Shown one piece after another: positions 1 to 64,000 of a stretch of DNA of 64,000 nt. The stretch spans positions 1-64,000 of the forward strand of contig CDROCS010005192.1 of NCBI GenBank assembly GCA_977020255.1. Reading direction: 5' to 3'. Position numbers and translations under genes: made by a program. Under the pieces are notes generated by a model that was not told the origin of the DNA, searched no databases, and saw nothing but the letters and a program-made list of their open reading frames with translations. Source of the DNA: Obrimoposthia wandeli (taxonomy: Eukaryota). Position 1 is the stretch's first letter. Each line of letters begins with the position of its first letter.

Positions 1-477
1 TGATGAGTTAGTGGCACGGGCAGTGCTGGGTACGACGAAACAGTCATTGCTTGAATTCAGTTTACGCGAGCGCATGGAAAAAGTATTTGAACTAATAGAT
101 CAGGAGTGTGAAAAGCGATTTGGCAGAGTATTGAGGGGGTGACGCACCATTCAGGTTGCATACTTCGAAAGGAAGAACCTGTCATCGAAGAAGAACCTGT
201 AGTCGAAGAAGAACCTGTAGTCGAAGAAGAGCCTGTAGTCGAAGAAGAACCTGTAGTCGAAGAAGAACCTGTAGTCGAAGAAGAACCTGTCATCGAAGAA
301 GAATCCGTCGTCGAAGAAGAACCTGTCATCGAAGAAGAAGCTGTCATCGAAGAAGAAGCTGTCATCGAAGAAGAAGCTGTCATCGAAGAAGAAGCTGTCA
401 TCGAAGAAGAAGCTGTCGTCGCAGAAGAAGCTGTCATCGAAGAAGAAGCTGTCGTCGAAAAAGATGATTCATTATGA
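1..477 (+). CDS. fliH: Flagellar assembly protein FliH, 3' part only (runs off window start; apparent frameshift ~120-170) with long acidic repeat tail
   Basis: Frame from nt 2 reads ...QSLLEFSLRERMEKVFELIDQECEK, resembling the FliH C-terminal helix. Lies directly upstream of fliI. The repeat-frame stop TGA (475-477) overlaps the fliI ATG (474-476) in an ATGA coupling. Confidence 0.6.
169..456 (+). repeat. Coding tandem repeat, 16 x 18 bp (GAAGAAGAA-CCT/GCT-GTC/GTA-ATC/GTC), encoding (E/K/A)EE(P/S/A)V(V/I)
   Basis: Counted from ORF 139..477: 16 hexapeptide units. Pro-type units in the 5' half, Ala-type units in the 3' half. Confidence 0.95.
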
Positions 478-1817
478 GTTTGAGTGATCAAATTAGCCAT
501 ATCAACCTTGATAAATTATCACTGCAAAAAAAAGCCAGCGGAAAGTTAATTCGCATGGTCGGACTAACCTTAGAAGCTGAAGGCCTTGTCGTAAAAATTG
601 GCGATCGCTGCATGGTTGAACGCCGAGATGATACTGATATCGAAGCCGAAGTCGTTGGCTTTGACGGCAGCCGTATTTTTCTCATGCCCATTGAACAAGT
701 GGATGGTTTACAAGCAGGAACTAAAGTCAGCCCTTTATCAGGCTCTAATGGGGTGCCGGTAGGTTTTCAATTATTGGGCCGAGTGGTTGATGGTATTGGG
801 CGCCCTTTAGATGGCAAAGGGCCTTTGCATGCCGAAGAAGGTTCTTTGCAAGGTGAGCAGATTAATCCATTACACCGAGATCCTATTCGAACTCCTTTAG
901 ATGTGGGTTTACGCTCTATTAATGCTTTATTAACAGTGGGTCGTGGTCAGCGAATAGGACTTTTTGCCGGCAGTGGTGTTGGTAAAAGTATGCTGTTGGG
1001 TATGATGACGCGTTTTACTGAAGCAGATATTACCGTTGTTGGCTTAATCGGTGAGCGTGGCCGAGAAGTAAAAGAATTTATCGATGAAATTTTAGGTGAA
1101 GAAGGCATGAAGCGATCCGTGGTTATTGCTTCTCCTGCGGATGATTCCCCTTTGATGCGCTTGCGTGCTGCCATGTATTGCACGTCGATTTACCAGAATA
1201 TTACATAAGCAGGAGCCAGGAAATGTCTTGATGCTGATGGATTCTTTAACCCGTTATGCTCAGGCACAGCGTGAAATTGCACTGGCTGTTGGCGAACCGC
1301 CTGCAACCAAGGGTTATCCACCTTCTGTATTTACCAAAATCCCCAAGTTAGTCGAACGTGCTGGTAATGGCGAAGCTGGTGGTGGTTCTATTACTGCGTT
1401 TTACACCGTATTAAGCGAAGGCGATGATTTGCAAGATCCTGTGGCGGATGCCAGCCGAGCAATTCTGGATGGCCACATTGTATTATCACGAAAATTAGCC
1501 GACGAAGGCCATTATCCGGCGATTGATATTGAAGCGTCGATCAGTCGGGCTATGCCCCAAATTGTGTCGAAAGAATGGTTACGCAAAGCTCAAATGCTGC
1601 GCCAGTTGTATGCTCATTACCAAGAAAATAAAGATCTGGTCAGCGTTGGGGCTTATCAAACAGGTACTGATCCTACTTTGGATTTGGCGTTGAATCGGAT
1701 TCCTATGATTCAAAGCTTTTTGCAGCAAGAGTTAACCGAGTGCGTCAACATAGGCTGAGCTTAGAACAGCTGAACGCTATTTTACCTGACGTGCCACAGA
1801 CTGATGTGAATGGATAA
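474..1817 (+). CDS. fliI: Flagellum-specific ATPase FliI (split by frameshifts ~1190 and ~1750; probably sequence error)
   Basis: Walker [36 protein letters not shown] across ORFs 474..1208 and 1165..1758. An alternative frame continues to TAA at 1815-1817. Confidence 0.95.
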
Positions 1818-1822
1818 ATTGA

Positions 1823-2260
1823 ATGAGTAAGCAAAGAATTAAGCGTATGGGCTTGGTCTTAAAAATGGCCGCCGATAAAGAGCAGCAAGACCTGAAGGTA
1901 TGGGGACAATACCAGCAGAAGTTAGAGCAAGAAATTGGCAAGCTCACTCAGCTTGAACAATATATGACGGAATACCGTCTTAGTTTAACCAGTCAGCAAG
2001 CCGCACCCATTCAAGGTGGGCAAATACAAAATACCATTGCTTTTATTGAGCAAATTAAAGACGCCAGCGGTCATCAGCAGCAGCAAATTAATTTGGTCCA
2101 GCAGCAAGCCGAGGGCGCTAAGCGTGTTTATTTAGCGGCACGCGCAAAAGCGGCCGCAAACTGATCGAAAGGAATTAAAATCAGCAAAGCTTTTGCCGCG
2201 AGAGAAAACAAGATCAAATGATGGACGAATTTGCAGCTCGCAGTGCTCGTAACAAATCCC
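1823..2260 (+). CDS. fliJ: Flagellar export protein FliJ (3' end frameshifted, end approximate)
   Basis: Gln-rich coiled-coil ORF 1823..2164 after fliI. A shifted frame carries the QMMDEFAAR terminal motif typical of FliJ. Confidence 0.85.
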
Positions 2261-2416
2261 AATTCGCCAGCCTCCGCCCCACATTTCTCCACGCTTTAAT
2301 TCTTAGTTCTTAAGTCTGATATTCCCTAAACCCTCTTGTTAAAATCATCGGTAAAAATTCGCAGCTTTCTAATTGCCGTCTATTATTAGAATAAACGGAA
2401 ATAGGAATGGAATGAC

Positions 2417-2710
2417 ATGTCTGAAGGGCATCAGGTTGAGTGCGGTGAGCGAATGACCATAGAGCAGGTCGAAAGCTTGTACAGCCAGTTAGAAACAGCG
2501 TTGTTAACACACGATAACATCGAGCTTATTGCCGATCGTGTTCAGCAGTGCGATACCGCGTCACTTCAGCTAATCGTAAATCTTATGAAAGCGTCAAAAC
2601 AGCAAGGACCTACTGTGAAATGGGTTAAACCCTCACCGGCGGTTATCAATGTGGCTGAGTTATTAGGCTTAGTTGAAGCGCTAGAATTAACACAACATAT
2701 TACGCAGTAG
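2417..2710 (+). CDS. STAS-domain (anti-sigma antagonist-like) protein at head of chemosensory cluster
   Basis: 97 aa with STAS-like motif DRVQQCDTASLQLIV...PSPAVINVAELLGL, directly upstream of cheY-cheA. Confidence 0.8.
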   Translation: MSEGHQVECGERMTIEQVESLYSQLETALLTHDNIELIADRVQQCDTASLQLIVNLMKASKQQGPTVKWVKPSPAVINVAELLGLVEALELTQHITQ

Positions 2711-2743
2711 AAACTTACGCAGTACAAATAAGGGAGTATGCCA

Positions 2744-3106
2744 ATGGCAACCATTTTGGCGGTTGACGATTCCGCATCGATGCGACAAATGGTCACCTTC
2801 ACCTTAAAAGGTGCAGGCTATGATGTGCAAGAAGCTTGTGATGGTAGTGAAGCTTTAAATATTGCTAAGACGAAAAGATTTGATTTGGTTTTGTCGGATG
2901 TGAACATGCCTATTATGGACGGTATTCAGTTGGTCTCAGAACTGCGTAAATTGAGTGAGTATAAGTTTGTGCCTATTCTTATGCTGACGACTGAGTCGGC
3001 GGGGGATAAAAAAATGGCTGGTAAAAAGGCTGGGGCGACTGGCTGGATTGTTAAGCCATTTAATCCTGACCAGCTATTAAATACCATTAAGAAAGTTTTG
3101 GGTTAA
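2744..3106 (+). CDS. cheY: Chemotaxis response regulator CheY (second, F7/Che2-type system)
   Basis: Single REC domain: VDDS, LSDVNMP, LTTES, KPFNP. RBS AGGGAG favours the ATG at 2744. Confidence 0.9.
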   Translation: MATILAVDDSASMRQMVTFTLKGAGYDVQEACDGSEALNIAKTKRFDLVLSDVNMPIMDGIQLVSELRKLSEYKFVPILMLTTESAGDKKMAGKKAGATGWIVKPFNPDQLLNTIKKVLG

Positions 3107-3111
3107 TTATT

Positions 3112-5273
3112 ATGAGTATCGATCTCTCGCAATTTCATCAGGTTTTCTTCGAAGAAAGTTTCGAAGGCTTAGATATTATGGAATCCAATTTATTAGCACT
3201 GGATTTAACCGAGGTTGATGCTGAAACAATTAACACCATTTTTCGTGCGGCTCACTCCATTAAAGGTGGCGCTGGTACTTTTGGTTTTATGCAAGTCTCT
3301 GGCTTTACACATGTACTGGAAACATTACTCGACGAAATACGCAGTGGCGTTCGTGGAATAGAGCAAGAGCATGTTGATATGCTTTTGCAATGTGTTGATT
3401 GCCTGCGAGGATTGATGAGTGATTTGCAGGCAGGTTCTGAGCCTGATATGACTCAAGCGGATGATTTAAAGAGTAAATTTGAGGCAATTTTAGCCGGTGA
3501 TGCTGCCTCTGTTAGTAATGAGCCAGGGCCCGAAAAAAGGCGGATGATACTATCGCTGACAATCAGTCTTCTGAATCAGGCAGTGATGTAAAGGGCTGGA
3601 AAATTGAATTCATACCTTGTGAGGATGTTTTATGCACGGGCAATGAACCTTATCGCATGTTTCGTGAGTTAAAAGATTTAGCCGATGCAGCAGCAGGGGA
3701 TTTTGAAGTCATTGCGCATTTAGACGCATTGCCTGAATTCTCTAAAATGCTTCCCGAGATGTGTTATTTATCTTGGACGGTGATGGTTCGTGCGGATATT
3801 GAATTATCGGATATTGAAGAGATATTTGAATGGGTGGTTGATGATTGTGATATCCGTTATCAGCGTCTTGCAGACGAGCAGCCTGAGCAAGATATTGAAA
3901 ACCTCCAAACTGAAAATCTAGCCAGCGCCGAAATAACAGACCTACCTAAAGAAACAGAACGTATTGAAAAAACGGAGATTGTTGCAGAAACAATCATTGA
4001 AAAATCAGCGTATGTTGATCCGAGTACGGTAAAAACGGTCCCGAAAGTAGCGGCTAAAGCGGTTTCTAAAGCCGCAGAAAACACCTCTATTCGGGTATCC
4101 ATCGACAAAATCGATGGTTTGATCAACATGGTGGGCGAGCTTGTTATTACCCAATCTATGCTAGGTCAATTAGGCCAAGATTTTGATGTCAGTCGAATCC
4201 AGCGTCTGCAAGAAGGCCTATCTCAGCTTGAACAGAATACTCGCGAGCTACAAGAAAGTGTGATGAAAATTCGCATGCTCCCGATCAGTTTTGCATTCAG
4301 TCGTTTTCCTCGACTGGTTCGTGATCTAAGTAAACAGCTTGATAAAGAAGTCGATTTGGTAATGATCGGTGAAAATACCGAGCTGGATAAAACAGTAATG
4401 GAAAAGATCGGAGATCCACTTGTTCACCTAGTGCGTAACTCGCTTGACCATGGTTTAGAAAGTGCTGAAGAACGCATGAGTAATGGCAAATCCAGTAACG
4501 GCACCATAACACTGAATGCTTATCATCATGGTGGCTCTATTGTTATCGAGGTGAAAGATGATGGCGCGGGTTTAAACAAAGACAGAATCCGTAGTAAAGC
4601 CATTGAAAAAGGCCTAATTGCTGAGGATGAACAGCTTACGGATGGACAAATATACGATCTTATTTTTCAGCCAGGATTTTCAACTGCCGATGTTGTGAGT
4701 GATGTATCAGGTCGTGGAGTAGGGATGGATGTGGTGCGTCGAAATATTGCTGAACTCAATGGTTCTATTGATGTTTCATCGATATCTGGAAAAGGTTCTA
4801 CCTTTTCTATTCGATTACCTTTAACTCTCGCGATTTTAGATGGCCAGTTAGTGAAGGTCGGCGAAGAGGTTTATATTTTCCCATTAGTTTCTATTGTGGA
4901 GTCTATTCAGCTAGAAAAATCTATGCTGAATAATATTACGGGTAATCAATATGTGATGCAGTTGCGTAATGATTATGTCCCTATTATTTGCTTGCAAGAA
5001 ATTTTCAACATCAAGGCAGAAAAGAAAGATCTTGATGGCGCGATGTTGGTGGTCGTTGAAGGCGATAACGGAAAAATAGGCATTGTCGTTGATGAACTAT
5101 TAGGCCAACAGCAGGTTGTAATTAAGAGCCTGGAGAAAAACTACCAGAAAGTTGATTTTATATCAGGTGCCACAATTTTAGGCGATGGCACCGTTGCTTT
5201 AATTGTGGATATCTCGGGTTTACATAATAAGTCGTCAGATAAAAGTTCTGACAATCAAATTCAAGCTGCTTAG
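3112..5273 (+). CDS. cheA: Chemotaxis histidine kinase CheA (second system; frameshift at A-run ~3535)
   Basis: Hpt FRAAHSIKGG, dimerisation LINMVGELVI, HATPase HLVRNSLDHG and GRGVGMDVV, C-terminal CheW domain. The intervening frame reads KGWKIEFIP...GNEPYRMFRE. Confidence 0.95.
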
Positions 5274-5291
5274 AGGAGTAGTGCATGATAA

Positions 5292-5807
5292 ATGCAGCTC
5301 AGCAGAAGTAATGATAATACCGCTGGCAATGAACAGCAGTATTTAACCTTTATTATGGCAGGGGAAGAATATGGAGTTGATATTCTAGCGGTGCAAGAGA
5401 TACGAGGTTGGGAACCAACAACGGTTATTCCAAATGCTCCGAGCTATATAAAAGGCGTTATTAATTTGCGCGGGATCATTGTTCCCATTATGGATCTACG
5501 CAGTCGGTTTAATTTAGAGCGTATTGAATATAGCCCAGTAACGGTGGTTATTATTTTAAAAGTTGAAACTGAACGTGGCGAGCGAGTAATGGGCATTGTA
5601 GTTGATGCTGTGTCGGATGTTCACTCGATCAGAGATTCTGATACCCGTAATAGCCCGGATTTAATTGAAGATTTAAATACTGAATTTATCCGCAGTTTGG
5701 TTTCAGTGGATGACAGTATGATTATTTTATTAGACGTACAGCGTTTATTAACAATCGATAAGCAAATATTAAATTTAGCGGCGGCGGTTGTTGCCGATAA
5801 CGAATAA
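5292..5807 (+). CDS. cheW: Chemotaxis coupling protein CheW
   Basis: QYLTF...YGVDILAVQEIRGW...GVINLRGIIVPIMDLR motifs. Confidence 0.95.
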   Translation: MQLSRSNDNTAGNEQQYLTFIMAGEEYGVDILAVQEIRGWEPTTVIPNAPSYIKGVINLRGIIVPIMDLRSRFNLERIEYSPVTVVIILKVETERGERVMGIVVDAVSDVHSIRDSDTRNSPDLIEDLNTEFIRSLVSVDDSMIILLDVQRLLTIDKQILNLAAAVVADNE

Positions 5808-5846
5808 ACAGCAAATAACAAAATTATGATTAACAGGATGAGAATC

Positions 5847-8781
5847 ATGTCTGAAGAGCAGAGTATGACGCACTGGAAAATTCCAACGCTAACGGTTATG
5901 CCTGCGGTACTGGCATTAGTCTATTTAGCGTTTATGACGGCTAATGCCGGTTTATCGATAGTAATTTCAGTGATCGCTATCGCCTGTTCAATCGTCTTAG
6001 GTTGGTTTCAACTATCGAAACAACAGGGTCTTAGTGATCATGCCATTGAAACAGAGCGCCTGGTGAAAGCACTGGATGTCTGTAATACCAATGTAATGTT
6101 AGCGGATATTAATAATGAGATTTGTTATACCAATAAATCCGTTAATACCATGATGAAAAATGCCGAATCAGCTATTCGAAGTGAACTTCCAGAGTTCAAT
6201 AGTGCGACTTTAATGGGTACTAATATGGATGTTTTCCATAAAGATCCTGCTCATCAGAAAAGCATGGTTGCAAATCTTAGCCAGACTTATAAAACACACA
6301 TTATGGTAGGTGGTCGTACTTTAAGTTTAATTGCTAGGCCGAGTTTTTCAGATGCCGAATCACGCTTAGGCACCGTAGTTGAGTGGTCTGATAAAACCGA
6401 TGAGCTAGCGAAAGAGCATGAAGAGCAACAAGCAGCAAAAGAAAATATTCGTATTCGTAAAGCATTAGATGTGTGTAATACCAATGTGATGATGGCAAAT
6501 GAAAATCTAAATATCACTTATATGAACGAAGCTGTAAAAGAGATGATATTCAGCAGCAGGCTGATTTGAAAGTTGCTTTTTACCGAATTTTAATGCTCAA
6601 AAATTGATGGGCGAAAATGTTGATGTCTTCCATAAAGACCCTTCTCATCAACGAGGGATGTTAGAAAAATTATCGGCTGTTTATAAAGCAACAAATCCGA
6701 GTCGGCGTGCGGTTTCCATTTAGCTTAAACGCCAGCCGAACGGTCAGCGTTTAGGCACGGTAGTTGAGTGGCTTGATAAAACAGAAATGCTCGCACTTGA
6801 AGCAGAAACAGAGCTCAGTGCAAAAGAGAATATTCGTATTCGTAAAGCGTTAGATGTGTGTAATACCAATGTCATGATGGCCGATACTAATCTTGATATT
6901 GTTTATATGAATGATTCTGTTAAAACTATGATGAAAGCCGCAGAGGTGGATCTAAAAGCAGAGCTACCAAGTTTTGATGCTATTAATTTAATCGGCAATA
7001 ATATTGATCAGTTCCATAAAAATCCAGCCCATCAGCGTGGCATGCTCGCCAAGCTTGAGAGTGTATACAAAACTGAAATTCATATCGGCCCACGTACTTT
7101 TAGCTTGATTGCTACCCCCGTATTTAATGACGGTGAACGTTTAGGTACTGCGGTTGAGTGGCTGGATAAAACCGAAACTCTTGCCAAAAAGCGGCAAGAA
7201 AATAATTTCTGATACTAATGCTCGGGTTAAGCAGGCATTGGATTCGGTCACGGGTAATACAATGATCGCGGATAATGATTTTAATATCATTTATATGAAC
7301 GCTGCGGTTCAAGGGATGATGAGTAATGCTCAAGAAGATATACGTAAAGACCTACCTAGTTTTGATGCGAATAATTTGGTGGGGCAAAATATTGATGTCT
7401 TCCATAAAAACCCTTCTCACCAACGTAATTTAGTTGCTTAGGCGGTAGGGACCGTCTCAAAAACACAAAATAAGGAAGTATTGAATTGGGCGAGGACTTT
7501 TGTCTTAATTGCGAATCCGATTGAAAATAAGGAAGGTGAGCGCTTAGGTGCTGTGGTTGAGTGGATGGATCGCACTGATGAAGTCGCCGTTGAAAAAGAA
7601 GTAGATGACTTGGTTCAAGCGGCGGTTAATGGTGATTTATCTCATCGTTTAGAAGTGGCTGGTAAAGAGGGCTTTTTCTTAAGTTTGGCGACGGGCTTAA
7701 ATGATTTAGTGGGTATTGCTGATAATGTGGTTAACGATACTGCACGAGTATTGGATGCTTTAGCTCATGGCCGCTTAACTGAAACGATTACAGCAGATTA
7801 TCAAGGTTCATTTGGTAAATTAAAGCAAGACTCTAATGCCACCGTAGCCAAATTAACAGAAATCATAACGAATATCCGCGAGTCGGCATCGACGGTTTCA
7901 ACCGGTGCCAATGAAATTGCTCAGGGTAACTCTGATTTGAGTCAGCGTACTGAAGCTCAAGCGTCAAACCTTGAGGAGACCGCATCGAGTATGGAAGAAA
8001 TGACCAGTGCGGTGAAGCAGACCAGCGAGAACTCTACTCATGCAACTCAGCTGGCCGTTTCGGCAAGCAAGCAAGCGGCACAAGGCGGAGAGGTGGTTAG
8101 CCGTGCAGTGACCGCGATGGAAGATATCAACCAAGCGAGTAATAAAATTGCCGATATTATCGGCGTGATCGATGAAATTGCTTTTCAGAACAGAATTATT
8201 GGTATTAAACGCAGCAGTAGAGGCAACAAGAGCGAATTGCTTGGGGCAGAGGTTTTGCGGTAGTTGCTGGTGAAGTACGAGGAAATCTTGCTCAGCGTTC
8301 AGCGGGTGCTGCGAAAGAAATTAAAGATCTGATTCGCGATAGTGTAGATAAAGTGAATGCGGGTACGAGTCTGGTTAACGAATCGGGTAAAACGCTAAAA
8401 GATATTGTATCTTCAGTGAAGAGTGTCACCGATATGATTGAAGAGATTAGTATTGCGGCACAAGAGCAGTCATCGGGCATTGAGCAGGTAAACGGTGCCA
8501 TTGCTCAAATGGATGAAATGACACAGCAAAATGCGGCCTTAGTGGAAGAAGCAACTGCGGCAGGTGAAGCGATGGCAGAGCAATCTAGAGGCATGATGAG
8601 CTTGATGGATTTCTTTACCCTAAATAATTCTACCGCCAATATGGCGGGTTATGTTAATAGCCCCTCAATTGCCGCACCTTCAGCCTCTTCTGCCGGCTAG
8701 GTTGCCAGTGAAAAGTCTTCTCACTCTAGCCAAGGCGCTGTGATGAGTGACTCGGCGGATGATGAATGGCAAGAGTTTTAA
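5847..8781 (+). CDS. Aer2/McpB-like chemoreceptor: 2 N-terminal TM helices, four PAS domains, HAMPs, MA signalling domain, C-terminal pentapeptide EWQEF (multiple frameshifts and one in-frame TAG)
   Basis: Four repeats of ALD(V/S)..N.M.A...FHK(D/N)P(A/S)HQ...(G/A)(T/A)(V/A)VEW.D(K/R)T. Signalling domain NLSQRTE-like and [11 protein letters not shown]. Ends DDEWQEF-TAA at 8781, in frame with ORF 8353..8700. Confidence 0.9.
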
Positions 8782-8790
8782 AGGCTGATC

Positions 8791-9641
8791 ATGTCCACAA
8801 CTCATGCAGCGGTAGATTATAGGGAAAAGGAATTCCCTATGACAAATAAAGATTTTGAGCGTATTGCCGCGTTAGCGGGCCGATATACGGGCATTGTTTT
8901 AGGCGAGCATAAACGCGATATGGTTTATGGGCGAATTGCTCGTCGTGTTAGGAAATTACATTTAATGAGTTTTACTCATTATTTGGATTTTCTGGAGGCC
9001 AACTTAGCGCAAGAACTGTCTAGTTTTATTAATGTGATTACTACAAATTTAACATCGTTTTTTCGTGAGAATCATCACTTTAATTTTCTTGAAAAAACAG
9101 TATTGCCCGAGGTACGGAAAAAAAACAGCGTTGCTAAACGTATGCGAATTTGGTCAGCAGGCTGTTCGTCGGGACAAGAACCTTACTCCATTGCCATGAT
9201 ACTAAAGAAATTTTCTATTTCTGCGGATTGGGATGTGAAAATTCTAGCCACAGATCTTGATTCTGATGTACTCGAAAAAGCGAGTCGTGCTGTTTATTCA
9301 AATACGGATATTGATGGCTTGGATGAGTTGACAATAAAAAATTATTTCCAACGAAGTAGTATTAAAAATGAAGTTAAAGTGAAAGTAGAATCTCTGATTA
9401 TGTTCATTTTAAACGATTGAATTTATTGGAAAAATGGCCGATGACAGGGCCGTTTGATTTTATATTTTGCAGAAATGTGGTTATTTATTTTGATAAGCCA
9501 ACACAGAAAATTTTGTTTGATCGCTATGCTGATATGTTACCAATAGGGGGTTATCTCTTTATTGGTCACTCTGAAAATTTACACGGTATTAGTGATCGCT
9601 TCGAGAATCTCGGCAATACTATTTATAGGAAAATACGCTGA
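8791..9641 (+). CDS. cheR: Chemotaxis methyltransferase CheR (frameshift ~9400)
   Basis: TTNLTSFFRE, RIWSAGCSSGQEPYSIAM, ILATDLD, FDFIFCRNVVIYFD. Confidence 0.95.
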
Positions 9642-10304
9642 TGATGGCGTTGGACATAGTTCCACTCATGCGAACAGCCTCCCTTAAGCCCAGAGTTTGA
9701 GCACATAAACCGTTATTGGGACAATCTGCATCATGTCTGGGCGGCTAAAATATTACCGGGAGAATTGTATGTGTCTACCCATGGAGAAATGATTTCAACG
9801 GTATTAGGTTCTTGTATCTCAGTTTGTATTCGCGATAAGAATAAAGGGATTGGTGGCATGAATCATTTTATGCTGCCAAAAAATAATGAATTTTCCAGTG
9901 AGGCTTGGGGAAATAATCCGGCTACTTCGGCCTCTCGTTATGGGAACTGGGCGATGGAGTATTTGATAAATGCTATTTTAAAGCGTGGTGGTGAAAAGAA
10001 AAATTTTGAGGTGAAAGTTTTTGGCGGTGGCCAAATGATGGCAAAAATGACGGATATAGGTCAGCGGAATATAATATTTGTTTATCAATACTTGGCAGAA
10101 GAAATGTTAAAAATTGAAGCCAGTGATGTCGGTGATGTTTTTGCCCGTAAAGTATTATATTTTCCTGATACTGGCAGTGTAAAAGTGAGACGTATTACAA
10201 ATGTTAAAAACGATACTATTATCCGTCGTGAAAATGAGTATAACGAGCTAGTAAAGGTAGCGGGTGCCGCTAAACCTGATTCGAACAATGTCGAGCTATT
10301 TTAG
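9641..10304 (+). CDS. cheD: Chemoreceptor glutamine deamidase CheD (5' part frameshifted)
   Basis: TVLGSCISVC, GGMNHFMLP, VKVFGGG, DVGDVFARKV. An upstream frame reads INRYWD...AAKILPGE. Confidence 0.9.
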
Positions 10305-10312
10305 GAGGGAAT

Positions 10313-11347
10313 ATGGTGAAAACTCGTGTATTAATCATCGATGATTCTGCTCTAATTAGAAAGATGCTAACAGAAATCCTAAGCAGTTGTGATGATATAG
10401 AAGTAGTCGGTACTGCTGCTGATCCATTTATTGCTAGAGAAAAAATTAAATTACTGTCACCTGATGTGCTGACTTTAGATATAGAAATGCCCAAAATGAC
10501 GGGCTTACAATTTTTGCGTAATCTAATGCGTCTACGTCCTATGCCGGTGATTATGGTTTCTACGTTAACTGAGCGTGGCGCTCCTGAAACGTTAGAAGCT
10601 TTAGAGTTGGGTGCTGTGGATTATATTTGCAAACCTAAGGCGCAGACAGAAACTAAACTCAGAATATTTGCAGAGGAGTTAGTTAGCAAGGTTCGGATGG
10701 CCTCCACTGCCAGGGTACAACCGTTTCAACCTAATAAAGTGCGTGTGCCTGTCGCCAAATCAAGCGCTTCTTATTCTAGAGTGATTGCAGTAGGAGCATC
10801 TACTGGAGGTACGGAGGCGATTAAAACATTGTTAACTTCGGTTCCTGACAATTGTCCGCCTATTTTAATTACTCAGCATATTCCCAAAGTATTCAGTACT
10901 TCGTTTGCCGAGCGGCTAGATCGCTATTTGGCGATGGAGGTTTTTGAGGCTCAAGAGGGAATGATAATTCGCCCAGGTTGCGTTTATATTGCTCCTGGAG
11001 ATTATCATTTAACCGTCGCGAGGTCGGGCACAAAAATGGTTTGCCATATCATTCAAACAGAAAAGGTGAATCGTCACCGACCGGCTGTTGATGTGATGTT
11101 TAATTCGGTGCAGGGGTTTCAAAAGTGGTTGCCGTTATCCTAACGGGGATGGGCAATGACTTGCGGCGCTGCGGTATGCTCCGAGCCAAGCAAGCTTGAG
11201 GGGGAGGCAACTACCTATGCCCAAGATGAAGCGACATCGGTGGTTTGGGGGATGCCTCAAGCGGCCTATAATCTTGGCGCGGTTGATGAAGTGCTTCCAT
11301 TGCAAAAAATTACTGAAAAAATGTTGCGATCAGCGCAAAATAAATGA
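10313..11347 (+). CDS. cheB: Chemotaxis methylesterase CheB (second system; frameshifts ~11110-11200)
   Basis: REC domain plus GASTGG, QHIP, RPAVD, shifted VAVILTGMGND, and AQDEATSVVWGMP. Confidence 0.95.
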
Positions 11348-11416
11348 TGAATCAAACACTATACTAACGCTGAATATAGGCTAGAGTATAAATAGATGAC
11401 TAAGGAGAGTTAGGAT

Positions 11417-11689
11417 ATGGGTGTTCAATTTAATATTGACAATAGTGGAAAAGAACTGACTATTAAGGTTGATGGTCGCTTTGATTTCAGTGCGCATCAA
11501 GAGTTTCGAGATGCCTACGAGGCTATTTCAAGCGATGTTCAGAGTTATGTCGTTGACCTTGGAAGTACTTCCTATCTGAGATATTGGTACTGCTGGTCAT
11601 GCTGGCTATCAAAAATAGTTAAGTGTAATGAAGATGTACGAAAGATTTTGACAATTTCAAATTTTGAACAGCTTTTTACCATTCAATAA
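11417..11689 (+). CDS. STAS anti-anti-sigma factor, HsbA-like (central motif garbled)
   Basis: ELTIKVDGRFDFSAHQEFRDAYE...YVVDL..TSYL and KILTISNFEQLF match the STAS protein found between fliJ and fliK in Pseudomonas. Confidence 0.8.
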   Translation: MGVQFNIDNSGKELTIKVDGRFDFSAHQEFRDAYEAISSDVQSYVVDLGSTSYLRYWYCWSCWLSKIVKCNEDVRKILTISNFEQLFTIQ

Positions 11690-11700
11690 CTGAAGAGCTG

Positions 11701-13367
11701 GTGACCAAAATGAAGATCTTAATTGCTGACGATAATGCTTCAGATAGATTGTTATTAAGTAAAATTATCAGCAAACAAGGCCATGAGGTTATTCAGGCAG
11801 AAAATGGTAAACATGCCATTGACTGTTATGTAAAAGAAGCTCCTGACATTATTCTGATGGACGTTCTCATGCCTGTGCTTGATGGCAAGGGCGCCGCCAA
11901 AGAAATCAAACGCATTGCCGGCGAAGATTTAATCCCCATTATCATTTAACTCTAGCGTTGTTCGCAAAGCCTGAAACTGATTGCTTGCTTAGAGGCAGGT
12001 TGGCGATCAGTTGTTTTTAACCAAGCCTTATAATCCCATTATTCTTAAAGCCAAAATCGATGCTTTTGTACGTATGCGTAATATGCATGCGATTTTGCAA
12101 AAACAGCGCGATACCATTGCTGAGAATAATCAGCACATGGTGCAGGCATCATCGCAAAAGCGGTGTTTAAGATATTAAATATATGCTTATCGCTTTGGCG
12201 GTGTTGTGGTGAAGCCTTCCGGCGGTATGCACGTGCTCCTAGGTGATTTTACGGGGCACGGTTTACCACCGCGATACTTCATAAGTGGCCGAAATATTTT
12301 TATGAGGCCCATGACCGCGAAGGGTTTTGGTCTGCGTAATATTCTGCAAGAAATTAATTCAAAACTTAAATGTTTACATGGTTTTGCTGCGGTTGTCGAT
12401 TTAAGTTTCACCAAACGCAGTATTAGTATCTGGATGGGTGGTGTGCCTGATTGTTATTTATTAAGTGAACATGGCACTAAACTTAAATCGATACGTTCTC
12501 AGCACTTGCCTTTAGGAGTATTAAGCAGTGTGCAGTTTGATGATGAAATGACGGTGCATTCAATGGATGTTGAGGATCGCTTATTTATGTGGTCGGATGG
12601 CATTGTTGAAGCTAGGGATGGCGGTGGCAATATGTTTGGAGAGGAGCGCTTAAAAGCTTGATCTTTGAATTAAAAGGCATTTAACCCAGAGCTATTATTT
12701 GAAGCGGTTAAAGAGAGTGTTAGTGCTTTTGTTGGCGATACGGAAAGAGATGATTGTGCAATTATTGAGCTAGAAATGGTAGAAGAGGCAGTAGGCAATC
12801 GGGGAGTTTAGTCTCTCATCACGGGAGGCCGCTGACAGCTCCTAGTGATTGGAAAATAGAATATGAATTGGGCGTTGATTCATTAAAGAATTTCAATCCA
12901 TTGCCTTTGGTTATGCACATTTTATTATGATGGGGTTCCACATTAAGAGATCGATGGGGGGGGGCAACTGACTAGTCGTATCTGGTGTTTTCCTAATGAG
13001 CACGGACTGCTTAGTGGGATTCGAAGCCCAAATCAGCTTGGCCGGCTTTGCTGAGTTTTATACCTTACGTGAACAGCATTTGAACAATTTGAGCGCGGGA
13101 TTTATCAAAATTAAAATGGCTCATACTTCAGAAAATGGACGCTCGGGTATTTTTCTGCTGTGTATTGAAGACAGTGGTAAGGGGTTTGATTACTCACAAA
13201 TCTCTACTCAAAACCAATTGAAGATTGATAGCAAAGCCGAAGGCGCGAATAAGTACTGTGGTCGCGGTATACCTTTAATTCATTCATTATGTCATTCATT
13301 AGAGTACATGGGGTGTGGTAATAACGTAGTCGCAGAGATACACTGGCCGCAGAAAAATACTGTGTAG
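11701..13367 (+). CDS. Response regulator with REC + PP2C phosphatase + HATPase (anti-sigma kinase) domains, HsbR-like (several frameshifts)
   Basis: REC (IADDN, LMDVLMP), PP2C (LGDFTGHG, HLPLG, MWSDGIVEA..FGEERL), HATPase (IEDSGKGFD, YCGRGIPLI). Confidence 0.85.
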
Positions 13368-13383
13368 TAATTAGGAGTTAGGT

Positions 13384-13728
13384 TTGGACAGAACATCTCA
13401 TTTTGATACTGAAGCACTCGCGATGCTAGAAGAAATTATGGAAGATGATTTTCCTGAATTAATCCAGGTATTTATCGCCGATTCCGATCCTAGAGTGCCT
13501 GCTATACAGAGCGCGTTAGATGAAAAAAATAGCGTTATGTTAAGAGATATTGCACACAGTTTTAAAGGGGCTTCGAGTAATTTATCGGCACTACCTTTGG
13601 CGGATATCTGTTTTAAAATAGAAGAAAAAGCACGGGATGCTAATTTTGAAGGCATTCAATCGTTAATCGCGGCGACTGATACTGAATATCAAGCGGTTAA
13701 ATCTATATTGTTATCTCTTATCAAATAA
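13384..13728 (+). CDS. Stand-alone histidine phosphotransfer protein, HptB-like
   Basis: Hpt motif LRDIAHSFKGASSNL; follows the HsbR-like gene and precedes fliK. Confidence 0.88.
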   Translation: MDRTSHFDTEALAMLEEIMEDDFPELIQVFIADSDPRVPAIQSALDEKNSVMLRDIAHSFKGASSNLSALPLADICFKIEEKARDANFEGIQSLIAATDTEYQAVKSILLSLIK

Positions 13729-13750
13729 TTTCTTATATTTCCTACTGAGT

Positions 13751-13766
13751 TGGCCCACCCTTTGCT
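13751..13766 (+). promoter_or_regulatory. sigma-54 promoter of fliK
   Basis: TGGCCC-ACCCT-TTGCT; -24 GG / -12 GC spacing correct. Confidence 0.75.
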
Positions 13767-13795
13767 CTTACTAATTAAGATCAATGGGAGCGACT

Positions 13796-15166
13796 ATGGA
13801 AACTCAACCAACTCAAAACAGCTTAATGCAAATTTTCACCAGTCTAGGCTTGGCTACGAATAATTCGTTAACAGCTCTGGAAGGTGAAAACCCAGAGGGT
13901 AAAGGCTTTGCGAGCTTACTATCAGGTTACCTTCCGAACGGGGCAGATGATGGGCTGACTGGCATAGACTCTAATTTACTTCCCTCGCAGGTGGCGACGA
14001 ATACTGATTTAGCAGCAGTAGATACTGCCTCTTTAATGGATGAAAGTTTGCCGCTATTAGGACAAGCTTTGCCGCTAGAGCAGATTGCTTCACCACTGGC
14101 AGTGATAAATCCTTTAACCGCTGAACAAGCTGCTACTGTTCCAACATCAGGACTAGCAGAAAGGGCCTCTTATAAAACTCCTCTCACTCCTGCCCTTAGC
14201 AAGGTTGATGAAAGTGATTCTACTGACAGTGATGCATCGACTCAGGCATTAGCAGATCAAGGCTTTTATGCTCAATCTTTAGTTTCTAGCTTAATCGGTA
14301 ACGCTGCTGGGATAAAAATGAATGCGGTAGAAACTACTAATAATTCTCTGCCATTAGTTGATGACTCACTTAAAGCTGTTCATGTGATGCCGCAGCAAGT
14401 CAATAATGGTATTAATTCACAGAACTTAACGGCTAGTGAATTGGATGAAATGAGTGATGAGGCAACTGATCGCTTTCTTGGCGCAGAGCCCGCATTGAAT
14501 GCATCAAAACCTAAAAAATTAGCCGGACTTGAAGTATTTCCCACCCCACAGGCTAGCGTACCGCTAACTACCCTCAATCCAAGTGCGGTGGAGGCTAGTG
14601 TGAGCCTAGCCCTTGCCCTAAACGAAGACCCAACGACTCAATCTTTGGATGAAATGATTGATGGTGAGGTGATCGAGAAAAGTGAAGCTGAAGCAAAGCT
14701 CACAACCTTAGAGCGTAAGCAAGATGATCAAACGTTAAAGTTATCTAAGGGTCAGCAGGCTTGGGGGGAAGCATTAACTGAGCGTATTACGATGAATGCG
14801 GCCAAAGATATTAAGCAGGTTACGATTCATCTAGATCCTCCTGAGTTGGGCAGCTTAGAGCTGAAATTGCAGGTGAAAGAAGATCAGCAAACTCATGTGC
14901 ATGTTCAGGTTCATAATCCACAAGTTAAGGAGGCATTAGAAAGCAGTGCCCATCGCTTACGTGAGATGCTTGCTAACCAAGGATTAGAACTTTCCGAATT
15001 CGATGTGCAAACAGACTCCGGCAGGGGTGAGCAGTCAGCATTTGGTGCTAATGAGCAAGGCCAAGGACAATCACAAGATTCTGACGCTTCTGACAATTCA
15101 GCGGAAGAAATCAGTGTAGAAATCCCGAAAGCAAAAAATAATAACTTATTAGATACCTTTGTCTAA
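13796..15166 (+). CDS. fliK: Flagellar hook-length control protein FliK
   Basis: Low-complexity N-terminus plus T3S4 domain (VTIHLDPPELGSLEL...LREMLANQGLEL). GGAG RBS before ATG 13796; alternative start 13784. Confidence 0.9.
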   Translation: METQPTQNSLMQIFTSLGLATNNSLTALEGENPEGKGFASLLSGYLPNGADDGLTGIDSNLLPSQVATNTDLAAVDTASLMDESLPLLGQALPLEQIASPLAVINPLTAEQAATVPTSGLAERASYKTPLTPALSKVDESDSTDSDASTQALADQGFYAQSLVSSLIGNAAGIKMNAVETTNNSLPLVDDSLKAVHVMPQQVNNGINSQNLTASELDEMSDEATDRFLGAEPALNASKPKKLAGLEVFPTPQASVPLTTLNPSAVEASVSLALALNEDPTTQSLDEMIDGEVIEKSEAEAKLTTLERKQDDQTLKLSKGQQAWGEALTERITMNAAKDIKQVTIHLDPPELGSLELKLQVKEDQQTHVHVQVHNPQVKEALESSAHRLREMLANQGLELSEFDVQTDSGRGEQSAFGANEQGQGQSQDSDASDNSAEEISVEIPKAKNNNLLDTFV

Positions 15167-15199
15167 CTCCTCTCCATACCTTGTCTAAGCTGTCTATAG

Positions 15200-15224
15200 G
15201 GCCTGTTATTAATAATAACAGGCC
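15200..15224. terminator. Perfect 11-bp inverted repeat after fliK (terminator-like, or operator upstream of the fliL promoter)
   Basis: GGCCTGTTATT-AAT-AATAACAGGCC; no clear U-tract. Confidence 0.45.
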
Positions 15225-15260
15225 TGTAAATAGAGCATCCATTTTTTTGACGTAAAAACA

Positions 15261-15276
15261 TGGCATGCGTATTGCT
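15261..15276 (+). promoter_or_regulatory. sigma-54 promoter of the fliLMNOPQR-flhB operon
   Basis: TGGCAT-GCGTA-TTGCT, near-consensus, 32 nt before the fliL ATG. Confidence 0.85.
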
Positions 15277-15308
15277 ATTTTGACTATAAGTATCGGAGAA
15301 CTGACGTT

Positions 15309-15836
15309 ATGGCTGCAGAACAAGATTTGAAGCTCGATCAAGACACTGTTGAAGAAACGGGCGGCGGTAAGAAAAAACTGATCATTATTGTGGTTGCATC
15401 GGTATTGCTGATTGCGATTGCCGTAGGGGTGACGATTTTTTTAATGTCTGGTGATAGTGAAGGCGAAGAAGATGCCGTTGCTGAAGGTGAAGCAGCAGAG
15501 GTAGTTGAAGAAGTCGCTGCTCCTGCCCAGTATATAAAAATGAAGCCAAGATTTATCGTCAATTTTAATGTCGGTACTCGCCAGCGATTTTTACAAGCCA
15601 GCATAGAAATTATGACCCGCTCGCAAGCTGTTGTCGATGCAGGATTGATTACAACCCATGTTGCATGTTCAATCGTCAGCTTATTATCTGAACAAGATTT
15701 TAAGCATTTACGCACACCAGAAGGTCGAAACGAGCTTAAAGCGTTGCTGCAAGATAGATTGGCTGCAGTGTTAAAAGCGGAGGCGGATATTGAAGGCATA
15801 GAAGCCGTTTTATTCACTGACTTTGTGATGCAATAG
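15309..15836 (+). CDS. fliL: Flagellar basal body protein FliL
   Basis: KKKLIIIVV TM anchor, FIVNF, RFLQASIEIMTR, VLFTDFVMQ. Confidence 0.93.
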   Translation: MAAEQDLKLDQDTVEETGGGKKKLIIIVVASVLLIAIAVGVTIFLMSGDSEGEEDAVAEGEAAEVVEEVAAPAQYIKMKPRFIVNFNVGTRQRFLQASIEIMTRSQAVVDAGLITTHVACSIVSLLSEQDFKHLRTPEGRNELKALLQDRLAAVLKAEADIEGIEAVLFTDFVMQ

Positions 15837-15845
15837 GGAAAACGC

Positions 15846-16820
15846 GTGCAAGACTTATTAAGCCAAGACGAGATTGATGCCCTATTACATGGTGTTGATG
15901 ATGTAGATGACGAGCCCGAATCGGATATCGATGCTGCGGGTGTTAAGGCTTACGATATTACCAGTAACGACCGCATCGTACGTGGTCGTATGCCAACACT
16001 GGAAATGATCAATGAACGTTTTGCCCGCTATACCCGAATTAGTATGTTTAATTTTTTGCGCCGCAGTGCCGATGTTGCATCGGGTGGCGTACAAATAATG
16101 AAGTTTGGCGAATACGTTCATACGTTGTATGTGCCGACCAGTTTGAATCTTGTGAAAATCCGTCCTCTTAGAGGAACTTCGTTGTTTATATTAGACGCCA
16201 AGCTTGTGTTTAAGTTAGTGGATAACTTTTTTGGCGGTGATGGGCGTCATGCCAGAGAAGTGAAAGGTCGATGGTACCCAACGAGGGGATTCGAGTGATT
16301 CAGTTGGTGCTGGCTCAGGTTTTTAAGGATTATAAAGAGGCGTGGAGTACTATTTTAGATGCCGATTTTGAATACGTGGGTTCGGAAGTAAACCCTGCGA
16401 TGGCCAATATTGTAAGTCCTTCTGAAGTGGTTGTGGTCAGTACTTTTCACATCGAGCTGGATGGCGGCGGCGGTGATATGCACATCACTGTGCCGTATTC
16501 TGAATCACATTCACAGAAACCCTTGATGCAGGTAAATACCAGAGTGAATCAGTAGTGATCAGTGATGATCGCTGGCAGCAATCGTTACGAGAAGATATTT
16601 TGAATGCCAAGGTCTCTGTGCATGGCACGGTGGTGAGCACGAGTTAGTTACGAAGTAGCCGCCGGTGAAGCAGGGGATATTGCTTATTATTCCTATTGAT
16701 ATGCCAGAGTTCTTCACTTTGGAAGCTCAGGGAGTTCCGATGTTTAAAGGTAAACTGGGTGTTTCTGATGAAAACCTAGCCGTTAAAATTATTGAACAAC
16801 TTAACCATAAGCGACGCTAG
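15846..16820 (+). CDS. fliM: Flagellar motor switch protein FliM (frameshifted/garbled ~16255-16700)
   Basis: DLLSQDEIDALL, RGRMPTLEMINERFAR, VNPAMANIVSPSEVVVVS. SpoA-domain remnant FKGKLGVSDENLAVKII ends at TAG 16820. Confidence 0.92.
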
Positions 16821-16840
16821 TTCGTTGTTAGGGGGATATT

Positions 16841-17458
16841 ATGAGCGATGACTCTCAAGACGAGAATGAAAACACACCAGAAAATGAAAATGCTGCGGAA
16901 GGTGAAAGCTCAGCAAATAATGAACCGGAGATTAATCCTAATGACATCGATATTGATGCTTTAGTTGGCGATGTTGCTGCTGGGGTTGAGGATGCCGGTG
17001 AAGACGGTGCTAGCGACGACAGCGATGAAGCCGTGACGGATGATTGGGCAGCAGCGATGGCTGAAGACCCTACGACTGAAGAGGCTGGTCGGATCGATGA
17101 TGAGTGGGGCGATGCTATGGCGGAAGAAGCTGATACCGTTCAGCAAGCTAAATTAGATCCGCTCACAGATGATAGTCAACCCGTTACCGATCATTTGACC
17201 CCCGAGCTGGATGTTATTTTAGATATTCCTGTTTCTATTTCGATGGAAGTGGGTCGTACTGAAATTCCCATTCGCAACTTGCTGCAATTAAATCAAGGCT
17301 CAGTGGTTGAGCTAGACCGTCTTGCGGGTGAGCCACTGGATGTTTTGGTCAACGGTACTTTGATTGCACACGGCGAAGTGGTGATGGTGAATGATAAATT
17401 TGGTATACGTTTAACGGATGTGGTGAGCCAAAGTGAAAGAATTCAACGCTTACGTTAA
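16841..17458 (+). CDS. fliN: Flagellar motor switch protein FliN with long acidic N-terminal region
   Basis: LDVILDIPVSISMEVGRTEIPIRNLLQLNQGSVVELDRLAGEPLDV...FGIRLTDV. Confidence 0.95.
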   Translation: MSDDSQDENENTPENENAAEGESSANNEPEINPNDIDIDALVGDVAAGVEDAGEDGASDDSDEAVTDDWAAAMAEDPTTEEAGRIDDEWGDAMAEEADTVQQAKLDPLTDDSQPVTDHLTPELDVILDIPVSISMEVGRTEIPIRNLLQLNQGSVVELDRLAGEPLDVLVNGTLIAHGEVVMVNDKFGIRLTDVVSQSERIQRLR

Positions 17459-17465
17459 GCAAAAA

Positions 17466-17897
17466 ATGATTCAGGGTTTTGGCTTTCTTCTTTGTTGGAT
17501 GCCGTTATGGCTGCAAGCAGAAGATGCATTAACTCAAACGCCATTACCCTCTGACCCTATGTCTTCTATTGGTCGAGTTGTCTTTACTTTGGCCGGTATG
17601 ATTGCCTTGATTTTTCTCTTGGCTTATTTTGCCAAGCGCTTACAAGGCATGAGTCGTTCGAATGTTGGCGGCTTTTCTGGACAGGGAAAGTTGATTAAAA
17701 CGTTGGCAACAACCTCTATCGGATTAAAAGAAAAGATTTCTCTTATTCAGGTCGGCGACCAACAGTTATTAATTGGTATTACTCCCCAGTCTATTCAGAC
17801 GTTATTGGTACTTGAAACGCCGATTCAGCAAGAAGATATTGAGCAGCAAACGCCTGTTTTTCAAGCCATCCTAAAAAAGGCATTAAATAAGGCATGA
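17466..17897 (+). CDS. fliO: Flagellar protein FliO
   Basis: TM segment, then [26 protein letters not shown]; lies between fliN and fliP. Confidence 0.88.
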
Positions 17898-18637
17898 GAT
17901 ATTGTAGCGCGCTACTTTTATTATTGTTCCCTCTGATTAGTTTTGCCGATATTAATGCATTGGGAATTCCTGCAGTCACGTTTCAGCAAACGGACACGGG
18001 TGGGGAATATACAGTAACCATTCAGATTCTAGCGTTAATGACGCTATTGAGTTTGTTGCCTGCAATAATTATGATGATGACGGCGTTTACCCGAATAATT
18101 GTTGTATTGGCAATTCTTCGTCAGGCTTTGGGTTTACAGCAAACCCCTTCTAACCAAGTTGTTTTAGGGATGTCTATTTTTCTCACCGCTTTTATTATGA
18201 TGCCGGTATTTGAAAAAGTGAATGAAGTGGCGATTCAGCCTTATATCAATCAAACCATTCAACCGTTAGAAGCGTTACAGCGAGCTTCAGAGCCAATGAA
18301 AGAATTTATGTTGGCGCAAACCCGCGAAACAGATTTGAATCTTTTTGTAAGAATATCTGGCAGAAAAGATTTATTAAGTCCTGATGAAACCCCCTTGCAT
18401 ATATTGATCCCGGCCTTTGTTACCAGTGAATTAAAGACGGCCTTTCAAATTGGATTTTTAATATTTATCCCCTTCCTTATTATTGACCTTGTAGTTGCCA
18501 GTATTCTAATGGCGATGGGGATGATGATGCTATCACCGATTATTATTTCGTTGCCGTTTAAAATAATGTTGTTTGTATTGATTGATGGTTGGGCCTTAGT
18601 TATGGGTACTTTAGCGAACAGTTTCGGTACGATTTAA
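17894..18637 (+). CDS. fliP: Flagellar export gate protein FliP
   Basis: [42 protein letters not shown]. Confidence 0.97.
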
Positions 18638-18659
18638 TCGTTATAAATAAGGAGGCAGT

Positions 18660-18929
18660 ATGGGAGTAGAGCAAATAGGTGATTTATTTTCACAGGCTTT
18701 ATTTATTATTGTTACCATCGTTTTTGTTATGGTAATCCCTAGTCTTGTCGTGGGTTTGGTCGTAGCAACGTTTCAGGCTGCAACACAAATTAACGAGCAA
18801 ACCTTGAGTTTTTTACCGCGTCTAATTATTACTCTAATAAGTCTAATTTTCTTTGGTTCTTGGGCGGTGAATAAAGTTGTTGAATTTACCTTGGGGATTT
18901 ATACCAATATCCCCTTTCTGGTGGGCTAA
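18660..18929 (+). CDS. fliQ: Flagellar export gate protein FliQ
   Basis: FQAATQINEQTLSFLPR. Confidence 0.96.
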   Translation: MGVEQIGDLFSQALFIIVTIVFVMVIPSLVVGLVVATFQAATQINEQTLSFLPRLIITLISLIFFGSWAVNKVVEFTLGIYTNIPFLVG

Positions 18930-18940
18930 CTTTTTTATCT

Positions 18941-19720
18941 ATGTTGGAATTTACTGCATTAGAATTAAACGGCTGGGTAAGCCAATACTTTTATCCCTTC
19001 GCCCGCATTGCCGGCTGCTTAGGGGTAATGCCTTTATTGGGCAGTAAATTAGTGCCGCGACAAATACGCATTTTATTATCGGTTTTCATTACCTTAATTA
19101 TTGCGCCTTTATTACCGCCTATGCCCAATGTTGAACCCATGTCTATGGCGTCTTTTATTCTTATCTTTCAGCAAATGTTGATCGGTATTGTACTGGGTTT
19201 TATGGTGGAAATAGTAACCCAAGTTTTTGTTTTGGCAGGGCAATTAATCGCGATGCAAACCGGCTTGGGTATTGCTACAACGGTTGATCCGGCTCAAGGG
19301 GTTTCTGTGGTGGTAGTCAGCCAATGGTTTCTATTTTTAACCAGTCTTACTTTCTTGGCGCTCAATGGACATTTAATTGTAATAGAAGTGGTGGTTGAAA
19401 GTTTTTATACCATGCCTATTGGTAGTGGCGCTTGGAGTGCTGATGACTACGGCAGAATGGTACGTTGGGGAGGTTGGATGTTTGCTTCGGCTTTAGTGAT
19501 AGCACTGCCAGCATTAACGTCGTTATTAATCGTTAACTTTGCTTTTGGTGTGATGACGCGAGCAGCACCACAGTTGAATATTTTCTCTTTAGGTTTTCCG
19601 GTCACTATGCTGGTTGGTCTGGCTATTATTTGGCTCACCATTGGCCAGCTAGGAGATAGTTTCCATACTTTATTGGAAACATTGTTTGAGTTTTTACGTG
19701 CGTTAATTCGAACACCATAG
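18941..19720 (+). CDS. fliR: Flagellar export gate protein FliR
   Basis: AGQLIAMQTGLG, ALNGHL, RAAPQLNIFSLGFP. Confidence 0.96.
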   Translation: MLEFTALELNGWVSQYFYPFARIAGCLGVMPLLGSKLVPRQIRILLSVFITLIIAPLLPPMPNVEPMSMASFILIFQQMLIGIVLGFMVEIVTQVFVLAGQLIAMQTGLGIATTVDPAQGVSVVVVSQWFLFLTSLTFLALNGHLIVIEVVVESFYTMPIGSGAWSADDYGRMVRWGGWMFASALVIALPALTSLLIVNFAFGVMTRAAPQLNIFSLGFPVTMLVGLAIIWLTIGQLGDSFHTLLETLFEFLRALIRTP

Positions 19721-19753
19721 CCGCATTGAAGGCCACGTTATTGGAGCCTTATT

Positions 19754-20902
19754 ATGGCTGATGAAGACAGCAGTCAAGAAAAAACAGAGGAACCCACCGA
19801 GCGAAAAATCCAGAAATCGAAAGAGGATGGACAAACCGCTCGCTCAAAAGAACTCAATACAACAGCTATTTTATTATTCGGTGCTTTAGGCTTAGTCGCG
19901 TTTGGCCCTTATATGAGTGATAAAATTTATCACATTGCACGTTTCAATCTTGATGTAGAGCGAGCTGCTTTTTTTGATACCAGTTATATGTTTAGTCACA
20001 TGTCGGCTTCCATGTGGGAAGCGATTGCAGCCTTGGTGCCTTGGTTTATTCTGGTTTTAATTGCGGCGTTCTTATCGCCTTTGGGTGTAGGTGGCTGGCT
20101 GTTCAGTACCAAGGCGTTAGCACCAAAAATGTCACGTATCAGCCCTTTGGCAGGTATAAAACGGATGTTTTCGGCTAACTCGCTGGTGGAGTTATTTAAA
20201 GCCTGGGGTAAAGTTTTAGTGGTGGGGACTTGTGCTTATTTTGTAATTTCGTTCTATTTTCAAGATGCAATGGATTTACAAAATGCCGCAGTGCGGCCAG
20301 CGATAAAGCGTTCGACTGAAATAGTATTATGGGCTGCGGTGATCTTATGTGCCTCGACCTTGATTATTGCGATGATCGATGTGCCTTGGCAAATTTATAG
20401 TCATACCAAAAAACTGCGTATGTCTTTGCAAGAAATTAAAGATGAATTTAAAGATACCGAAGGTAAGCCTGAAGTGAAGGGCCGTATTCGTCAAATGCAA
20501 AGGGAAGCAGCTCAGCGTCGTATGATGGGCGCAGTACCCGATGCGGATGTGGTTATTACCAACCCAACTCATTACGCCGTGGCATTAAAATACAGTGGGG
20601 GGACAGGTGCTCCGATCGTCGTTGCTAAAGGTATCGAAGAAACCGCGCTTAAAATTCGAGAAATCGCCAAAGAACATAACGTTCCGCAAATGGAAGCGCC
20701 GCCGTTAGCCCGTGCGATTTATGCACATACTCGCATTGATGATGAGATTCCTGAAGGTTTGTACGTCGCAGTTGCACAAGTGCTGGCTTACATTTATCAG
20801 GTTGATCAATATGCTAAAGGACAGGGCGCTAAGCCTGATCGCCGTCCTGCCATGCCAATTCCAAAAGATTTACGCGTAGATCCTAATGTCGACAAAAAAT
20901 AA
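19754..20902 (+). CDS. flhB: Flagellar export switch protein FlhB
   Basis: EKTEEPT, EGKPEVKGRIR, autocleavage motif NPTH. Confidence 0.97.
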   Translation: MADEDSSQEKTEEPTERKIQKSKEDGQTARSKELNTTAILLFGALGLVAFGPYMSDKIYHIARFNLDVERAAFFDTSYMFSHMSASMWEAIAALVPWFILVLIAAFLSPLGVGGWLFSTKALAPKMSRISPLAGIKRMFSANSLVELFKAWGKVLVVGTCAYFVISFYFQDAMDLQNAAVRPAIKRSTEIVLWAAVILCASTLIIAMIDVPWQIYSHTKKLRMSLQEIKDEFKDTEGKPEVKGRIRQMQREAAQRRMMGAVPDADVVITNPTHYAVALKYSGGTGAPIVVAKGIEETALKIREIAKEHNVPQMEAPPLARAIYAHTRIDDEIPEGLYVAVAQVLAYIYQVDQYAKGQGAKPDRRPAMPIPKDLRVDPNVDKK

Positions 20903-21005
20903 CTTATTTTATAAAAAATACTGATAAAACATAAAGTGTGCACCCTTCTTGCAAATAGAGTCATTAACGTCAATTTATTTGCACTTTTTTTGCAGTAGGG
21001 TATTT

Positions 21006-23207
21006 ATGGCCACGTTAGATCGCGGACAAATATTTCAACAGGTTAGAGGGAACTTTATTACCCTAATTACGGGTAATCTTGGCATTCCTTTAATGCTATT
21101 GATCTTGCTTGGCATGATGACTCTGCCACTGCCTCCTTTTTTACTCGATACCTTCTTCACCTTTAATATCGCTATTTCTATTGTCGTACTTTTAATCTGT
21201 GTTTATGCGATTAAGCCGTTAGATTTTGCTGTATTCCCCAGTATTTTATTAGTCGCTACTTTATTACGTTTAGCGCTAAACGTTGCTTCAACTCGTGTGG
21301 TTTTGCTAGAAGGTCACCAAGGGGGTGATTCTGCGGGTAAAGTAATCGAGGCGTTTGGTGAAGTATTGATTGGCGGTAACTATGCTGTGGGTCTCGTTGT
21401 TTTCGCTATTTTAATGATTATTAACTTTGTTGTTGTAACCAAGGGTGCAGGTCGCGTTGCGGAAGTAAGTGCTCGCTTTACCTTGGATGCGATGCCCGGT
21501 AAACAAATGGCGATTGATGCGGATTTAAACGCGGGTTTAATGGACGCTGATCAAGCGAAAGCGCGCCGTGCAGAGATTGCTGCTGAAGCTGAATTTTACG
21601 GTTCAATGGACGGTGCCAGTAAATTTGTAAAAGGTGATGCGATTGCTGGGATTTTGATCTTGGTAATTAACGTTGTGGGAGGTTTTGCGATTGGTATGGG
21701 GCAGCACGATTTATTATTTGCCGATGCGGTTCAGAAATATACCATTCTAGCCATTGGTGATGGTTTGGTGGCACAGATTCCTTCGTTATTGTTGTCGACT
21801 GCAACGGCGATTATGGTGACTCGAAACAGTGATGCGAAAGACGTTGGCGAGCAAATTATTGGTCAAATATTCTCCTCCCCTCGTGCACTTGCCATTACCG
21901 CCGTTGTTTTGTTTTGTATGGGTATTATTCCTGATATGCCTCATTTGGTTTTTCTTTTGGCTGCTTTCTTAGCGGGTGCTGGTGCGTATTTTATTCATTG
22001 GCGCAATGAAGGCGGAGTGTTTGTTGATGGTAAACCTGTCACAGGCAAGAACGCGGAAGCGGCGCAAAGCAGCAGCTCGTCGAGTAAAGCCGTATCTAAT
22101 ACCGGTGCTCCACCATTACCAGGGGAAGCATTGCCAGAACAAGAAGTAAAAGAGTTAGGCTGGGATGATGTAGAGGCGGTGGATCGTGTTGGCTTAGAAG
22201 TAGGCTATCGCTTAATTCCTTTGGTTGATAAAAACCAAGGGGGGCAGCTTTTGGCTCGAATTAAAGGCGTACGTAAGAAGCTGTCGCAAGATATTGGTTT
22301 CTTAATGCCTTCAGTTCATATCCGCGATAATTTAGATCTTATGCCGAGTCAATATCGTATTACTTTAATGGGCGTCACTCTGGCGGAAGCTGAAATTTAC
22401 CCTGAACGAGATATGGCGATTAATCCTGGCCAAGTATTTGGCAAGCTAGAAGGTATTGAAACCCTGGATCCCGCTTTCGGCCTAGAAGCTTTATGGATTG
22501 AAAGTACGCAAAAAGATAAAGCGCAAACTCTTGGTTATACCGTGGTCGATGCGAGTACGGTGGTAGCGACTCATTTGAATCAGTTATTGCATAAGCATGC
22601 GCATGAATTGATTGGTCATGAAGATGTACAGAAAATGCTGGATATTCTTAATGAGTCTTCTCCTAAGCTTGCTGAAGAGCTGGTGCCGAATACGGTCTCT
22701 ATCAGCCAGTTGTTATCCGTCTTGCAAACCTTATTGCGCGAAGATGTCCCGGTACGCGATATGCGTACCATAGCCGAGTCTTTGGCGAACATGGCACCGC
22801 GTAGTCAAGAAATTGCCGCTCTAACCGGAGCTGCTCGCACAGGTTTAGCGCGCTTAATCATCCAGAACATCTTTGGTACCGCGGATGAGCTGAATGTAAT
22901 GACTTTGGATCCTGCTTTGGAACAGTTGTTGCTTAAGACAGTACAACAGAGTGCACAGCAGACGGGAAATATGGATACGTTAGTAATTGAACCCAGTATG
23001 GCCGATGCGATTCAACGCTCATTAATGAATGCGACGCAAGAGCAGGAAAATGCAGGTCGTGCTGCAGTCTTGGTTGTATCAAGTCAATTACGTCCCGTTC
23101 TATCTCGCTTTGTACGTAATACGATCGAACATTTAAGTGTGCTGTCGTATCAAGAAATTCCTGATAATAAAACCATAACGATTGTGGCGACTGTGGGGGC
23201 TCAATAA
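21006..23207 (+). CDS. flhA: Flagellar export protein FlhA
   Basis: RVAEVSARFTLDAMPGKQMAIDADL, FYGSMDGASKFVKGD. ATG 21006 preferred over TTG 20949. Confidence 0.97.
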   Translation: MATLDRGQIFQQVRGNFITLITGNLGIPLMLLILLGMMTLPLPPFLLDTFFTFNIAISIVVLLICVYAIKPLDFAVFPSILLVATLLRLALNVASTRVVLLEGHQGGDSAGKVIEAFGEVLIGGNYAVGLVVFAILMIINFVVVTKGAGRVAEVSARFTLDAMPGKQMAIDADLNAGLMDADQAKARRAEIAAEAEFYGSMDGASKFVKGDAIAGILILVINVVGGFAIGMGQHDLLFADAVQKYTILAIGDGLVAQIPSLLLSTATAIMVTRNSDAKDVGEQIIGQIFSSPRALAITAVVLFCMGIIPDMPHLVFLLAAFLAGAGAYFIHWRNEGGVFVDGKPVTGKNAEAAQSSSSSSKAVSNTGAPPLPGEALPEQEVKELGWDDVEAVDRVGLEVGYRLIPLVDKNQGGQLLARIKGVRKKLSQDIGFLMPSVHIRDNLDLMPSQYRITLMGVTLAEAEIYPERDMAINPGQVFGKLEGIETLDPAFGLEALWIESTQKDKAQTLGYTVVDASTVVATHLNQLLHKHAHELIGHEDVQKMLDILNESSPKLAEELVPNTVSISQLLSVLQTLLREDVPVRDMRTIAESLANMAPRSQEIAALTGAARTGLARLIIQNIFGTADELNVMTLDPALEQLLLKTVQQSAQQTGNMDTLVIEPSMADAIQRSLMNATQEQENAGRAAVLVVSSQLRPVLSRFVRNTIEHLSVLSYQEIPDNKTITIVATVGAQ

Positions 23208-24563
23208 ATGAAAGCAAAACGTTTCACCGCTAAAAATATGCAGCAAGCCTTGCGTATGGTTTCAGAAGAGTTGGGCCCAGATGCCGTCATACTATCGAAT
23301 AAGCGTTTAGGCAAGGGTGTTGAAGTGATTGCTGCACTTGATTACCAAGAAATGGCGAATGAACAGCAGCAGCAAGAAATTGATCGTCAGTTAGCCTTAC
23401 AGCAAGAATTAGAACAGGCGAAGCAGACCACGGGTAAAATTCGTCAAGAGCAGCCTCCGTTAAATCACTCGAATGTCGCGACCACGGCGGCGTTAAAAGA
23501 AGCCCTACAAGGTATCAAAGAGGGCACCATCGCTCAGTCTGCTGCTCTTGAAGCCGTGATGCAAAGCGAAGAAGAGCTGCAAGAATCCATCACTCAAAAA
23601 GCCGCCAGTATGAGTCGTGATGAGGCGACACCTTTTTTGAATCAAGTTACCGCAGAATTAAAAGATTTAAAAAACTGGTTGGTAAGTCAGCAAGGTAATG
23701 CTTGGAATCCTAACCGTCCTCTTAGCTGGCAGCAGGCACAAATTTGGCAGCGTTGCCAAGATTTAGGTATTGATCCATCATGGGCTGATAAGTTGGTTAG
23801 TGCTTTACCTGAAGATGATAATATCGAAAAAGGCTGGGCTCAGTGCTTGAAGTATATTGCTGAAGATTTACCGTTAGCCGACAATAATATGCTTCAAACT
23901 GGTGGCTGCTTTGCGTTTGTCGGGCCTACTGGTGCCGGTAAATCAACCACCATCGGTAAGCTTGCAGCACAATATGTGATTAATCATGGCAGTGAGGATA
24001 TTGCCTTGATTACGATGGATAACTATCGTATTGCAGCACACGATCAATTAAAAACCTTTGCCCGCATTATGGAAATTCCTTTATTAGTGCTGGAACCGAA
24101 CGGTGATCTGTCGGCTATGCTTGATAAATTACGCGATAAGAAATTTATTTTGATCGATACCGCAGGTTTAGCCATACAAGATCCACATTTTTCTGTGCAG
24201 TTGTCTATGCTTAAAGGGGCAGGAAATAGAGTGAAGTCTTTATTAGCTTTACCACTAACGAGCCAGGCTCGTTGCTTACAAGAAAATTATGAACATTTTA
24301 AACCGGCGGGAATTGATGGCTGTATTTTTACTAAATTGGATGAGTGTTTTAGTTTGGGGCAAGCGATGAGCATTGCTTCTGTCACACGCTTACCCATTCA
24401 CATGGTAACAGACGGCCCTCATATTCCGGCGGATATACATTTTCCTAACGCTGAGAAAATGGTTCGTCTAGCCGAGCAAATGGCACGAATGGCTCAAGCT
24501 CGTTGGCAAACATCAGAAGTGAGTTCGGCAATGAATAATAATTTTATGCAACACGGAGTGTAG
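23208..24563 (+). CDS. flhF: SRP-family GTPase FlhF
   Basis: GPDAVILS N-domain; GPTGAGKS, DTAG, TKLDE. Confidence 0.95.
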   Translation: MKAKRFTAKNMQQALRMVSEELGPDAVILSNKRLGKGVEVIAALDYQEMANEQQQQEIDRQLALQQELEQAKQTTGKIRQEQPPLNHSNVATTAALKEALQGIKEGTIAQSAALEAVMQSEEELQESITQKAASMSRDEATPFLNQVTAELKDLKNWLVSQQGNAWNPNRPLSWQQAQIWQRCQDLGIDPSWADKLVSALPEDDNIEKGWAQCLKYIAEDLPLADNNMLQTGGCFAFVGPTGAGKSTTIGKLAAQYVINHGSEDIALITMDNYRIAAHDQLKTFARIMEIPLLVLEPNGDLSAMLDKLRDKKFILIDTAGLAIQDPHFSVQLSMLKGAGNRVKSLLALPLTSQARCLQENYEHFKPAGIDGCIFTKLDECFSLGQAMSIASVTRLPIHMVTDGPHIPADIHFPNAEKMVRLAEQMARMAQARWQTSEVSSAMNNNFMQHGV

Positions 24564-24565
24564 GC

Positions 24566-25387
24566 ATGGCTCAACACCCAGTACAAGTAATTGCAGTCGC
24601 TGGTGGTAAAGGCGGAGTAGGTAAAAGTAATGTCACGGTAAATCTTGCGTGCGCATTGTCAGAATTAGGCCGCCGTGTTGTTGTGCTTGATGCGGATTTG
24701 GGCTTGGGAAATATTGATGTGCTGCTCGGCATTACCGCCAATAAAACCATTGAAAATGTTTTGCGGGGTGAATGTACCTTGCGTGAAGTGATGGTCGACG
24801 GCCCTGGTAAGGTGAGAATCGTTCCGGCGACATCAGGGGCGCAACATTTATCGATGCTAACGACTCAAGAGCATGCCGGTTTAATTCAGGCGTTCAGTGA
24901 TATTGGTAATGATCTTGATATATTGTTAATTGATACGGCAGCAGGCATCTCTGATGCGGTCATGAGCTTTGCGCGTGCTGCGCAAGAAGTTGTGATTGTT
25001 GTGACTGATGAACCTACGTCGATTACCGATGCTTATGCGCAAATTAAATTACTCAATCGCGATTACGGCGTTTTCCGTTTTCGTGTTATTGCCAATATGA
25101 TTCGCACTCCACAAGATGGTCATGCTTTGTTTGCTAAATTGATCAAGGTAACAGATCGCTTTTTAGATGTAGCGATGCAATACGTCGGCTCAGTACCTCA
25201 GGATGATGCCGTACGAAGAGCCGTGCAGCGTCAAAAAGCGGTTGTTGAAGCGTATCCTAGATCCAAGGCTGCGACGGCATTTCGTGGTCTAGCGAAAAAA
25301 GTTGATGCCTGGCCACTCGCGTCAACACCGCGAGGACATCTTGAATTCTTTGTGGAGAATCTTGTCCAAGCAGGAGCCCATGGGTAG
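24566..25387 (+). CDS. flhG: MinD-like ATPase FlhG/FleN
   Basis: GKGGVGKSN, DADLGLGN, EPTSITDAY. Confidence 0.95.
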   Translation: MAQHPVQVIAVAGGKGGVGKSNVTVNLACALSELGRRVVVLDADLGLGNIDVLLGITANKTIENVLRGECTLREVMVDGPGKVRIVPATSGAQHLSMLTTQEHAGLIQAFSDIGNDLDILLIDTAAGISDAVMSFARAAQEVVIVVTDEPTSITDAYAQIKLLNRDYGVFRFRVIANMIRTPQDGHALFAKLIKVTDRFLDVAMQYVGSVPQDDAVRRAVQRQKAVVEAYPRSKAATAFRGLAKKVDAWPLASTPRGHLEFFVENLVQAGAHG

Positions 25388-25395
25388 TACCTGTC

Positions 25396-26118
25396 ATGAA
25401 TGGATGTGCTATGTACGATGAAGTCAGTAGCCCAAATTTTGATGAGCTAGTTCGTGATCACGCATTATTAGTGAAACGAATTGCTCATCATTTAAGGGGA
25501 CGATTACCGGATAGTGTGCAGCTTGATGATCTTATTCAGGCTGGCATGATTGGGTTGATTGAAGCCGCACGAAAATACGATGGGGCGAAAGGCGCAAGCT
25601 TTGAAACCTATGCGGGTATTCGAATTCGTGGATCTATGCTCGATGAAATTCGCCGCGGTGATTGGGCGCCTCGTTCGGTACACAGAAACTCACGCCGTAT
25701 TAGTGAAGCTATTAAAGAAGTTGAGCTAGCAAAGGGGCGTGATGCTGAGGATCATGAAGTCGCGGAACATCTTGAGATGAGCGTAGATGAATACCATACC
25801 CACTTAAAAGACTCTGCGGGCTGTCGTTTATTCAGTTTTGAAGATGTGATGGAAAAAGGCGAACAAGGACAAGAGCAGTTGGTTGGTGCAAGTCCCAGTC
25901 CTTTTTTAGGGATTGAGCGGGATGCCTTTCAATCATCATTGGCGGATGCGATTAAGATGCTGCCTGAGCGAGAGCAGCTAGTATTAGCCCTGTATTATGA
26001 TGAAGAGTTAAACCTTAAAGAAATTGGTGCTGTATTGGGGATTAGTGAATCTCGAGTTAGCCAAATACACAGCCAAGCAGCACTAAGACTGCGCGCACGA
26101 TTAACGGAGTGGTCTTAG
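25396..26118 (+). CDS. fliA: RNA polymerase sigma-28 factor FliA
   Basis: DDLIQAGMIGL, RIRGSMLDEIR, ISESRVSQIHSQA. Confidence 0.97.
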   Translation: MNGCAMYDEVSSPNFDELVRDHALLVKRIAHHLRGRLPDSVQLDDLIQAGMIGLIEAARKYDGAKGASFETYAGIRIRGSMLDEIRRGDWAPRSVHRNSRRISEAIKEVELAKGRDAEDHEVAEHLEMSVDEYHTHLKDSAGCRLFSFEDVMEKGEQGQEQLVGASPSPFLGIERDAFQSSLADAIKMLPEREQLVLALYYDEELNLKEIGAVLGISESRVSQIHSQAALRLRARLTEWS

Positions 26119-26319
26119 TAAGGGCTGCTATTCCACTAGCCTGTATCGATTAATTAATAAAATATTGATTAACGTGTAGTCAACGTATTTCTATTCTTAA
26201 AAAAATTCTAACTCTTTGTAATTTCTATTTATTATCTAGCTGGCTAATGCCATATCTGCGACTACACTACTAGTTAAGGGTTATTGGAATTTATGTGAAG
26301 CTGGCATCTGGAGGTCGCT

Positions 26320-26706
26320 TTGGACAAAAATATGAAGATTCTCGTTGTGGATGATTTTTCTACAATGAGACGGATCGTTAAAAACCTGTTACGTGATTTG
26401 GGATTTACCAATACACAAGAAGCAGATGATGGATTAACGGCCTTGCCGATGTTGCAGACGGGCGACTTTGATTTTCTGGTGACTGATTGGAACATGCCAG
26501 GAATGACGGGACTCGACTTGTTAAAGCATGTGCGTGCTGATGATAAATTAAAAACCTTACCGGTATTGATGGTTACTGCAGAGGCAAAGCGCGATCAAAT
26601 TGTTGCGGCTGCTCAAGCAGGGGTGAATGGCTATGTTGTTAAGCCTTTTACTGCGGCCGTTTTAAAAGAAAAAATTGATAAAATCTTTGAGCGTGTTGAA
26701 GGTTGA
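26320..26706 (+). CDS. cheY: Chemotaxis regulator CheY (motor-controlling system)
   Basis: [38 protein letters not shown]; TTG start. Confidence 0.97.
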
Positions 26707-26721
26707 TAACAAGGAATTGGC

Positions 26722-27504
26722 ATGGCTGAGCTGCAAATAGATCCTCAAGCGCCATCCTTTCAGCAAGAAATAAAAAAACTTGCTGAAGACTTGTTGAAAA
26801 AGATCGACGATGGCGATCTTGGAAACGTTGTTGGCGTTGTCAACAGCATCAACGAAGTGCGTGATCGAACGTTGTTCGATGAGATAGGAAAATTAACTCG
26901 TGGTTTGCATGAAGCGATAAAAAATATCACCACCGGTGATGAGCTAAGTACTAATACTGGTATGGGGCAAGCTTCTGATAAATTATCGTATGTCATTCAA
27001 ATGACCGATAAAGCCGCGAATAAAACCATGGATTTAGTCGAAGAGGCAATGCCTCTTAATACTGAGACATTAGACAGCGCGGCTGATTTACAAGAACAAT
27101 GGCAAAAGTTTTTACGTAAGGAACTTAAGCCAAATGAGTTTCGTAATTTAACGAAAAAAATAGATGGTTATCTATCAAAAACTCAGATTAATTCAAAAAA
27201 AATATCATCAAACTTGTCTGGTATTTTGATGGCACAAGATTTTCAGGATCTCACTGGCCAAGTAATTAATCGTGTAACTAAGTTAGTTACTGAAGTAGAA
27301 ACACGTTTAGTGGATCTAGTAGCTATGGCGGGTGAGGTTGATCGCATAACGGGTATTACCCATGCGGATCCGAACCAAAACGATATCCCACAAGAAGATA
27401 GTAAGAACATTGCGCCAGAAGGGCCTCAAATTGATACCAGCTTAGATGGTGTTGTTGACGGTCAGGATGATGTTGATGATTTATTATCCAGTCTTGGTTT
27501 TTAA
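26722..27504 (+). CDS. cheZ: CheY-P phosphatase CheZ
   Basis: AQDFQDLTGQVI and C-terminal QDDVDDLLSSLGF. Confidence 0.96.
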   Translation: MAELQIDPQAPSFQQEIKKLAEDLLKKIDDGDLGNVVGVVNSINEVRDRTLFDEIGKLTRGLHEAIKNITTGDELSTNTGMGQASDKLSYVIQMTDKAANKTMDLVEEAMPLNTETLDSAADLQEQWQKFLRKELKPNEFRNLTKKIDGYLSKTQINSKKISSNLSGILMAQDFQDLTGQVINRVTKLVTEVETRLVDLVAMAGEVDRITGITHADPNQNDIPQEDSKNIAPEGPQIDTSLDGVVDGQDDVDDLLSSLGF

Positions 27505-27515
27505 GGAGCTAATGG

Positions 27516-29738
27516 ATGAGTTTCGATGCTGATGAAGAAATCCTCCAAGACTTTTTAGTTGAGGCTGGAGAAATCTTAGAGCTACTTTCAGAGCAACTTG
27601 TTGATCTTGAGCAGCGTCCTGATGATTATGATTTACTGAATGCTATTTTCCGTGGTTTCCATACCGTAAAAGGTGGTGCAGGTTTTTTACAACTCAATGC
27701 ATTGGTTGATTGTTGCCATGAAGCCGAGAACGTTTTCGATATTCTTCGCAATGGGCAGCGCAAAGTAACATCTGATTTAATGGATATTATTTTACAAGCA
27801 TTGGATACGGTTAACGAAATGTTCAGCGCTGTGCGTAGTAATCAAACGCCTGAGCCTGCAACGCCTGAATTGTTAGCAGCATTACATGGCTTAGCTCAAC
27901 CAGAAAGTAATGATGCCCCTCCTGAGGCCGCTGTAGAAGAAGTCGCAGTGGTTGTAGAAACGGTTGTAGAGCCTAAGGCAAGTTCTGAACAATCAGACGA
28001 TATTACCGATGACGAATTCGAACAGTTATTAGATGCCCTTGATAATGATGCCAAAGCCGCTGCTTCGAGTACACCAGCAGTGGATGGTCTTGGCTTGGAT
28101 GATGATGACTTATTTGTTGATGTTAGCAATGAGCCAGTGGCCTCTACTAATAGTGATGAAATAACGGAAGATGAATTCGAAGCGTTATTAGATCAAATAC
28201 ATGGTTCAGGTAACACCGCGCCAGCAGATAATTCTGCCTCGGATAACAAAGCTGCAGAAACTAGTGCTGCCTCTGCACCTGTCCCTGCCCCATCAGGTTC
28301 TGATGATTTAATTACCGACTCAGAGTTTGAAGACTTATTAGATCGCTTGCACGGTAAAGGACAAGACCCCACTACCGCCGCGAGTAGTGCGGAGCCTGTT
28401 AAGCCTGAAGAAATAAAAGTAGAAGCCGCTAAGCCTGCAGTTGTACCGCCAGAAACTAAAAAACCCGAGGTTGTGCAAGCAAAAGCACCTGAGCAACCCG
28501 TGGCAAAGCCCGCTGCGAAACCCCCCGGTAAACCATCGGAGTCTTCCGCTCCGGTAGCAGAAACGACGGTTCGTGTCGATACTAAACGTTTAGACGACAT
28601 TATGAACATGGTTGGCGAATTGGTATTGGTACGCAATCGTTTGATGCGTTTAGGATTAAATAGTAATGACGAGGAAATGTCTAAAGCGGTATCTAATCTA
28701 GATGTCGTAACTGGAGATTTACAGTCATCAGTTATGAAAACTCGGATGCAGCCCATCAAAAAAGTATTTGGTCGCTTCCCTCGAGTTGTTCGTGATTTAG
28801 CACGCTCCTTGAAAAAAGAAATTAATCTAGAGCTTCGAGGAGAGGATACTGACTTAGATAAAAACTTGGTTGAAGCTTTGGCCGATCCGTTGGTTCACTT
28901 AGTGCGCAATGCAGTTGATCACGGCGTTGAGTTACCGGATGCGCGCGAAGCTGCTGGTAAATCGAGAGTCGGTGTTGTTGTCTTAGCGGCCGAGCAAGAA
29001 GGTGACCACATTTTGCTTTCCATCGAAGATGATGGTGGCGGTATGGACCCTAATGTTTTAAGAGGCATCGCGGTAAAGAAAGGCGTGATGGATCAAGATG
29101 CGGCTGATCGCTTAACGGATAATGAATGCTATAACCTAATCTTTGCGCCAGGGTTTTCTACCAAAGAAGTTATTTCTGATGTGTCTGGCCGTGGTGTTGG
29201 CATGGATGTGGTGAAAACCAAAATCAATCAGTTAAACGGCACCTTAAATATTGATTCAACCCTTGGTAAAGGTACGCGGATTGAGATCAAAGTGCCTTTG
29301 ACCTTGGCGATTATGCCGACGTTGATGGTGATGTTAAAAGATCAAGCCTTTGCGTTTCCATTAGTCAGTGTTAATGAAATTTTTCACTTAGATCTTTCAC
29401 AAACAAATGTGGTTGATGGTCAGGAAGTGATTGTCGTGCGAGATAAACCGATTCCTTTATTTCACTTGAAACGTTGGTTAGTTAAAGGTGAGGTTGATGC
29501 TAAGGCGGATGAAAGTTCTCATGTGCTTGTGGTTTCTATTGGTAATCAACGAGCCGGCTTTGTGGTTGATCAATTGATTGGCCAAGAGGAAGTTGTGATT
29601 AAACCTCTAGGCGCGATGTTGCATGGTACTGCTGGTATGGCAGGCGCAACAATTACTGGTGATGGCCGTATTGCTTTAATTTTAGATGTTCCTAGCATGC
29701 TACAACATTATGCAGGACGGCAGCTAACTGCCGCATAA
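27516..29738 (+). CDS. cheA: Chemotaxis histidine kinase CheA (flagellar system)
   Basis: FRGFHTVKGG, MNMVGELVLVRN, HLVRNAVDHG, GRGVGMDVV, CheW domain. Confidence 0.97.
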   Translation: MSFDADEEILQDFLVEAGEILELLSEQLVDLEQRPDDYDLLNAIFRGFHTVKGGAGFLQLNALVDCCHEAENVFDILRNGQRKVTSDLMDIILQALDTVNEMFSAVRSNQTPEPATPELLAALHGLAQPESNDAPPEAAVEEVAVVVETVVEPKASSEQSDDITDDEFEQLLDALDNDAKAAASSTPAVDGLGLDDDDLFVDVSNEPVASTNSDEITEDEFEALLDQIHGSGNTAPADNSASDNKAAETSAASAPVPAPSGSDDLITDSEFEDLLDRLHGKGQDPTTAASSAEPVKPEEIKVEAAKPAVVPPETKKPEVVQAKAPEQPVAKPAAKPPGKPSESSAPVAETTVRVDTKRLDDIMNMVGELVLVRNRLMRLGLNSNDEEMSKAVSNLDVVTGDLQSSVMKTRMQPIKKVFGRFPRVVRDLARSLKKEINLELRGEDTDLDKNLVEALADPLVHLVRNAVDHGVELPDAREAAGKSRVGVVVLAAEQEGDHILLSIEDDGGGMDPNVLRGIAVKKGVMDQDAADRLTDNECYNLIFAPGFSTKEVISDVSGRGVGMDVVKTKINQLNGTLNIDSTLGKGTRIEIKVPLTLAIMPTLMVMLKDQAFAFPLVSVNEIFHLDLSQTNVVDGQEVIVVRDKPIPLFHLKRWLVKGEVDAKADESSHVLVVSIGNQRAGFVVDQLIGQEEVVIKPLGAMLHGTAGMAGATITGDGRIALILDVPSMLQHYAGRQLTAA

Positions 29739-29755
29739 AAGGATGATTTTATATC

Positions 29756-30862
29756 ATGGCTCTACCCGCGAAGCTTAAGGTATTAGTGGTTGATGATTCT
29801 GGATTTTTTCAACGCCGCGTAACAGAAATAATTAATGCTGATGCTCGTCTGGAAGTTATTGCTACGGCTAGTAATGGTCTTGAAGGTGTCGAAAAGGCTT
29901 TGGCATTAAAGCCTGATGTAATCACAATGGATTATGAGATGCCGGTTATGGACGGTGTCACAGCAGTCCGTCATATTATGAATCAGTGCCCAACACCGGT
30001 ACTGATGTTTTCGTCTCTTACCTATGAAGGCGCCCGTATTACTCTGGATGCCTTAGAGGCAGGGGCGGTTGATTTCTTATCCAAGCAGTTTGACGCGATT
30101 GCAGCTTCTGAAGCTCAGTTGCATAAAACCTTAACGGATAGAATTTGTGAAGTTGCGGCTTCGGGTAAAAAAACAAGCGATAAAAAGTCTCCCTCTGCTT
30201 CAGCTCCCAGCTCAAATAATGCGACCGCGAATAGTATCACAGCGGCAACTTCTCATGGAGCCAGTAGCACCCACTCTGCCACAAAGTCGTTACGCCATGT
30301 CGAGGTTGTTATTATAGGAACATCTACGGGTGGACCTGCGGCCTTGCAAACTATTTTTAAACAAATTCCTGCCAGTTTTTCTAAGCCCATTGTGATTGTT
30401 CAGCACATGCCAGGTTCTTTTACCAAGGCCTTTGCTGAGAGGCTAGATAGATTAAGTCCTTTGACCGTCAGTGAGGCGGTGCAGGGTGACAAGTTAAAAC
30501 CAGGTCATGTGTACGTCGCGCCAGGTGGTATGCAGCTTATGGTAGACAGTCGTAATGGTGGCAGTATTCACATTCATGAAAGTGATGATCGTATTAGTTA
30601 TCGGCCTAGTGTTGATATCGCCCTTGCGTCTGCGGCGAAGCATTTTGGTCGTAAAGCACTAGCGATTATCCTTACGGGTATGGGCTCTGATGGTAAAGAA
30701 GGCGCTCAATTATTGAAGCAAGCAGGTGGCACTATTTGGGCTCAGGACGAAGCCAGTTGTGTCATTTATGGAATGCCAATGGCTGTAACTAAAGCTGGCC
30801 TCGTTGAAAAAATTCTTCCACTTGATGTAATTGGCACTAAAATTTCTGATGAGGCTGGATAA
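29756..30862 (+). CDS. cheB: Chemotaxis methylesterase CheB
   Basis: REC domain plus GTSTGGP, QHMP, YRPSVD, LTGMGSDG, YGMP. Confidence 0.96.
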   Translation: MALPAKLKVLVVDDSGFFQRRVTEIINADARLEVIATASNGLEGVEKALALKPDVITMDYEMPVMDGVTAVRHIMNQCPTPVLMFSSLTYEGARITLDALEAGAVDFLSKQFDAIAASEAQLHKTLTDRICEVAASGKKTSDKKSPSASAPSSNNATANSITAATSHGASSTHSATKSLRHVEVVIIGTSTGGPAALQTIFKQIPASFSKPIVIVQHMPGSFTKAFAERLDRLSPLTVSEAVQGDKLKPGHVYVAPGGMQLMVDSRNGGSIHIHESDDRISYRPSVDIALASAAKHFGRKALAIILTGMGSDGKEGAQLLKQAGGTIWAQDEASCVIYGMPMAVTKAGLVEKILPLDVIGTKISDEAG

Positions 30863-31602
30863 TGGATCGCCTGGTTTTATTATTACTTTTTGGTGCAATT
30901 TCTAGTGTTGTAGTTGGGCATGTATTAGAGGGAGGGTCTCTTTTATCTTTATGGAATGCGCCAGCTTTGTTGATAGTCTTTGGCGGTTCATTATTGGCTC
31001 TTGCGGTGCAAACACCTATGTACTTAGCGGTGCGAGCGGCGAAATTATTATCTTGGCTCGTGGCTCCACCACACGCTTCTCTTGATCAGTTATTAACGAA
31101 ACTAACAACCTGTGGGAATGCCTATCGCAAAGATGGTGTCTTAGGTTTAGATCGTATTGCTCAGGCGGAACATGATCCGGTGATGAAACGAGCATTGGTG
31201 ATGCTTGCTGATGGTCAATTACCGAGCGCGATTGAAAAAAGTATTCTATTAGAAATTGAAACGCATCGAGAAAAAGATATGTATGCGGCAGAAGTATTTG
31301 ATAATTTGGGAGGGTATTTACCGACACTGGGTATTGTTGGTGCGGTACTTGGATTGATGCAGGTATTGTCTAACCTTGCACAGCCCGAAGAGTTAGGTCG
31401 AGGTATCGCCACAGCATTTGTTGCTACTTTTTATGGTGTTGCCGCTGCCAATTTAATTGCTATTCCTATTGCGGGTCGTTTACGCGGATTCATTCAGCAG
31501 CGTACTCGTTATCATAAAGCTATGATCGTAGGTGTGATGGCCATTCGTGAAGGTATTAATCCACAGCTCATTCGTTATCGTTTGGAAGGAATGGATTTAT
31601 GA
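30862..31602 (+). CDS. motC: Flagellar stator A subunit (MotC/PomA-type)
   Basis: GGSL...PALLIVFGG, RKDGVLGL, PTLGIVGAVLGLMQV, ATFYGV; same position as Pseudomonas motC. Confidence 0.85.
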   Translation: MDRLVLLLLFGAISSVVVGHVLEGGSLLSLWNAPALLIVFGGSLLALAVQTPMYLAVRAAKLLSWLVAPPHASLDQLLTKLTTCGNAYRKDGVLGLDRIAQAEHDPVMKRALVMLADGQLPSAIEKSILLEIETHREKDMYAAEVFDNLGGYLPTLGIVGAVLGLMQVLSNLAQPEELGRGIATAFVATFYGVAAANLIAIPIAGRLRGFIQQRTRYHKAMIVGVMAIREGINPQLIRYRLEGMDL

Positions 31603-32303
31603 GCAGTGAGCATGGTCCTGATCGTCATCGTTGGTTAATTTCGTATGCAGATTATATGACCCTGCTGTGTGCATTTTTTATTATGTTGTACAGCGTGAAA
31701 TTATTAAACGAAGAGCAGTATCAAGCGGTGCAAGATGTTTTGGGGGGGATGTTTACTACGTCAGCGCAACAGATCTTGCCACAGCCTGAAGTCTCTACCA
31801 CGATTCTAGACCATAATAATGGTGTGATGCCACTCTATCAAACGGTAAAGCAACAGTTGCAGGTTTTCATTGATAGTAACGAACTCAATTTAGAACAAGA
31901 GGGCGAGTGGATAAAAATCCGTTTGAAAACGGATACACTTTTTCCTGCTGGTGGTTGGGAAATTAACGATGAAATGATGGATATGATCGAACAGCTTGCA
32001 TTGGTCATTCGGCCTATTCCAAATGAAATAAACATCGAAGGTCATACCGATGATGTCCCCATTAGTACCCGTGATATTGTTAGTAATTGGGATTTGTCGG
32101 CATTACGTGCGGTTGCGGTTGTGCGGGCATTTGAATTATTTGGCGTTGCCCCTCAAAGAATGGCGGCCATGGGGTATTCATACCACAAACCCTTATTTGA
32201 CAACGATAGTGATGAGCACCGTTTGGCAAATCGGCGCGTTGAAATTTTAATTAAGCAAGGAAGTATTAATCAGCCTTGGGCGAGAGAGGATGTTGTGGAA
32301 TGA
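31599..32303 (+). CDS. motD: Flagellar stator B subunit (MotD/PomB-type)
   Basis: WLISYADYMTLL with the conserved Asp; OmpA-like domain IEGHTDD, NWDLSALRA, NRRVEI. Confidence 0.85.
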   Translation: MSSEHGPDRHRWLISYADYMTLLCAFFIMLYSVKLLNEEQYQAVQDVLGGMFTTSAQQILPQPEVSTTILDHNNGVMPLYQTVKQQLQVFIDSNELNLEQEGEWIKIRLKTDTLFPAGGWEINDEMMDMIEQLALVIRPIPNEINIEGHTDDVPISTRDIVSNWDLSALRAVAVVRAFELFGVAPQRMAAMGYSYHKPLFDNDSDEHRLANRRVEILIKQGSINQPWAREDVVE

Positions 32304-32364
32304 GCATAATAATTGCATTGAAACAGTATTCTATATCTCGATGTCAAAATAAGGACGGCATAAC

Positions 32365-33165
32365 GTGCGAATTTGGTCGATAGCAAATCAGAAAGGCGGA
32401 GTAGGGAAAACCACTTCGGTTGTTTCTCTTGGCGGTCTGTTAGCGGAACGTGGTGCTCGAGTATTATTAATAGACTTGGATCCTCATGGTTCGTTAACGA
32501 GTTATTTTCGTTATGATCCCGATAGCCTAGAAACAAGTTTATACGATTTGTTTTTTAATCAGCGCTGCAAAGACTTAGATTATATTCATAAAGTGATTAA
32601 GCCAACCACGCGTAAAGGGGTTGATTTATTGCCGGCAACGACAGCACTTGCCACTTTAGAGCGGCAAGTCAGTGGTCAAGATGGCATGGGTTTAGTTTTG
32701 GCTAAGACTTTGGCTCAGTTGTGGGATGATTATGATTATGCACTTTTAGATACTCCCCCTATTTTGGGTGTTTTACTGGTGAATGCGCTGGCCGCGTGCC
32801 AGCGTCTAGTTATTCCAACACAAACAGAACATTTAGCGCTTAAAGGTTTAGAGCGCATGGTGCATACATTAAAGATGGTGATGTCATCACAGAATAGACA
32901 ACTGCCTTATACGATTGTGCCCACATTATTTGACCGCCGAACCCATGCTTCTATGATTACTTTGAAAGAAATGCGTCAGCTTTATCCTGAACACGTTTGG
33001 CAAGAAGCGATTCCTATTGATACTAAGTTCCGTGATGCCAGTCATGAAGGCTTATTCCCGAATGAAATGGACAGCTTATCTCGTGGTGTGCGTGCTTATC
33101 GACATTTATTAGCGGAGTTAGATCAAGCAGAAGAGGTGACGCATGAGCGTAGAACATCCCAGTAA
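32365..33165 (+). CDS. Chemotaxis-associated ParA-family ATPase (ParC-like)
   Basis: ANQKGGVGKTT, IDLDPHGSL, DTPP, PTLFDRRT; sits within the che operon as in Vibrio/Pseudomonas. Confidence 0.9.
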   Translation: MRIWSIANQKGGVGKTTSVVSLGGLLAERGARVLLIDLDPHGSLTSYFRYDPDSLETSLYDLFFNQRCKDLDYIHKVIKPTTRKGVDLLPATTALATLERQVSGQDGMGLVLAKTLAQLWDDYDYALLDTPPILGVLLVNALAACQRLVIPTQTEHLALKGLERMVHTLKMVMSSQNRQLPYTIVPTLFDRRTHASMITLKEMRQLYPEHVWQEAIPIDTKFRDASHEGLFPNEMDSLSRGVRAYRHLLAELDQAEEVTHERRTSQ

Positions 33166-33451
33166 CCAAATGAGAATCGCGGGCTACCTCGACATGCTTT
33201 TAGGGGATCATAGCGTTTGGGATGAAAAACTATCCTTGGCGGTTAATCCTCCTATTCGCCCACAAGATACCATTGCTCCTGGGCATTTTTTATTAACGAC
33301 TGAAGATTTTGGCTCGGGATATCGAACAATTAAATTCATTCATTTATTAAACGGTCTGAGTATTTTAAACCAGCTGCCTTTATCCAGATTGAGGTCAGAA
33401 ATAGTACATCGCTGCTTGCCGTTAGCAGCAGAGGCAATGCTTTGTGACTAA
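33143..33451 (+). CDS. Hypothetical 102-aa protein with YLDMLL motif
   Basis: Overlaps both neighbours (parC stop, parP start). GAGG RBS upstream. N-terminal RIAGYLDMLL resembles VLQNYLDQLL of the next gene. Confidence 0.6.
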   Translation: MSVEHPSNQMRIAGYLDMLLGDHSVWDEKLSLAVNPPIRPQDTIAPGHFLLTTEDFGSGYRTIKFIHLLNGLSILNQLPLSRLRSEIVHRCLPLAAEAMLCD

Positions 33452-34286
33452 TCAGCGTAGTACTACGCCATTATTAATTAAAGAAACTTCGACTAAAGTA
33501 AATGTCGTTGAGGGTGTATTACAGAACTATCTCGACCAATTGTTAGTGACGGCTACTCAGCCACCACAAAAAGTCGAAAAAGAAATTAAAATTCCCGATG
33601 AGGTTGCTGTTCTTGAGGTTGAGGCTGATGTTGTAGAGGCAGATGTTGTAGAGGCCGCTGCGATTGAAATTGCCCCTGTGGAACTTGCCACAGTTACAGT
33701 TGAAATCTCGCCTGTTGAAATCGCGTCTGTCACACAGCCTGTCATTGAAGAAAGCTCTGCTATTGTTGTTGAGCGTATATCTGCTTCTATGGCAGAAAGC
33801 GTAACGCAGAAATTACCTTCGTTGACGGATCCTGAATCATGGTCAAGTCAGGGAGTTGAATGTCTTATCTTTAGCGTATGTGGATTAAAACTTGCGGTGC
33901 CACTATTATTTTTGGGTGGTGTGCATGAAGTGGCTAGTGATCAAGTAAAGCCTCTAGTAGGGCAGCCAGTATGGTATTTGGGTATGGTGCATACCGATGA
34001 ACATAATTTGCAAGTAATCGATACCGCGAGCTTGATTATGCCAGAGCGTAATCAGAATTTATCGGAACAAGGATTTAGGTATTTAATTCAGTTGGAAAAA
34101 ACACCTTGGGCAATCGCCTGCCAATCAATTGACGATACAGTGCGCTTGGATGCGTCAGAAATTAAGTGGCGGGGAGAGCGGGGTAAGCGTACTTGGTTAG
34201 CTGGGACAGTGATTGAGAAGATGTGCGCACTAGTTGATGTTAATGGGTTGTTACAACACGTTGATCTGAGCTGTAAGCCTGTTTAA
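33444..34286 (+). CDS. CheW-like domain protein (ParP-like array-localisation adaptor)
   Basis: N-terminal YLDQLL, acidic linker, C-terminal CheW-like domain (FSVCGLKLAVPL...PVWYLG...WLAGTV). Confidence 0.85.
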   Translation: MTNQRSTTPLLIKETSTKVNVVEGVLQNYLDQLLVTATQPPQKVEKEIKIPDEVAVLEVEADVVEADVVEAAAIEIAPVELATVTVEISPVEIASVTQPVIEESSAIVVERISASMAESVTQKLPSLTDPESWSSQGVECLIFSVCGLKLAVPLLFLGGVHEVASDQVKPLVGQPVWYLGMVHTDEHNLQVIDTASLIMPERNQNLSEQGFRYLIQLEKTPWAIACQSIDDTVRLDASEIKWRGERGKRTWLAGTVIEKMCALVDVNGLLQHVDLSCKPV

Positions 34287-34304
34287 ATTTATTTAATTTT
34301 AAGC

Positions 34305-34320
34305 TGGTACAGTTTGTGCT
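34305..34320 (+). promoter_or_regulatory. Possible internal sigma-54 promoter for cheW-DUF2802
   Basis: TGGTAC-AGTTT-GTGCT with correct GG/GC spacing, in the 113-nt intergenic gap. Confidence 0.5.
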
Positions 34321-34399
34321 CTCTACTATAGTTAAGGAAGGTGCAATACGTTTTTTGACGCAAGCCAATTAATTTAGGCCTTTCTAGTGAGGAAGTTTT

Positions 34400-34879
34400 A
34401 TGTCTGCCAATGCTGCGAAAAGTGCAGAGGATCCAATTCTACAGTGGGTGACCTTTCGTTTAGAAAATGAGTCCTACGGTATTAATGTGATGCAGGTGCA
34501 AGAGGTTTTACGTTATACAGAGATCGCTCCTGTTCCAGGCGCGCCTCCGTATGTTTTAGGCATTATTAACCTGCGAGGTAACGTTGTTACTGTGATTGAT
34601 ACGCGCTCTCGATTTGCGCTTCCCAATGCAGAAACAACCGATCAAACGCGGATAGTAATTATTGAAGCGGAAAGCCAAGTTGTAGGTATATTAGTGGATT
34701 CGGTGGCTGAAGTGGTTTATCTACGTCAGTCTGAAATTGAAACCACTCCCAATGTCGGCAACGATGAAAGTGCTAAATTTATTCAAGGCGTTTGTCATAA
34801 AAATGATGAACTTTTAATCTTGGTAGATTTAGAGAAGTTAATGTCAGATGAGGAGTGGATGGAAATTTCTGGTTTTTAA
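34400..34879 (+). CDS. cheW: Chemotaxis coupling protein CheW
   Basis: LQWVTFRL..YGINVMQVQEVLRYTEIAPVPGAP..LGIINLRGNVVTVIDTR. Confidence 0.97.
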   Translation: MSANAAKSAEDPILQWVTFRLENESYGINVMQVQEVLRYTEIAPVPGAPPYVLGIINLRGNVVTVIDTRSRFALPNAETTDQTRIVIIEAESQVVGILVDSVAEVVYLRQSEIETTPNVGNDESAKFIQGVCHKNDELLILVDLEKLMSDEEWMEISGF

Positions 34880-34901
34880 CCAGAAATAGGAGCTTGAAAT
34901 C

Positions 34902-35294
34902 ATGTTGTTATTATCATCTTTATCGATGGTTCACTGGTTATTAATCAGTAATGTTATGCTATTAGTAGCCACTGTTGCAGGCTTTGTTTTAGTCAAACGC
35001 AAGTATGAAAATGACATGCAAAGCTGGCAACAGCAAACACAGAAGTTACGTCATGATTTTGAAGCGATGAATAAAAGTACGTTTGGCATGGGTCGTTGCG
35101 TAAAAAAATTAGAGCAACGTCTCGTTGAAAATGAGCGTAAGCCTGCGTTGGCGACTTCCGATGAGGCTCTGTATCAGCAAGCTCAGCGTTTGGTGGGTAT
35201 GGGCGCATCTGCGGATGATCTAGTCTCCAGCTGCGGTGTTGCACGCGCAGAAGCTGAATTGCTGGTATCAATGAACCGACAAGTAGCTCATTAA
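34902..35294 (+). CDS. DUF2802-like membrane-anchored protein
   Basis: N-terminal TM, coiled coil, YQQAQRLVGMGASADDLVSSCGVARAEAELL; usual gene after cheW. Confidence 0.8.
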   Translation: MLLLSSLSMVHWLLISNVMLLVATVAGFVLVKRKYENDMQSWQQQTQKLRHDFEAMNKSTFGMGRCVKKLEQRLVENERKPALATSDEALYQQAQRLVGMGASADDLVSSCGVARAEAELLVSMNRQVAH

Positions 35295-35330
35295 GTAAGT
35301 AGCTCATTCAGTTAAATAGCTCATTAATTT
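35281..35330 (+). repeat. Three tandem copies of AA(G/A)TAGCTCATT at the end of the che operon
   Basis: aagtagctcattaagt / aagtagctcattcagtt / aaatagctcattaattt; period 16-17 nt. Confidence 0.8.
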
Positions 35331-35461
35331 GGGCTTGATGCTAAAACCTGAGTCATATGCAATTTTGATTGTTACAGTTGCTCTTTATGACAAAATGATC
35401 CGAGTTGAACTCTAGAAGCTTCCTATACTTGTTGTAGATAGGAATGAATGAGGAGGACAAC

Positions 35462-35743
35462 ATGAAGCGGATTTCCGTATTTTCATTTGCAATAATCATC
35501 AGTCTGGCGATCTCGTCGGTAGGCTCAGTGATTACCCCACAGGGTTTATCAGCAGCTGATCTATCAACGATTGATTCATCACAGTGGTTTGCAAGTCAGA
35601 TTTACAGTGCAGCCTTTAATGATATATCCCCCGGTTTTGATGATTTATATGTGATTAAAACCCAAGATAAAGGGCGGGAAATCATTATTTATTGCAATAC
35701 AACATATTGTTATAAAAACCGTAATAGCATGATGACCAGCTAG
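35462..35743 (+). CDS. Small hypothetical exported protein
   Basis: GAGGAGG RBS before ATG 35462; signal-peptide-like MKRISVFSFAIIISLAISSVG. Confidence 0.65.
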   Translation: MKRISVFSFAIIISLAISSVGSVITPQGLSAADLSTIDSSQWFASQIYSAAFNDISPGFDDLYVIKTQDKGREIIIYCNTTYCYKNRNSMMTS

Positions 35744-35907
35744 AAAATAGACGATATACCTTTCAAGCCATACTATTAATCATCAAGGTCAACGCACAGG
35801 CTTTGATGGTATGTTTCTGCGTTAACTCCCCTTGCTCTAAATCTCAACTTCTCCCGAACGCTGTTATTATTCAAGACATTGATTGTAAAGGTCAGTATAT
35901 TTGATCT

Positions 35908-36990
35908 ATGCAAGCGAGAAGTCCAATAAGCAGTGTGATGGGGTTATATAATGAGAATTCAGCGTTGAAAACAGTATCACTTATCTGGGTGCGCGGGGTA
36001 TTGCAGGCTGCAAGCTTGCAGGGGCTTAATGAATCTGAAATTTTAACGAATGCAGGGCTAGATCAGGATTGCCTGAATACTCTTAGCAGCAATGGCCGCA
36101 TGAGCAGTGGTCGTATTAGTCTTGATGATACTTTAGCGCTGTGGCGCTCTGTCGAACAACTTAGTGCCGATCCTTTATTTGGTTTTCATATGGGCAAGTC
36201 ATTAAAGCCTGCTCACTTTCAATTATTAGCATTTACTATGCTCAGCAGCCCGACGTTGGGCCATGCGATTGATAAAATTTTAAAGTATCAGCGATTAATC
36301 AGTGATGGGGGAAGCTTTACTTTATTATCACAAGAGGCCGATAAAGCAATGCTGGTATATACGCCTACGGCAAAAGATTTTAGCTATCACCAGATTGATG
36401 CTGTTTTGGTTGCGGTGCTCAGTTTTGCTCGTTGGTTATCAGGCCGAGAGATTAAGCCCCTTGGGCTGTCTTTCGCTCATTCAGAACTCGGCGGTTTAGA
36501 ACAATATAAAAGTTTTTTTGGTTGTGATATTAAATTAAGTCAACCACACAATAGTATTCTATTTAGTGCTCAGTTATTGCAGGAAGCCTTGCCCGGATTT
36601 GATCAAGGTTTGGCCACTGTGCATGAACAAATGGCGGATAACCAATTGCAGCGGCTAATTGAGCCCGACATCATTGCCAGAGTGCAAGAGCGATTTTTAT
36701 TGGTATCGCCTGAAGGTATTAGTCGCGATGATATTGCGGCTCAATTGGCCATGAGCGGGCGTAGCTTACAGCGTAAATTACAAGAGCAGGGCAGTAGTTT
36801 TCAAAAGCTGCATGATGAGTACCGTCATCAACAGTCTTTGCAGTTATTGGCGAATAGGGATTTATCGTTATTGGATATTTCTTTGCAGTTGGGATTTTCA
36901 GAAAGCAGTACATTCTATCGGGCATTTAAACGCTGGCAAGATGTTACGCCAGGGGAATATCGTCAGCAGTTATTTAATCAATCATGCTGA
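35908..36990 (+). CDS. AraC-family transcriptional regulator (arabinose-binding-like N-domain + HTH)
   Basis: AMSGRSLQRKLQEQG and LGFSESSTFYRAFKRW HTH motifs. Confidence 0.9.
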   Translation: MQARSPISSVMGLYNENSALKTVSLIWVRGVLQAASLQGLNESEILTNAGLDQDCLNTLSSNGRMSSGRISLDDTLALWRSVEQLSADPLFGFHMGKSLKPAHFQLLAFTMLSSPTLGHAIDKILKYQRLISDGGSFTLLSQEADKAMLVYTPTAKDFSYHQIDAVLVAVLSFARWLSGREIKPLGLSFAHSELGGLEQYKSFFGCDIKLSQPHNSILFSAQLLQEALPGFDQGLATVHEQMADNQLQRLIEPDIIARVQERFLLVSPEGISRDDIAAQLAMSGRSLQRKLQEQGSSFQKLHDEYRHQQSLQLLANRDLSLLDISLQLGFSESSTFYRAFKRWQDVTPGEYRQQLFNQSC

Positions 36991-37015
36991 GACAATATAT
37001 TGAAATATACGCAGG

Positions 37016-37987
37016 TTAAAACGTTAGTCCAATACCTATAAAAATTTGTTGCTCCATCGTCTTAGAGTTAGTCAGTTGAAAATCATCACTATCGCTATTC
37101 TGTTGCCAATAATGAACATCTGCTTGCCAGCCTGCATGACTAAGCCAGCGACGATTAAGTCGGTATTGGTAATAGAGTTCAACTTGTCCTCTTAAGCTGA
37201 TTATTTGATTCAGTTCAGAATCAAACTCGGTCATGTCGTTCGGTTCTAGAGCGATTTCTCCTTTACCTAGGCCAAACTGCCAGTTGATATTAAGACCTCG
37301 ATGATGAGACTGGCTTACGATTATTATTTCATCGATGATAGTTTGAGCGAGAAACAAACTGCGTTTTTCAAACGGTGTCACATTGGCTTGAACAGGTTGA
37401 TTGATGGCGGCTCGTTGCAAACGTAATTCAGTTAATGTTTCTTCGTGCGAGTATGGGAAGATAAGGCTTAAACCAAAATAACTTTCTGTTCGATTGAATT
37501 GGACTTTTTGTCCAGAGTTTATTGCAATAGCGTCATTTTCACTTTTGGCATTTGAGGGAATAAAGGTGATTGCTTCTCTTGCTTGCAGAACTTTTTGCCA
37601 ATTTTTCTGGCCGCTAAAAATAGACAGTTGGCCTTGGCCAAAACGTTTAAGCGCAAGTGCGACTTTCCAGGCTTGGCTATTATCATTATTGGTAGCGGTC
37701 TCTGGCGAAGTGTTATTGCTTGTTAATAATTGACTGGATTGGCTGATATATAAGCTAGGTAAGCTGGGAAACCAATTGCCTAGAAATCCTGAATAATAAG
37801 GAATATGTTGGCATTGGTATCCCTGTAAGGGAGTATTGTTGGCTGAGAATTCTGGCAAAGCCCCAAGGTATTGCTGATCACTTTTTAAGGCGCAAGATAG
37901 CGTATTACTGCCAGCATGGGTATTTGATACATACCCACAGAAGAGCAAAGTAAAGGCGACCTTGAATGTGAAAAAATTCTGTTTCAT
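37016..37987 (-). CDS. Hypothetical exported protein, probably outer-membrane beta-barrel
   Basis: Signal peptide ending ..NTHA; amphipathic strands; C-terminal IFIGIGLTF with terminal Phe. Confidence 0.65.
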   Translation of the reverse strand: MKQNFFTFKVAFTLLFCGYVSNTHAGSNTLSCALKSDQQYLGALPEFSANNTPLQGYQCQHIPYYSGFLGNWFPSLPSLYISQSSQLLTSNNTSPETATNNDNSQAWKVALALKRFGQGQLSIFSGQKNWQKVLQAREAITFIPSNAKSENDAIAINSGQKVQFNRTESYFGLSLIFPYSHEETLTELRLQRAAINQPVQANVTPFEKRSLFLAQTIIDEIIIVSQSHHRGLNINWQFGLGKGEIALEPNDMTEFDSELNQIISLRGQVELYYQYRLNRRWLSHAGWQADVHYWQQNSDSDDFQLTNSKTMEQQIFIGIGLTF

Positions 37988-38036
37988 GCCGCCTATATCG
38001 GCTACTTTAGCGAAAGCTAAAGTATAAAAATTTCGG

Positions 38037-38510
38037 TTAAAGGTTATTTATAATATCTAATACATCATCATGGTGACTTTTAGTTTTAACCTTGGCCATT
38101 ACATGGCGCAAGATACCTTCTTCATCAATAATGAAGGTGACGCGGTGAATACCTATGTATTCTTTGCCCATAAATTTCTTCAGTGCCCAAATACCATAAC
38201 TTTCGGCAATAGTATGATCTTCATCAGACAGTAGAGGGAAGTTCAGTTCTTTCTTTTCAGTAAAGCGGGTTAATAATTTAGTTGCATCTGGGCTGATGCC
38301 TAATACGACGGTATTGGCTTTTTCAAAAGCATTTTTGCTATCACGAATACCACAAGCTTGTGTAATGCAGCCTGGCGTCATCGCCTTGGGATAAAAATAC
38401 AGAACGACCTTTTTACCTTTAAAATCGGCTAATGAAACGTCTTCACCGTTTTGGTCGGTGGTAGTGAATTGTGGAGCGATTTGATCGAGAGGAGGGAATG
38501 TTAAGCTCAT
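38037..38510 (-). CDS. bcp: Thioredoxin-dependent peroxiredoxin Bcp
   Basis: VVLYFYPKAMTPGCITQAC, FPLLSD, WALKKFMGKEY. Confidence 0.95.
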   Translation of the reverse strand: MSLTFPPLDQIAPQFTTTDQNGEDVSLADFKGKKVVLYFYPKAMTPGCITQACGIRDSKNAFEKANTVVLGISPDATKLLTRFTEKKELNFPLLSDEDHTIAESYGIWALKKFMGKEYIGIHRVTFIIDEEGILRHVMAKVKTKSHHDDVLDIINNL

Positions 38511-38593
38511 AATGGCAACCTAAATGATAAAAACAGAAAATGTTTACTGAATGAATCATCTAAGTTTGCCATAAAACTGTCTAAAAATAACTA

Positions 38594-38872
38594 TTAGCAG
38601 TTAATCGATTGCTCGGTCAAAAACTTTTCTAGCATTTGCTTGGCCTTATTGCCAGCAGGGCTATTACGGAAGACAAACTCATGAGTTTTGTTTTCTAACA
38701 CAACGAGAACATCTGAACAAAAGTCTCCATCATGATTTTCACGAACAGGCTTCATTCGAACTTCAATAACCTTGTCTAGGTTAAGATAAAATTCTCCAGT
38801 TAGTTCTACTAATTGCTCACCAGCGTTTAGTCTAACAACGGCAACATTGGGTGTAATACATAAGAATGGCAT
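38594..38872 (-). CDS. Hypothetical 92-aa protein
   Basis: AAGGA RBS upstream; co-oriented between yfaE and bcp; no recognisable motif. Confidence 0.65.
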   Translation of the reverse strand: MPFLCITPNVAVVRLNAGEQLVELTGEFYLNLDKVIEVRMKPVRENHDGDFCSDVLVVLENKTHEFVFRNSPAGNKAKQMLEKFLTEQSINC

Positions 38873-38957
38873 ATCAATTTTCCTTTTGCTTTAATTTAGG
38901 TCTAATTAAATACTAGGGCATGCTAATAAAAGAATGTTGATTTGAATCAGTTAAGCG

Positions 38958-39464
38958 TTAGGGAAGCTTGATGCGTATGGCCGTTTTTGGTATGCAGCAA
39001 CAAGGAAGGATTTCATCGTCGTTAATCCAAGCCATAGGCTCTTCGGTATAGTGCACTTCACCTTCTAAAAGCTGAGTGCGACAGCTGCCGCAATAGCCTT
39101 CACGACATTGATAGTTTAGTGTTACATTTTGCGCTTCTAGGGATTCCAATAACGTCTGGGCATGCTGAAAAGATACCGTCTTAGCTTGCTCAGAATTATT
39201 ATGAATCGATACTGAATGAATGGGCTTATCCATGCCGTCTAGATCAATCTGTGCGCTTGGTTCTGGCTGCTCAGGATCTTCAGTCGTTAACAGTAAACTG
39301 TCTTGTACCGGCTCATGGTCGAGCTGGGTTTCAACCGTATCGGCTTCTAAAGAAAAGTTTTCATGCTCGGGGGCTAAGCCATCAAGAAGAAAGTCTTCTT
39401 GATGCTTATTGTTCGATGAAGTGCTCTGTGCTGAGCTGTAGCAAGCGTTCGTTGATTGATTCAT
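38958..39464 (-). CDS. yfaE: 2Fe-2S ferredoxin YfaE (RNR maintenance) with ~77-aa acidic N-terminal extension
   Basis: YQCREGYCGSCR and EILPCCC; 9 nt after the nrdB stop. Confidence 0.9.
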   Translation of the reverse strand: MNQSTNACYSSAQSTSSNNKHQEDFLLDGLAPEHENFSLEADTVETQLDHEPVQDSLLLTTEDPEQPEPSAQIDLDGMDKPIHSVSIHNNSEQAKTVSFQHAQTLLESLEAQNVTLNYQCREGYCGSCRTQLLEGEVHYTEEPMAWINDDEILPCCCIPKTAIRIKLP

Positions 39465-39473
39465 AGCGTTATA

Positions 39474-40604
39474 TTACAGATCGAAGTCGTCAAAACCGTC
39501 CATGTCAACCGCACTATCAATCGCGCCTACCAGATAAGAACTGATTTCAGCTTCTTGTGGGGCAACTTGAACATTATCACTGTTTAACCAGGAATTGATC
39601 CAAGGAAGTGGGTTACTTTTAGCATTAAAAATAGGAGGAAAACCAATAGCTACAATACGCTGGTCGGTAATGTATTCCACATACTGAGCCAAGATAGTCT
39701 GATTAAGACCAATCATTGAACCATCTTTAAATAAGTAGCCAGCCCATTCTTTTTCTTGCTCGGCGGCTTCTAAGAAAATAGCAACAACTTCTTCTTTACA
39801 GCTAGCGGCAATTTCACCCATTTCTGGATCATCTTTACCGGCGGCCATAATTTGTAGAATGTGCTGAGTACCCGTTAGGTGTAATGCTTCATCACGGGCG
39901 ATCAGTTTAATGATCTTGGCATTACCTTCCATTTTTGCACGTTCAGCGAACGCGAAAGAACACGCAAAGCTGACGTAAAAACGAATGGCTTCTAAAACGT
40001 TTACTGAAACCATTGTTAGATACAAGGTACGCTTTAGATCACGTAAGTTAATATCAATGATATTACCGTTGATCGTATGAGTGCCTTCACCTAGCTGCGT
40101 ATAATAGCTGCATTTTGCGATCAGTTCGTCATAGTACTTCGTCACACTAACGGCGCGACGTGTAATGAAATCATTACGAGTAATGTCGTCAAAGACAGCA
40201 CCGGGATCTGCTACAACGTTACGCATAATGTGCGTATAGCTGCGGCTGTGAATTGTTTCGCTGAAAGACCAAGTCTCGATCCATGTTTCTAATTCTGGTA
40301 GCGAGACAATCGGTAGGAAAGCGACGTTTGGTGAGCGGCCTTGTACTGAATCCAACAGTGTTTGATATTTAAGGTTGCTCAAAAATATGTGCTGTTCATG
40401 ATCCGGAAGATCGTTGAAATCTTTACGGTCATTAGCAAGATCCACTTCTTCTGGACGCCAGAAAAAAGATAATTGCTTTTCAATTAGGTTTTCAAAAATT
40501 TTATGTTTTTGAATGTCGTAGCGCGCAACGTTCACCGTTTCACCAAAGAACATAGGTTGTTTTAACGTATCAAAAGTATTTTGGTTGAACGTGGTATAGG
40601 ACAT
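39474..40604 (-). CDS. nrdB: Class Ia ribonucleotide reductase beta subunit
   Basis: [49 protein letters not shown]. Confidence 0.98.
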
Positions 40605-40656
40605 AAAGGGCTACAACTATAAAAAATAAATGTTATTTAAAATAATAAGCACTATA

Positions 40657-40696
40657 AAAATACGCTGAGTGATTTACATCATGATCAGCGTATTTT
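40657..40696 (-). terminator. Hairpin with U-tract between nrdA and nrdB
   Basis: AAAATACGCTGA...TCAGCGTATTTT, 12-bp stem; the minus strand ends in TTTTT. Confidence 0.6.
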
Positions 40697-40753
40697 AGGT
40701 GATGACTAATTAGCGAGTGGCTTTAAGCTAAGGTTAAAGCCAGATCTAGAAAA

Positions 40754-43030
40754 CTAGATCTTACAAGCGCCGCCTTCACAATCATCGTCTTCAACTTCTG
40801 GTGCTTGCGGGTCCGACATACCGTCACGTGTATTGTGATAGTACAATGTTTTAAGACCGTTTTTATAAGCACTTAACAAGTCTTTCAAAAGCACCTGCAT
40901 CGGTACTTTATTGCCTTCAAAGCGTGATGGGTCGTAGTTGGTATTGGCTGAAATCGCTTGGTCGACGAATTTCTGCATAATACCGACAAGCTGCAAGTAA
41001 CCTTGGTTACTTGGAATCTGCCACAACAGCTCATAGTTTTTACGCAAGCGACCAAACTCAGGAACAACTTGCTTTAGGATGCCATCTTTTGATTGCTTAA
41101 CGCTGATATAGCCACGTGGTGGCTCAATACCGTTAGTCGCGTTGCTAATCTGAGACGAAGTCTCAGAAGGCATTAATGCGGTTAGAGTAGAGTTACGCAG
41201 ACCTGTTTTCTTAATGTCGGCGCGTAAAGCTTCCCAGTCGTAAGCCAAAGGCTCGTCACAGAACTTATCAACGTCTTTCTTGTAGGTATCAATCGGTAAG
41301 ATACCTTGAGCGTAGGTTGTTTCAGCGAAGGCTTCACAAGCACCTTGCTCTTGAGCAAGCTTGTTAGAAGCGCGTAATAAATAATACTGAATCGCTTCAA
41401 ATGCACGGTGAGTTAAGCCGTTAGCACTGCCATCAGAATACTTAACGCCATTCTTCGCTAGGAAGTATGCGTAGTTAATAACACCCACACCTAAGGTGCG
41501 GCGATTCAAACTGGCCTTCTGTGCGGCGATCATTGGGTAATCTTGATAAGACAATAAGCTATCAAGTGCGCGCACTACCAAATCAGAAAGCTCTTCTAAT
41601 TCGTCTAGGTTCTCAAGAGTTCCTAGGTTAAACGCGGCAAGCGTACAAAGTGCGATTTCGCCTTCTTCGTCATTAACATCTTGTAATGGCTTAGTCGGTA
41701 GCGCAATTTCTAGGCATAAATTCGATTGACGAATCGGTGCAACTTCAGGGTTGAACGGGCTGTGTGTATTACAGTGATCAACGTTCTGAATGTAGATACG
41801 GCCGGTGCCCGCACGTTCTTGCATTAGGGTAGAAAACAGGTCTACCGCTTTAATCGTTTCTTTACGGATCGATTCGTCTTGCTCGTACTGCACATACAAA
41901 CGCTCAAACTTTTCTTGATCGGCAAAGAATGCATCGTATAAACCAGGAACATCGGAAGGTGAGAACAAGGTGATGTTTTGGTTTTTAATTAAACGCTCAT
42001 ACATTAACTTGTTTAGCTGCACGCCATAATCTAAGTGACGTACACGGTTCTCTTCAACACCGCGGTTATTCTTCAATACCAGTAGCGATTCAACTTCTAA
42101 ATGCCATAACGGGTAGAACAAGGTCGCAGCACCACCACGAACACCGCCTTGAGAGCACGATTTAACCGCGGTCTGGAAGTGCTTGTAGAATGGGATACAA
42201 CCCGTGTGGAAAGCTTCACCACCACGGATAGGGCTACCTAATGCACGAATGCGGCCGCCGTTAATGCCGATGCCAGCACGTTGAGATACGTACTTAACAA
42301 TCGCGCTAGACGCTGCGTTGATTGAATCTAGGCTATCGCCGGCTTCAATCAATACGCACGAGCTGAATTGGCGTGTTGGCGTACGTACGCCGGCCATAAT
42401 CGGTGTCGGTAACGAAATTTTGAAACTGGATGACGCATCATAGAAGCGTTTAATAAAATCTAAGCGACGCTCTTTATCGTATTGTGCGAACAGGCAAGCC
42501 GCGATTAATACGTATAAAAATTGTGCGCTTTCATAGATATCGCCAGTGACACGGTTTTGAACGAGATATTTCCCTTCTAGCTGCTTAACCGCCGCGTAGC
42601 TGAAATTCATGTCGCGGCTATGATCAAGGAATACGTCCATCGCGGCGAATTCTTCGGCGGTATAGTCTTTTAATAAATCACTGTCATAGCGGTTATCAGC
42701 CACCATTTTTTGCACGTGATCAAAAAGCTTAGGTGGCTCAAACTGGCCATAGGCTTTTTTACGCAGGTGAAAAATATTTAAGCGTGCTGCTAAATATTGA
42801 TAATCTGGGGTTTCTTCAGAGATTAAGTCGGCAGCGGCTTTGATCAAAGTTTCATGTATTTCTGAGGTAGTAATACCATCAAAAAATTGTAAATGGGCTT
42901 TTAGCTCAACCTCAGAAACGGATACGTTGTCCAATCCTTCTGCTGCCCAATCGACAACCTTGTGGATCTTCTCTAAATCGATGGTTTCTTGGCGACCGTC
43001 TCGTTTGGTTACAAATAGCGCGCTGTTCAT
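40754..43030 (-). CDS. nrdA: Class Ia ribonucleotide reductase alpha subunit
   Basis: ATP cone VTKRDG, QFSSCVLI, SCSQGGVRGG, SNLCLEI, MPSETSS, TLYY, C-terminal CEGGACKI. Confidence 0.98.
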   Translation of the reverse strand: MNSALFVTKRDGRQETIDLEKIHKVVDWAAEGLDNVSVSEVELKAHLQFFDGITTSEIHETLIKAAADLISEETPDYQYLAARLNIFHLRKKAYGQFEPPKLFDHVQKMVADNRYDSDLLKDYTAEEFAAMDVFLDHSRDMNFSYAAVKQLEGKYLVQNRVTGDIYESAQFLYVLIAACLFAQYDKERRLDFIKRFYDASSSFKISLPTPIMAGVRTPTRQFSSCVLIEAGDSLDSINAASSAIVKYVSQRAGIGINGGRIRALGSPIRGGEAFHTGCIPFYKHFQTAVKSCSQGGVRGGAATLFYPLWHLEVESLLVLKNNRGVEENRVRHLDYGVQLNKLMYERLIKNQNITLFSPSDVPGLYDAFFADQEKFERLYVQYEQDESIRKETIKAVDLFSTLMQERAGTGRIYIQNVDHCNTHSPFNPEVAPIRQSNLCLEIALPTKPLQDVNDEEGEIALCTLAAFNLGTLENLDELEELSDLVVRALDSLLSYQDYPMIAAQKASLNRRTLGVGVINYAYFLAKNGVKYSDGSANGLTHRAFEAIQYYLLRASNKLAQEQGACEAFAETTYAQGILPIDTYKKDVDKFCDEPLAYDWEALRADIKKTGLRNSTLTALMPSETSSQISNATNGIEPPRGYISVKQSKDGILKQVVPEFGRLRKNYELLWQIPSNQGYLQLVGIMQKFVDQAISANTNYDPSRFEGNKVPMQVLLKDLLSAYKNGLKTLYYHNTRDGMSDPQAPEVEDDDCEGGACKI

Positions 43031-43172
43031 ATATTTGGGTGCCTGTAGATCCTATAATCTTGGTATTGCTCATCTGTGGGTGAGCACGAAAATACGGTTA
43101 GAATTGATGCTCTGCTTGATCTTAAATCAAATGACGTGTAGGTCACTGGTATAGGCGTGGTATCTAACCGAG

Positions 43173-43220
43173 ACACAGGATATTGCGGTTGGGAGTTCAT
43201 TTCAACCCCTTATGTAGTGT
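43173..43220. promoter_or_regulatory. Tandem NrdR boxes upstream of nrdA
   Basis: ACACAGGATATTGCGG (43173-88) and ACCCCTTATGTAGTGT (43205-20) match acaCwAtATaTwGtgt; 32 nt start-to-start. Confidence 0.8.
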
Positions 43221-43225
43221 TTGCC

Positions 43226-43245
43226 TGTGGATAAGCTGTGGAAAT
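43226..43245 (-). promoter_or_regulatory. DnaA boxes upstream of nrdA
   Basis: Perfect TTATCCACA (43226-34, minus strand) plus degenerate ATTTCCACA (43237-45). Confidence 0.75.
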
Positions 43246-43437
43246 TAAGTGGACACATATCTTATCAAAAATACGGTAAAATACCGTGTAGAAAGGTTGC
43301 ATTTTTTATATTTGTAACAGAAAAATTCGGAACTCAGTGCAAAGCACTGATTTAGCGTCTAAAGTTATATACAAGCCTTTCAATATAACGGCAGTTCAAC
43401 AAATAGCGGCGTTCAAAGAATTGAATAGGAAAACAGT

Positions 43438-44178
43438 GTGGAATTAAAACATGGTAGCAGTCAGGACGAAAACTGGCGCATCTTAATTGTTGAAGATGAT
43501 GAGCGGTTAGCAAACCTGACCAAAGACTATTTAGAAAGTAACGGTCTTAAGGTCTCTATAGAAGGGGATGGTAGTCGCGCTATTGAGCGTATTAAAACCG
43601 AGCAACCGGACTTAGTGGTACTCGATTTGATGCTGCCTGGAGAAGACGGTTTAGCGGTATGTCGTATTGTTAGGCCTCATTATTCAGGTCCAATTTTAAT
43701 GCTGACAGCGCGTACTGAAGATCTTGATCAGGTATTGGGTTTAGAGATGGGAGCGGATGATTACGTTGCCAAACCTGTTCGCCCGCGTGTATTACTCGCT
43801 CGAATTCGTGCTTTGTTGCGTCGAGTGAAAGAACAAGCTGAGAATAAAGGTAATAAAGATGAAGCTTCTGCTAAACGTTTAACCTTTGGTAACTTGGTTG
43901 TTGATAGCTCAATGCGTGAAGCCTGGTTGGATGGTAATAGCATTGATTTAACCAGTGCTGAATTTGATTTGCTATGGCTTCTTTCTAGCAGCGCAGGTCA
44001 TGTTCTGACTCGTGAAGAAATTTTCCATCAACTGCGCGGCATTGAATATGACGGGCAGGATCGATCGATTGATGTGCGAGTGTCGCGAATTCGACCTAAA
44101 GTAGGCGATGACCCGATTAACCCGAAGCGTATCAAGACTGTTCGTAGTAAAGGTTATCTTTTTGTAAAAGAAATTTAA
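43438..44178 (+). CDS. rstA: OmpR-family response regulator, RstA-like
   Basis: REC (VEDD, VLDLMLPG) plus wHTH (YDGQDRSIDVRVSRIR..KTVRSKGY); divergent from nrdA. Confidence 0.8.
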   Translation: MELKHGSSQDENWRILIVEDDERLANLTKDYLESNGLKVSIEGDGSRAIERIKTEQPDLVVLDLMLPGEDGLAVCRIVRPHYSGPILMLTARTEDLDQVLGLEMGADDYVAKPVRPRVLLARIRALLRRVKEQAENKGNKDEASAKRLTFGNLVVDSSMREAWLDGNSIDLTSAEFDLLWLLSSSAGHVLTREEIFHQLRGIEYDGQDRSIDVRVSRIRPKVGDDPINPKRIKTVRSKGYLFVKEI

Positions 44179-44203
44179 TTTCGTAAAAAGAGATTAAATC
44201 ATC

Positions 44204-44231
44204 AAACACCACTCTTTCTGAGTGGTGTTTT
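44204..44231 (+). terminator. Hairpin between regulator and sensor genes
   Basis: AAACACCACTC-TTTCT-GAGTGGTGTTT(T), 11-bp stem. Confidence 0.6.
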
Positions 44232-44239
44232 GTATCTAC

Positions 44240-45829
44240 TTGAATAATTTAGGGAGAAAACGCATTTTTATTCGAGTTTATTCTGGTTTATTAGGTGCTT
44301 TGGTACTGGTTGTTCTGTTATGCATGTTGGCATTGCAGCTGGTGGATCATGTCCGTGGAGCGCAGTTTAATCAAAATGTTGTGCGTGGCAGTCTGCATCT
44401 CATCACACAGCGTTTACGCGATGATATTACTGAGCAGGGAGACTTAGAAGCCCGCTTTGATGCTCAAATAGATATCGTCAGTAACGAAAAAGCCCAGTTA
44501 GATGAATACCAATTGAGCCGTTTAGAGCGCCATGAAGTATTAATCTTATCGGATGATATTGCTCATGAGGCCAAACTCATTACTGTGCTTGATGATGGTA
44601 ATTTAATAAAAACCACCTTGCGTAATGTCACCGAAGTACAAGCTCAAGCCTCAGGTCAGTTATTACTGGAAGATTGGCAACGCAGTGGTCAGCCTTTGGA
44701 GGATTTTCTAAAAAACATATCGACACATTTTGGTTATTCATTAAGCCTTCTGCCGCTTGCAAACTTTGATCTCAGCAAGGGTGATTTAGGCCGCATGCAA
44801 TATGGCGATGTGCTCATGCGTATTGCGATTGATGGTGAAAGTGCTGATGCCTTGGTTAAGGTCCCTGGTAAAGATCAGGTTATTCGCATGGGGCCAATCT
44901 TTGCCTTTAAGCGTTACACTCCTATGGGCATCGCTATCATCGCTATGACGGGGTTTATATTGTTAGGGTTGGGTGTTTATTGGGTAGTAAATTCGTTTGA
45001 AATGCGTTTACGTAAATTAGAGCAAGCAACCAGTCGATTGTCGCAAGGGCATTTAAATGCGCGAGTTGGCATCAATGGCTCTGACCCTGTGAGTCGCTTA
45101 GGCCAAGCGTTTAATAAAATGGCTGATCATATTCAACGTCTCATTAGTGTGCAGCGTGAGATGGTACGCGCGGTATCTCATGAACTTCGTACTCCGGTGG
45201 CTCGTATTCGCTTTGGACTGCAAATTATTGAAGATACCGCCGGTGATGATCCCTTCGTCATGAAGCAACTCACAGGCATGGATTCAGACATTCAAGAATT
45301 AGATGAGTTGATTGATGAAATATTAACGTATGCACGACTTGAAGAGGGTGGGCCATTATTAGACTTTGAATTAACCAATATTCAAAATTTAATCTTACAG
45401 TTGGTTGATGAAGCTCGGCCTCCTGCGCGTGTCAGTGTTAATTATGGCGGGGCCGTTGGTTCTCAGCATGAGGCAGAAGTTGAGTATCGTTACATGCACC
45501 GTGCGATTCAAAACTTGATTGGTAACGCTTGTCGTTATGCTAAGTCACAGGTGGTAGTGACCTTCTCTGTCGGTGCAGATACCTGCCGAGTAGATGTTGC
45601 TGATGATGGTCCGGGTATTCCCGAGGAGGAATGGAATCGGGTCTTTACGCCTTTTGCGCGCTTGGATGATAGTCGTACGCGCAGTTCGGGAGGCTATGGT
45701 TTGGGCTTATCGATTGTACGTCGTATTACTTATTGGCATGGTGGTCGTGCAATGGTGAGTCGTGATGAGGTATTAGGCGGCGCGAAATTTAGCCTTGTAT
45801 GGCCAAAGCGTCATCAGGAACTCAGTTAG
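44240..45829 (+). CDS. rstB: Sensor histidine kinase with HAMP, RstB-like
   Basis: Two TMs, HAMP, H-box VSHELRTPVARI, N-box NLIGNACRY, DDGPG, GYGLGLSI. Start uncertain (TTG 44240 vs GTG 44222, which lies inside the hairpin). Confidence 0.8.
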   Translation: MNNLGRKRIFIRVYSGLLGALVLVVLLCMLALQLVDHVRGAQFNQNVVRGSLHLITQRLRDDITEQGDLEARFDAQIDIVSNEKAQLDEYQLSRLERHEVLILSDDIAHEAKLITVLDDGNLIKTTLRNVTEVQAQASGQLLLEDWQRSGQPLEDFLKNISTHFGYSLSLLPLANFDLSKGDLGRMQYGDVLMRIAIDGESADALVKVPGKDQVIRMGPIFAFKRYTPMGIAIIAMTGFILLGLGVYWVVNSFEMRLRKLEQATSRLSQGHLNARVGINGSDPVSRLGQAFNKMADHIQRLISVQREMVRAVSHELRTPVARIRFGLQIIEDTAGDDPFVMKQLTGMDSDIQELDELIDEILTYARLEEGGPLLDFELTNIQNLILQLVDEARPPARVSVNYGGAVGSQHEAEVEYRYMHRAIQNLIGNACRYAKSQVVVTFSVGADTCRVDVADDGPGIPEEEWNRVFTPFARLDDSRTRSSGGYGLGLSIVRRITYWHGGRAMVSRDEVLGGAKFSLVWPKRHQELS

Positions 45830-45901
45830 TTATTAACAATTTGTAACGTTAAGACACCTTTAGATTACAGACAGGTTGCAATAACACAGGCATATTTAAC
45901 G

Positions 45902-45980
45902 CACGTATCCTATGGACACGTGGTGAGAATGTAGCGAAGTTATTCGCTTTTTGGGGATTCCTTATGGAGTCCCCTTTTTT
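45902..45980 (+). ncRNA. Candidate small RNA (three hairpins, last one an intrinsic terminator)
   Basis: Hairpins at 45902-22, 45933-48 and 45953-74 + T6; no ORF; see findings. Confidence 0.35.
45953..45980 (+). terminator. Rho-independent terminator
   Basis: GGGGATTCC-TTAT-GGAGTCCCC-TTTTTT. Confidence 0.85.
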
Positions 45981-46012
45981 TGTCTAAAATTTAAGCTTTT
46001 CATTTGTTTATG

Positions 46013-46930
46013 CTACTTGAGAGGCTCGATGCCAACCAAGTTGTTATTACACGCATGTAATGATTGTTGTAGAAAATCTCTCATATAGCTACTGTCTTTC
46101 TGTTCTTCTCTAATCGCGGCATACAGGGTGGGCCAGATGCCCTTTTTACCTAACGGCCTTGAGCTAATTAAGCCCGCATTCAAATACGGCTGCAATGCCC
46201 AGTTGGGTAAGCACGCCACGCCACGGCCACTGGCCACGAGCTGTACTATCATTAGGGTTAAATCCGCTTGGCGAGTATTCGCAGGTTCAATACCATTGGG
46301 TTCAAGAAACTGGGTGAATATATCCAAACGCTTGCGCTCTACCGGATAATGAATAAGCGTTTGGCTGGCCAAATCTTCCGCTTCAATATATTTTTTATCG
46401 GTTAAATTATCTTGATTGGCGATCGCCAGCAGTGCTTGGTAACGAAACAATGGCTGATAGTGAATGCCTGTCATCGGTGTGGGATCTGCGGTGACTACAA
46501 GATCTAAATCGCCTCGTGCTAAAGCGGGTAGGGGTTCAAAATGGAAACTTGCCATCAAATCAATTTCAACTTCTGGCCATTGATCTCTAAAATTATTGAT
46601 GGCTGGCATTAACCAGTCAAAACAGCTATGGCACTCAATGGCCATGTGTAAACGACCAGCTTGGCCACCGGCGAGTTTTTTTATGTCGCGACTGGTTTGC
46701 TCAAGCTGCGGAATAACCTGATCGGCTAGTTCAAGAATATGCTCACCTGCGCGGGTAAAGCGAATAGGTTTCGTTTTGCGCACAAACAAGCTGAGGCCTA
46801 AACGCTCTTCTACATCTTTTAATTGGTGGGACAGTGCTGATTGTGTGAGATGCAGTTGTTTGGCTGCTTCGACAAGAGAGCCTCCATTACGCAGTGCGCG
46901 CACGGTTTTAAGATGCTTTATTTCTAGCAT
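46013..46930 (-). CDS. metR: LysR-family methionine regulator MetR
   Basis: MLEIKHLKT, TQSALSHQ, AIECHSCFDWL, IHYPVERKRLDIF, LYAAIR; true start ATG 46930. Confidence 0.92.
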   Translation of the reverse strand: MLEIKHLKTVRALRNGGSLVEAAKQLHLTQSALSHQLKDVEERLGLSLFVRKTKPIRFTRAGEHILELADQVIPQLEQTSRDIKKLAGGQAGRLHMAIECHSCFDWLMPAINNFRDQWPEVEIDLMASFHFEPLPALARGDLDLVVTADPTPMTGIHYQPLFRYQALLAIANQDNLTDKKYIEAEDLASQTLIHYPVERKRLDIFTQFLEPNGIEPANTRQADLTLMIVQLVASGRGVACLPNWALQPYLNAGLISSRPLGKKGIWPTLYAAIREEQKDSSYMRDFLQQSLHACNNNLVGIEPLK

Positions 46931-46944
46931 GAGGGGCTCGTCTA

Positions 46945-46957
46945 TGAAAATAATTAA
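46945..46957. promoter_or_regulatory. Possible MetR autoregulatory site
   Basis: TGAA-AATAA-TTAA, one mismatch from TGAA-N5-TTCA. Confidence 0.4.
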
Positions 46958-47121
46958 TGAGATTTTATATTTAACATGTGAATAATTCAAGTGAGTGATC
47001 TGTATTAGGTTCAAGCCCAGTGACGCTATTCATATTGATAAAGGCTTGGCGCAGACCATTTTGACACGTAAAATACAAAGCATAATTATATAAAAATACC
47101 GTTAACTCAGGAATTACCACT

Positions 47122-48609
47122 ATGTCCCGCTACCTTTTGGCTATTGACCAAGGTACAACGAGCAGCCGCGCCATCGTATTTGATCTTGATGGCCACATCA
47201 TTGCTTCTAGCCAACAAGAATTTCCTCAGATTTTTCCTCACGATGGCTGGGTAGAGCATGATCCCGAAGACATATGGCGTACGACAGAAGAAACGTGTCG
47301 TGAAGCGATTAAAAAAGCTTCTTTAGATGCGAGTGATATTTTATCGATAGGCATTACCAATCAGCGCGAAACGACGGTTGTTTGGGATAAGGTGACGGGA
47401 ACACCTATTTATAATGCGATCGTATGGCAAGACCGTCGAACAGCTGACTTATGCCAGAAGTTAAAGCAAGAAGAGGGACTGGTTGATAAGTTAACCGCAA
47501 AAACAGGCTTATTATTGGATCCATATTTCTCCGCCAGTAAAATCGCGTGGATTTTGGATAATGTAGAGGGCGCTCGTGCTCGCGGTGAAGCAGGCGAATT
47601 ATTATTCGGTACTATTGATACATTCTTGTTGTGGCGACTAACGGGCGGTAAGCAGCACGCAACCGATGCAACCAATGCCTCTCGAACTTTATTGTTTAAC
47701 ATTCATACCAATGAATGGGATTCAGAGCTGTTAAGTTTATTCAATGTGCCTGCCAATATGCTACCTGAGGTGCGGGATTGCGCGGCCGATTATGGCCATA
47801 CTAAAGCTGATCTATTTGGTGCCGAAATCGCCATTGGTGGCATTGCAGGAGATCAGCAGGCAGCGCTCATTGGCCAAGCCTGTTTTACCCCAGGTATGGC
47901 AAAAAGTACCTATGGTACCGGTTGTTTCATGATTATGAATACCGGTGATCAGGCGTTACAGTCTAAGAGTCGTTTATTAACCACGATTGGTTATCGAATT
48001 AATGGTAAAACCAGCTATGCCTTAGAAGGCAGTATTTTTATGGCCGGAGCCACTATTCAGTGGATTCGTGATGGCTTGCAGTTGATTTCGAATGCCAAGG
48101 AAAGTCAGTCGCTAGCAGAAGAAACCGGTGCAGATAACTCAGTTTATATGGTGCCTGCATTTACTGGCTTGGGAGCGCCTTATTGGGATCCTGAAGCGCG
48201 TGGTGCCATTTTTGGTTTAGCCCGTGATACTGGCATTAAAGAAATCGTTACCGCAGGTCTGCAATCAGTGTGTTATCAAACCCGAGATTTATTACAGGCT
48301 ATGTCGCAAGATGGTGCTTGCCCAGCCAGTATTCGAGTCGATGGAGGCATGGTGGTTAATGACTGGTTGATGCAGTTTTTAGCGGATACTTTGAATGTAA
48401 CGATTGAGCGCCCTCAAGTAACTGAGACGACTGCATTAGGCGTAGCCTATTTGGCAGGTTTGCAAGCTGGAGTATTTGAAAGCTTGGAGCAAGTGGCGGA
48501 TCTATGGCATAACGAAGCGAAGTTTGAACCTTCAATGCCTGAAGAAGCCCGTGAACGCTTGTATGCAGGTTGGTTGGAAGCGGTGGGTAAAGTATTAGGG
48601 AATAAGTGA
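47122..48609 (+). CDS. glpK: Glycerol kinase
   Basis: [51 protein letters not shown]. Confidence 0.97.
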
Positions 48610-48751
48610 TTCAATTTTTCTGAAGGTATTTAAGAAAAATTGCGCCATGTTTAATTGTAATATTACGTAATTTGACATGGCGGCTTTTTTTCAGACGCTT
48701 ATAATCACGCCCCATCCCTTCGCTGCAACACATTCGGTGTGATAAAAAACC

Positions 48752-49879
48752 ATGGAAGTATCTTTGGATTCTCAGCGTGACGCTCAACTCGATTCTCAGC
48801 ACGATACCCTACGTCGAACACTGCTCGCCAGCGGTGGGGCATTTTTATACTCATTACTGATTTTGGTTTGTTATTGGCTAGGCTATGTCGTATTAGAGAC
48901 AGCAGAATTAATTATTCTATTTACCTCTTTCTGGTTGGGTCATCTAGCCACTGTCGGCTTTGTTTATGGCCGTTATAAAAGAAACATCAATACTCCTAGT
49001 ATGACTTTACTGCACATGACTTGGGCTATTATTTTTGTCAGTATTGTTCTCTATCATACGGTAGAGATACGGCCAGCATTGATGATGGCTTATCTTACCA
49101 TTTTACCCTTTGGGGCTTTTCGTTTGAAATGGCGTGGTTTTTTCGGTATCACGTTATTCACCCTCGCCAGTTATGCCGTCGTACTGTTCCTCTTTCAGCA
49201 AAACCACTCTGGTTTTTGGTTACCTCAAGTCGAGGTGATTATTGGTATTACTTTTTTATTAGCCATGATGGGGTATTGTATTTTAGGGCGCGAGTTCAGT
49301 ATTTTGCGAGAGCGTTTAACTCATAGCAATCAGCAATTAAAAGCCGCATTAACAAAAATAGAAGAACTGGCCATTACCGATGAACTCACAGGGCTCTATA
49401 ATCGTCGTCACTTATTAGACCATTTGGATAAGCAACGAGCGATCGCCAATAGAGAAGGGACTAATTTTGTTTTGGCCTTTGTTGATCTTGATAAATTCAA
49501 AAGTATTAATGATCAATTTGGTCATCAAGTCGGGGATGATGTGTTGCGTCAATTCTCTGATTTATTGCAAGAATCCATTCGTGAAGTCGATCTTGTCGCG
49601 CGTTATGGGGGTGAGGAATTTGTTTTGCTGCTGAATGGTGTTGGTATTGAAACCGCAGCCGTCGTAGTAGAACGAATCCGCAGTGCTGTTGAAAATATGA
49701 GATTTTCCAAGCAAAAATTAGCGATGACAATTTCCGTCGGAATTACTGAATACCGTGCTCCAGAAACCGCAAAAGAGACGTTAGATCGGGCTGATAAATT
49801 ATTGTATCAAGCAAAGGATGCAGGCCGTAATTGTGTTGTGCAGGATTGTGTTAGTGGAAATTTAGAGGCCGTTGATTAG
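48752..49879 (+). CDS. Membrane-bound diguanylate cyclase
   Basis: About six TM segments; DELTGLYNRR, DLDKFKSINDQFGH, RYGGEEF; I-site REVD intact. Confidence 0.92.
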   Translation: MEVSLDSQRDAQLDSQHDTLRRTLLASGGAFLYSLLILVCYWLGYVVLETAELIILFTSFWLGHLATVGFVYGRYKRNINTPSMTLLHMTWAIIFVSIVLYHTVEIRPALMMAYLTILPFGAFRLKWRGFFGITLFTLASYAVVLFLFQQNHSGFWLPQVEVIIGITFLLAMMGYCILGREFSILRERLTHSNQQLKAALTKIEELAITDELTGLYNRRHLLDHLDKQRAIANREGTNFVLAFVDLDKFKSINDQFGHQVGDDVLRQFSDLLQESIREVDLVARYGGEEFVLLLNGVGIETAAVVVERIRSAVENMRFSKQKLAMTISVGITEYRAPETAKETLDRADKLLYQAKDAGRNCVVQDCVSGNLEAVD

Positions 49880-49890
49880 GCATTCAAAAA

Positions 49891-50099
49891 AAGCTATTTC
49901 ACCACCGAGGCACAGAGTTCACAGAGAAGAGAAAGATAAAAAATAAAAGATGAGAGAAAGATAAAAAACGGGGCGTTATTGTACTAGCTCAGGTTTAAAT
50001 AAAAACTCATGATGAGTTTTTATTGTTTACAACTATTTTTCTTCCCTCTGTGTAGCGAAGCGTCTCTGTGTACTCTGTGCCTCGGTGGTGAAATAGCTT
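49891..50099. mobile_element. 209-bp MITE/REP-like element with 36-bp terminal inverted repeats (CACAGAG type)
   Basis: Left arm AAGCTATTTCACCACCGAGGCACAGAGTTCACAGAG (49891-49926) vs right arm 50064-50099: 35/36 complementary. No ORF inside. Confidence 0.75.
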
Positions 50100-50139
50100 G
50101 TCATCGTTTTAATAAGTGAAAAACATAAATCCAAGACAT

Positions 50140-50173
50140 AAAAAAAGCACCAAGAACGTTATTCTTAGTGCTT
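50140..50173 (-). terminator. Intrinsic terminator of argD-argF
   Basis: Minus strand AAGCACTAAGAA-TAACG-TTCTTGGTGCTT followed by a T-run. Confidence 0.8.
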
Positions 50174-50201
50174 CTCTCGTTTGCTGAAATTCTCAGATTT
50201 T

Positions 50202-50230
50202 CTCTGTTAACTCGGCGCCTCTGTGGTTAA
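50202..50230. repeat. Degenerate second copy of the CACAGAG-element right arm
   Basis: CTCTGTTAACTCGGCGCCTCTGTGGTTAA vs CTCTGTGTACTCTGTGCCTCGGTGGTGAA; abuts the argF stop. Confidence 0.55.
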
Positions 50231-51139
50231 CTAACCTTCCTGACACATCAAAAATTCAAGCAAAGCTTTTTGAGCATGTAAGCGATTTTCTGCTTCATCC
50301 CAAACCACAGATTCCAAATCATCCATCACTTCAGCGCTAACTTCTTCACCACGGTGAGCAGGCAGGCAGTGCATGAACAACGCATCGGAATTTGCCAAGT
50401 CCATCAGTTCTTTATTCACCTGATAATCGGCAAACTTAACCATGCGCGCTTGCTGTTCTTCTTCTTGGCCCATCGATGCCCAAACGTCGGTTACGATCAA
50501 GTCAGAATTAATAACCGCTTCTTTCGGATTGCGAATAATCTGCACACGATCGGCGTTATCGTCTAATAACTGCTGGTGCGGATCAAAACCTTCAGGGCAG
50601 GCAATGTTCAATTTAAAATCAAACTGGCGTGCAGCGTTGATGTAAGAGTGGCACATGTTATTGCCATCCCCAACCCAAGTAACCGTTTTGCCTTTGATGC
50701 TGCCACGATGTTCTTTATAGGTTTGCATGTCGGCTAATAACTGGCATGGGTGAAAGTCATCGGTTAAGGCGTTGATGACAGGCACTTTGGAATAGGCGGC
50801 AAACTTTTCAACGGTTTCATGATCGAAGGTGCGAATCATAATCGCATCAACCATGCGCGACATAACGCGAGCGCTATCGGCTACCGGTTCGCCACGACCT
50901 AGTTGAGTATCACGCGAGGATAAAAAGATCGCGCTACCACCAAACTGAGTCATGCCTGCTTCAAAAGAAATACGAGTACGGGTAGACGACTTTTCAAAAA
51001 TCATTCCGAGTACTTGGTTTTTCAATGGCTCGTAAATTTCACCCGCGTGCTGCATCTTTTTTAATTCGATAGCGCGGTTAATAACCCAATCAAGCTCTGC
51101 TGGTTCTAAATCTAATAATGTTAAAAAGTGTCTAGCCAT
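50231..51139 (-). CDS. argF: Ornithine carbamoyltransferase
   Basis: [37 protein letters not shown]. Confidence 0.97.
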
Positions 51140-51151
51140 GATGGCAATTCC

Positions 51152-52318
51152 TTACTTTAAATTCTCTACCAGCTGGCAAACTAAGTTCACCACCTGATCA
51201 GCGTCTTGCTGATTGATGTTCAGTGGTGGCAATAAACGAATAACATTGCCAGACGTGACGTTAATCAATAGACCTATGTCTAACGCCTCTTTTATTAACT
51301 GTGGGCAATCTTGCTTGATTACTATACCGAGCATTAAGCCAGTGCCCCGTAATTCAGTCGCTAAGCCTTTTTCGATTAAGCGGCTGGTGAAAGCACTGCG
51401 CATTTGTTCGCTACGAGCTTTCACATTGTCATAAATATTTTCTTTTTCGATGCTATCTATAACCGCAACCGCTGCGGCGCAAGCAAGTGGATTACCACCA
51501 TAAGTCGAACCGTGATTACCTGGCTGTAAAACATGTGCTGCTTTACCTTTAGCGATACAAGCACCAATCGGTACGCCGTTACCCAAGCCTTTGGCTGTGG
51601 TTAATACATCGGGTGTAATACCGTGCTGCTGGAAGTTAAAGTAAGTACCCGTACGACCGTTACCGGTTTGTACTTCGTCCAGCATCATTAATAATTCATG
51701 TTCATCACACAGGCTGCGCAAACCTTGGATGTAGTCAGTACTTGCCGTGGCTAGGCCACCTTCGCCTTGAATCGGCTCAAGTAAAATCGCTACGATATTA
51801 GGGTTCGCAGCAATCATCGCTTTGGCGGCGTTTAGATCCTGATAAGGCACACGGATAAAACCCGATACTAAGGGTGCAAAGCCTAACTGAGCGGCCGGAT
51901 TTCCGGTTGCGGTTAGGGTTGCCATCGTACGGCCGTGAAATGCCTTGGTCATAACAATGATCTGAGGCTCTGGAATACCTTGGTCGTGGCCGTATTTACG
52001 GGCGATTTTAATCGCAGCTTCGTTTGCTTCGGCGCCGGAATTAGAGAAGAACACGTTATCCATACCCGATAAGCGCGTTAAGCGTTCAGCCAGCTCTTGC
52101 TGTCGGCCAATGCCGTACAAGTTAGAAGTGTGCACAAGATTGTCCGCTTGATCGCGAATGGCTTGGGTCACGGCTGGGTGTGCATGGCCTAGGCCGCACA
52201 CTGCGATTCCGCTTAATGCATCCAGATATTTTTTGCCGTCAGTATCAAAGACCCAAGAGCCTTCACCTTTGACAAAAGTAACTGGAAGCCGACCATATGT
52301 ATTCATGATTGGCTGCAT
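51152..52318 (-). CDS. argD: Acetylornithine aminotransferase (PLP class III)
   Basis: NSGAEANEAA, FHGRT, EPIQGEGG, DEVQTG..TTAKGLGNG, HGSTYGGNP. Confidence 0.93.
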   Translation of the reverse strand: MQPIMNTYGRLPVTFVKGEGSWVFDTDGKKYLDALSGIAVCGLGHAHPAVTQAIRDQADNLVHTSNLYGIGRQQELAERLTRLSGMDNVFFSNSGAEANEAAIKIARKYGHDQGIPEPQIIVMTKAFHGRTMATLTATGNPAAQLGFAPLVSGFIRVPYQDLNAAKAMIAANPNIVAILLEPIQGEGGLATASTDYIQGLRSLCDEHELLMMLDEVQTGNGRTGTYFNFQQHGITPDVLTTAKGLGNGVPIGACIAKGKAAHVLQPGNHGSTYGGNPLACAAAVAVIDSIEKENIYDNVKARSEQMRSAFTSRLIEKGLATELRGTGLMLGIVIKQDCPQLIKEALDIGLLINVTSGNVIRLLPPLNINQQDADQVVNLVCQLVENLK

Positions 52319-52368
52319 GGTATTACTCCGAATTCTTTAGAATTAATATTTCATTGATTGCTAAAACG

Positions 52369-52392
52369 CAAAAAGGCGACATGGGTCGCCTT
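52369..52392 (-). terminator. Terminator-like hairpin inside the argD leader
   Basis: Minus strand AAGGCGAC-CCAT-GTCGCCTT-TTT. Confidence 0.55.
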
Positions 52393-52406
52393 AAAATCAA
52401 GCACGG

Positions 52407-52435
52407 ATCATACGAAAGTATCTGGCCCCTGTAAA
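52407..52435 (-). promoter_or_regulatory. sigma-70 promoter of argD-argF
   Basis: Minus strand TTTACA-17 nt-TATGAT. Confidence 0.7.
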
Positions 52436-52584
52436 TACATCCATTCCCTTTCTATCTAATTAGTAGCGCTAAAATCGCTGTTAATTTTGTTATAGTGACC
52501 TTTTTATAGCTATATCATTGGTTTTAAAATCGATTCATGATTGGATAATTATTCCACAAAATGAAGTAATCAAAGGCAAAAATA

Positions 52585-55500
52585 ATGGCAGCTTGGCAGT
52601 TTTGGATGGATCGTGGCGGTACCTTTACCGATATCGTGGCGAAGAAGCCTGACGGCAGTTTGGTGACTCATAAGCTGTTATCAGAAAATCCTGCCCATTA
52701 TAAAGACGCTGCTATTCAAGGCATTCGTGAATTGCTCGGTTTGTCTGATGACCAGGCTTTGCCGATCGAGTTAATCGATGAGGTTAAAATGGGCACCACC
52801 GTTGCAACCAATGCGCTATTAGAACGTAAAGGTGAGCCAACGTTATTAGTCACCAGTCATGGCTTGGGTGATGTCTTAAAAATCGGTTATCAAACACGCC
52901 CCGATATTTTTGCCTTAGATATTCGCTTACCCGAACAGTTGTATGTAGGGGTTGAGGAAGCGAGTGAACGCTTACTGGCTGACGGTACGATTGATCGACC
53001 GTTTGACGAAGAAGGCTTAGCGGTACGTTTAATTGAATGGCGAAAGCAAGGTATTGAATCCATCGCCATTGCCTTTGCTCATGGTTATCGTTTTCCTGAA
53101 CATGAAAAGGCGGCTGGACGCTTGGCGCGTGAATTAGGGTTTAAACAAGTCTCACTAAGTCATGAAGTTAGCCCGTTAGTGAAGTTGGTGCCGCGCGGCG
53201 ATACCACGGTTGTGGATGCGTATTTATCGCCAATTTTAAAACGTTATGTTGAGCAAGTAGACGATCAACTTTCATCTGCTAAACAGAAAGTCCCGTTGTA
53301 TTTTATGCAATCTAACGGTGGTTTAGTCGACGCGCATAAGTTTCGTGGCAAAGATGCCATTCTATCTGGCCCCGCAGGTGGGGTAGTCGGCATGGTTGAA
53401 ACGGCGAGTGATGACGGTTTCGATCGTATTATCGGTTTTGATATGGGCGGCACGTCGACGGATGTCGCGCATTTTAATAACGAGCCATCTTTACTTCAGA
53501 GTCTTCTAAAGAAAAAGCCTTGCGAGAATACGAACGTGAGTTTGAAACTCAGGTAGCCGGAGTTCGCTTACGTGCGCCGATGATGAATATTCATACGGTC
53601 GCGGCGGGTGGCGGTTCAATTGTGAAATTCTCAGATGGCCGTTTTCAAGTGGGTCCAGAAAGTGCGGGGGCTTTTCCTGGGCCTGCGTGTTATCGCAATG
53701 GTGGTCCTCTTACGATTACCGATTGTAATGTGCTGCTAGGCAAGGTGAAGGCGGAATATTTTCCTGAATGTTTTGGTCCCAAGCGTAATCAAGGTTTGGA
53801 TTATGTCGGTGTTAAGCAGCAGTTCGAAGCGCTCGCCGAAAAAATTAATAGTGAATCGAATGCACACTATTCAGCGGCAGAAATAGCCCAAGGGTTCTTA
53901 ACCATCGCCATTGAAAATATGGCCAACGCCGTGAAGAAAATTTCACTGCAACGTGGTTATGATGTTAGCAACTATGTCTTAAATGCTTTTGGTGGCGCGG
54001 GTGGTCAGCATGCGTGTTTAGTGGCTGAATCATTAGGCATGAAACAGGTGTATTTACATCCTTTTGCGGGGGTTTTATCCGCTTATGGTATTGGTCTGGC
54101 GAATGAACGTTGGTTAGGGGAAGAGTCGTTACAATTAGAGATTTTTAATAGCGATCCATCGAATGCTAACTCAGTGCAAGTACTCAGGTCTTGTGAGGTA
54201 TTGGATGAAATAGAATTATGCCAACTACGTTTGCAGCAGAAGGCCAGCACCTCAATTTCTAGAGCGGCGAATGGCAAGGCTTCAGGCTCTAATACTAAAC
54301 AAAAAATTCAAGATTTCTGGCGCATTCATATTAAATATAAAGGCACGGATACACCGCTTTTATTGCAGCTGCCGAATAATTTAGATTTAGCGAAAGTGGC
54401 AGTCGAGTTTCATCAATTGCATCAGCAAACGTTTGGTTTTTCTGATGCTAAGCGCCCCCTAGTACTGGAAGCGATACAGCTAGAACGTGTTGCTGGTGGT
54501 CGCGATGTTAAAGGAGATAATGAGAGTGAAGATGGCAAAGAACAGCGCAAAGAACAGGTTTCTGGTCATGGCGTATTAAAGGCGATTGCTCATAGTGACA
54601 TGACCTGTGCAGTCAACAGTCATCGCGAAAATAACGGTAAGACTGAAACTAAAACACAGCAAGTCCCTGTGTATCGTCGAGAGCAGCTGCCACACAATAT
54701 TGATATTAAAGGCCCAGCATTAATCGCTGAAAATAACTCGACCATCGTGATTGAACCAAACTGGGTGGGTAAGGTAATCGCCAGCGGGGCTTTGGTTTTA
54801 ACCTATCAAGACGATAAAAATCACCAAAATAAGACGCGTCAAAGCGCAGTAGATGTGTCGACTCCTGATGCGATTCAGCTAGAAGTGTTCAACAATTTAT
54901 TCATGTTTGTCGCCGAGCAAATGGGTTTTGTTTTAGAAAAAACAGCCGCAAGTGTGAATATCAAAGAACGTCTAGATTTTTCTTGTGCCTTGTTTGATAA
55001 GCAGGGTGAGCTGGTGGCGAATGCGCCGCATATTCCTGTGCATTTAGGTTCAATGAGCGAGAGCATTAAAGTAGTTATAAACAATAACCCAAATATGAAA
55101 GCGGGTGATGCCTTTGTATTAAATACGCCTTATAACGGCGGTACGCATTTACCGGATATCACGATTGTTAAACCTGTCTTTATAAATTCTAACGCTGAAA
55201 ATACGAATGATGACAATACAGCGGCGGACTTTTACGTTGCTGCTCGGGGTCATCACGCTGATGTCGGCGGTATTACTCCGGGTTCAATGCCAGCCCGTAG
55301 CCAGCATATTAATGAAGAAGGTATTTTATTAGATAATTTATGCTTGGTGAAAGAAGGCGAATTTCAAACGGCGATGATTACTCAAGCCTTGTCTGATCAT
55401 GAATTCCCCGCGCGTAATATCGAACAAAATATTGCCGATTTAAAAGCACAATTGGCCGCCTGTGAAAAAGGCGCGCAAGAATTAAATCGCTTAAGTCATC

Positions 55501-56501
55501 AATACGGTTTAGCAACCCTGCAGGCGTATATGGGGCACGTACAAGATAACGCCGAAGTTACGTTGCAAGCCTGTTTAAAAGAATTAGATTCAGGTTCGTT
55601 TGAATACGCGATGGATGATGGTAGCTTAATTAAGGTTGCCATTACGATTGATAAAGAGGGTGATAAAAAGGGGGATAAAGAGAGCGGTAAAGAAAACTGC
55701 CGCGCTAAAGTCGATTTCACCGGTACCTCGCCTCAACATGTCGGCAATTTTAATGCGCCCACCTCCGTTGCCAAAGCGGCGGTCTTGTATGTCTTTCGTT
55801 GCCTCGTCGCTAAATCCATGCCACTGAACGCAGGCTTTTTCCGCGCGCTGGATATCATAGTGCCAGAAGGCTCTATGCTAGCGCCGCAATATCCTGCGGC
55901 GGTGGTTTCGGGAAATGTTGAAACGGCTCAATATATCGTAGATACCTTATTGGGTGCGCTAGGCATTATGGCCGCGAGCCAAGGTACCAATAATAATTTC
56001 ACTTTTGGCGATGATGAATTTCAGTATTACGAAACGCTGTGTGGCGGTGCAGGAGCAACTCAAAGCAATGCGGGTGCTTCTGGCGTGCACAGTCATATGA
56101 CCAATTCACGGCTAACCGATGTGGAAATATTAGAGCAGCGTTTTCCGGTGATGTTAGAACACTTTGCTATTCGACCTTGTTCGGGTGGTACTGGGGAACA
56201 TAAAGGCGGCGATGGCATCGAACGCCATATACGATTTTTGAAAGCGATGTCTGCGACCATTATTTCAGGTCATCGACACGTACCAACGTTTGGTATGGCA
56301 GGCGGTGAATCGGGCAAGGTAGGGATGAATTTCGTCCAGCGTTTTGTGCTGGATTCCACGGGGGCGCCAGTGCCTAAGCTTGAATTCCTTAAAGGTTGCA
56401 CCGATATACAGATGAATAGAGGGGATGTGTTTTGTATTCATACCCCAGGAGGCGGTGGTTATGGTCGCTCGTTAGATATAGGGCTTGATAAAGATCAATA
56501 G
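52585..56501 (+). CDS. Fused hydantoinase A/B 5-oxoprolinase (ATP-hydrolysing) family protein; one frameshift ~53490
   Basis: DRGGTFTD, GTTVATNALLERKG, DMGGTSTDV, TVAAGGGS, NIKERLDFSC, HIPVHLG, YYETLCGG, TPGGGGYG. One added T at ctt(t)cag joins both ORFs. Confidence 0.92.
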
Positions 56502-56629
56502 CTTATGTCATAACGGCTATTAACCTAGTAAAACAGTCGGAAATTCAGTAGAATCCGCGCCAATAAATACGTTTAATATAAGCAATTGAAAGCTTAACCA
56601 ATTGATAGCATATAGAGTGAGGTAACATT

Positions 56630-56959
56630 ATGAGTACTGAAAATATTATGGACTCGATCAAAGAGCAAATCGAAAGCAACGATATTTTGTTGTACATGAA
56701 AGGCTCTCCAAATGCTCCACAGTGTGGTTTTTCTGCACAAACTGTACAGAACGTTATGGAATGTGGTCAGAAATTTGCTTATGTGGATATCTTATCTAAC
56801 CCAGACATTCGCGCTAACTTACCAAAGTACGCTAACTGGCCAACTTTCCCACAGCTTTGGGTTAAAGGCGAGCTAGTAGGCGGTTGTGACATCATTACTG
56901 AGATGCACGGCAATGGCGAATTGAAGGCATTGTTAGATGAAGCTGCTCCTGCTGCTTAA
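56630..56959 (+). CDS. grxD: Monothiol glutaredoxin GrxD
   Basis: MKGSP..PQCGFS, WPTFPQLW, GGCDI. Confidence 0.97.
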   Translation: MSTENIMDSIKEQIESNDILLYMKGSPNAPQCGFSAQTVQNVMECGQKFAYVDILSNPDIRANLPKYANWPTFPQLWVKGELVGGCDIITEMHGNGELKALLDEAAPAA

Positions 56960-57014
56960 GTTTTAGCGATTCTTTTTAAAGTGACCTTAATATAGGTGGC
57001 TTAAGATAGACGAC

Positions 57015-57053
57015 AAAAAACCAGCCCTGATGAAAGTCAGTGCTGGTTTTTTT
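57015..57053 (+). terminator. Intrinsic terminator after grxD
   Basis: AAAAAACCAGC-C-CTGA..TCAG-T-GCTGGTTTTTTT. Confidence 0.85.
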
Positions 57054-57103
57054 GTGCCTGTCATAATAAAAAATGATCTACCGCAATAAATGCTAAATCT
57101 TAA

Positions 57104-57144
57104 TGTAAATACGAATAATCTGTATTTGATATATATTCTCATTA
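57104..57144. promoter_or_regulatory. Fur-box-like AT-rich sites upstream of the TonB receptor
   Basis: AATACGAATAATCTGTATT and TGATATATATTCTCATTA resemble the GATAAT/ATTCTCATT hexamer arrays. Confidence 0.45.
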
Positions 57145-57187
57145 GTGTAGGATGTGCTCAAATTATTTAAATAAGAGAATTCATAAG

Positions 57188-59360
57188 ATGAAGAATCTAT
57201 TTGTTGTATCTCTAGCCCTAGTAGCAGGCATCGCGCAAGCGGCTGATGACCAAGTTATCGACAAGAAAGTTACTGATAATACGGCTCACCAGCTTTCTAC
57301 CGTGAGTATCATTGGTAGCGAAGAAGAGGCTCAGCAAATTGCAGGTTCTGCCCATGTTATCGATTCAGAAGAACTAGCAAAATTTGAATATACCGATATT
57401 CAGAAAGTTCTAGCGGGTGTTCCAGGTGTATCTTTCCGTAATGAAGAGGGCTACGGCTTACGTCCTAATATCAGTATTCGTGGTACGCGTGATGATCGCT
57501 CTGGCAAAATCACATTAATGGAAGACGGTGTATTAATCGCTCCAGCGCCTTACTCTGCTTCATCTGCGTATTATTTTCCAACGGCTGGTCGCATTAGCGG
57601 CGTTGAAGTTATGAAAGGCGCATCGGCTATTAAGAACGGTCCTTATACCGTTGGCGGTGCATTAAACCTAATCAGTACGCCTATTCCTTATGAGTTATCA
57701 GGTAAAACAAACCTAGAATACGGTAGTGATAATACCGTACGTGCATACGGTGCTGTTGGTGATAGCAAAGAAAATTATGGTTGGTTAATAGAAGGTCAAA
57801 AGCATCAAAGTGATGGTTTTGATAGCATTCAAAATGCGGCTGACGATACCGGCTTTGATAAAGAAGACGTAATGGCTAAATTCCGTGTGAATTCAGATCG
57901 CGGCGCAGCTGTTTATAACCAGCTTGATTTAAAACTGCAGTATTCTACCGAACTTTCTGATCAGACATACGTTGGGCTTACCGAAGCAGACTTTAATAAT
58001 GATGCACATGAACGTTATGGTCTGACTCAGCAAGACGAAATGGATAACGAGCATAAAGAAATTACCTTGAGTCACTTAGTTGAATTCGGTACGACTGAAA
58101 TCATCACAACCGGTTACTTTATCGAATTCAAACGTGATTGGTTTAAGGTTGATAAGATCGGTGGCGATAGCATCAATAGCGTGATTGATTGTGCGAATAC
58201 TGGCAATTGTGGTTCAAACGATATCAGAAGCGGATGCTATCGCGGTACATGGCGAGCAAGCCGGCTGCGATATCAAACATAATAACCGTAGCTATGAATC
58301 AAAAGGTATTCAGACTCGCGTTAAGCATCAGTTAGAAACTGCCAGTATCGATCATGGTATTGAATTTGGTTTACGTTACCACGAAGATAGTGAAGATCGT
58401 GATCAGCCAACTGAAACATGGGCGCAAGATGCTAATGGTAACCTTACGTATGTCTCAACAGGAGCTCCAAGCACTCGTTTAACAAAAGCTAAAGCTTGGT
58501 CTGCTTACCTTTCTGATGATATGAAATTAGGCCAATGGGTTGTCAGCCCTGGTGTACGTCATGAAAACTACGAAATAAAGCGTGAAGGAAGTGATACTAA
58601 GGTAACTGAGCAAAACGTAACGCTCTTTGGTTTAGGAGCAACTTATCAAATCAATCAGCAGGTGCTTATGTTCGCGGGTACGCATGAGGGCCATTCACCA
58701 GCGCCAAACGATGGTAAGAGTGATCCAGAAAAAGCTTTGAACTCTGAATTTGGCCTACGTTTTAATGATGCAGGTTTATATGCAGAAGCGACGGCATTCT
58801 ATAGTGATTACTCTAACCTAGTGGGGGTTTGTTCAGCCTCGGGTGGTGCGGGAGACTGTGATATTGGTGACGCAAGCAATGCGGGTGAAGCAACGATTCA
58901 AGGTTTGGAAACATTAGTAAAATATGAGCATGCTTTAAATTCTGTGATTACTTTGCCTATTGGCATTACCTATACCTATACCGATGCGACGTTTGATACT
59001 ACTTTTGAAGATGACGGTGTTTGGGGAAGTGTAGAAAAAGGCGATAAGTTACCTAATTTAGCCGATCAGCAAATTCAGTTACGATTGGGGATGGTTCATG
59101 TATCCGGATTTGCTGCTGATATGAACGTTAACTATTATAGCGAAACTTGCTCAACCGCTGCTTGTGGCACAAATGAAGAGGTTGATGCTTATAGTATTGT
59201 TGATCTTGCAGGACGCTATCAAATAAACAGCCAGACTCGTGTTTATGCAACAGTAGAAAACGTTTTCAATAGTGATGATGTGGTTGCTCGTGCGCCTAAA
59301 AATGGTGCTCGCGCTCAGAAGCCTCTTTCTATGTTGATGGGTGTTTCTTATAACTTCTAA
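57188..59360 (+). CDS. TonB-dependent outer-membrane receptor (FecA-like family); one frameshift ~58215
   Basis: Signal peptide; plug motifs GVSF..EEGYGLRPNISIRG and IEV.KG-type VEVMKG; C-terminal VYATVENVFN...GVSYNF. Confidence 0.9.
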
Positions 59361-59401
59361 TATTCTTTGAGTTATCTTTGAAGTACGTTATTCGACGATA
59401 G

Positions 59402-59446
59402 AGCCCAGCCTCTCTTTAATATTATGAAAGAGAGGCTGGGCTTTTT
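59402..59446 (+). terminator. Intrinsic terminator after the TonB receptor
   Basis: 16-bp stem AGCCCAGCCTCTCTTT / AAAGAGAGGCTGGGCT + TTTT. Confidence 0.9.
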
Positions 59447-59587
59447 CGTTTCTGCAATAGCCGTTTCTGCCATGGTTGTTTCTAGGCTGCTGTTTAAAGT
59501 GAAGGGTATTACTTAAAATTTCAGTGCATCTAGGTTAGACTAACTACATTCAGCAAATAAATAGTTTTCATCTACAGGATTTTATAA

Positions 59588-60523
59588 ATGAATATTGATC
59601 GTGTTGATCTTAATTTAATGGTTTATCTCGATGTCCTTTTGCGTGAGGGCAGTGTGACTAAGTCTGCACAGCAGTTAGGAATCACTCAGCCTGCTATGAG
59701 TAATGGCCTTAAGCGTTTACGCGATTTGTTCAATGACCCTCTACTGGTACGTACTAGTGAAGGGATGACGCCGACAGAGCGAGCACTGGAACTGCAGCCA
59801 TTGATTCGTAAGGCATTGAATGAATTGGAAGCCGCTTTGCAAACTCAAGGGGAGTTTGATGCCAGTTCTAGTCATAGGGTTTTTCGCATCATGGTCAGTG
59901 ATTATGCTGAGTCGACTTTAGTCCCTGAGTTGGTGAAGCGTTTGCGTGAAGAAGCGCCGAGTGTGATTTTAGATGTTCTTACTCCTTCTGACGTGACCTT
60001 TAAAGATGTGGAGGCGGGTAAGGTTGATATGGCGATTAACCGCTTTGATGAAATGCCGCAGTCTTTTCACCAAATGACGTTATGGGAAGATGATTTTGTT
60101 TGTCTAGTGAATCCTGATCACCCTAATTCAGGTCAGTTTGATTTAGACGCTTACCTCGATAGTATGCATATATGGGTTAGTAAAACAGGCATGGGGGCTG
60201 GAGTGGGTATCGATCCAGAAAAAATCATTCGCTTAGGTTGGGTTGATAATGCGTTAAGCAAGCTGGGGCATAAACGCAAAATCTCAGTATTTACTCGTCA
60301 TTATCAGATGCCTGCATTATTGGCGTTAAATAACGATCTAGTGGCTACTTTACCAAGGAAAGTAGCAGAGATGCAGGCAGAGACGTCTCGATTATTAGTC
60401 AAAGAGCCTCCCTTTAGCGTTCCTGCATTTGAGCTGAAAATGGCTTGGTCACCTTTAGTACAGCATCATCAGGCACATATATGGCTACGTCGTTTGATTG
60501 TTGATGTGGCCCAGCGCTGCTAG
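59588..60523 (+). CDS. LysR-family regulator (LeuO/NodD-like)
   Basis: DLNLMVYLDVLLREGSVTKSAQQLGITQPAMSNGLKRLRDLFNDPL HTH. Confidence 0.92.
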   Translation: MNIDRVDLNLMVYLDVLLREGSVTKSAQQLGITQPAMSNGLKRLRDLFNDPLLVRTSEGMTPTERALELQPLIRKALNELEAALQTQGEFDASSSHRVFRIMVSDYAESTLVPELVKRLREEAPSVILDVLTPSDVTFKDVEAGKVDMAINRFDEMPQSFHQMTLWEDDFVCLVNPDHPNSGQFDLDAYLDSMHIWVSKTGMGAGVGIDPEKIIRLGWVDNALSKLGHKRKISVFTRHYQMPALLALNNDLVATLPRKVAEMQAETSRLLVKEPPFSVPAFELKMAWSPLVQHHQAHIWLRRLIVDVAQRC

Positions 60524-60614
60524 TGACAGCTTCGTCATTGCCTAAAAATTAATCACCTTCTCCATACTAGCTTTCTTGTCTATACTAAAACGAGAATATT
60601 CAATCAGAGCTAGT

Positions 60615-62213
60615 ATGCACGTTATCTCGGTACTCTTAGTTATAGCAGGGTTAGTTGCTTTAGTTTTATCCTTAATCCCGCTAACAGTCATATGTCGACA
60701 TGAAACAAGCACCCGTCTTGGTTGGCGAGCGATGTTTGTTCTCGTCCTTGTTTTTATTCTTGGCTATACGCTCTTTTGCTACCACTTGATGTTTAAAGCC
60801 CCGACCCTAATCGATTTTATCTTGGCGAGTATTTTTGCAGGTGGAGGCATGTTTGTTGTATTAGTGAGTCGCATGAGCTTAGCGAGCCTTAATGAACTGC
60901 AAGCAACGGCTTTAGAATACGAGAAGCAAGCCTTGCATGACATTTTAACGGGTTTGCCTAATCGTAAAAAACTAATGCTGACATTAGAAAGCACCATTGC
61001 CGCTAGTGGTCGAGACGATGCCAATTTTTCAGTTATTGTCATGGACCTGAATGGCTTTAAAAAAGTGAATGATACTTTAGGGCATCAAGCAGGGGACCTT
61101 GCGTTGCAAATTATTGCACCTAGGTTGGGCCAGCAATTAAGGGCATCGGATACTTTATGCCGCTTGGGTGGAGATGAATTCGCAGTAATTTTACCCCAAG
61201 CGAATAGGGAGGATGCGACTCAGGTAGCGAAAAAAATGTTAGCGGCTTGTACTGAGCCGTTAGTCGTAGAAAATAATAAAATAGTGCTCGGTATTAGCAT
61301 CGGAATATCTCTATCCCCTAATCATGCTAGTGACGCGAATACTCTTCTCCGCTATGCCGATATCGCCATGTACCAAGCTAAGCAGCAAAAGACGGGTGTT
61401 GAAGTTTACAGTAAAGAGATAGATAGAAATTCTGTTGAGCAACTATCGGATGTTCCTGAGATCTTACAGGCAATGAATGAGAATAAGTTGGTGATCTATT
61501 TTCAGCCGGTTCTGACGGGGGATGTATTAAAAGGGCTCGAAGTATCATTACGCTGGTATAAAGAAGATGGCACTGTTGTCACTGCTCGAAATTTCATGAA
61601 ATCATTAGTTGATCTTGGTGCAAGCTGGCCTTTAATCGAGTATGTCATTGATGAAGCATTTGAAAATTATAATCGCTGGATGAAACAGTTTGATTTTAAT
61701 ATTAAATTGCGAATTAATTTGTTTTTAGGCGGAGTAGATAAAGATGAATTTTGTGAGTTTGTAGCCTCCAAAGCGCAGCAGTATGGAATTTCGACAAGCA
61801 ATATTATGATTGAAGTTGTTGAGAGTTTATTTGGACGGAAAACAGTAGTCAATTTAATGACAAGCTTGCATGAGAAAGGTTTCAAAATTGCCATCGATGA
61901 TTTTGGTATGAATGGAGCGAAATTATTAGCATTGAATAATGTGGTATTAGATGAAGTTAAATTGGATAAATCTATAACGAAAAATCTAACGAACGGGTCT
62001 ATCGATGTAATATTGATTAATACGATTAAATCTTTCTGTGATCAGATGAACATTTCCTTTGTTGTACCGTATGTGGATGATAGATCTACACTAAATATAC
62101 TTAAGGAAATAGGAGTTGATCAATTTCAGGGGGATGCATTGTGTCCATTCATCTCCGTCAGTGAGATGAATGAATGGCTCGCTAATTATTATGAAAAGCC
62201 TTCTGACGAATAG
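60615..62213 (+). CDS. Membrane GGDEF + degenerate EAL protein
   Basis: Three TMs; intact RLGGDEF with I-site RASD; EAL domain has EVSLRW and DDFGMNG. ATG 60615 preferred over TTG 60576. Confidence 0.88.
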   Translation: MHVISVLLVIAGLVALVLSLIPLTVICRHETSTRLGWRAMFVLVLVFILGYTLFCYHLMFKAPTLIDFILASIFAGGGMFVVLVSRMSLASLNELQATALEYEKQALHDILTGLPNRKKLMLTLESTIAASGRDDANFSVIVMDLNGFKKVNDTLGHQAGDLALQIIAPRLGQQLRASDTLCRLGGDEFAVILPQANREDATQVAKKMLAACTEPLVVENNKIVLGISIGISLSPNHASDANTLLRYADIAMYQAKQQKTGVEVYSKEIDRNSVEQLSDVPEILQAMNENKLVIYFQPVLTGDVLKGLEVSLRWYKEDGTVVTARNFMKSLVDLGASWPLIEYVIDEAFENYNRWMKQFDFNIKLRINLFLGGVDKDEFCEFVASKAQQYGISTSNIMIEVVESLFGRKTVVNLMTSLHEKGFKIAIDDFGMNGAKLLALNNVVLDEVKLDKSITKNLTNGSIDVILINTIKSFCDQMNISFVVPYVDDRSTLNILKEIGVDQFQGDALCPFISVSEMNEWLANYYEKPSDE

Positions 62214-62227
62214 CGAATAGGACTTGG

Positions 62228-63130
62228 CTATGGATTCGGTATGAATTCAACGCAAATATCTGCTTGTTTCCCAGCTTCAATATTTATCACATCAGTAACA
62301 ACATTAGCCGTTTCTATACAGAGCATATTTTTAAAATCTAGCGGGCTAAATTGGCTTAGGCGTTTGCTTTTTTCGATCCAGGGATTCCAGATTACTGCAC
62401 TTTGACTATTGGAGTTATTGATTAAGAGAGTCTGATTAGGAGTTTCTAGTCTAAGAGAGTAGTTAGATTCATCGAAAAAATACAATCGGTCAGTTTCTGA
62501 GCTAAAGCTGATTTTTCCAATTTGTTGTTTTTTGTTCCAGTTATCCAAGGCGTCGATATAAGTCAGGTTATGCGTATTGTGAATATAGCTACGGTCGATA
62601 TCAACGGTTGGCAGATAAGTATGCAGTGCTTGACTGAGACTGAAAGGGTGAATACCTGTATTGGTCGTCGTGAGTTTAAGCTTTAATTTAGTTGAAAATG
62701 TAAATTTTGCTTCCAGATCAAAGTCAAAAGGCCAGAGTTCTTTGCTAGCCGAATTGCTTGTTAATATGAGAGTAACTTCAATATGATGGCAGTCTTCATA
62801 AATATTTTTTATTTCCCATGGTAATGAACGTGCAAAGCCATGAGCGCCAGCAGAATCCTGGTGCTTTATTTGATCTTGGATTACCTCAGGGTTCTTGTCT
62901 AGATCACCAAACCAGGGCCAACAGATTGGTATTCCACCGCGAATAGGCTTACCTTGTTTATATTGAGCGCTTGGACTTAGCCATAAAACATTTTCAAATT
63001 GTCTATTCTGAGGTCTGAACTCTACTAGCTGAGCACCTTGTAAAAGTAAAGTTGCTTTGAAAGAAGGATGTTCAATTTTAAGTGCATCTAGCTCGTCGAT
63101 TTTTATTAAAGTGCAAAAAACATGATTCAT
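62228..63130 (-). CDS. yeaD: D-hexose-6-phosphate mutarotase (aldose 1-epimerase family)
   Basis: IRGGIPICWPWFG, HGFAR, ALHTY, AVIWNPW, MLCIETA. Confidence 0.9.
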   Translation of the reverse strand: MNHVFCTLIKIDELDALKIEHPSFKATLLLQGAQLVEFRPQNRQFENVLWLSPSAQYKQGKPIRGGIPICWPWFGDLDKNPEVIQDQIKHQDSAGAHGFARSLPWEIKNIYEDCHHIEVTLILTSNSASKELWPFDFDLEAKFTFSTKLKLKLTTTNTGIHPFSLSQALHTYLPTVDIDRSYIHNTHNLTYIDALDNWNKKQQIGKISFSSETDRLYFFDESNYSLRLETPNQTLLINNSNSQSAVIWNPWIEKSKRLSQFSPLDFKNMLCIETANVVTDVINIEAGKQADICVEFIPNP

Positions 63131-63253
63131 GAACGGTTTCCTGATTTATAATCGGTATCTTAAATTTCTGTAACTATAACGGAATATCACGCGCTTTAAA
63201 TGACTAGACGTGAATAAACTTCTGTGTGTAATTAACCGGTGAACAACTAATCC

Positions 63254-63736
63254 GTGAATAAGCAAAAATTATTAAAACAATTGCAAGAACGATTACAGCA
63301 AAAAGTCGATGCGACTCTTAATGCGGTCAATGAAGCCCATGCTCTAGCGTCACATGAGCAAAGCAAACCTGAAAATCAGTACGATACATTAGCGTTAGAA
63401 GCTGCATATTTGGCTCATGGCCAATCAGAAAGAATTGCTGAATTACAAAAGCAGATGATATTGCTGAATCACTTTGAGTTTATTGAAGTATCACAAGAGA
63501 GCCCAATCGCTTTAGGTGCTTTGATTTGTGTCGAAGAGATAGGGTCAGAATTGCAATGGCTGTGGTTATTGCCTGTTGCTGGTGGTGAACAGCTAATTCT
63601 TGAGGATAGGCACATAAGAACAATTACTCCAGAAGCCCCGCTTGCTGAAAAATTGATAGGACAGTATTTGGGTGATGAAATTGTGCTAAACCTTGGGCAT
63701 AAAAAAAAGCAGTTCGAGGTGGTCGAGCTGCTTTAA
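63254..63736 (+). CDS. GreA/GreB-family protein
   Basis: Coiled coil with KPENQYDTLALEAAYLAHGQ; C-terminal ITPEAPLAEKLIG. Confidence 0.8.
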   Translation: MNKQKLLKQLQERLQQKVDATLNAVNEAHALASHEQSKPENQYDTLALEAAYLAHGQSERIAELQKQMILLNHFEFIEVSQESPIALGALICVEEIGSELQWLWLLPVAGGEQLILEDRHIRTITPEAPLAEKLIGQYLGDEIVLNLGHKKKQFEVVELL

Positions 63737-63766
63737 TTTCTTTGCTATCTAGCGTTAAGCCAAGAG

Positions 63767-64000
63767 CTATTTGAACATATCGGCGAAGCTATCTTCAGAA
63801 TCTCCAGGTTCGCCTTTTAGATCTTTAAGTGGCCATCCACCCAGTTCTTTCCAGCGGTTAACGAGAAAACAAAATAACTCAGCGGTTTTCCAGGTATCGT
63901 AAGCCGCAGAGTGAGCTTCTTTATTATCAAAGTCGATATCTGCCGTAAGGCAAGACTTAGCTAATACTGTTTGGCCTAGCCCGAGAGCACTTAAACTTGC
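63767..64000 (-). CDS. rnt: Ribonuclease T, 3' part (runs off window end)
   Basis: My translation: [17 protein letters not shown]...[34 protein letters not shown], matching the RNase T C-terminus. Confidence 0.92.

Follow-up and report, generated by a model that had tools for sequence, protein, structure and literature searches.

The gene at 5847-8781 on the plus strand of the 64,000-nt stretch analysed here (the window) probably encodes an Aer2/McpB-type receptor from the Che2 (F7) cluster of chemosensory genes in an Oleispira-like gammaproteobacterium, with an N-terminal membrane hairpin, four tandem PAS-heme units, a HAMP region, a signalling domain and a C-terminal pentapeptide, and with the mechanism proposed below; the copy in the window is repeatedly interrupted. 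Aer2 is a model for in-line gas signalling, in which signals pass from tandem PAS-heme domains to HAMP and kinase-control modules. As reference we used an intact 983-aa ortholog (L001:9998-12949; 88% nucleotide identity to the window gene), the intact protein in close relatives being 975-983 aa long. Pfam matches on the neighbouring genes gave the cluster order cheY-cheA-cheW-aer2-cheR-cheD-cheB, which is identical in L001 (Table 1). As a separate observation, this Oleispira-like bacterial contig was found within an animal genome assembly.

Table 1 Features of the receptor gene and its chemosensory cluster, in window coordinates.
Feature	Position	Strand	Basis or remark
cheY	2738-3106	+	F7 cluster
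cheA	3112-5273	+	F7 cluster; frameshift near 3538
cheW	5292-5807	+	F7 cluster; cheY to cheW block, 2738-5807
aer2/mcpB-type chemoreceptor gene	5847-8781	+	Interrupted: compared with the 983-aa ortholog, 13 indels and two TAG stops in frame
Transmembrane helix 1 (predicted)	5880-5942	+	Residues 12-32; Kyte-Doolittle hydropathy, AlphaFold helix in ortholog
Transmembrane helix 2 (predicted)	5952-6014	+	Residues 36-56; hydropathy, AlphaFold model of ortholog
PAS-heme unit 1, class A	6048-6398	+	Uninterrupted; His codon 6237-6239, Trp codon 6384-6386
PAS-heme unit 2, class B	6438-6783	+	Disrupted; His codon 6631-6633, Trp codon 6769-6771
PAS-heme unit 3, class C	6823-7173	+	Uninterrupted; His codon 7015-7017, Trp codon 7159-7161
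Two 1-nt deletions, PAS3-PAS4 linker	7189-7197	+	Alignment to ortholog
PAS-heme unit 4, class D, adjoining HAMP	7214-7576	+	Disrupted; His codon 7403-7405, Trp codon 7562-7564
HAMP_2 (PF18947) match	7667-7849	+	Pfam; in the HAMP region 3' of PAS4
MCP signalling domain (PF00015)	8048-8523	+	Pfam; split by indels in the conserved hairpin tip
3-nt deletion and in-frame TAG, C-terminal linker	8693-8700	+	Alignment to ortholog
EWQEF C-terminal pentapeptide, CheR-tether type	8764-8778	+	Followed by TAA at 8779-8781
cheR	8791-9641	+	Frameshift near 9381
cheD	about 9666-10304	+	Two 1-nt deletions close to the start
cheB	10313-11347	+	Interrupted near 11115-11196; cheR to cheB block, 8791-11347

As judged by sequence comparison, each of the four units is homologous to a solved Aer2 PAS-heme domain and keeps the Eeta-His, Gbeta-Tyr, Hbeta-Leu and Ibeta-Trp residues together with the DxT coupling motif. 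PAS1 and PAS3 matched the P. aeruginosa Aer2 PAS-heme structures 3VOL/4HI4 (E 1e-33 and 1e-37, respectively), the VcAer2 structure 6CEQ was matched at E 1e-15, and in the alignments PaAer2 H234, L264 and W283 fall on the heme His, the Hbeta-Leu and the O2 Trp, all of which upholds the Aer2-type identity proposed in a first-pass annotation of this DNA. The FHK(D/N)P(A/S)HQ motif and VEW Trp that the annotation had read in every repeat are indeed present in 4/4 units: FHKDPAHQ at 6234, FHKDPSHQ at 6628, FHKNPAHQ at 7012 and FHKNPSHQ at 7400, and, with the pattern (V/A)VEWxD(K/R)T, VVEWSDKT at 6375, VVEWLDKT at 6760, AVEWLDKT at 7150 and VVEWMDRT at 7553. Among ortholog units, Trp and DxT were found in 77/77, Leu at His+30 in 75/75 and His in 75/77 (the motif search missed the other two). 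The units have a period of 130 residues, are 52-73% identical among themselves and form four orthologous classes, A-B-C-D.

N-terminal to the PAS array, hydropathy computed on the products P0121/P0122, whose N-terminus is identical to that of the window protein, and on orthologs revealed two hydrophobic 19-residue segments with Kyte-Doolittle values of 2.0-2.4 inside residues 12-56; the predicted helices (Table 1) are separated by a 3-residue loop (NAG), in agreement with the earlier reading of two hydrophobic helices with a near-zero periplasmic loop. With this predicted anchor on an otherwise cytoplasmic multi-PAS receptor, the protein fits a membrane-bound, LiAer2-like Aer2. An AlphaFold model of ortholog residues 1-720 contains a helical hairpin and four PAS folds (pLDDT about 80-89), with inter-PAS helices at 192-216, 322-347 and 452-476 and further helices after PAS4 at 583-600, 615-646 and 661-719; in this model, the second transmembrane helix is predicted to continue as a single helix into the PAS1 N-cap.

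Downstream of the array, the HAMP, signalling domain and pentapeptide expected from the first pass were all recovered (HAMP_2 and MCPsignal Pfam matches, EWQEF). Aer2 receptors carry a di-HAMP unit from the last PAS to a kinase-control module of the 36H class; in this region the ortholog has one HAMP_2 match, at residues 615-674, and the window piece has a weak HAMP match besides. Ortholog residues 629-962 align to positions 211-547 of NCBIfam PRK15048 (MCP II), lengths of 334 and 337, and E. coli Tar belongs to the 36H class. The tail EWQEF fits the CheR-tethering pentapeptide motif x-[HFYW]-x2-[HFYW] (PMC7184735).

The four PAS-heme units had been described as apparently intact, a description that did not survive alignment to the ortholog. 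Against L001:9998-12949, the window gene carries 13 indels (at 6549, 6558, 6577, 6693, 6713, 6738, 7189, 7197, 7450, 8189, 8237, 8279 and 8693) and in-frame TAG stops at 7439-7441 and 8698-8700, with repeated changes of frame. PAS2 contains six of the indels, 6549-6738, the last a 10-nt deletion; PAS4 contains the first TAG and a 12-nt insertion (7450-7461) in a scrambled patch; and the hairpin tip of the signalling domain contains insertions of 1 nt at 8189, 1 nt at 8237 and 3 nt at 8279. The disrupted parts are thus PAS2, PAS4, the hairpin tip and the C-terminal linker, and among the PAS units only PAS1 and PAS3 are uninterrupted; as assembled, the gene lacks the continuous reading frame by which a functional copy in this genome would be recognized. 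In the PAS3-PAS4 linker, a contig of the same-sample set X1 retains the G behind position 7188. Since 75% of aer2 substitutions relative to the ortholog fall at codon position 3, and 217 codons changed synonymously versus 80 nonsynonymously, purifying selection has acted on the gene.

The roughly 15 interruptions are, in our assessment, somewhat more likely than not to reflect a garbled stretch of mixed-strain assembly, while true gene decay is a substantial possibility that we hold to be somewhat short of even. Between 0 and 17.4 kb the reading frames of fliI, fliJ, cheA, cheR, cheB, fliM and an hsbR-like gene are all interrupted, and the next 18 kb of flagellar and che genes have no frame-breaking indel. 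The aer2 lesions are scrambled, non-homopolymer patches, one of them in the most conserved MCP motif; a run from the same sample contains at least two other strains, with adjacent blocks of the window matching different ones; and in L003, another Oleispira metagenome-assembled genome (MAG), the corresponding PAS array contains Ns and shifts of frame. An alternative interpretation is that the pathway was lost in this strain, the hsbR-like output gene decaying first and aer2, cheA2, cheR2 and cheB2 thereafter. Lesion density is very uneven, with about 40 events in the hsbR-like gene versus one in cheA, and the codon pattern of the hsbR-like gene is relaxed (52% of substitutions at position 3, at a natural transition/transversion ratio (ts/tv) of 1.7), which together resemble real decay; deletions of 10-34 nt, and the larger size and higher frequency of deletions than of insertions in the hsbR-like gene, point the same way. 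The other 46 kb of the window are largely clean, so that the assembly is not uniformly poor, and single frameshifts occur elsewhere in an oxoprolinase gene (near 53.5 kb) and a TonB-dependent receptor gene (near 58.2 kb). However, most aer2 substitutions are still synonymous, the scrambled patches lie where sequence is repeated or, at the MCP tip, shared among paralogs, and the relatives are free-living, with intact copies in at least ten sequences of one cluster. Moreover, fliI, with an amino-acid identity of 95-97%, falls into three frames, and fliM is broken too, whereas the neighbouring flhA, flhB, fliP-R, flhF, fleN, fliA and F6 che genes are without frame-breaking indels; the lesions follow position rather than function.

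Substitution spectra did not separate error from evolution, the ts/tv being 1.9 near indels (a natural ratio) versus 1.5 elsewhere. The X1 contigs have low depth and belong to strains other than that of the window; not one of them bridges 6408-6695 or follows the window's strain through the lesion sites. A search for a closer relative that could reveal the correct letters of the scrambled patches found nothing nearer than L001/P0004. Exact look-up of two window products, the 240-aa aer2 fragment and CheW, returned no record, and the broken reading frame is therefore without an independent copy. Read noise at the contig end was also considered for the 16 gaps that blastn showed in the first 460 nt, and was rejected because direct alignment traced these gaps to differing copy numbers of a tandem 18-nt repeat that lies within the gene upstream. 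It is highly improbable that the count of four is itself a product of repeat expansion or collapse during assembly: contigs do break in the repeats, one X1 contig jumping from 6354 to 7540, and the Ns of L003 lie within its PAS array, but the units are only 52-73% identical to one another and fall into four orthologous classes, and an unbroken A-B-C-D order recurs in L001, in L002 and across many independent clusters. We caution against any inference of gene loss from the first 17 kb of the window without the source reads.

Published Aer2 work covers receptors with one to three PAS units, and no receptor with more than three was found in the literature. The statement in the first-pass annotation that P. 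aeruginosa Aer2 has one unit, that of V. cholerae two and that of V. vulnificus three, all soluble, agrees with PMC10107281 and PMC13401364 (a 2026 review), as does its mention of a membrane-bound form in Leptospira, which is described there as membrane-embedded with three units. The Vibrio proteins (VvAer2, tri-PAS-heme; VcAer2, dual, PDB 6CEQ) resemble the window receptor in the tandem PAS-heme units at their N-terminus (Eeta-His and Ibeta-Trp present), DxT helical linkers, HAMP after the last PAS, kinase-control module, xWxEF tail and F7 cluster, but they are soluble and have two or three units, whereas the window receptor has four units and an N-terminal membrane hairpin. The intact ortholog scored 815.7 bits against the Vibrio Aer2 model NCBIfam NF041847, best over the last PAS, HAMP and signalling core; as the cut-off is 1200, it is a relative rather than an equivalog. 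PaAer2/McpB (3VOL, 4HI4) has in common with the window receptor the PAS unit, closely similar FHK(D/N)PAHQ motifs, an EWQEF-type tether and the Che2 cluster order, from which the window receptor departs in its transmembrane hairpin, its four PAS units and its lack of N-terminal HAMPs. Leptospira interrogans Aer2 (LiAer2), as described in PMC10107281, belongs to a spirochete and has three PAS-heme units, in contrast to the four of this gammaproteobacterial receptor.

The suggestion that the architecture was undescribed holds for the literature, in which no characterisation was found, but not for the databases, where it is common; the cooperative or wide-range O2 sensing proposed along with it is a hypothesis. 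Among the best 120 protein clusters, 31 have two transmembrane helices and four units, 12 have two helices and five units and two have two helices and six units; some clusters have three units and some up to seven. Cultured genomes supply Marinobacter mobilis WP_217634530.1 (four units, with a period of 127 aa), Shewanella woodyi ACA84465.1 (five), S. violacea CAM3403637.1 (six) and S. psychrophila AQS35467.1 (seven), all with two transmembrane helices, and proteins from Oleispira MAGs have three to six. The Oleispira protein MFT4907622.1 is an intact ortholog with four units. These relatives share with the window receptor the transmembrane hairpin, the period (130 aa, Marinobacter excepted) and the xWxEF tail, and differ from it in unit number alone, the extra units being duplicates of a single class (B). 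Their database annotations go no further than methyl-accepting chemotaxis protein, and no study of the Marinobacter, Shewanella or Oleispira relatives was found in the literature. The receptor with two transmembrane helices and four units is uncharacterised, not unknown.

The intact protein is probably a homodimeric methyl-accepting chemotaxis protein that the N-terminal two-helix hairpin anchors to the inner membrane on its cytoplasmic side, with essentially no periplasmic part. The second helix leads into four in-line PAS units, spaced at the 130-residue period with helices of about 25 residues between them; the HAMP region comes next, then a kinase-control module similar in length to that of E. 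coli (36H-like), and finally the EWQEF tail. By analogy with VcAer2 and VvAer2, every unit would bind b-type heme and O2, the last (class D) unit driving the HAMP and control of CheA2 and the upstream units modulating class D. CheR2 would dock on EWQEF, CheB2 and CheD would adapt the receptor, and output would pass through CheY2 and adjacent STAS, response-regulator-phosphatase and Hpt genes rather than to the flagellar motor. LiAer2 shows that domains of this kind may have hexacoordinate heme and may invert the sign of the signal (PMC10107281 and PMC13401364), and for this reason the analogy may fail in detail.

We consider it unlikely that some of the units are something other than O2 sensors, whether hexacoordinate heme domains, detectors of redox state, NO or CO, or spacers whose role is purely structural and fixes how long the receptor is. 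PAS1 of VvAer2 is largely dispensable and easily oxidised, the units of LiAer2 are hexacoordinate (PMC10107281), and variation from three to seven units among close relatives through duplication of class B alone suggests weak constraint on unit number. However, His, Tyr, Leu, Trp and DxT are kept in all classes across the 77 units examined, at the motif-search frequencies given above, which is unexpected for a mere spacer.

Rather speculatively, array length in cold and deep-sea gammaproteobacteria (Oleispira, Shewanella, Marinobacter) might change rapidly by exactly 130 residues at a time, chiefly as one internal class is duplicated or lost, such that unit number tunes either the O2 response, in its set point, range or cooperativity, or the distance at which the F7 array stands from the membrane. 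Density layers in cryo-electron tomography, with a reported spacing of 5-6 nm, suggest that F7 array height tracks PAS number (PMC7184735). The relatives constitute a natural series of three to seven units on a common membrane anchor and a conserved heme pocket, in which close relatives stand one 130-residue unit apart; this series is a ready set of constructs for asking whether extra PAS-heme units act as modulators, integrators or spacers, and it would test whether PAS number sets the height of the F7 array.

Six-frame translation of positions 5800–8800 revealed a single long receptor-like protein dispersed across three forward frames, and translation combined with Pfam searches bore out the first-pass annotation of a membrane hairpin, four repeats with His and Trp motifs, HAMP, a signalling domain and a terminal pentapeptide. 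The genes cheY, cheA and cheW lie upstream of this Aer2-type receptor gene (aer2), and cheR, cheD and cheB downstream (Pfam), which is the Che2/F7 order of P. aeruginosa and V. cholerae; the F7 cluster sits between fliJ and fliK. Domain order, homology, conserved heme-pocket residues, cluster context and the tether motif are established for the receptor.

Features of aer2, its lesions relative to the closest relative's locus (L001) and other genes in the window
Feature	Position	Strand	Remarks
18-nt tandem repeat	150-470		Encodes E-E-P-V-V-E-like units; 3' end of gene upstream of fliI; copy number unequal between window and L001
STAS anti-sigma antagonist gene	2417-2710		Flanks F7 cluster
Receptor start ATG	5847	+
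Membrane hairpin (predicted)	residues 12-32 and 36-56	+	Counted from ATG 5847; 3-residue spacer NAG
PAS repeats (n = 4)		+	Each with FHK(D/N)P(A/S)HQ and (V/A)VEWxD(K/R)T
His codons of four repeats	6237, 6631, 7015, 7403	+
Trp codons of four repeats	6384, 6769, 7159, 7562	+
HAMP_2 and MCPsignal		+	Pfam matches
C-terminal EWQEF	8764-8778	+	Followed by TAA
Indels +1, -2, +2	6549-6577		Versus L001
Indels +1, +3, -10	6693-6738		Versus L001
Indels -1, -1	7189, 7197		Versus L001
Indel +12	7450		Versus L001
Indels +1, +1, +3	8189-8279		Versus L001
Indel -3	8693		Versus L001
In-frame TAG stops (n = 2)	7439, 8698		In aer2
Response-regulator/PP2C gene, hsbR/crsR-like	11701-13367		577 aa; flanks F7 cluster; most damaged gene of region (~40 indels, 69-83% amino-acid identity; 52% of substitutions at codon position 3)
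Hpt gene	13384-13728		Flanks F7 cluster
Split oxoprolinase/hydantoinase gene	52585-56501		Hydantoinase_A profile interrupted at position 100; outside damaged 17 kb
Split TonB-dependent receptor gene	57152-59360		Plug and barrel frames differ; outside damaged 17 kb

PAS1 and PAS3 matched the solved PAS-heme domain of P. aeruginosa Aer2 (PaAer2; 3VOL, 4HI4) with E values of 1e-33 and 1e-37, respectively, and V. cholerae Aer2 (VcAer2; 6CEQ) at 1e-12 to 1e-15, and the His, Leu and Trp of both units align with PaAer2 H234, L264 and W283. Across 77 units from 19 Oleispira-type orthologs, the Eeta-His, second His, Gbeta-Tyr, Hbeta-Leu, Ibeta-Trp and DxT showed zero substitutions wherever the motif was located. 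An AlphaFold model of ortholog residues 1–720 (mean pLDDT 78) comprises a helical hairpin whose second helix runs into the PAS1 N-cap, four PAS folds (pLDDT ~80–89) separated by ~25-residue helices, and HAMP-like helices past the last PAS. Against the NCBIfam Vibrio Aer2 model the ortholog scored 815.7 bits, under the equivalog cut-off of 1200, and the best-matching stretch was the last PAS, HAMP and signalling core.

The proposal that the architecture is undescribed does not hold if read as rarity. A word-indexed search with residues 1–600 of the intact ortholog scored 6649 proteins at E ≤ 1e-10, and units and N-terminal hydrophobic segments were counted in the top 120 clusters: two N-terminal TM segments precede three PAS-heme units in 27 clusters, four in 31, five in 12 and six in 2, forms reaching seven units are also included, and xWxEF is the C-terminus of almost every protein. 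The two-TM, multi-unit architecture is also encoded in complete genomes of cultured organisms, namely those of Marinobacter mobilis (WP_217634530.1, four units), Shewanella woodyi (ACA84465.1, five), S. violacea (CAM3403637.1, six) and S. psychrophila (AQS35467.1, seven). Units recur every 130 residues exactly, or every 127 in Marinobacter.

In a maximum-likelihood tree the units fall into four classes, A-B-C-D from the N-terminus, and four-unit proteins, the window's included, read A-B-C-D. Oleispira proteins with five or six units carry additional B copies that are 88–92% identical to one another, while proteins with three units read either A-B-D or A-C-D. The class adjoining HAMP, D, diverges most, in agreement with the published view of the last PAS, di-HAMP and kinase-control module as the conserved core (PMC10107281). 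Unit number among close relatives changes in exact 130-aa steps (loci L001, L002 and L004; proteins P0001–P0158), ranging from 3 to 6 in Oleispira and from 4 to 7 among the Shewanella violacea, psychrophila and woodyi relatives; certain Shewanella entries apparently begin downstream of the TM hairpin, possibly owing to start-codon calls.

The closest relative found, an Oleispira MAG (L001; 88% nucleotide identity to aer2), has one unbroken 983-aa ORF with identical architecture in the same cluster, and global alignment against it places 13 indels in aer2, mostly in short scrambled patches away from homopolymers. The lesions fall in the C-terminal linker and, in the signalling domain, in the conserved hairpin tip; of the four units initially taken as apparently intact, they affect PAS2 and PAS4 and leave PAS1 and PAS3 lesion-free.

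We consider these breaks to be probably an assembly artefact. Relative to L001, 75% of aer2 substitutions lie at codon position 3 (217 synonymous versus 80 nonsynonymous codons), a pattern comparable to cheA, cheW and cheB; outside the scrambled patches aer2 therefore looks to be under selection, which favours an artefact. So does the regional nature of the breakage, since breaks occur between 0 and 17.4 kb in fliI (three frames), fliJ, cheA, cheR, cheB, the hsbR/crsR-like regulator gene and fliM, whereas alignment to relatives shows no frame-breaking indel in the flagellar and F6 che genes over the next 18 kb. The source assembly is moreover an animal genome with numerous marine bacterial contigs, and in Oleispira MAG NORP219 the same PAS array carries many N letters and frame changes (L003:10800-11260), which marks the array as a general assembly trouble spot. 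Real decay is nevertheless a realistic possibility, because the region contains 10–34 nt deletions, lesion density is highly uneven (~40 events in the hsbR-like gene versus one in cheA), the codon-position pattern of the hsbR-like gene is relaxed and its ts/tv ratio natural, and isolated frameshifts occur elsewhere, in the oxoprolinase (~53.5 kb) and TonB receptor (~58.2 kb) genes.

Contigs of a sequencing run from the window's own sample (X1) contain an L001-like strain at ~3x depth and a second strain at ~8x. The window equals the former at 5812–5962 and the latter at 6045–6334 and is elsewhere unlike both, and this matching of two strains in different blocks, a further point on the side of an artefact, suggests a mixed-strain consensus or natural recombinant; no X1 contig covers 6408–6695. 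Identity to L001 of 99–100% at 5750–6043, 14000–14500 and 4500–4750, against a background of 81–89%, suggests that co-occurring strains recombined or that the consensus is chimeric.

Published Aer2 receptors have one (P. aeruginosa), two (V. cholerae) or three PAS domains (V. vulnificus, VvAer2, and the membrane-embedded receptor of Leptospira interrogans; PMC10107281; July 2026 review PMC13401364), and our literature search found no paper on receptors with at least four units or on Oleispira Aer2; thus, aer2 belongs to a known receptor family, as a variant that is common yet uncharacterised. The first-pass annotation read the receptor kind correctly; the copy here is broken as given in assembly GCA_977020255.1. 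By analogy with VcAer2 and VvAer2 (PMC10107281), every unit would bind b-type heme, O2 binding would displace the Hbeta-Leu and recruit the Ibeta-Trp, and the change would be relayed via the DxT loop and connecting helix; the last unit would control HAMP and hence CheA2, upstream units would modulate the last, and the pentapeptide may be bound by CheR2 (PMC7184735). In S. oneidensis, the che1 locus includes a CrsA/CrsR partner switch that controls RpoS (PMC9855816). The STAS, response-regulator/PP2C and Hpt genes beside the F7 cluster are similar to that switch, which makes an output other than motility plausible for the cluster.
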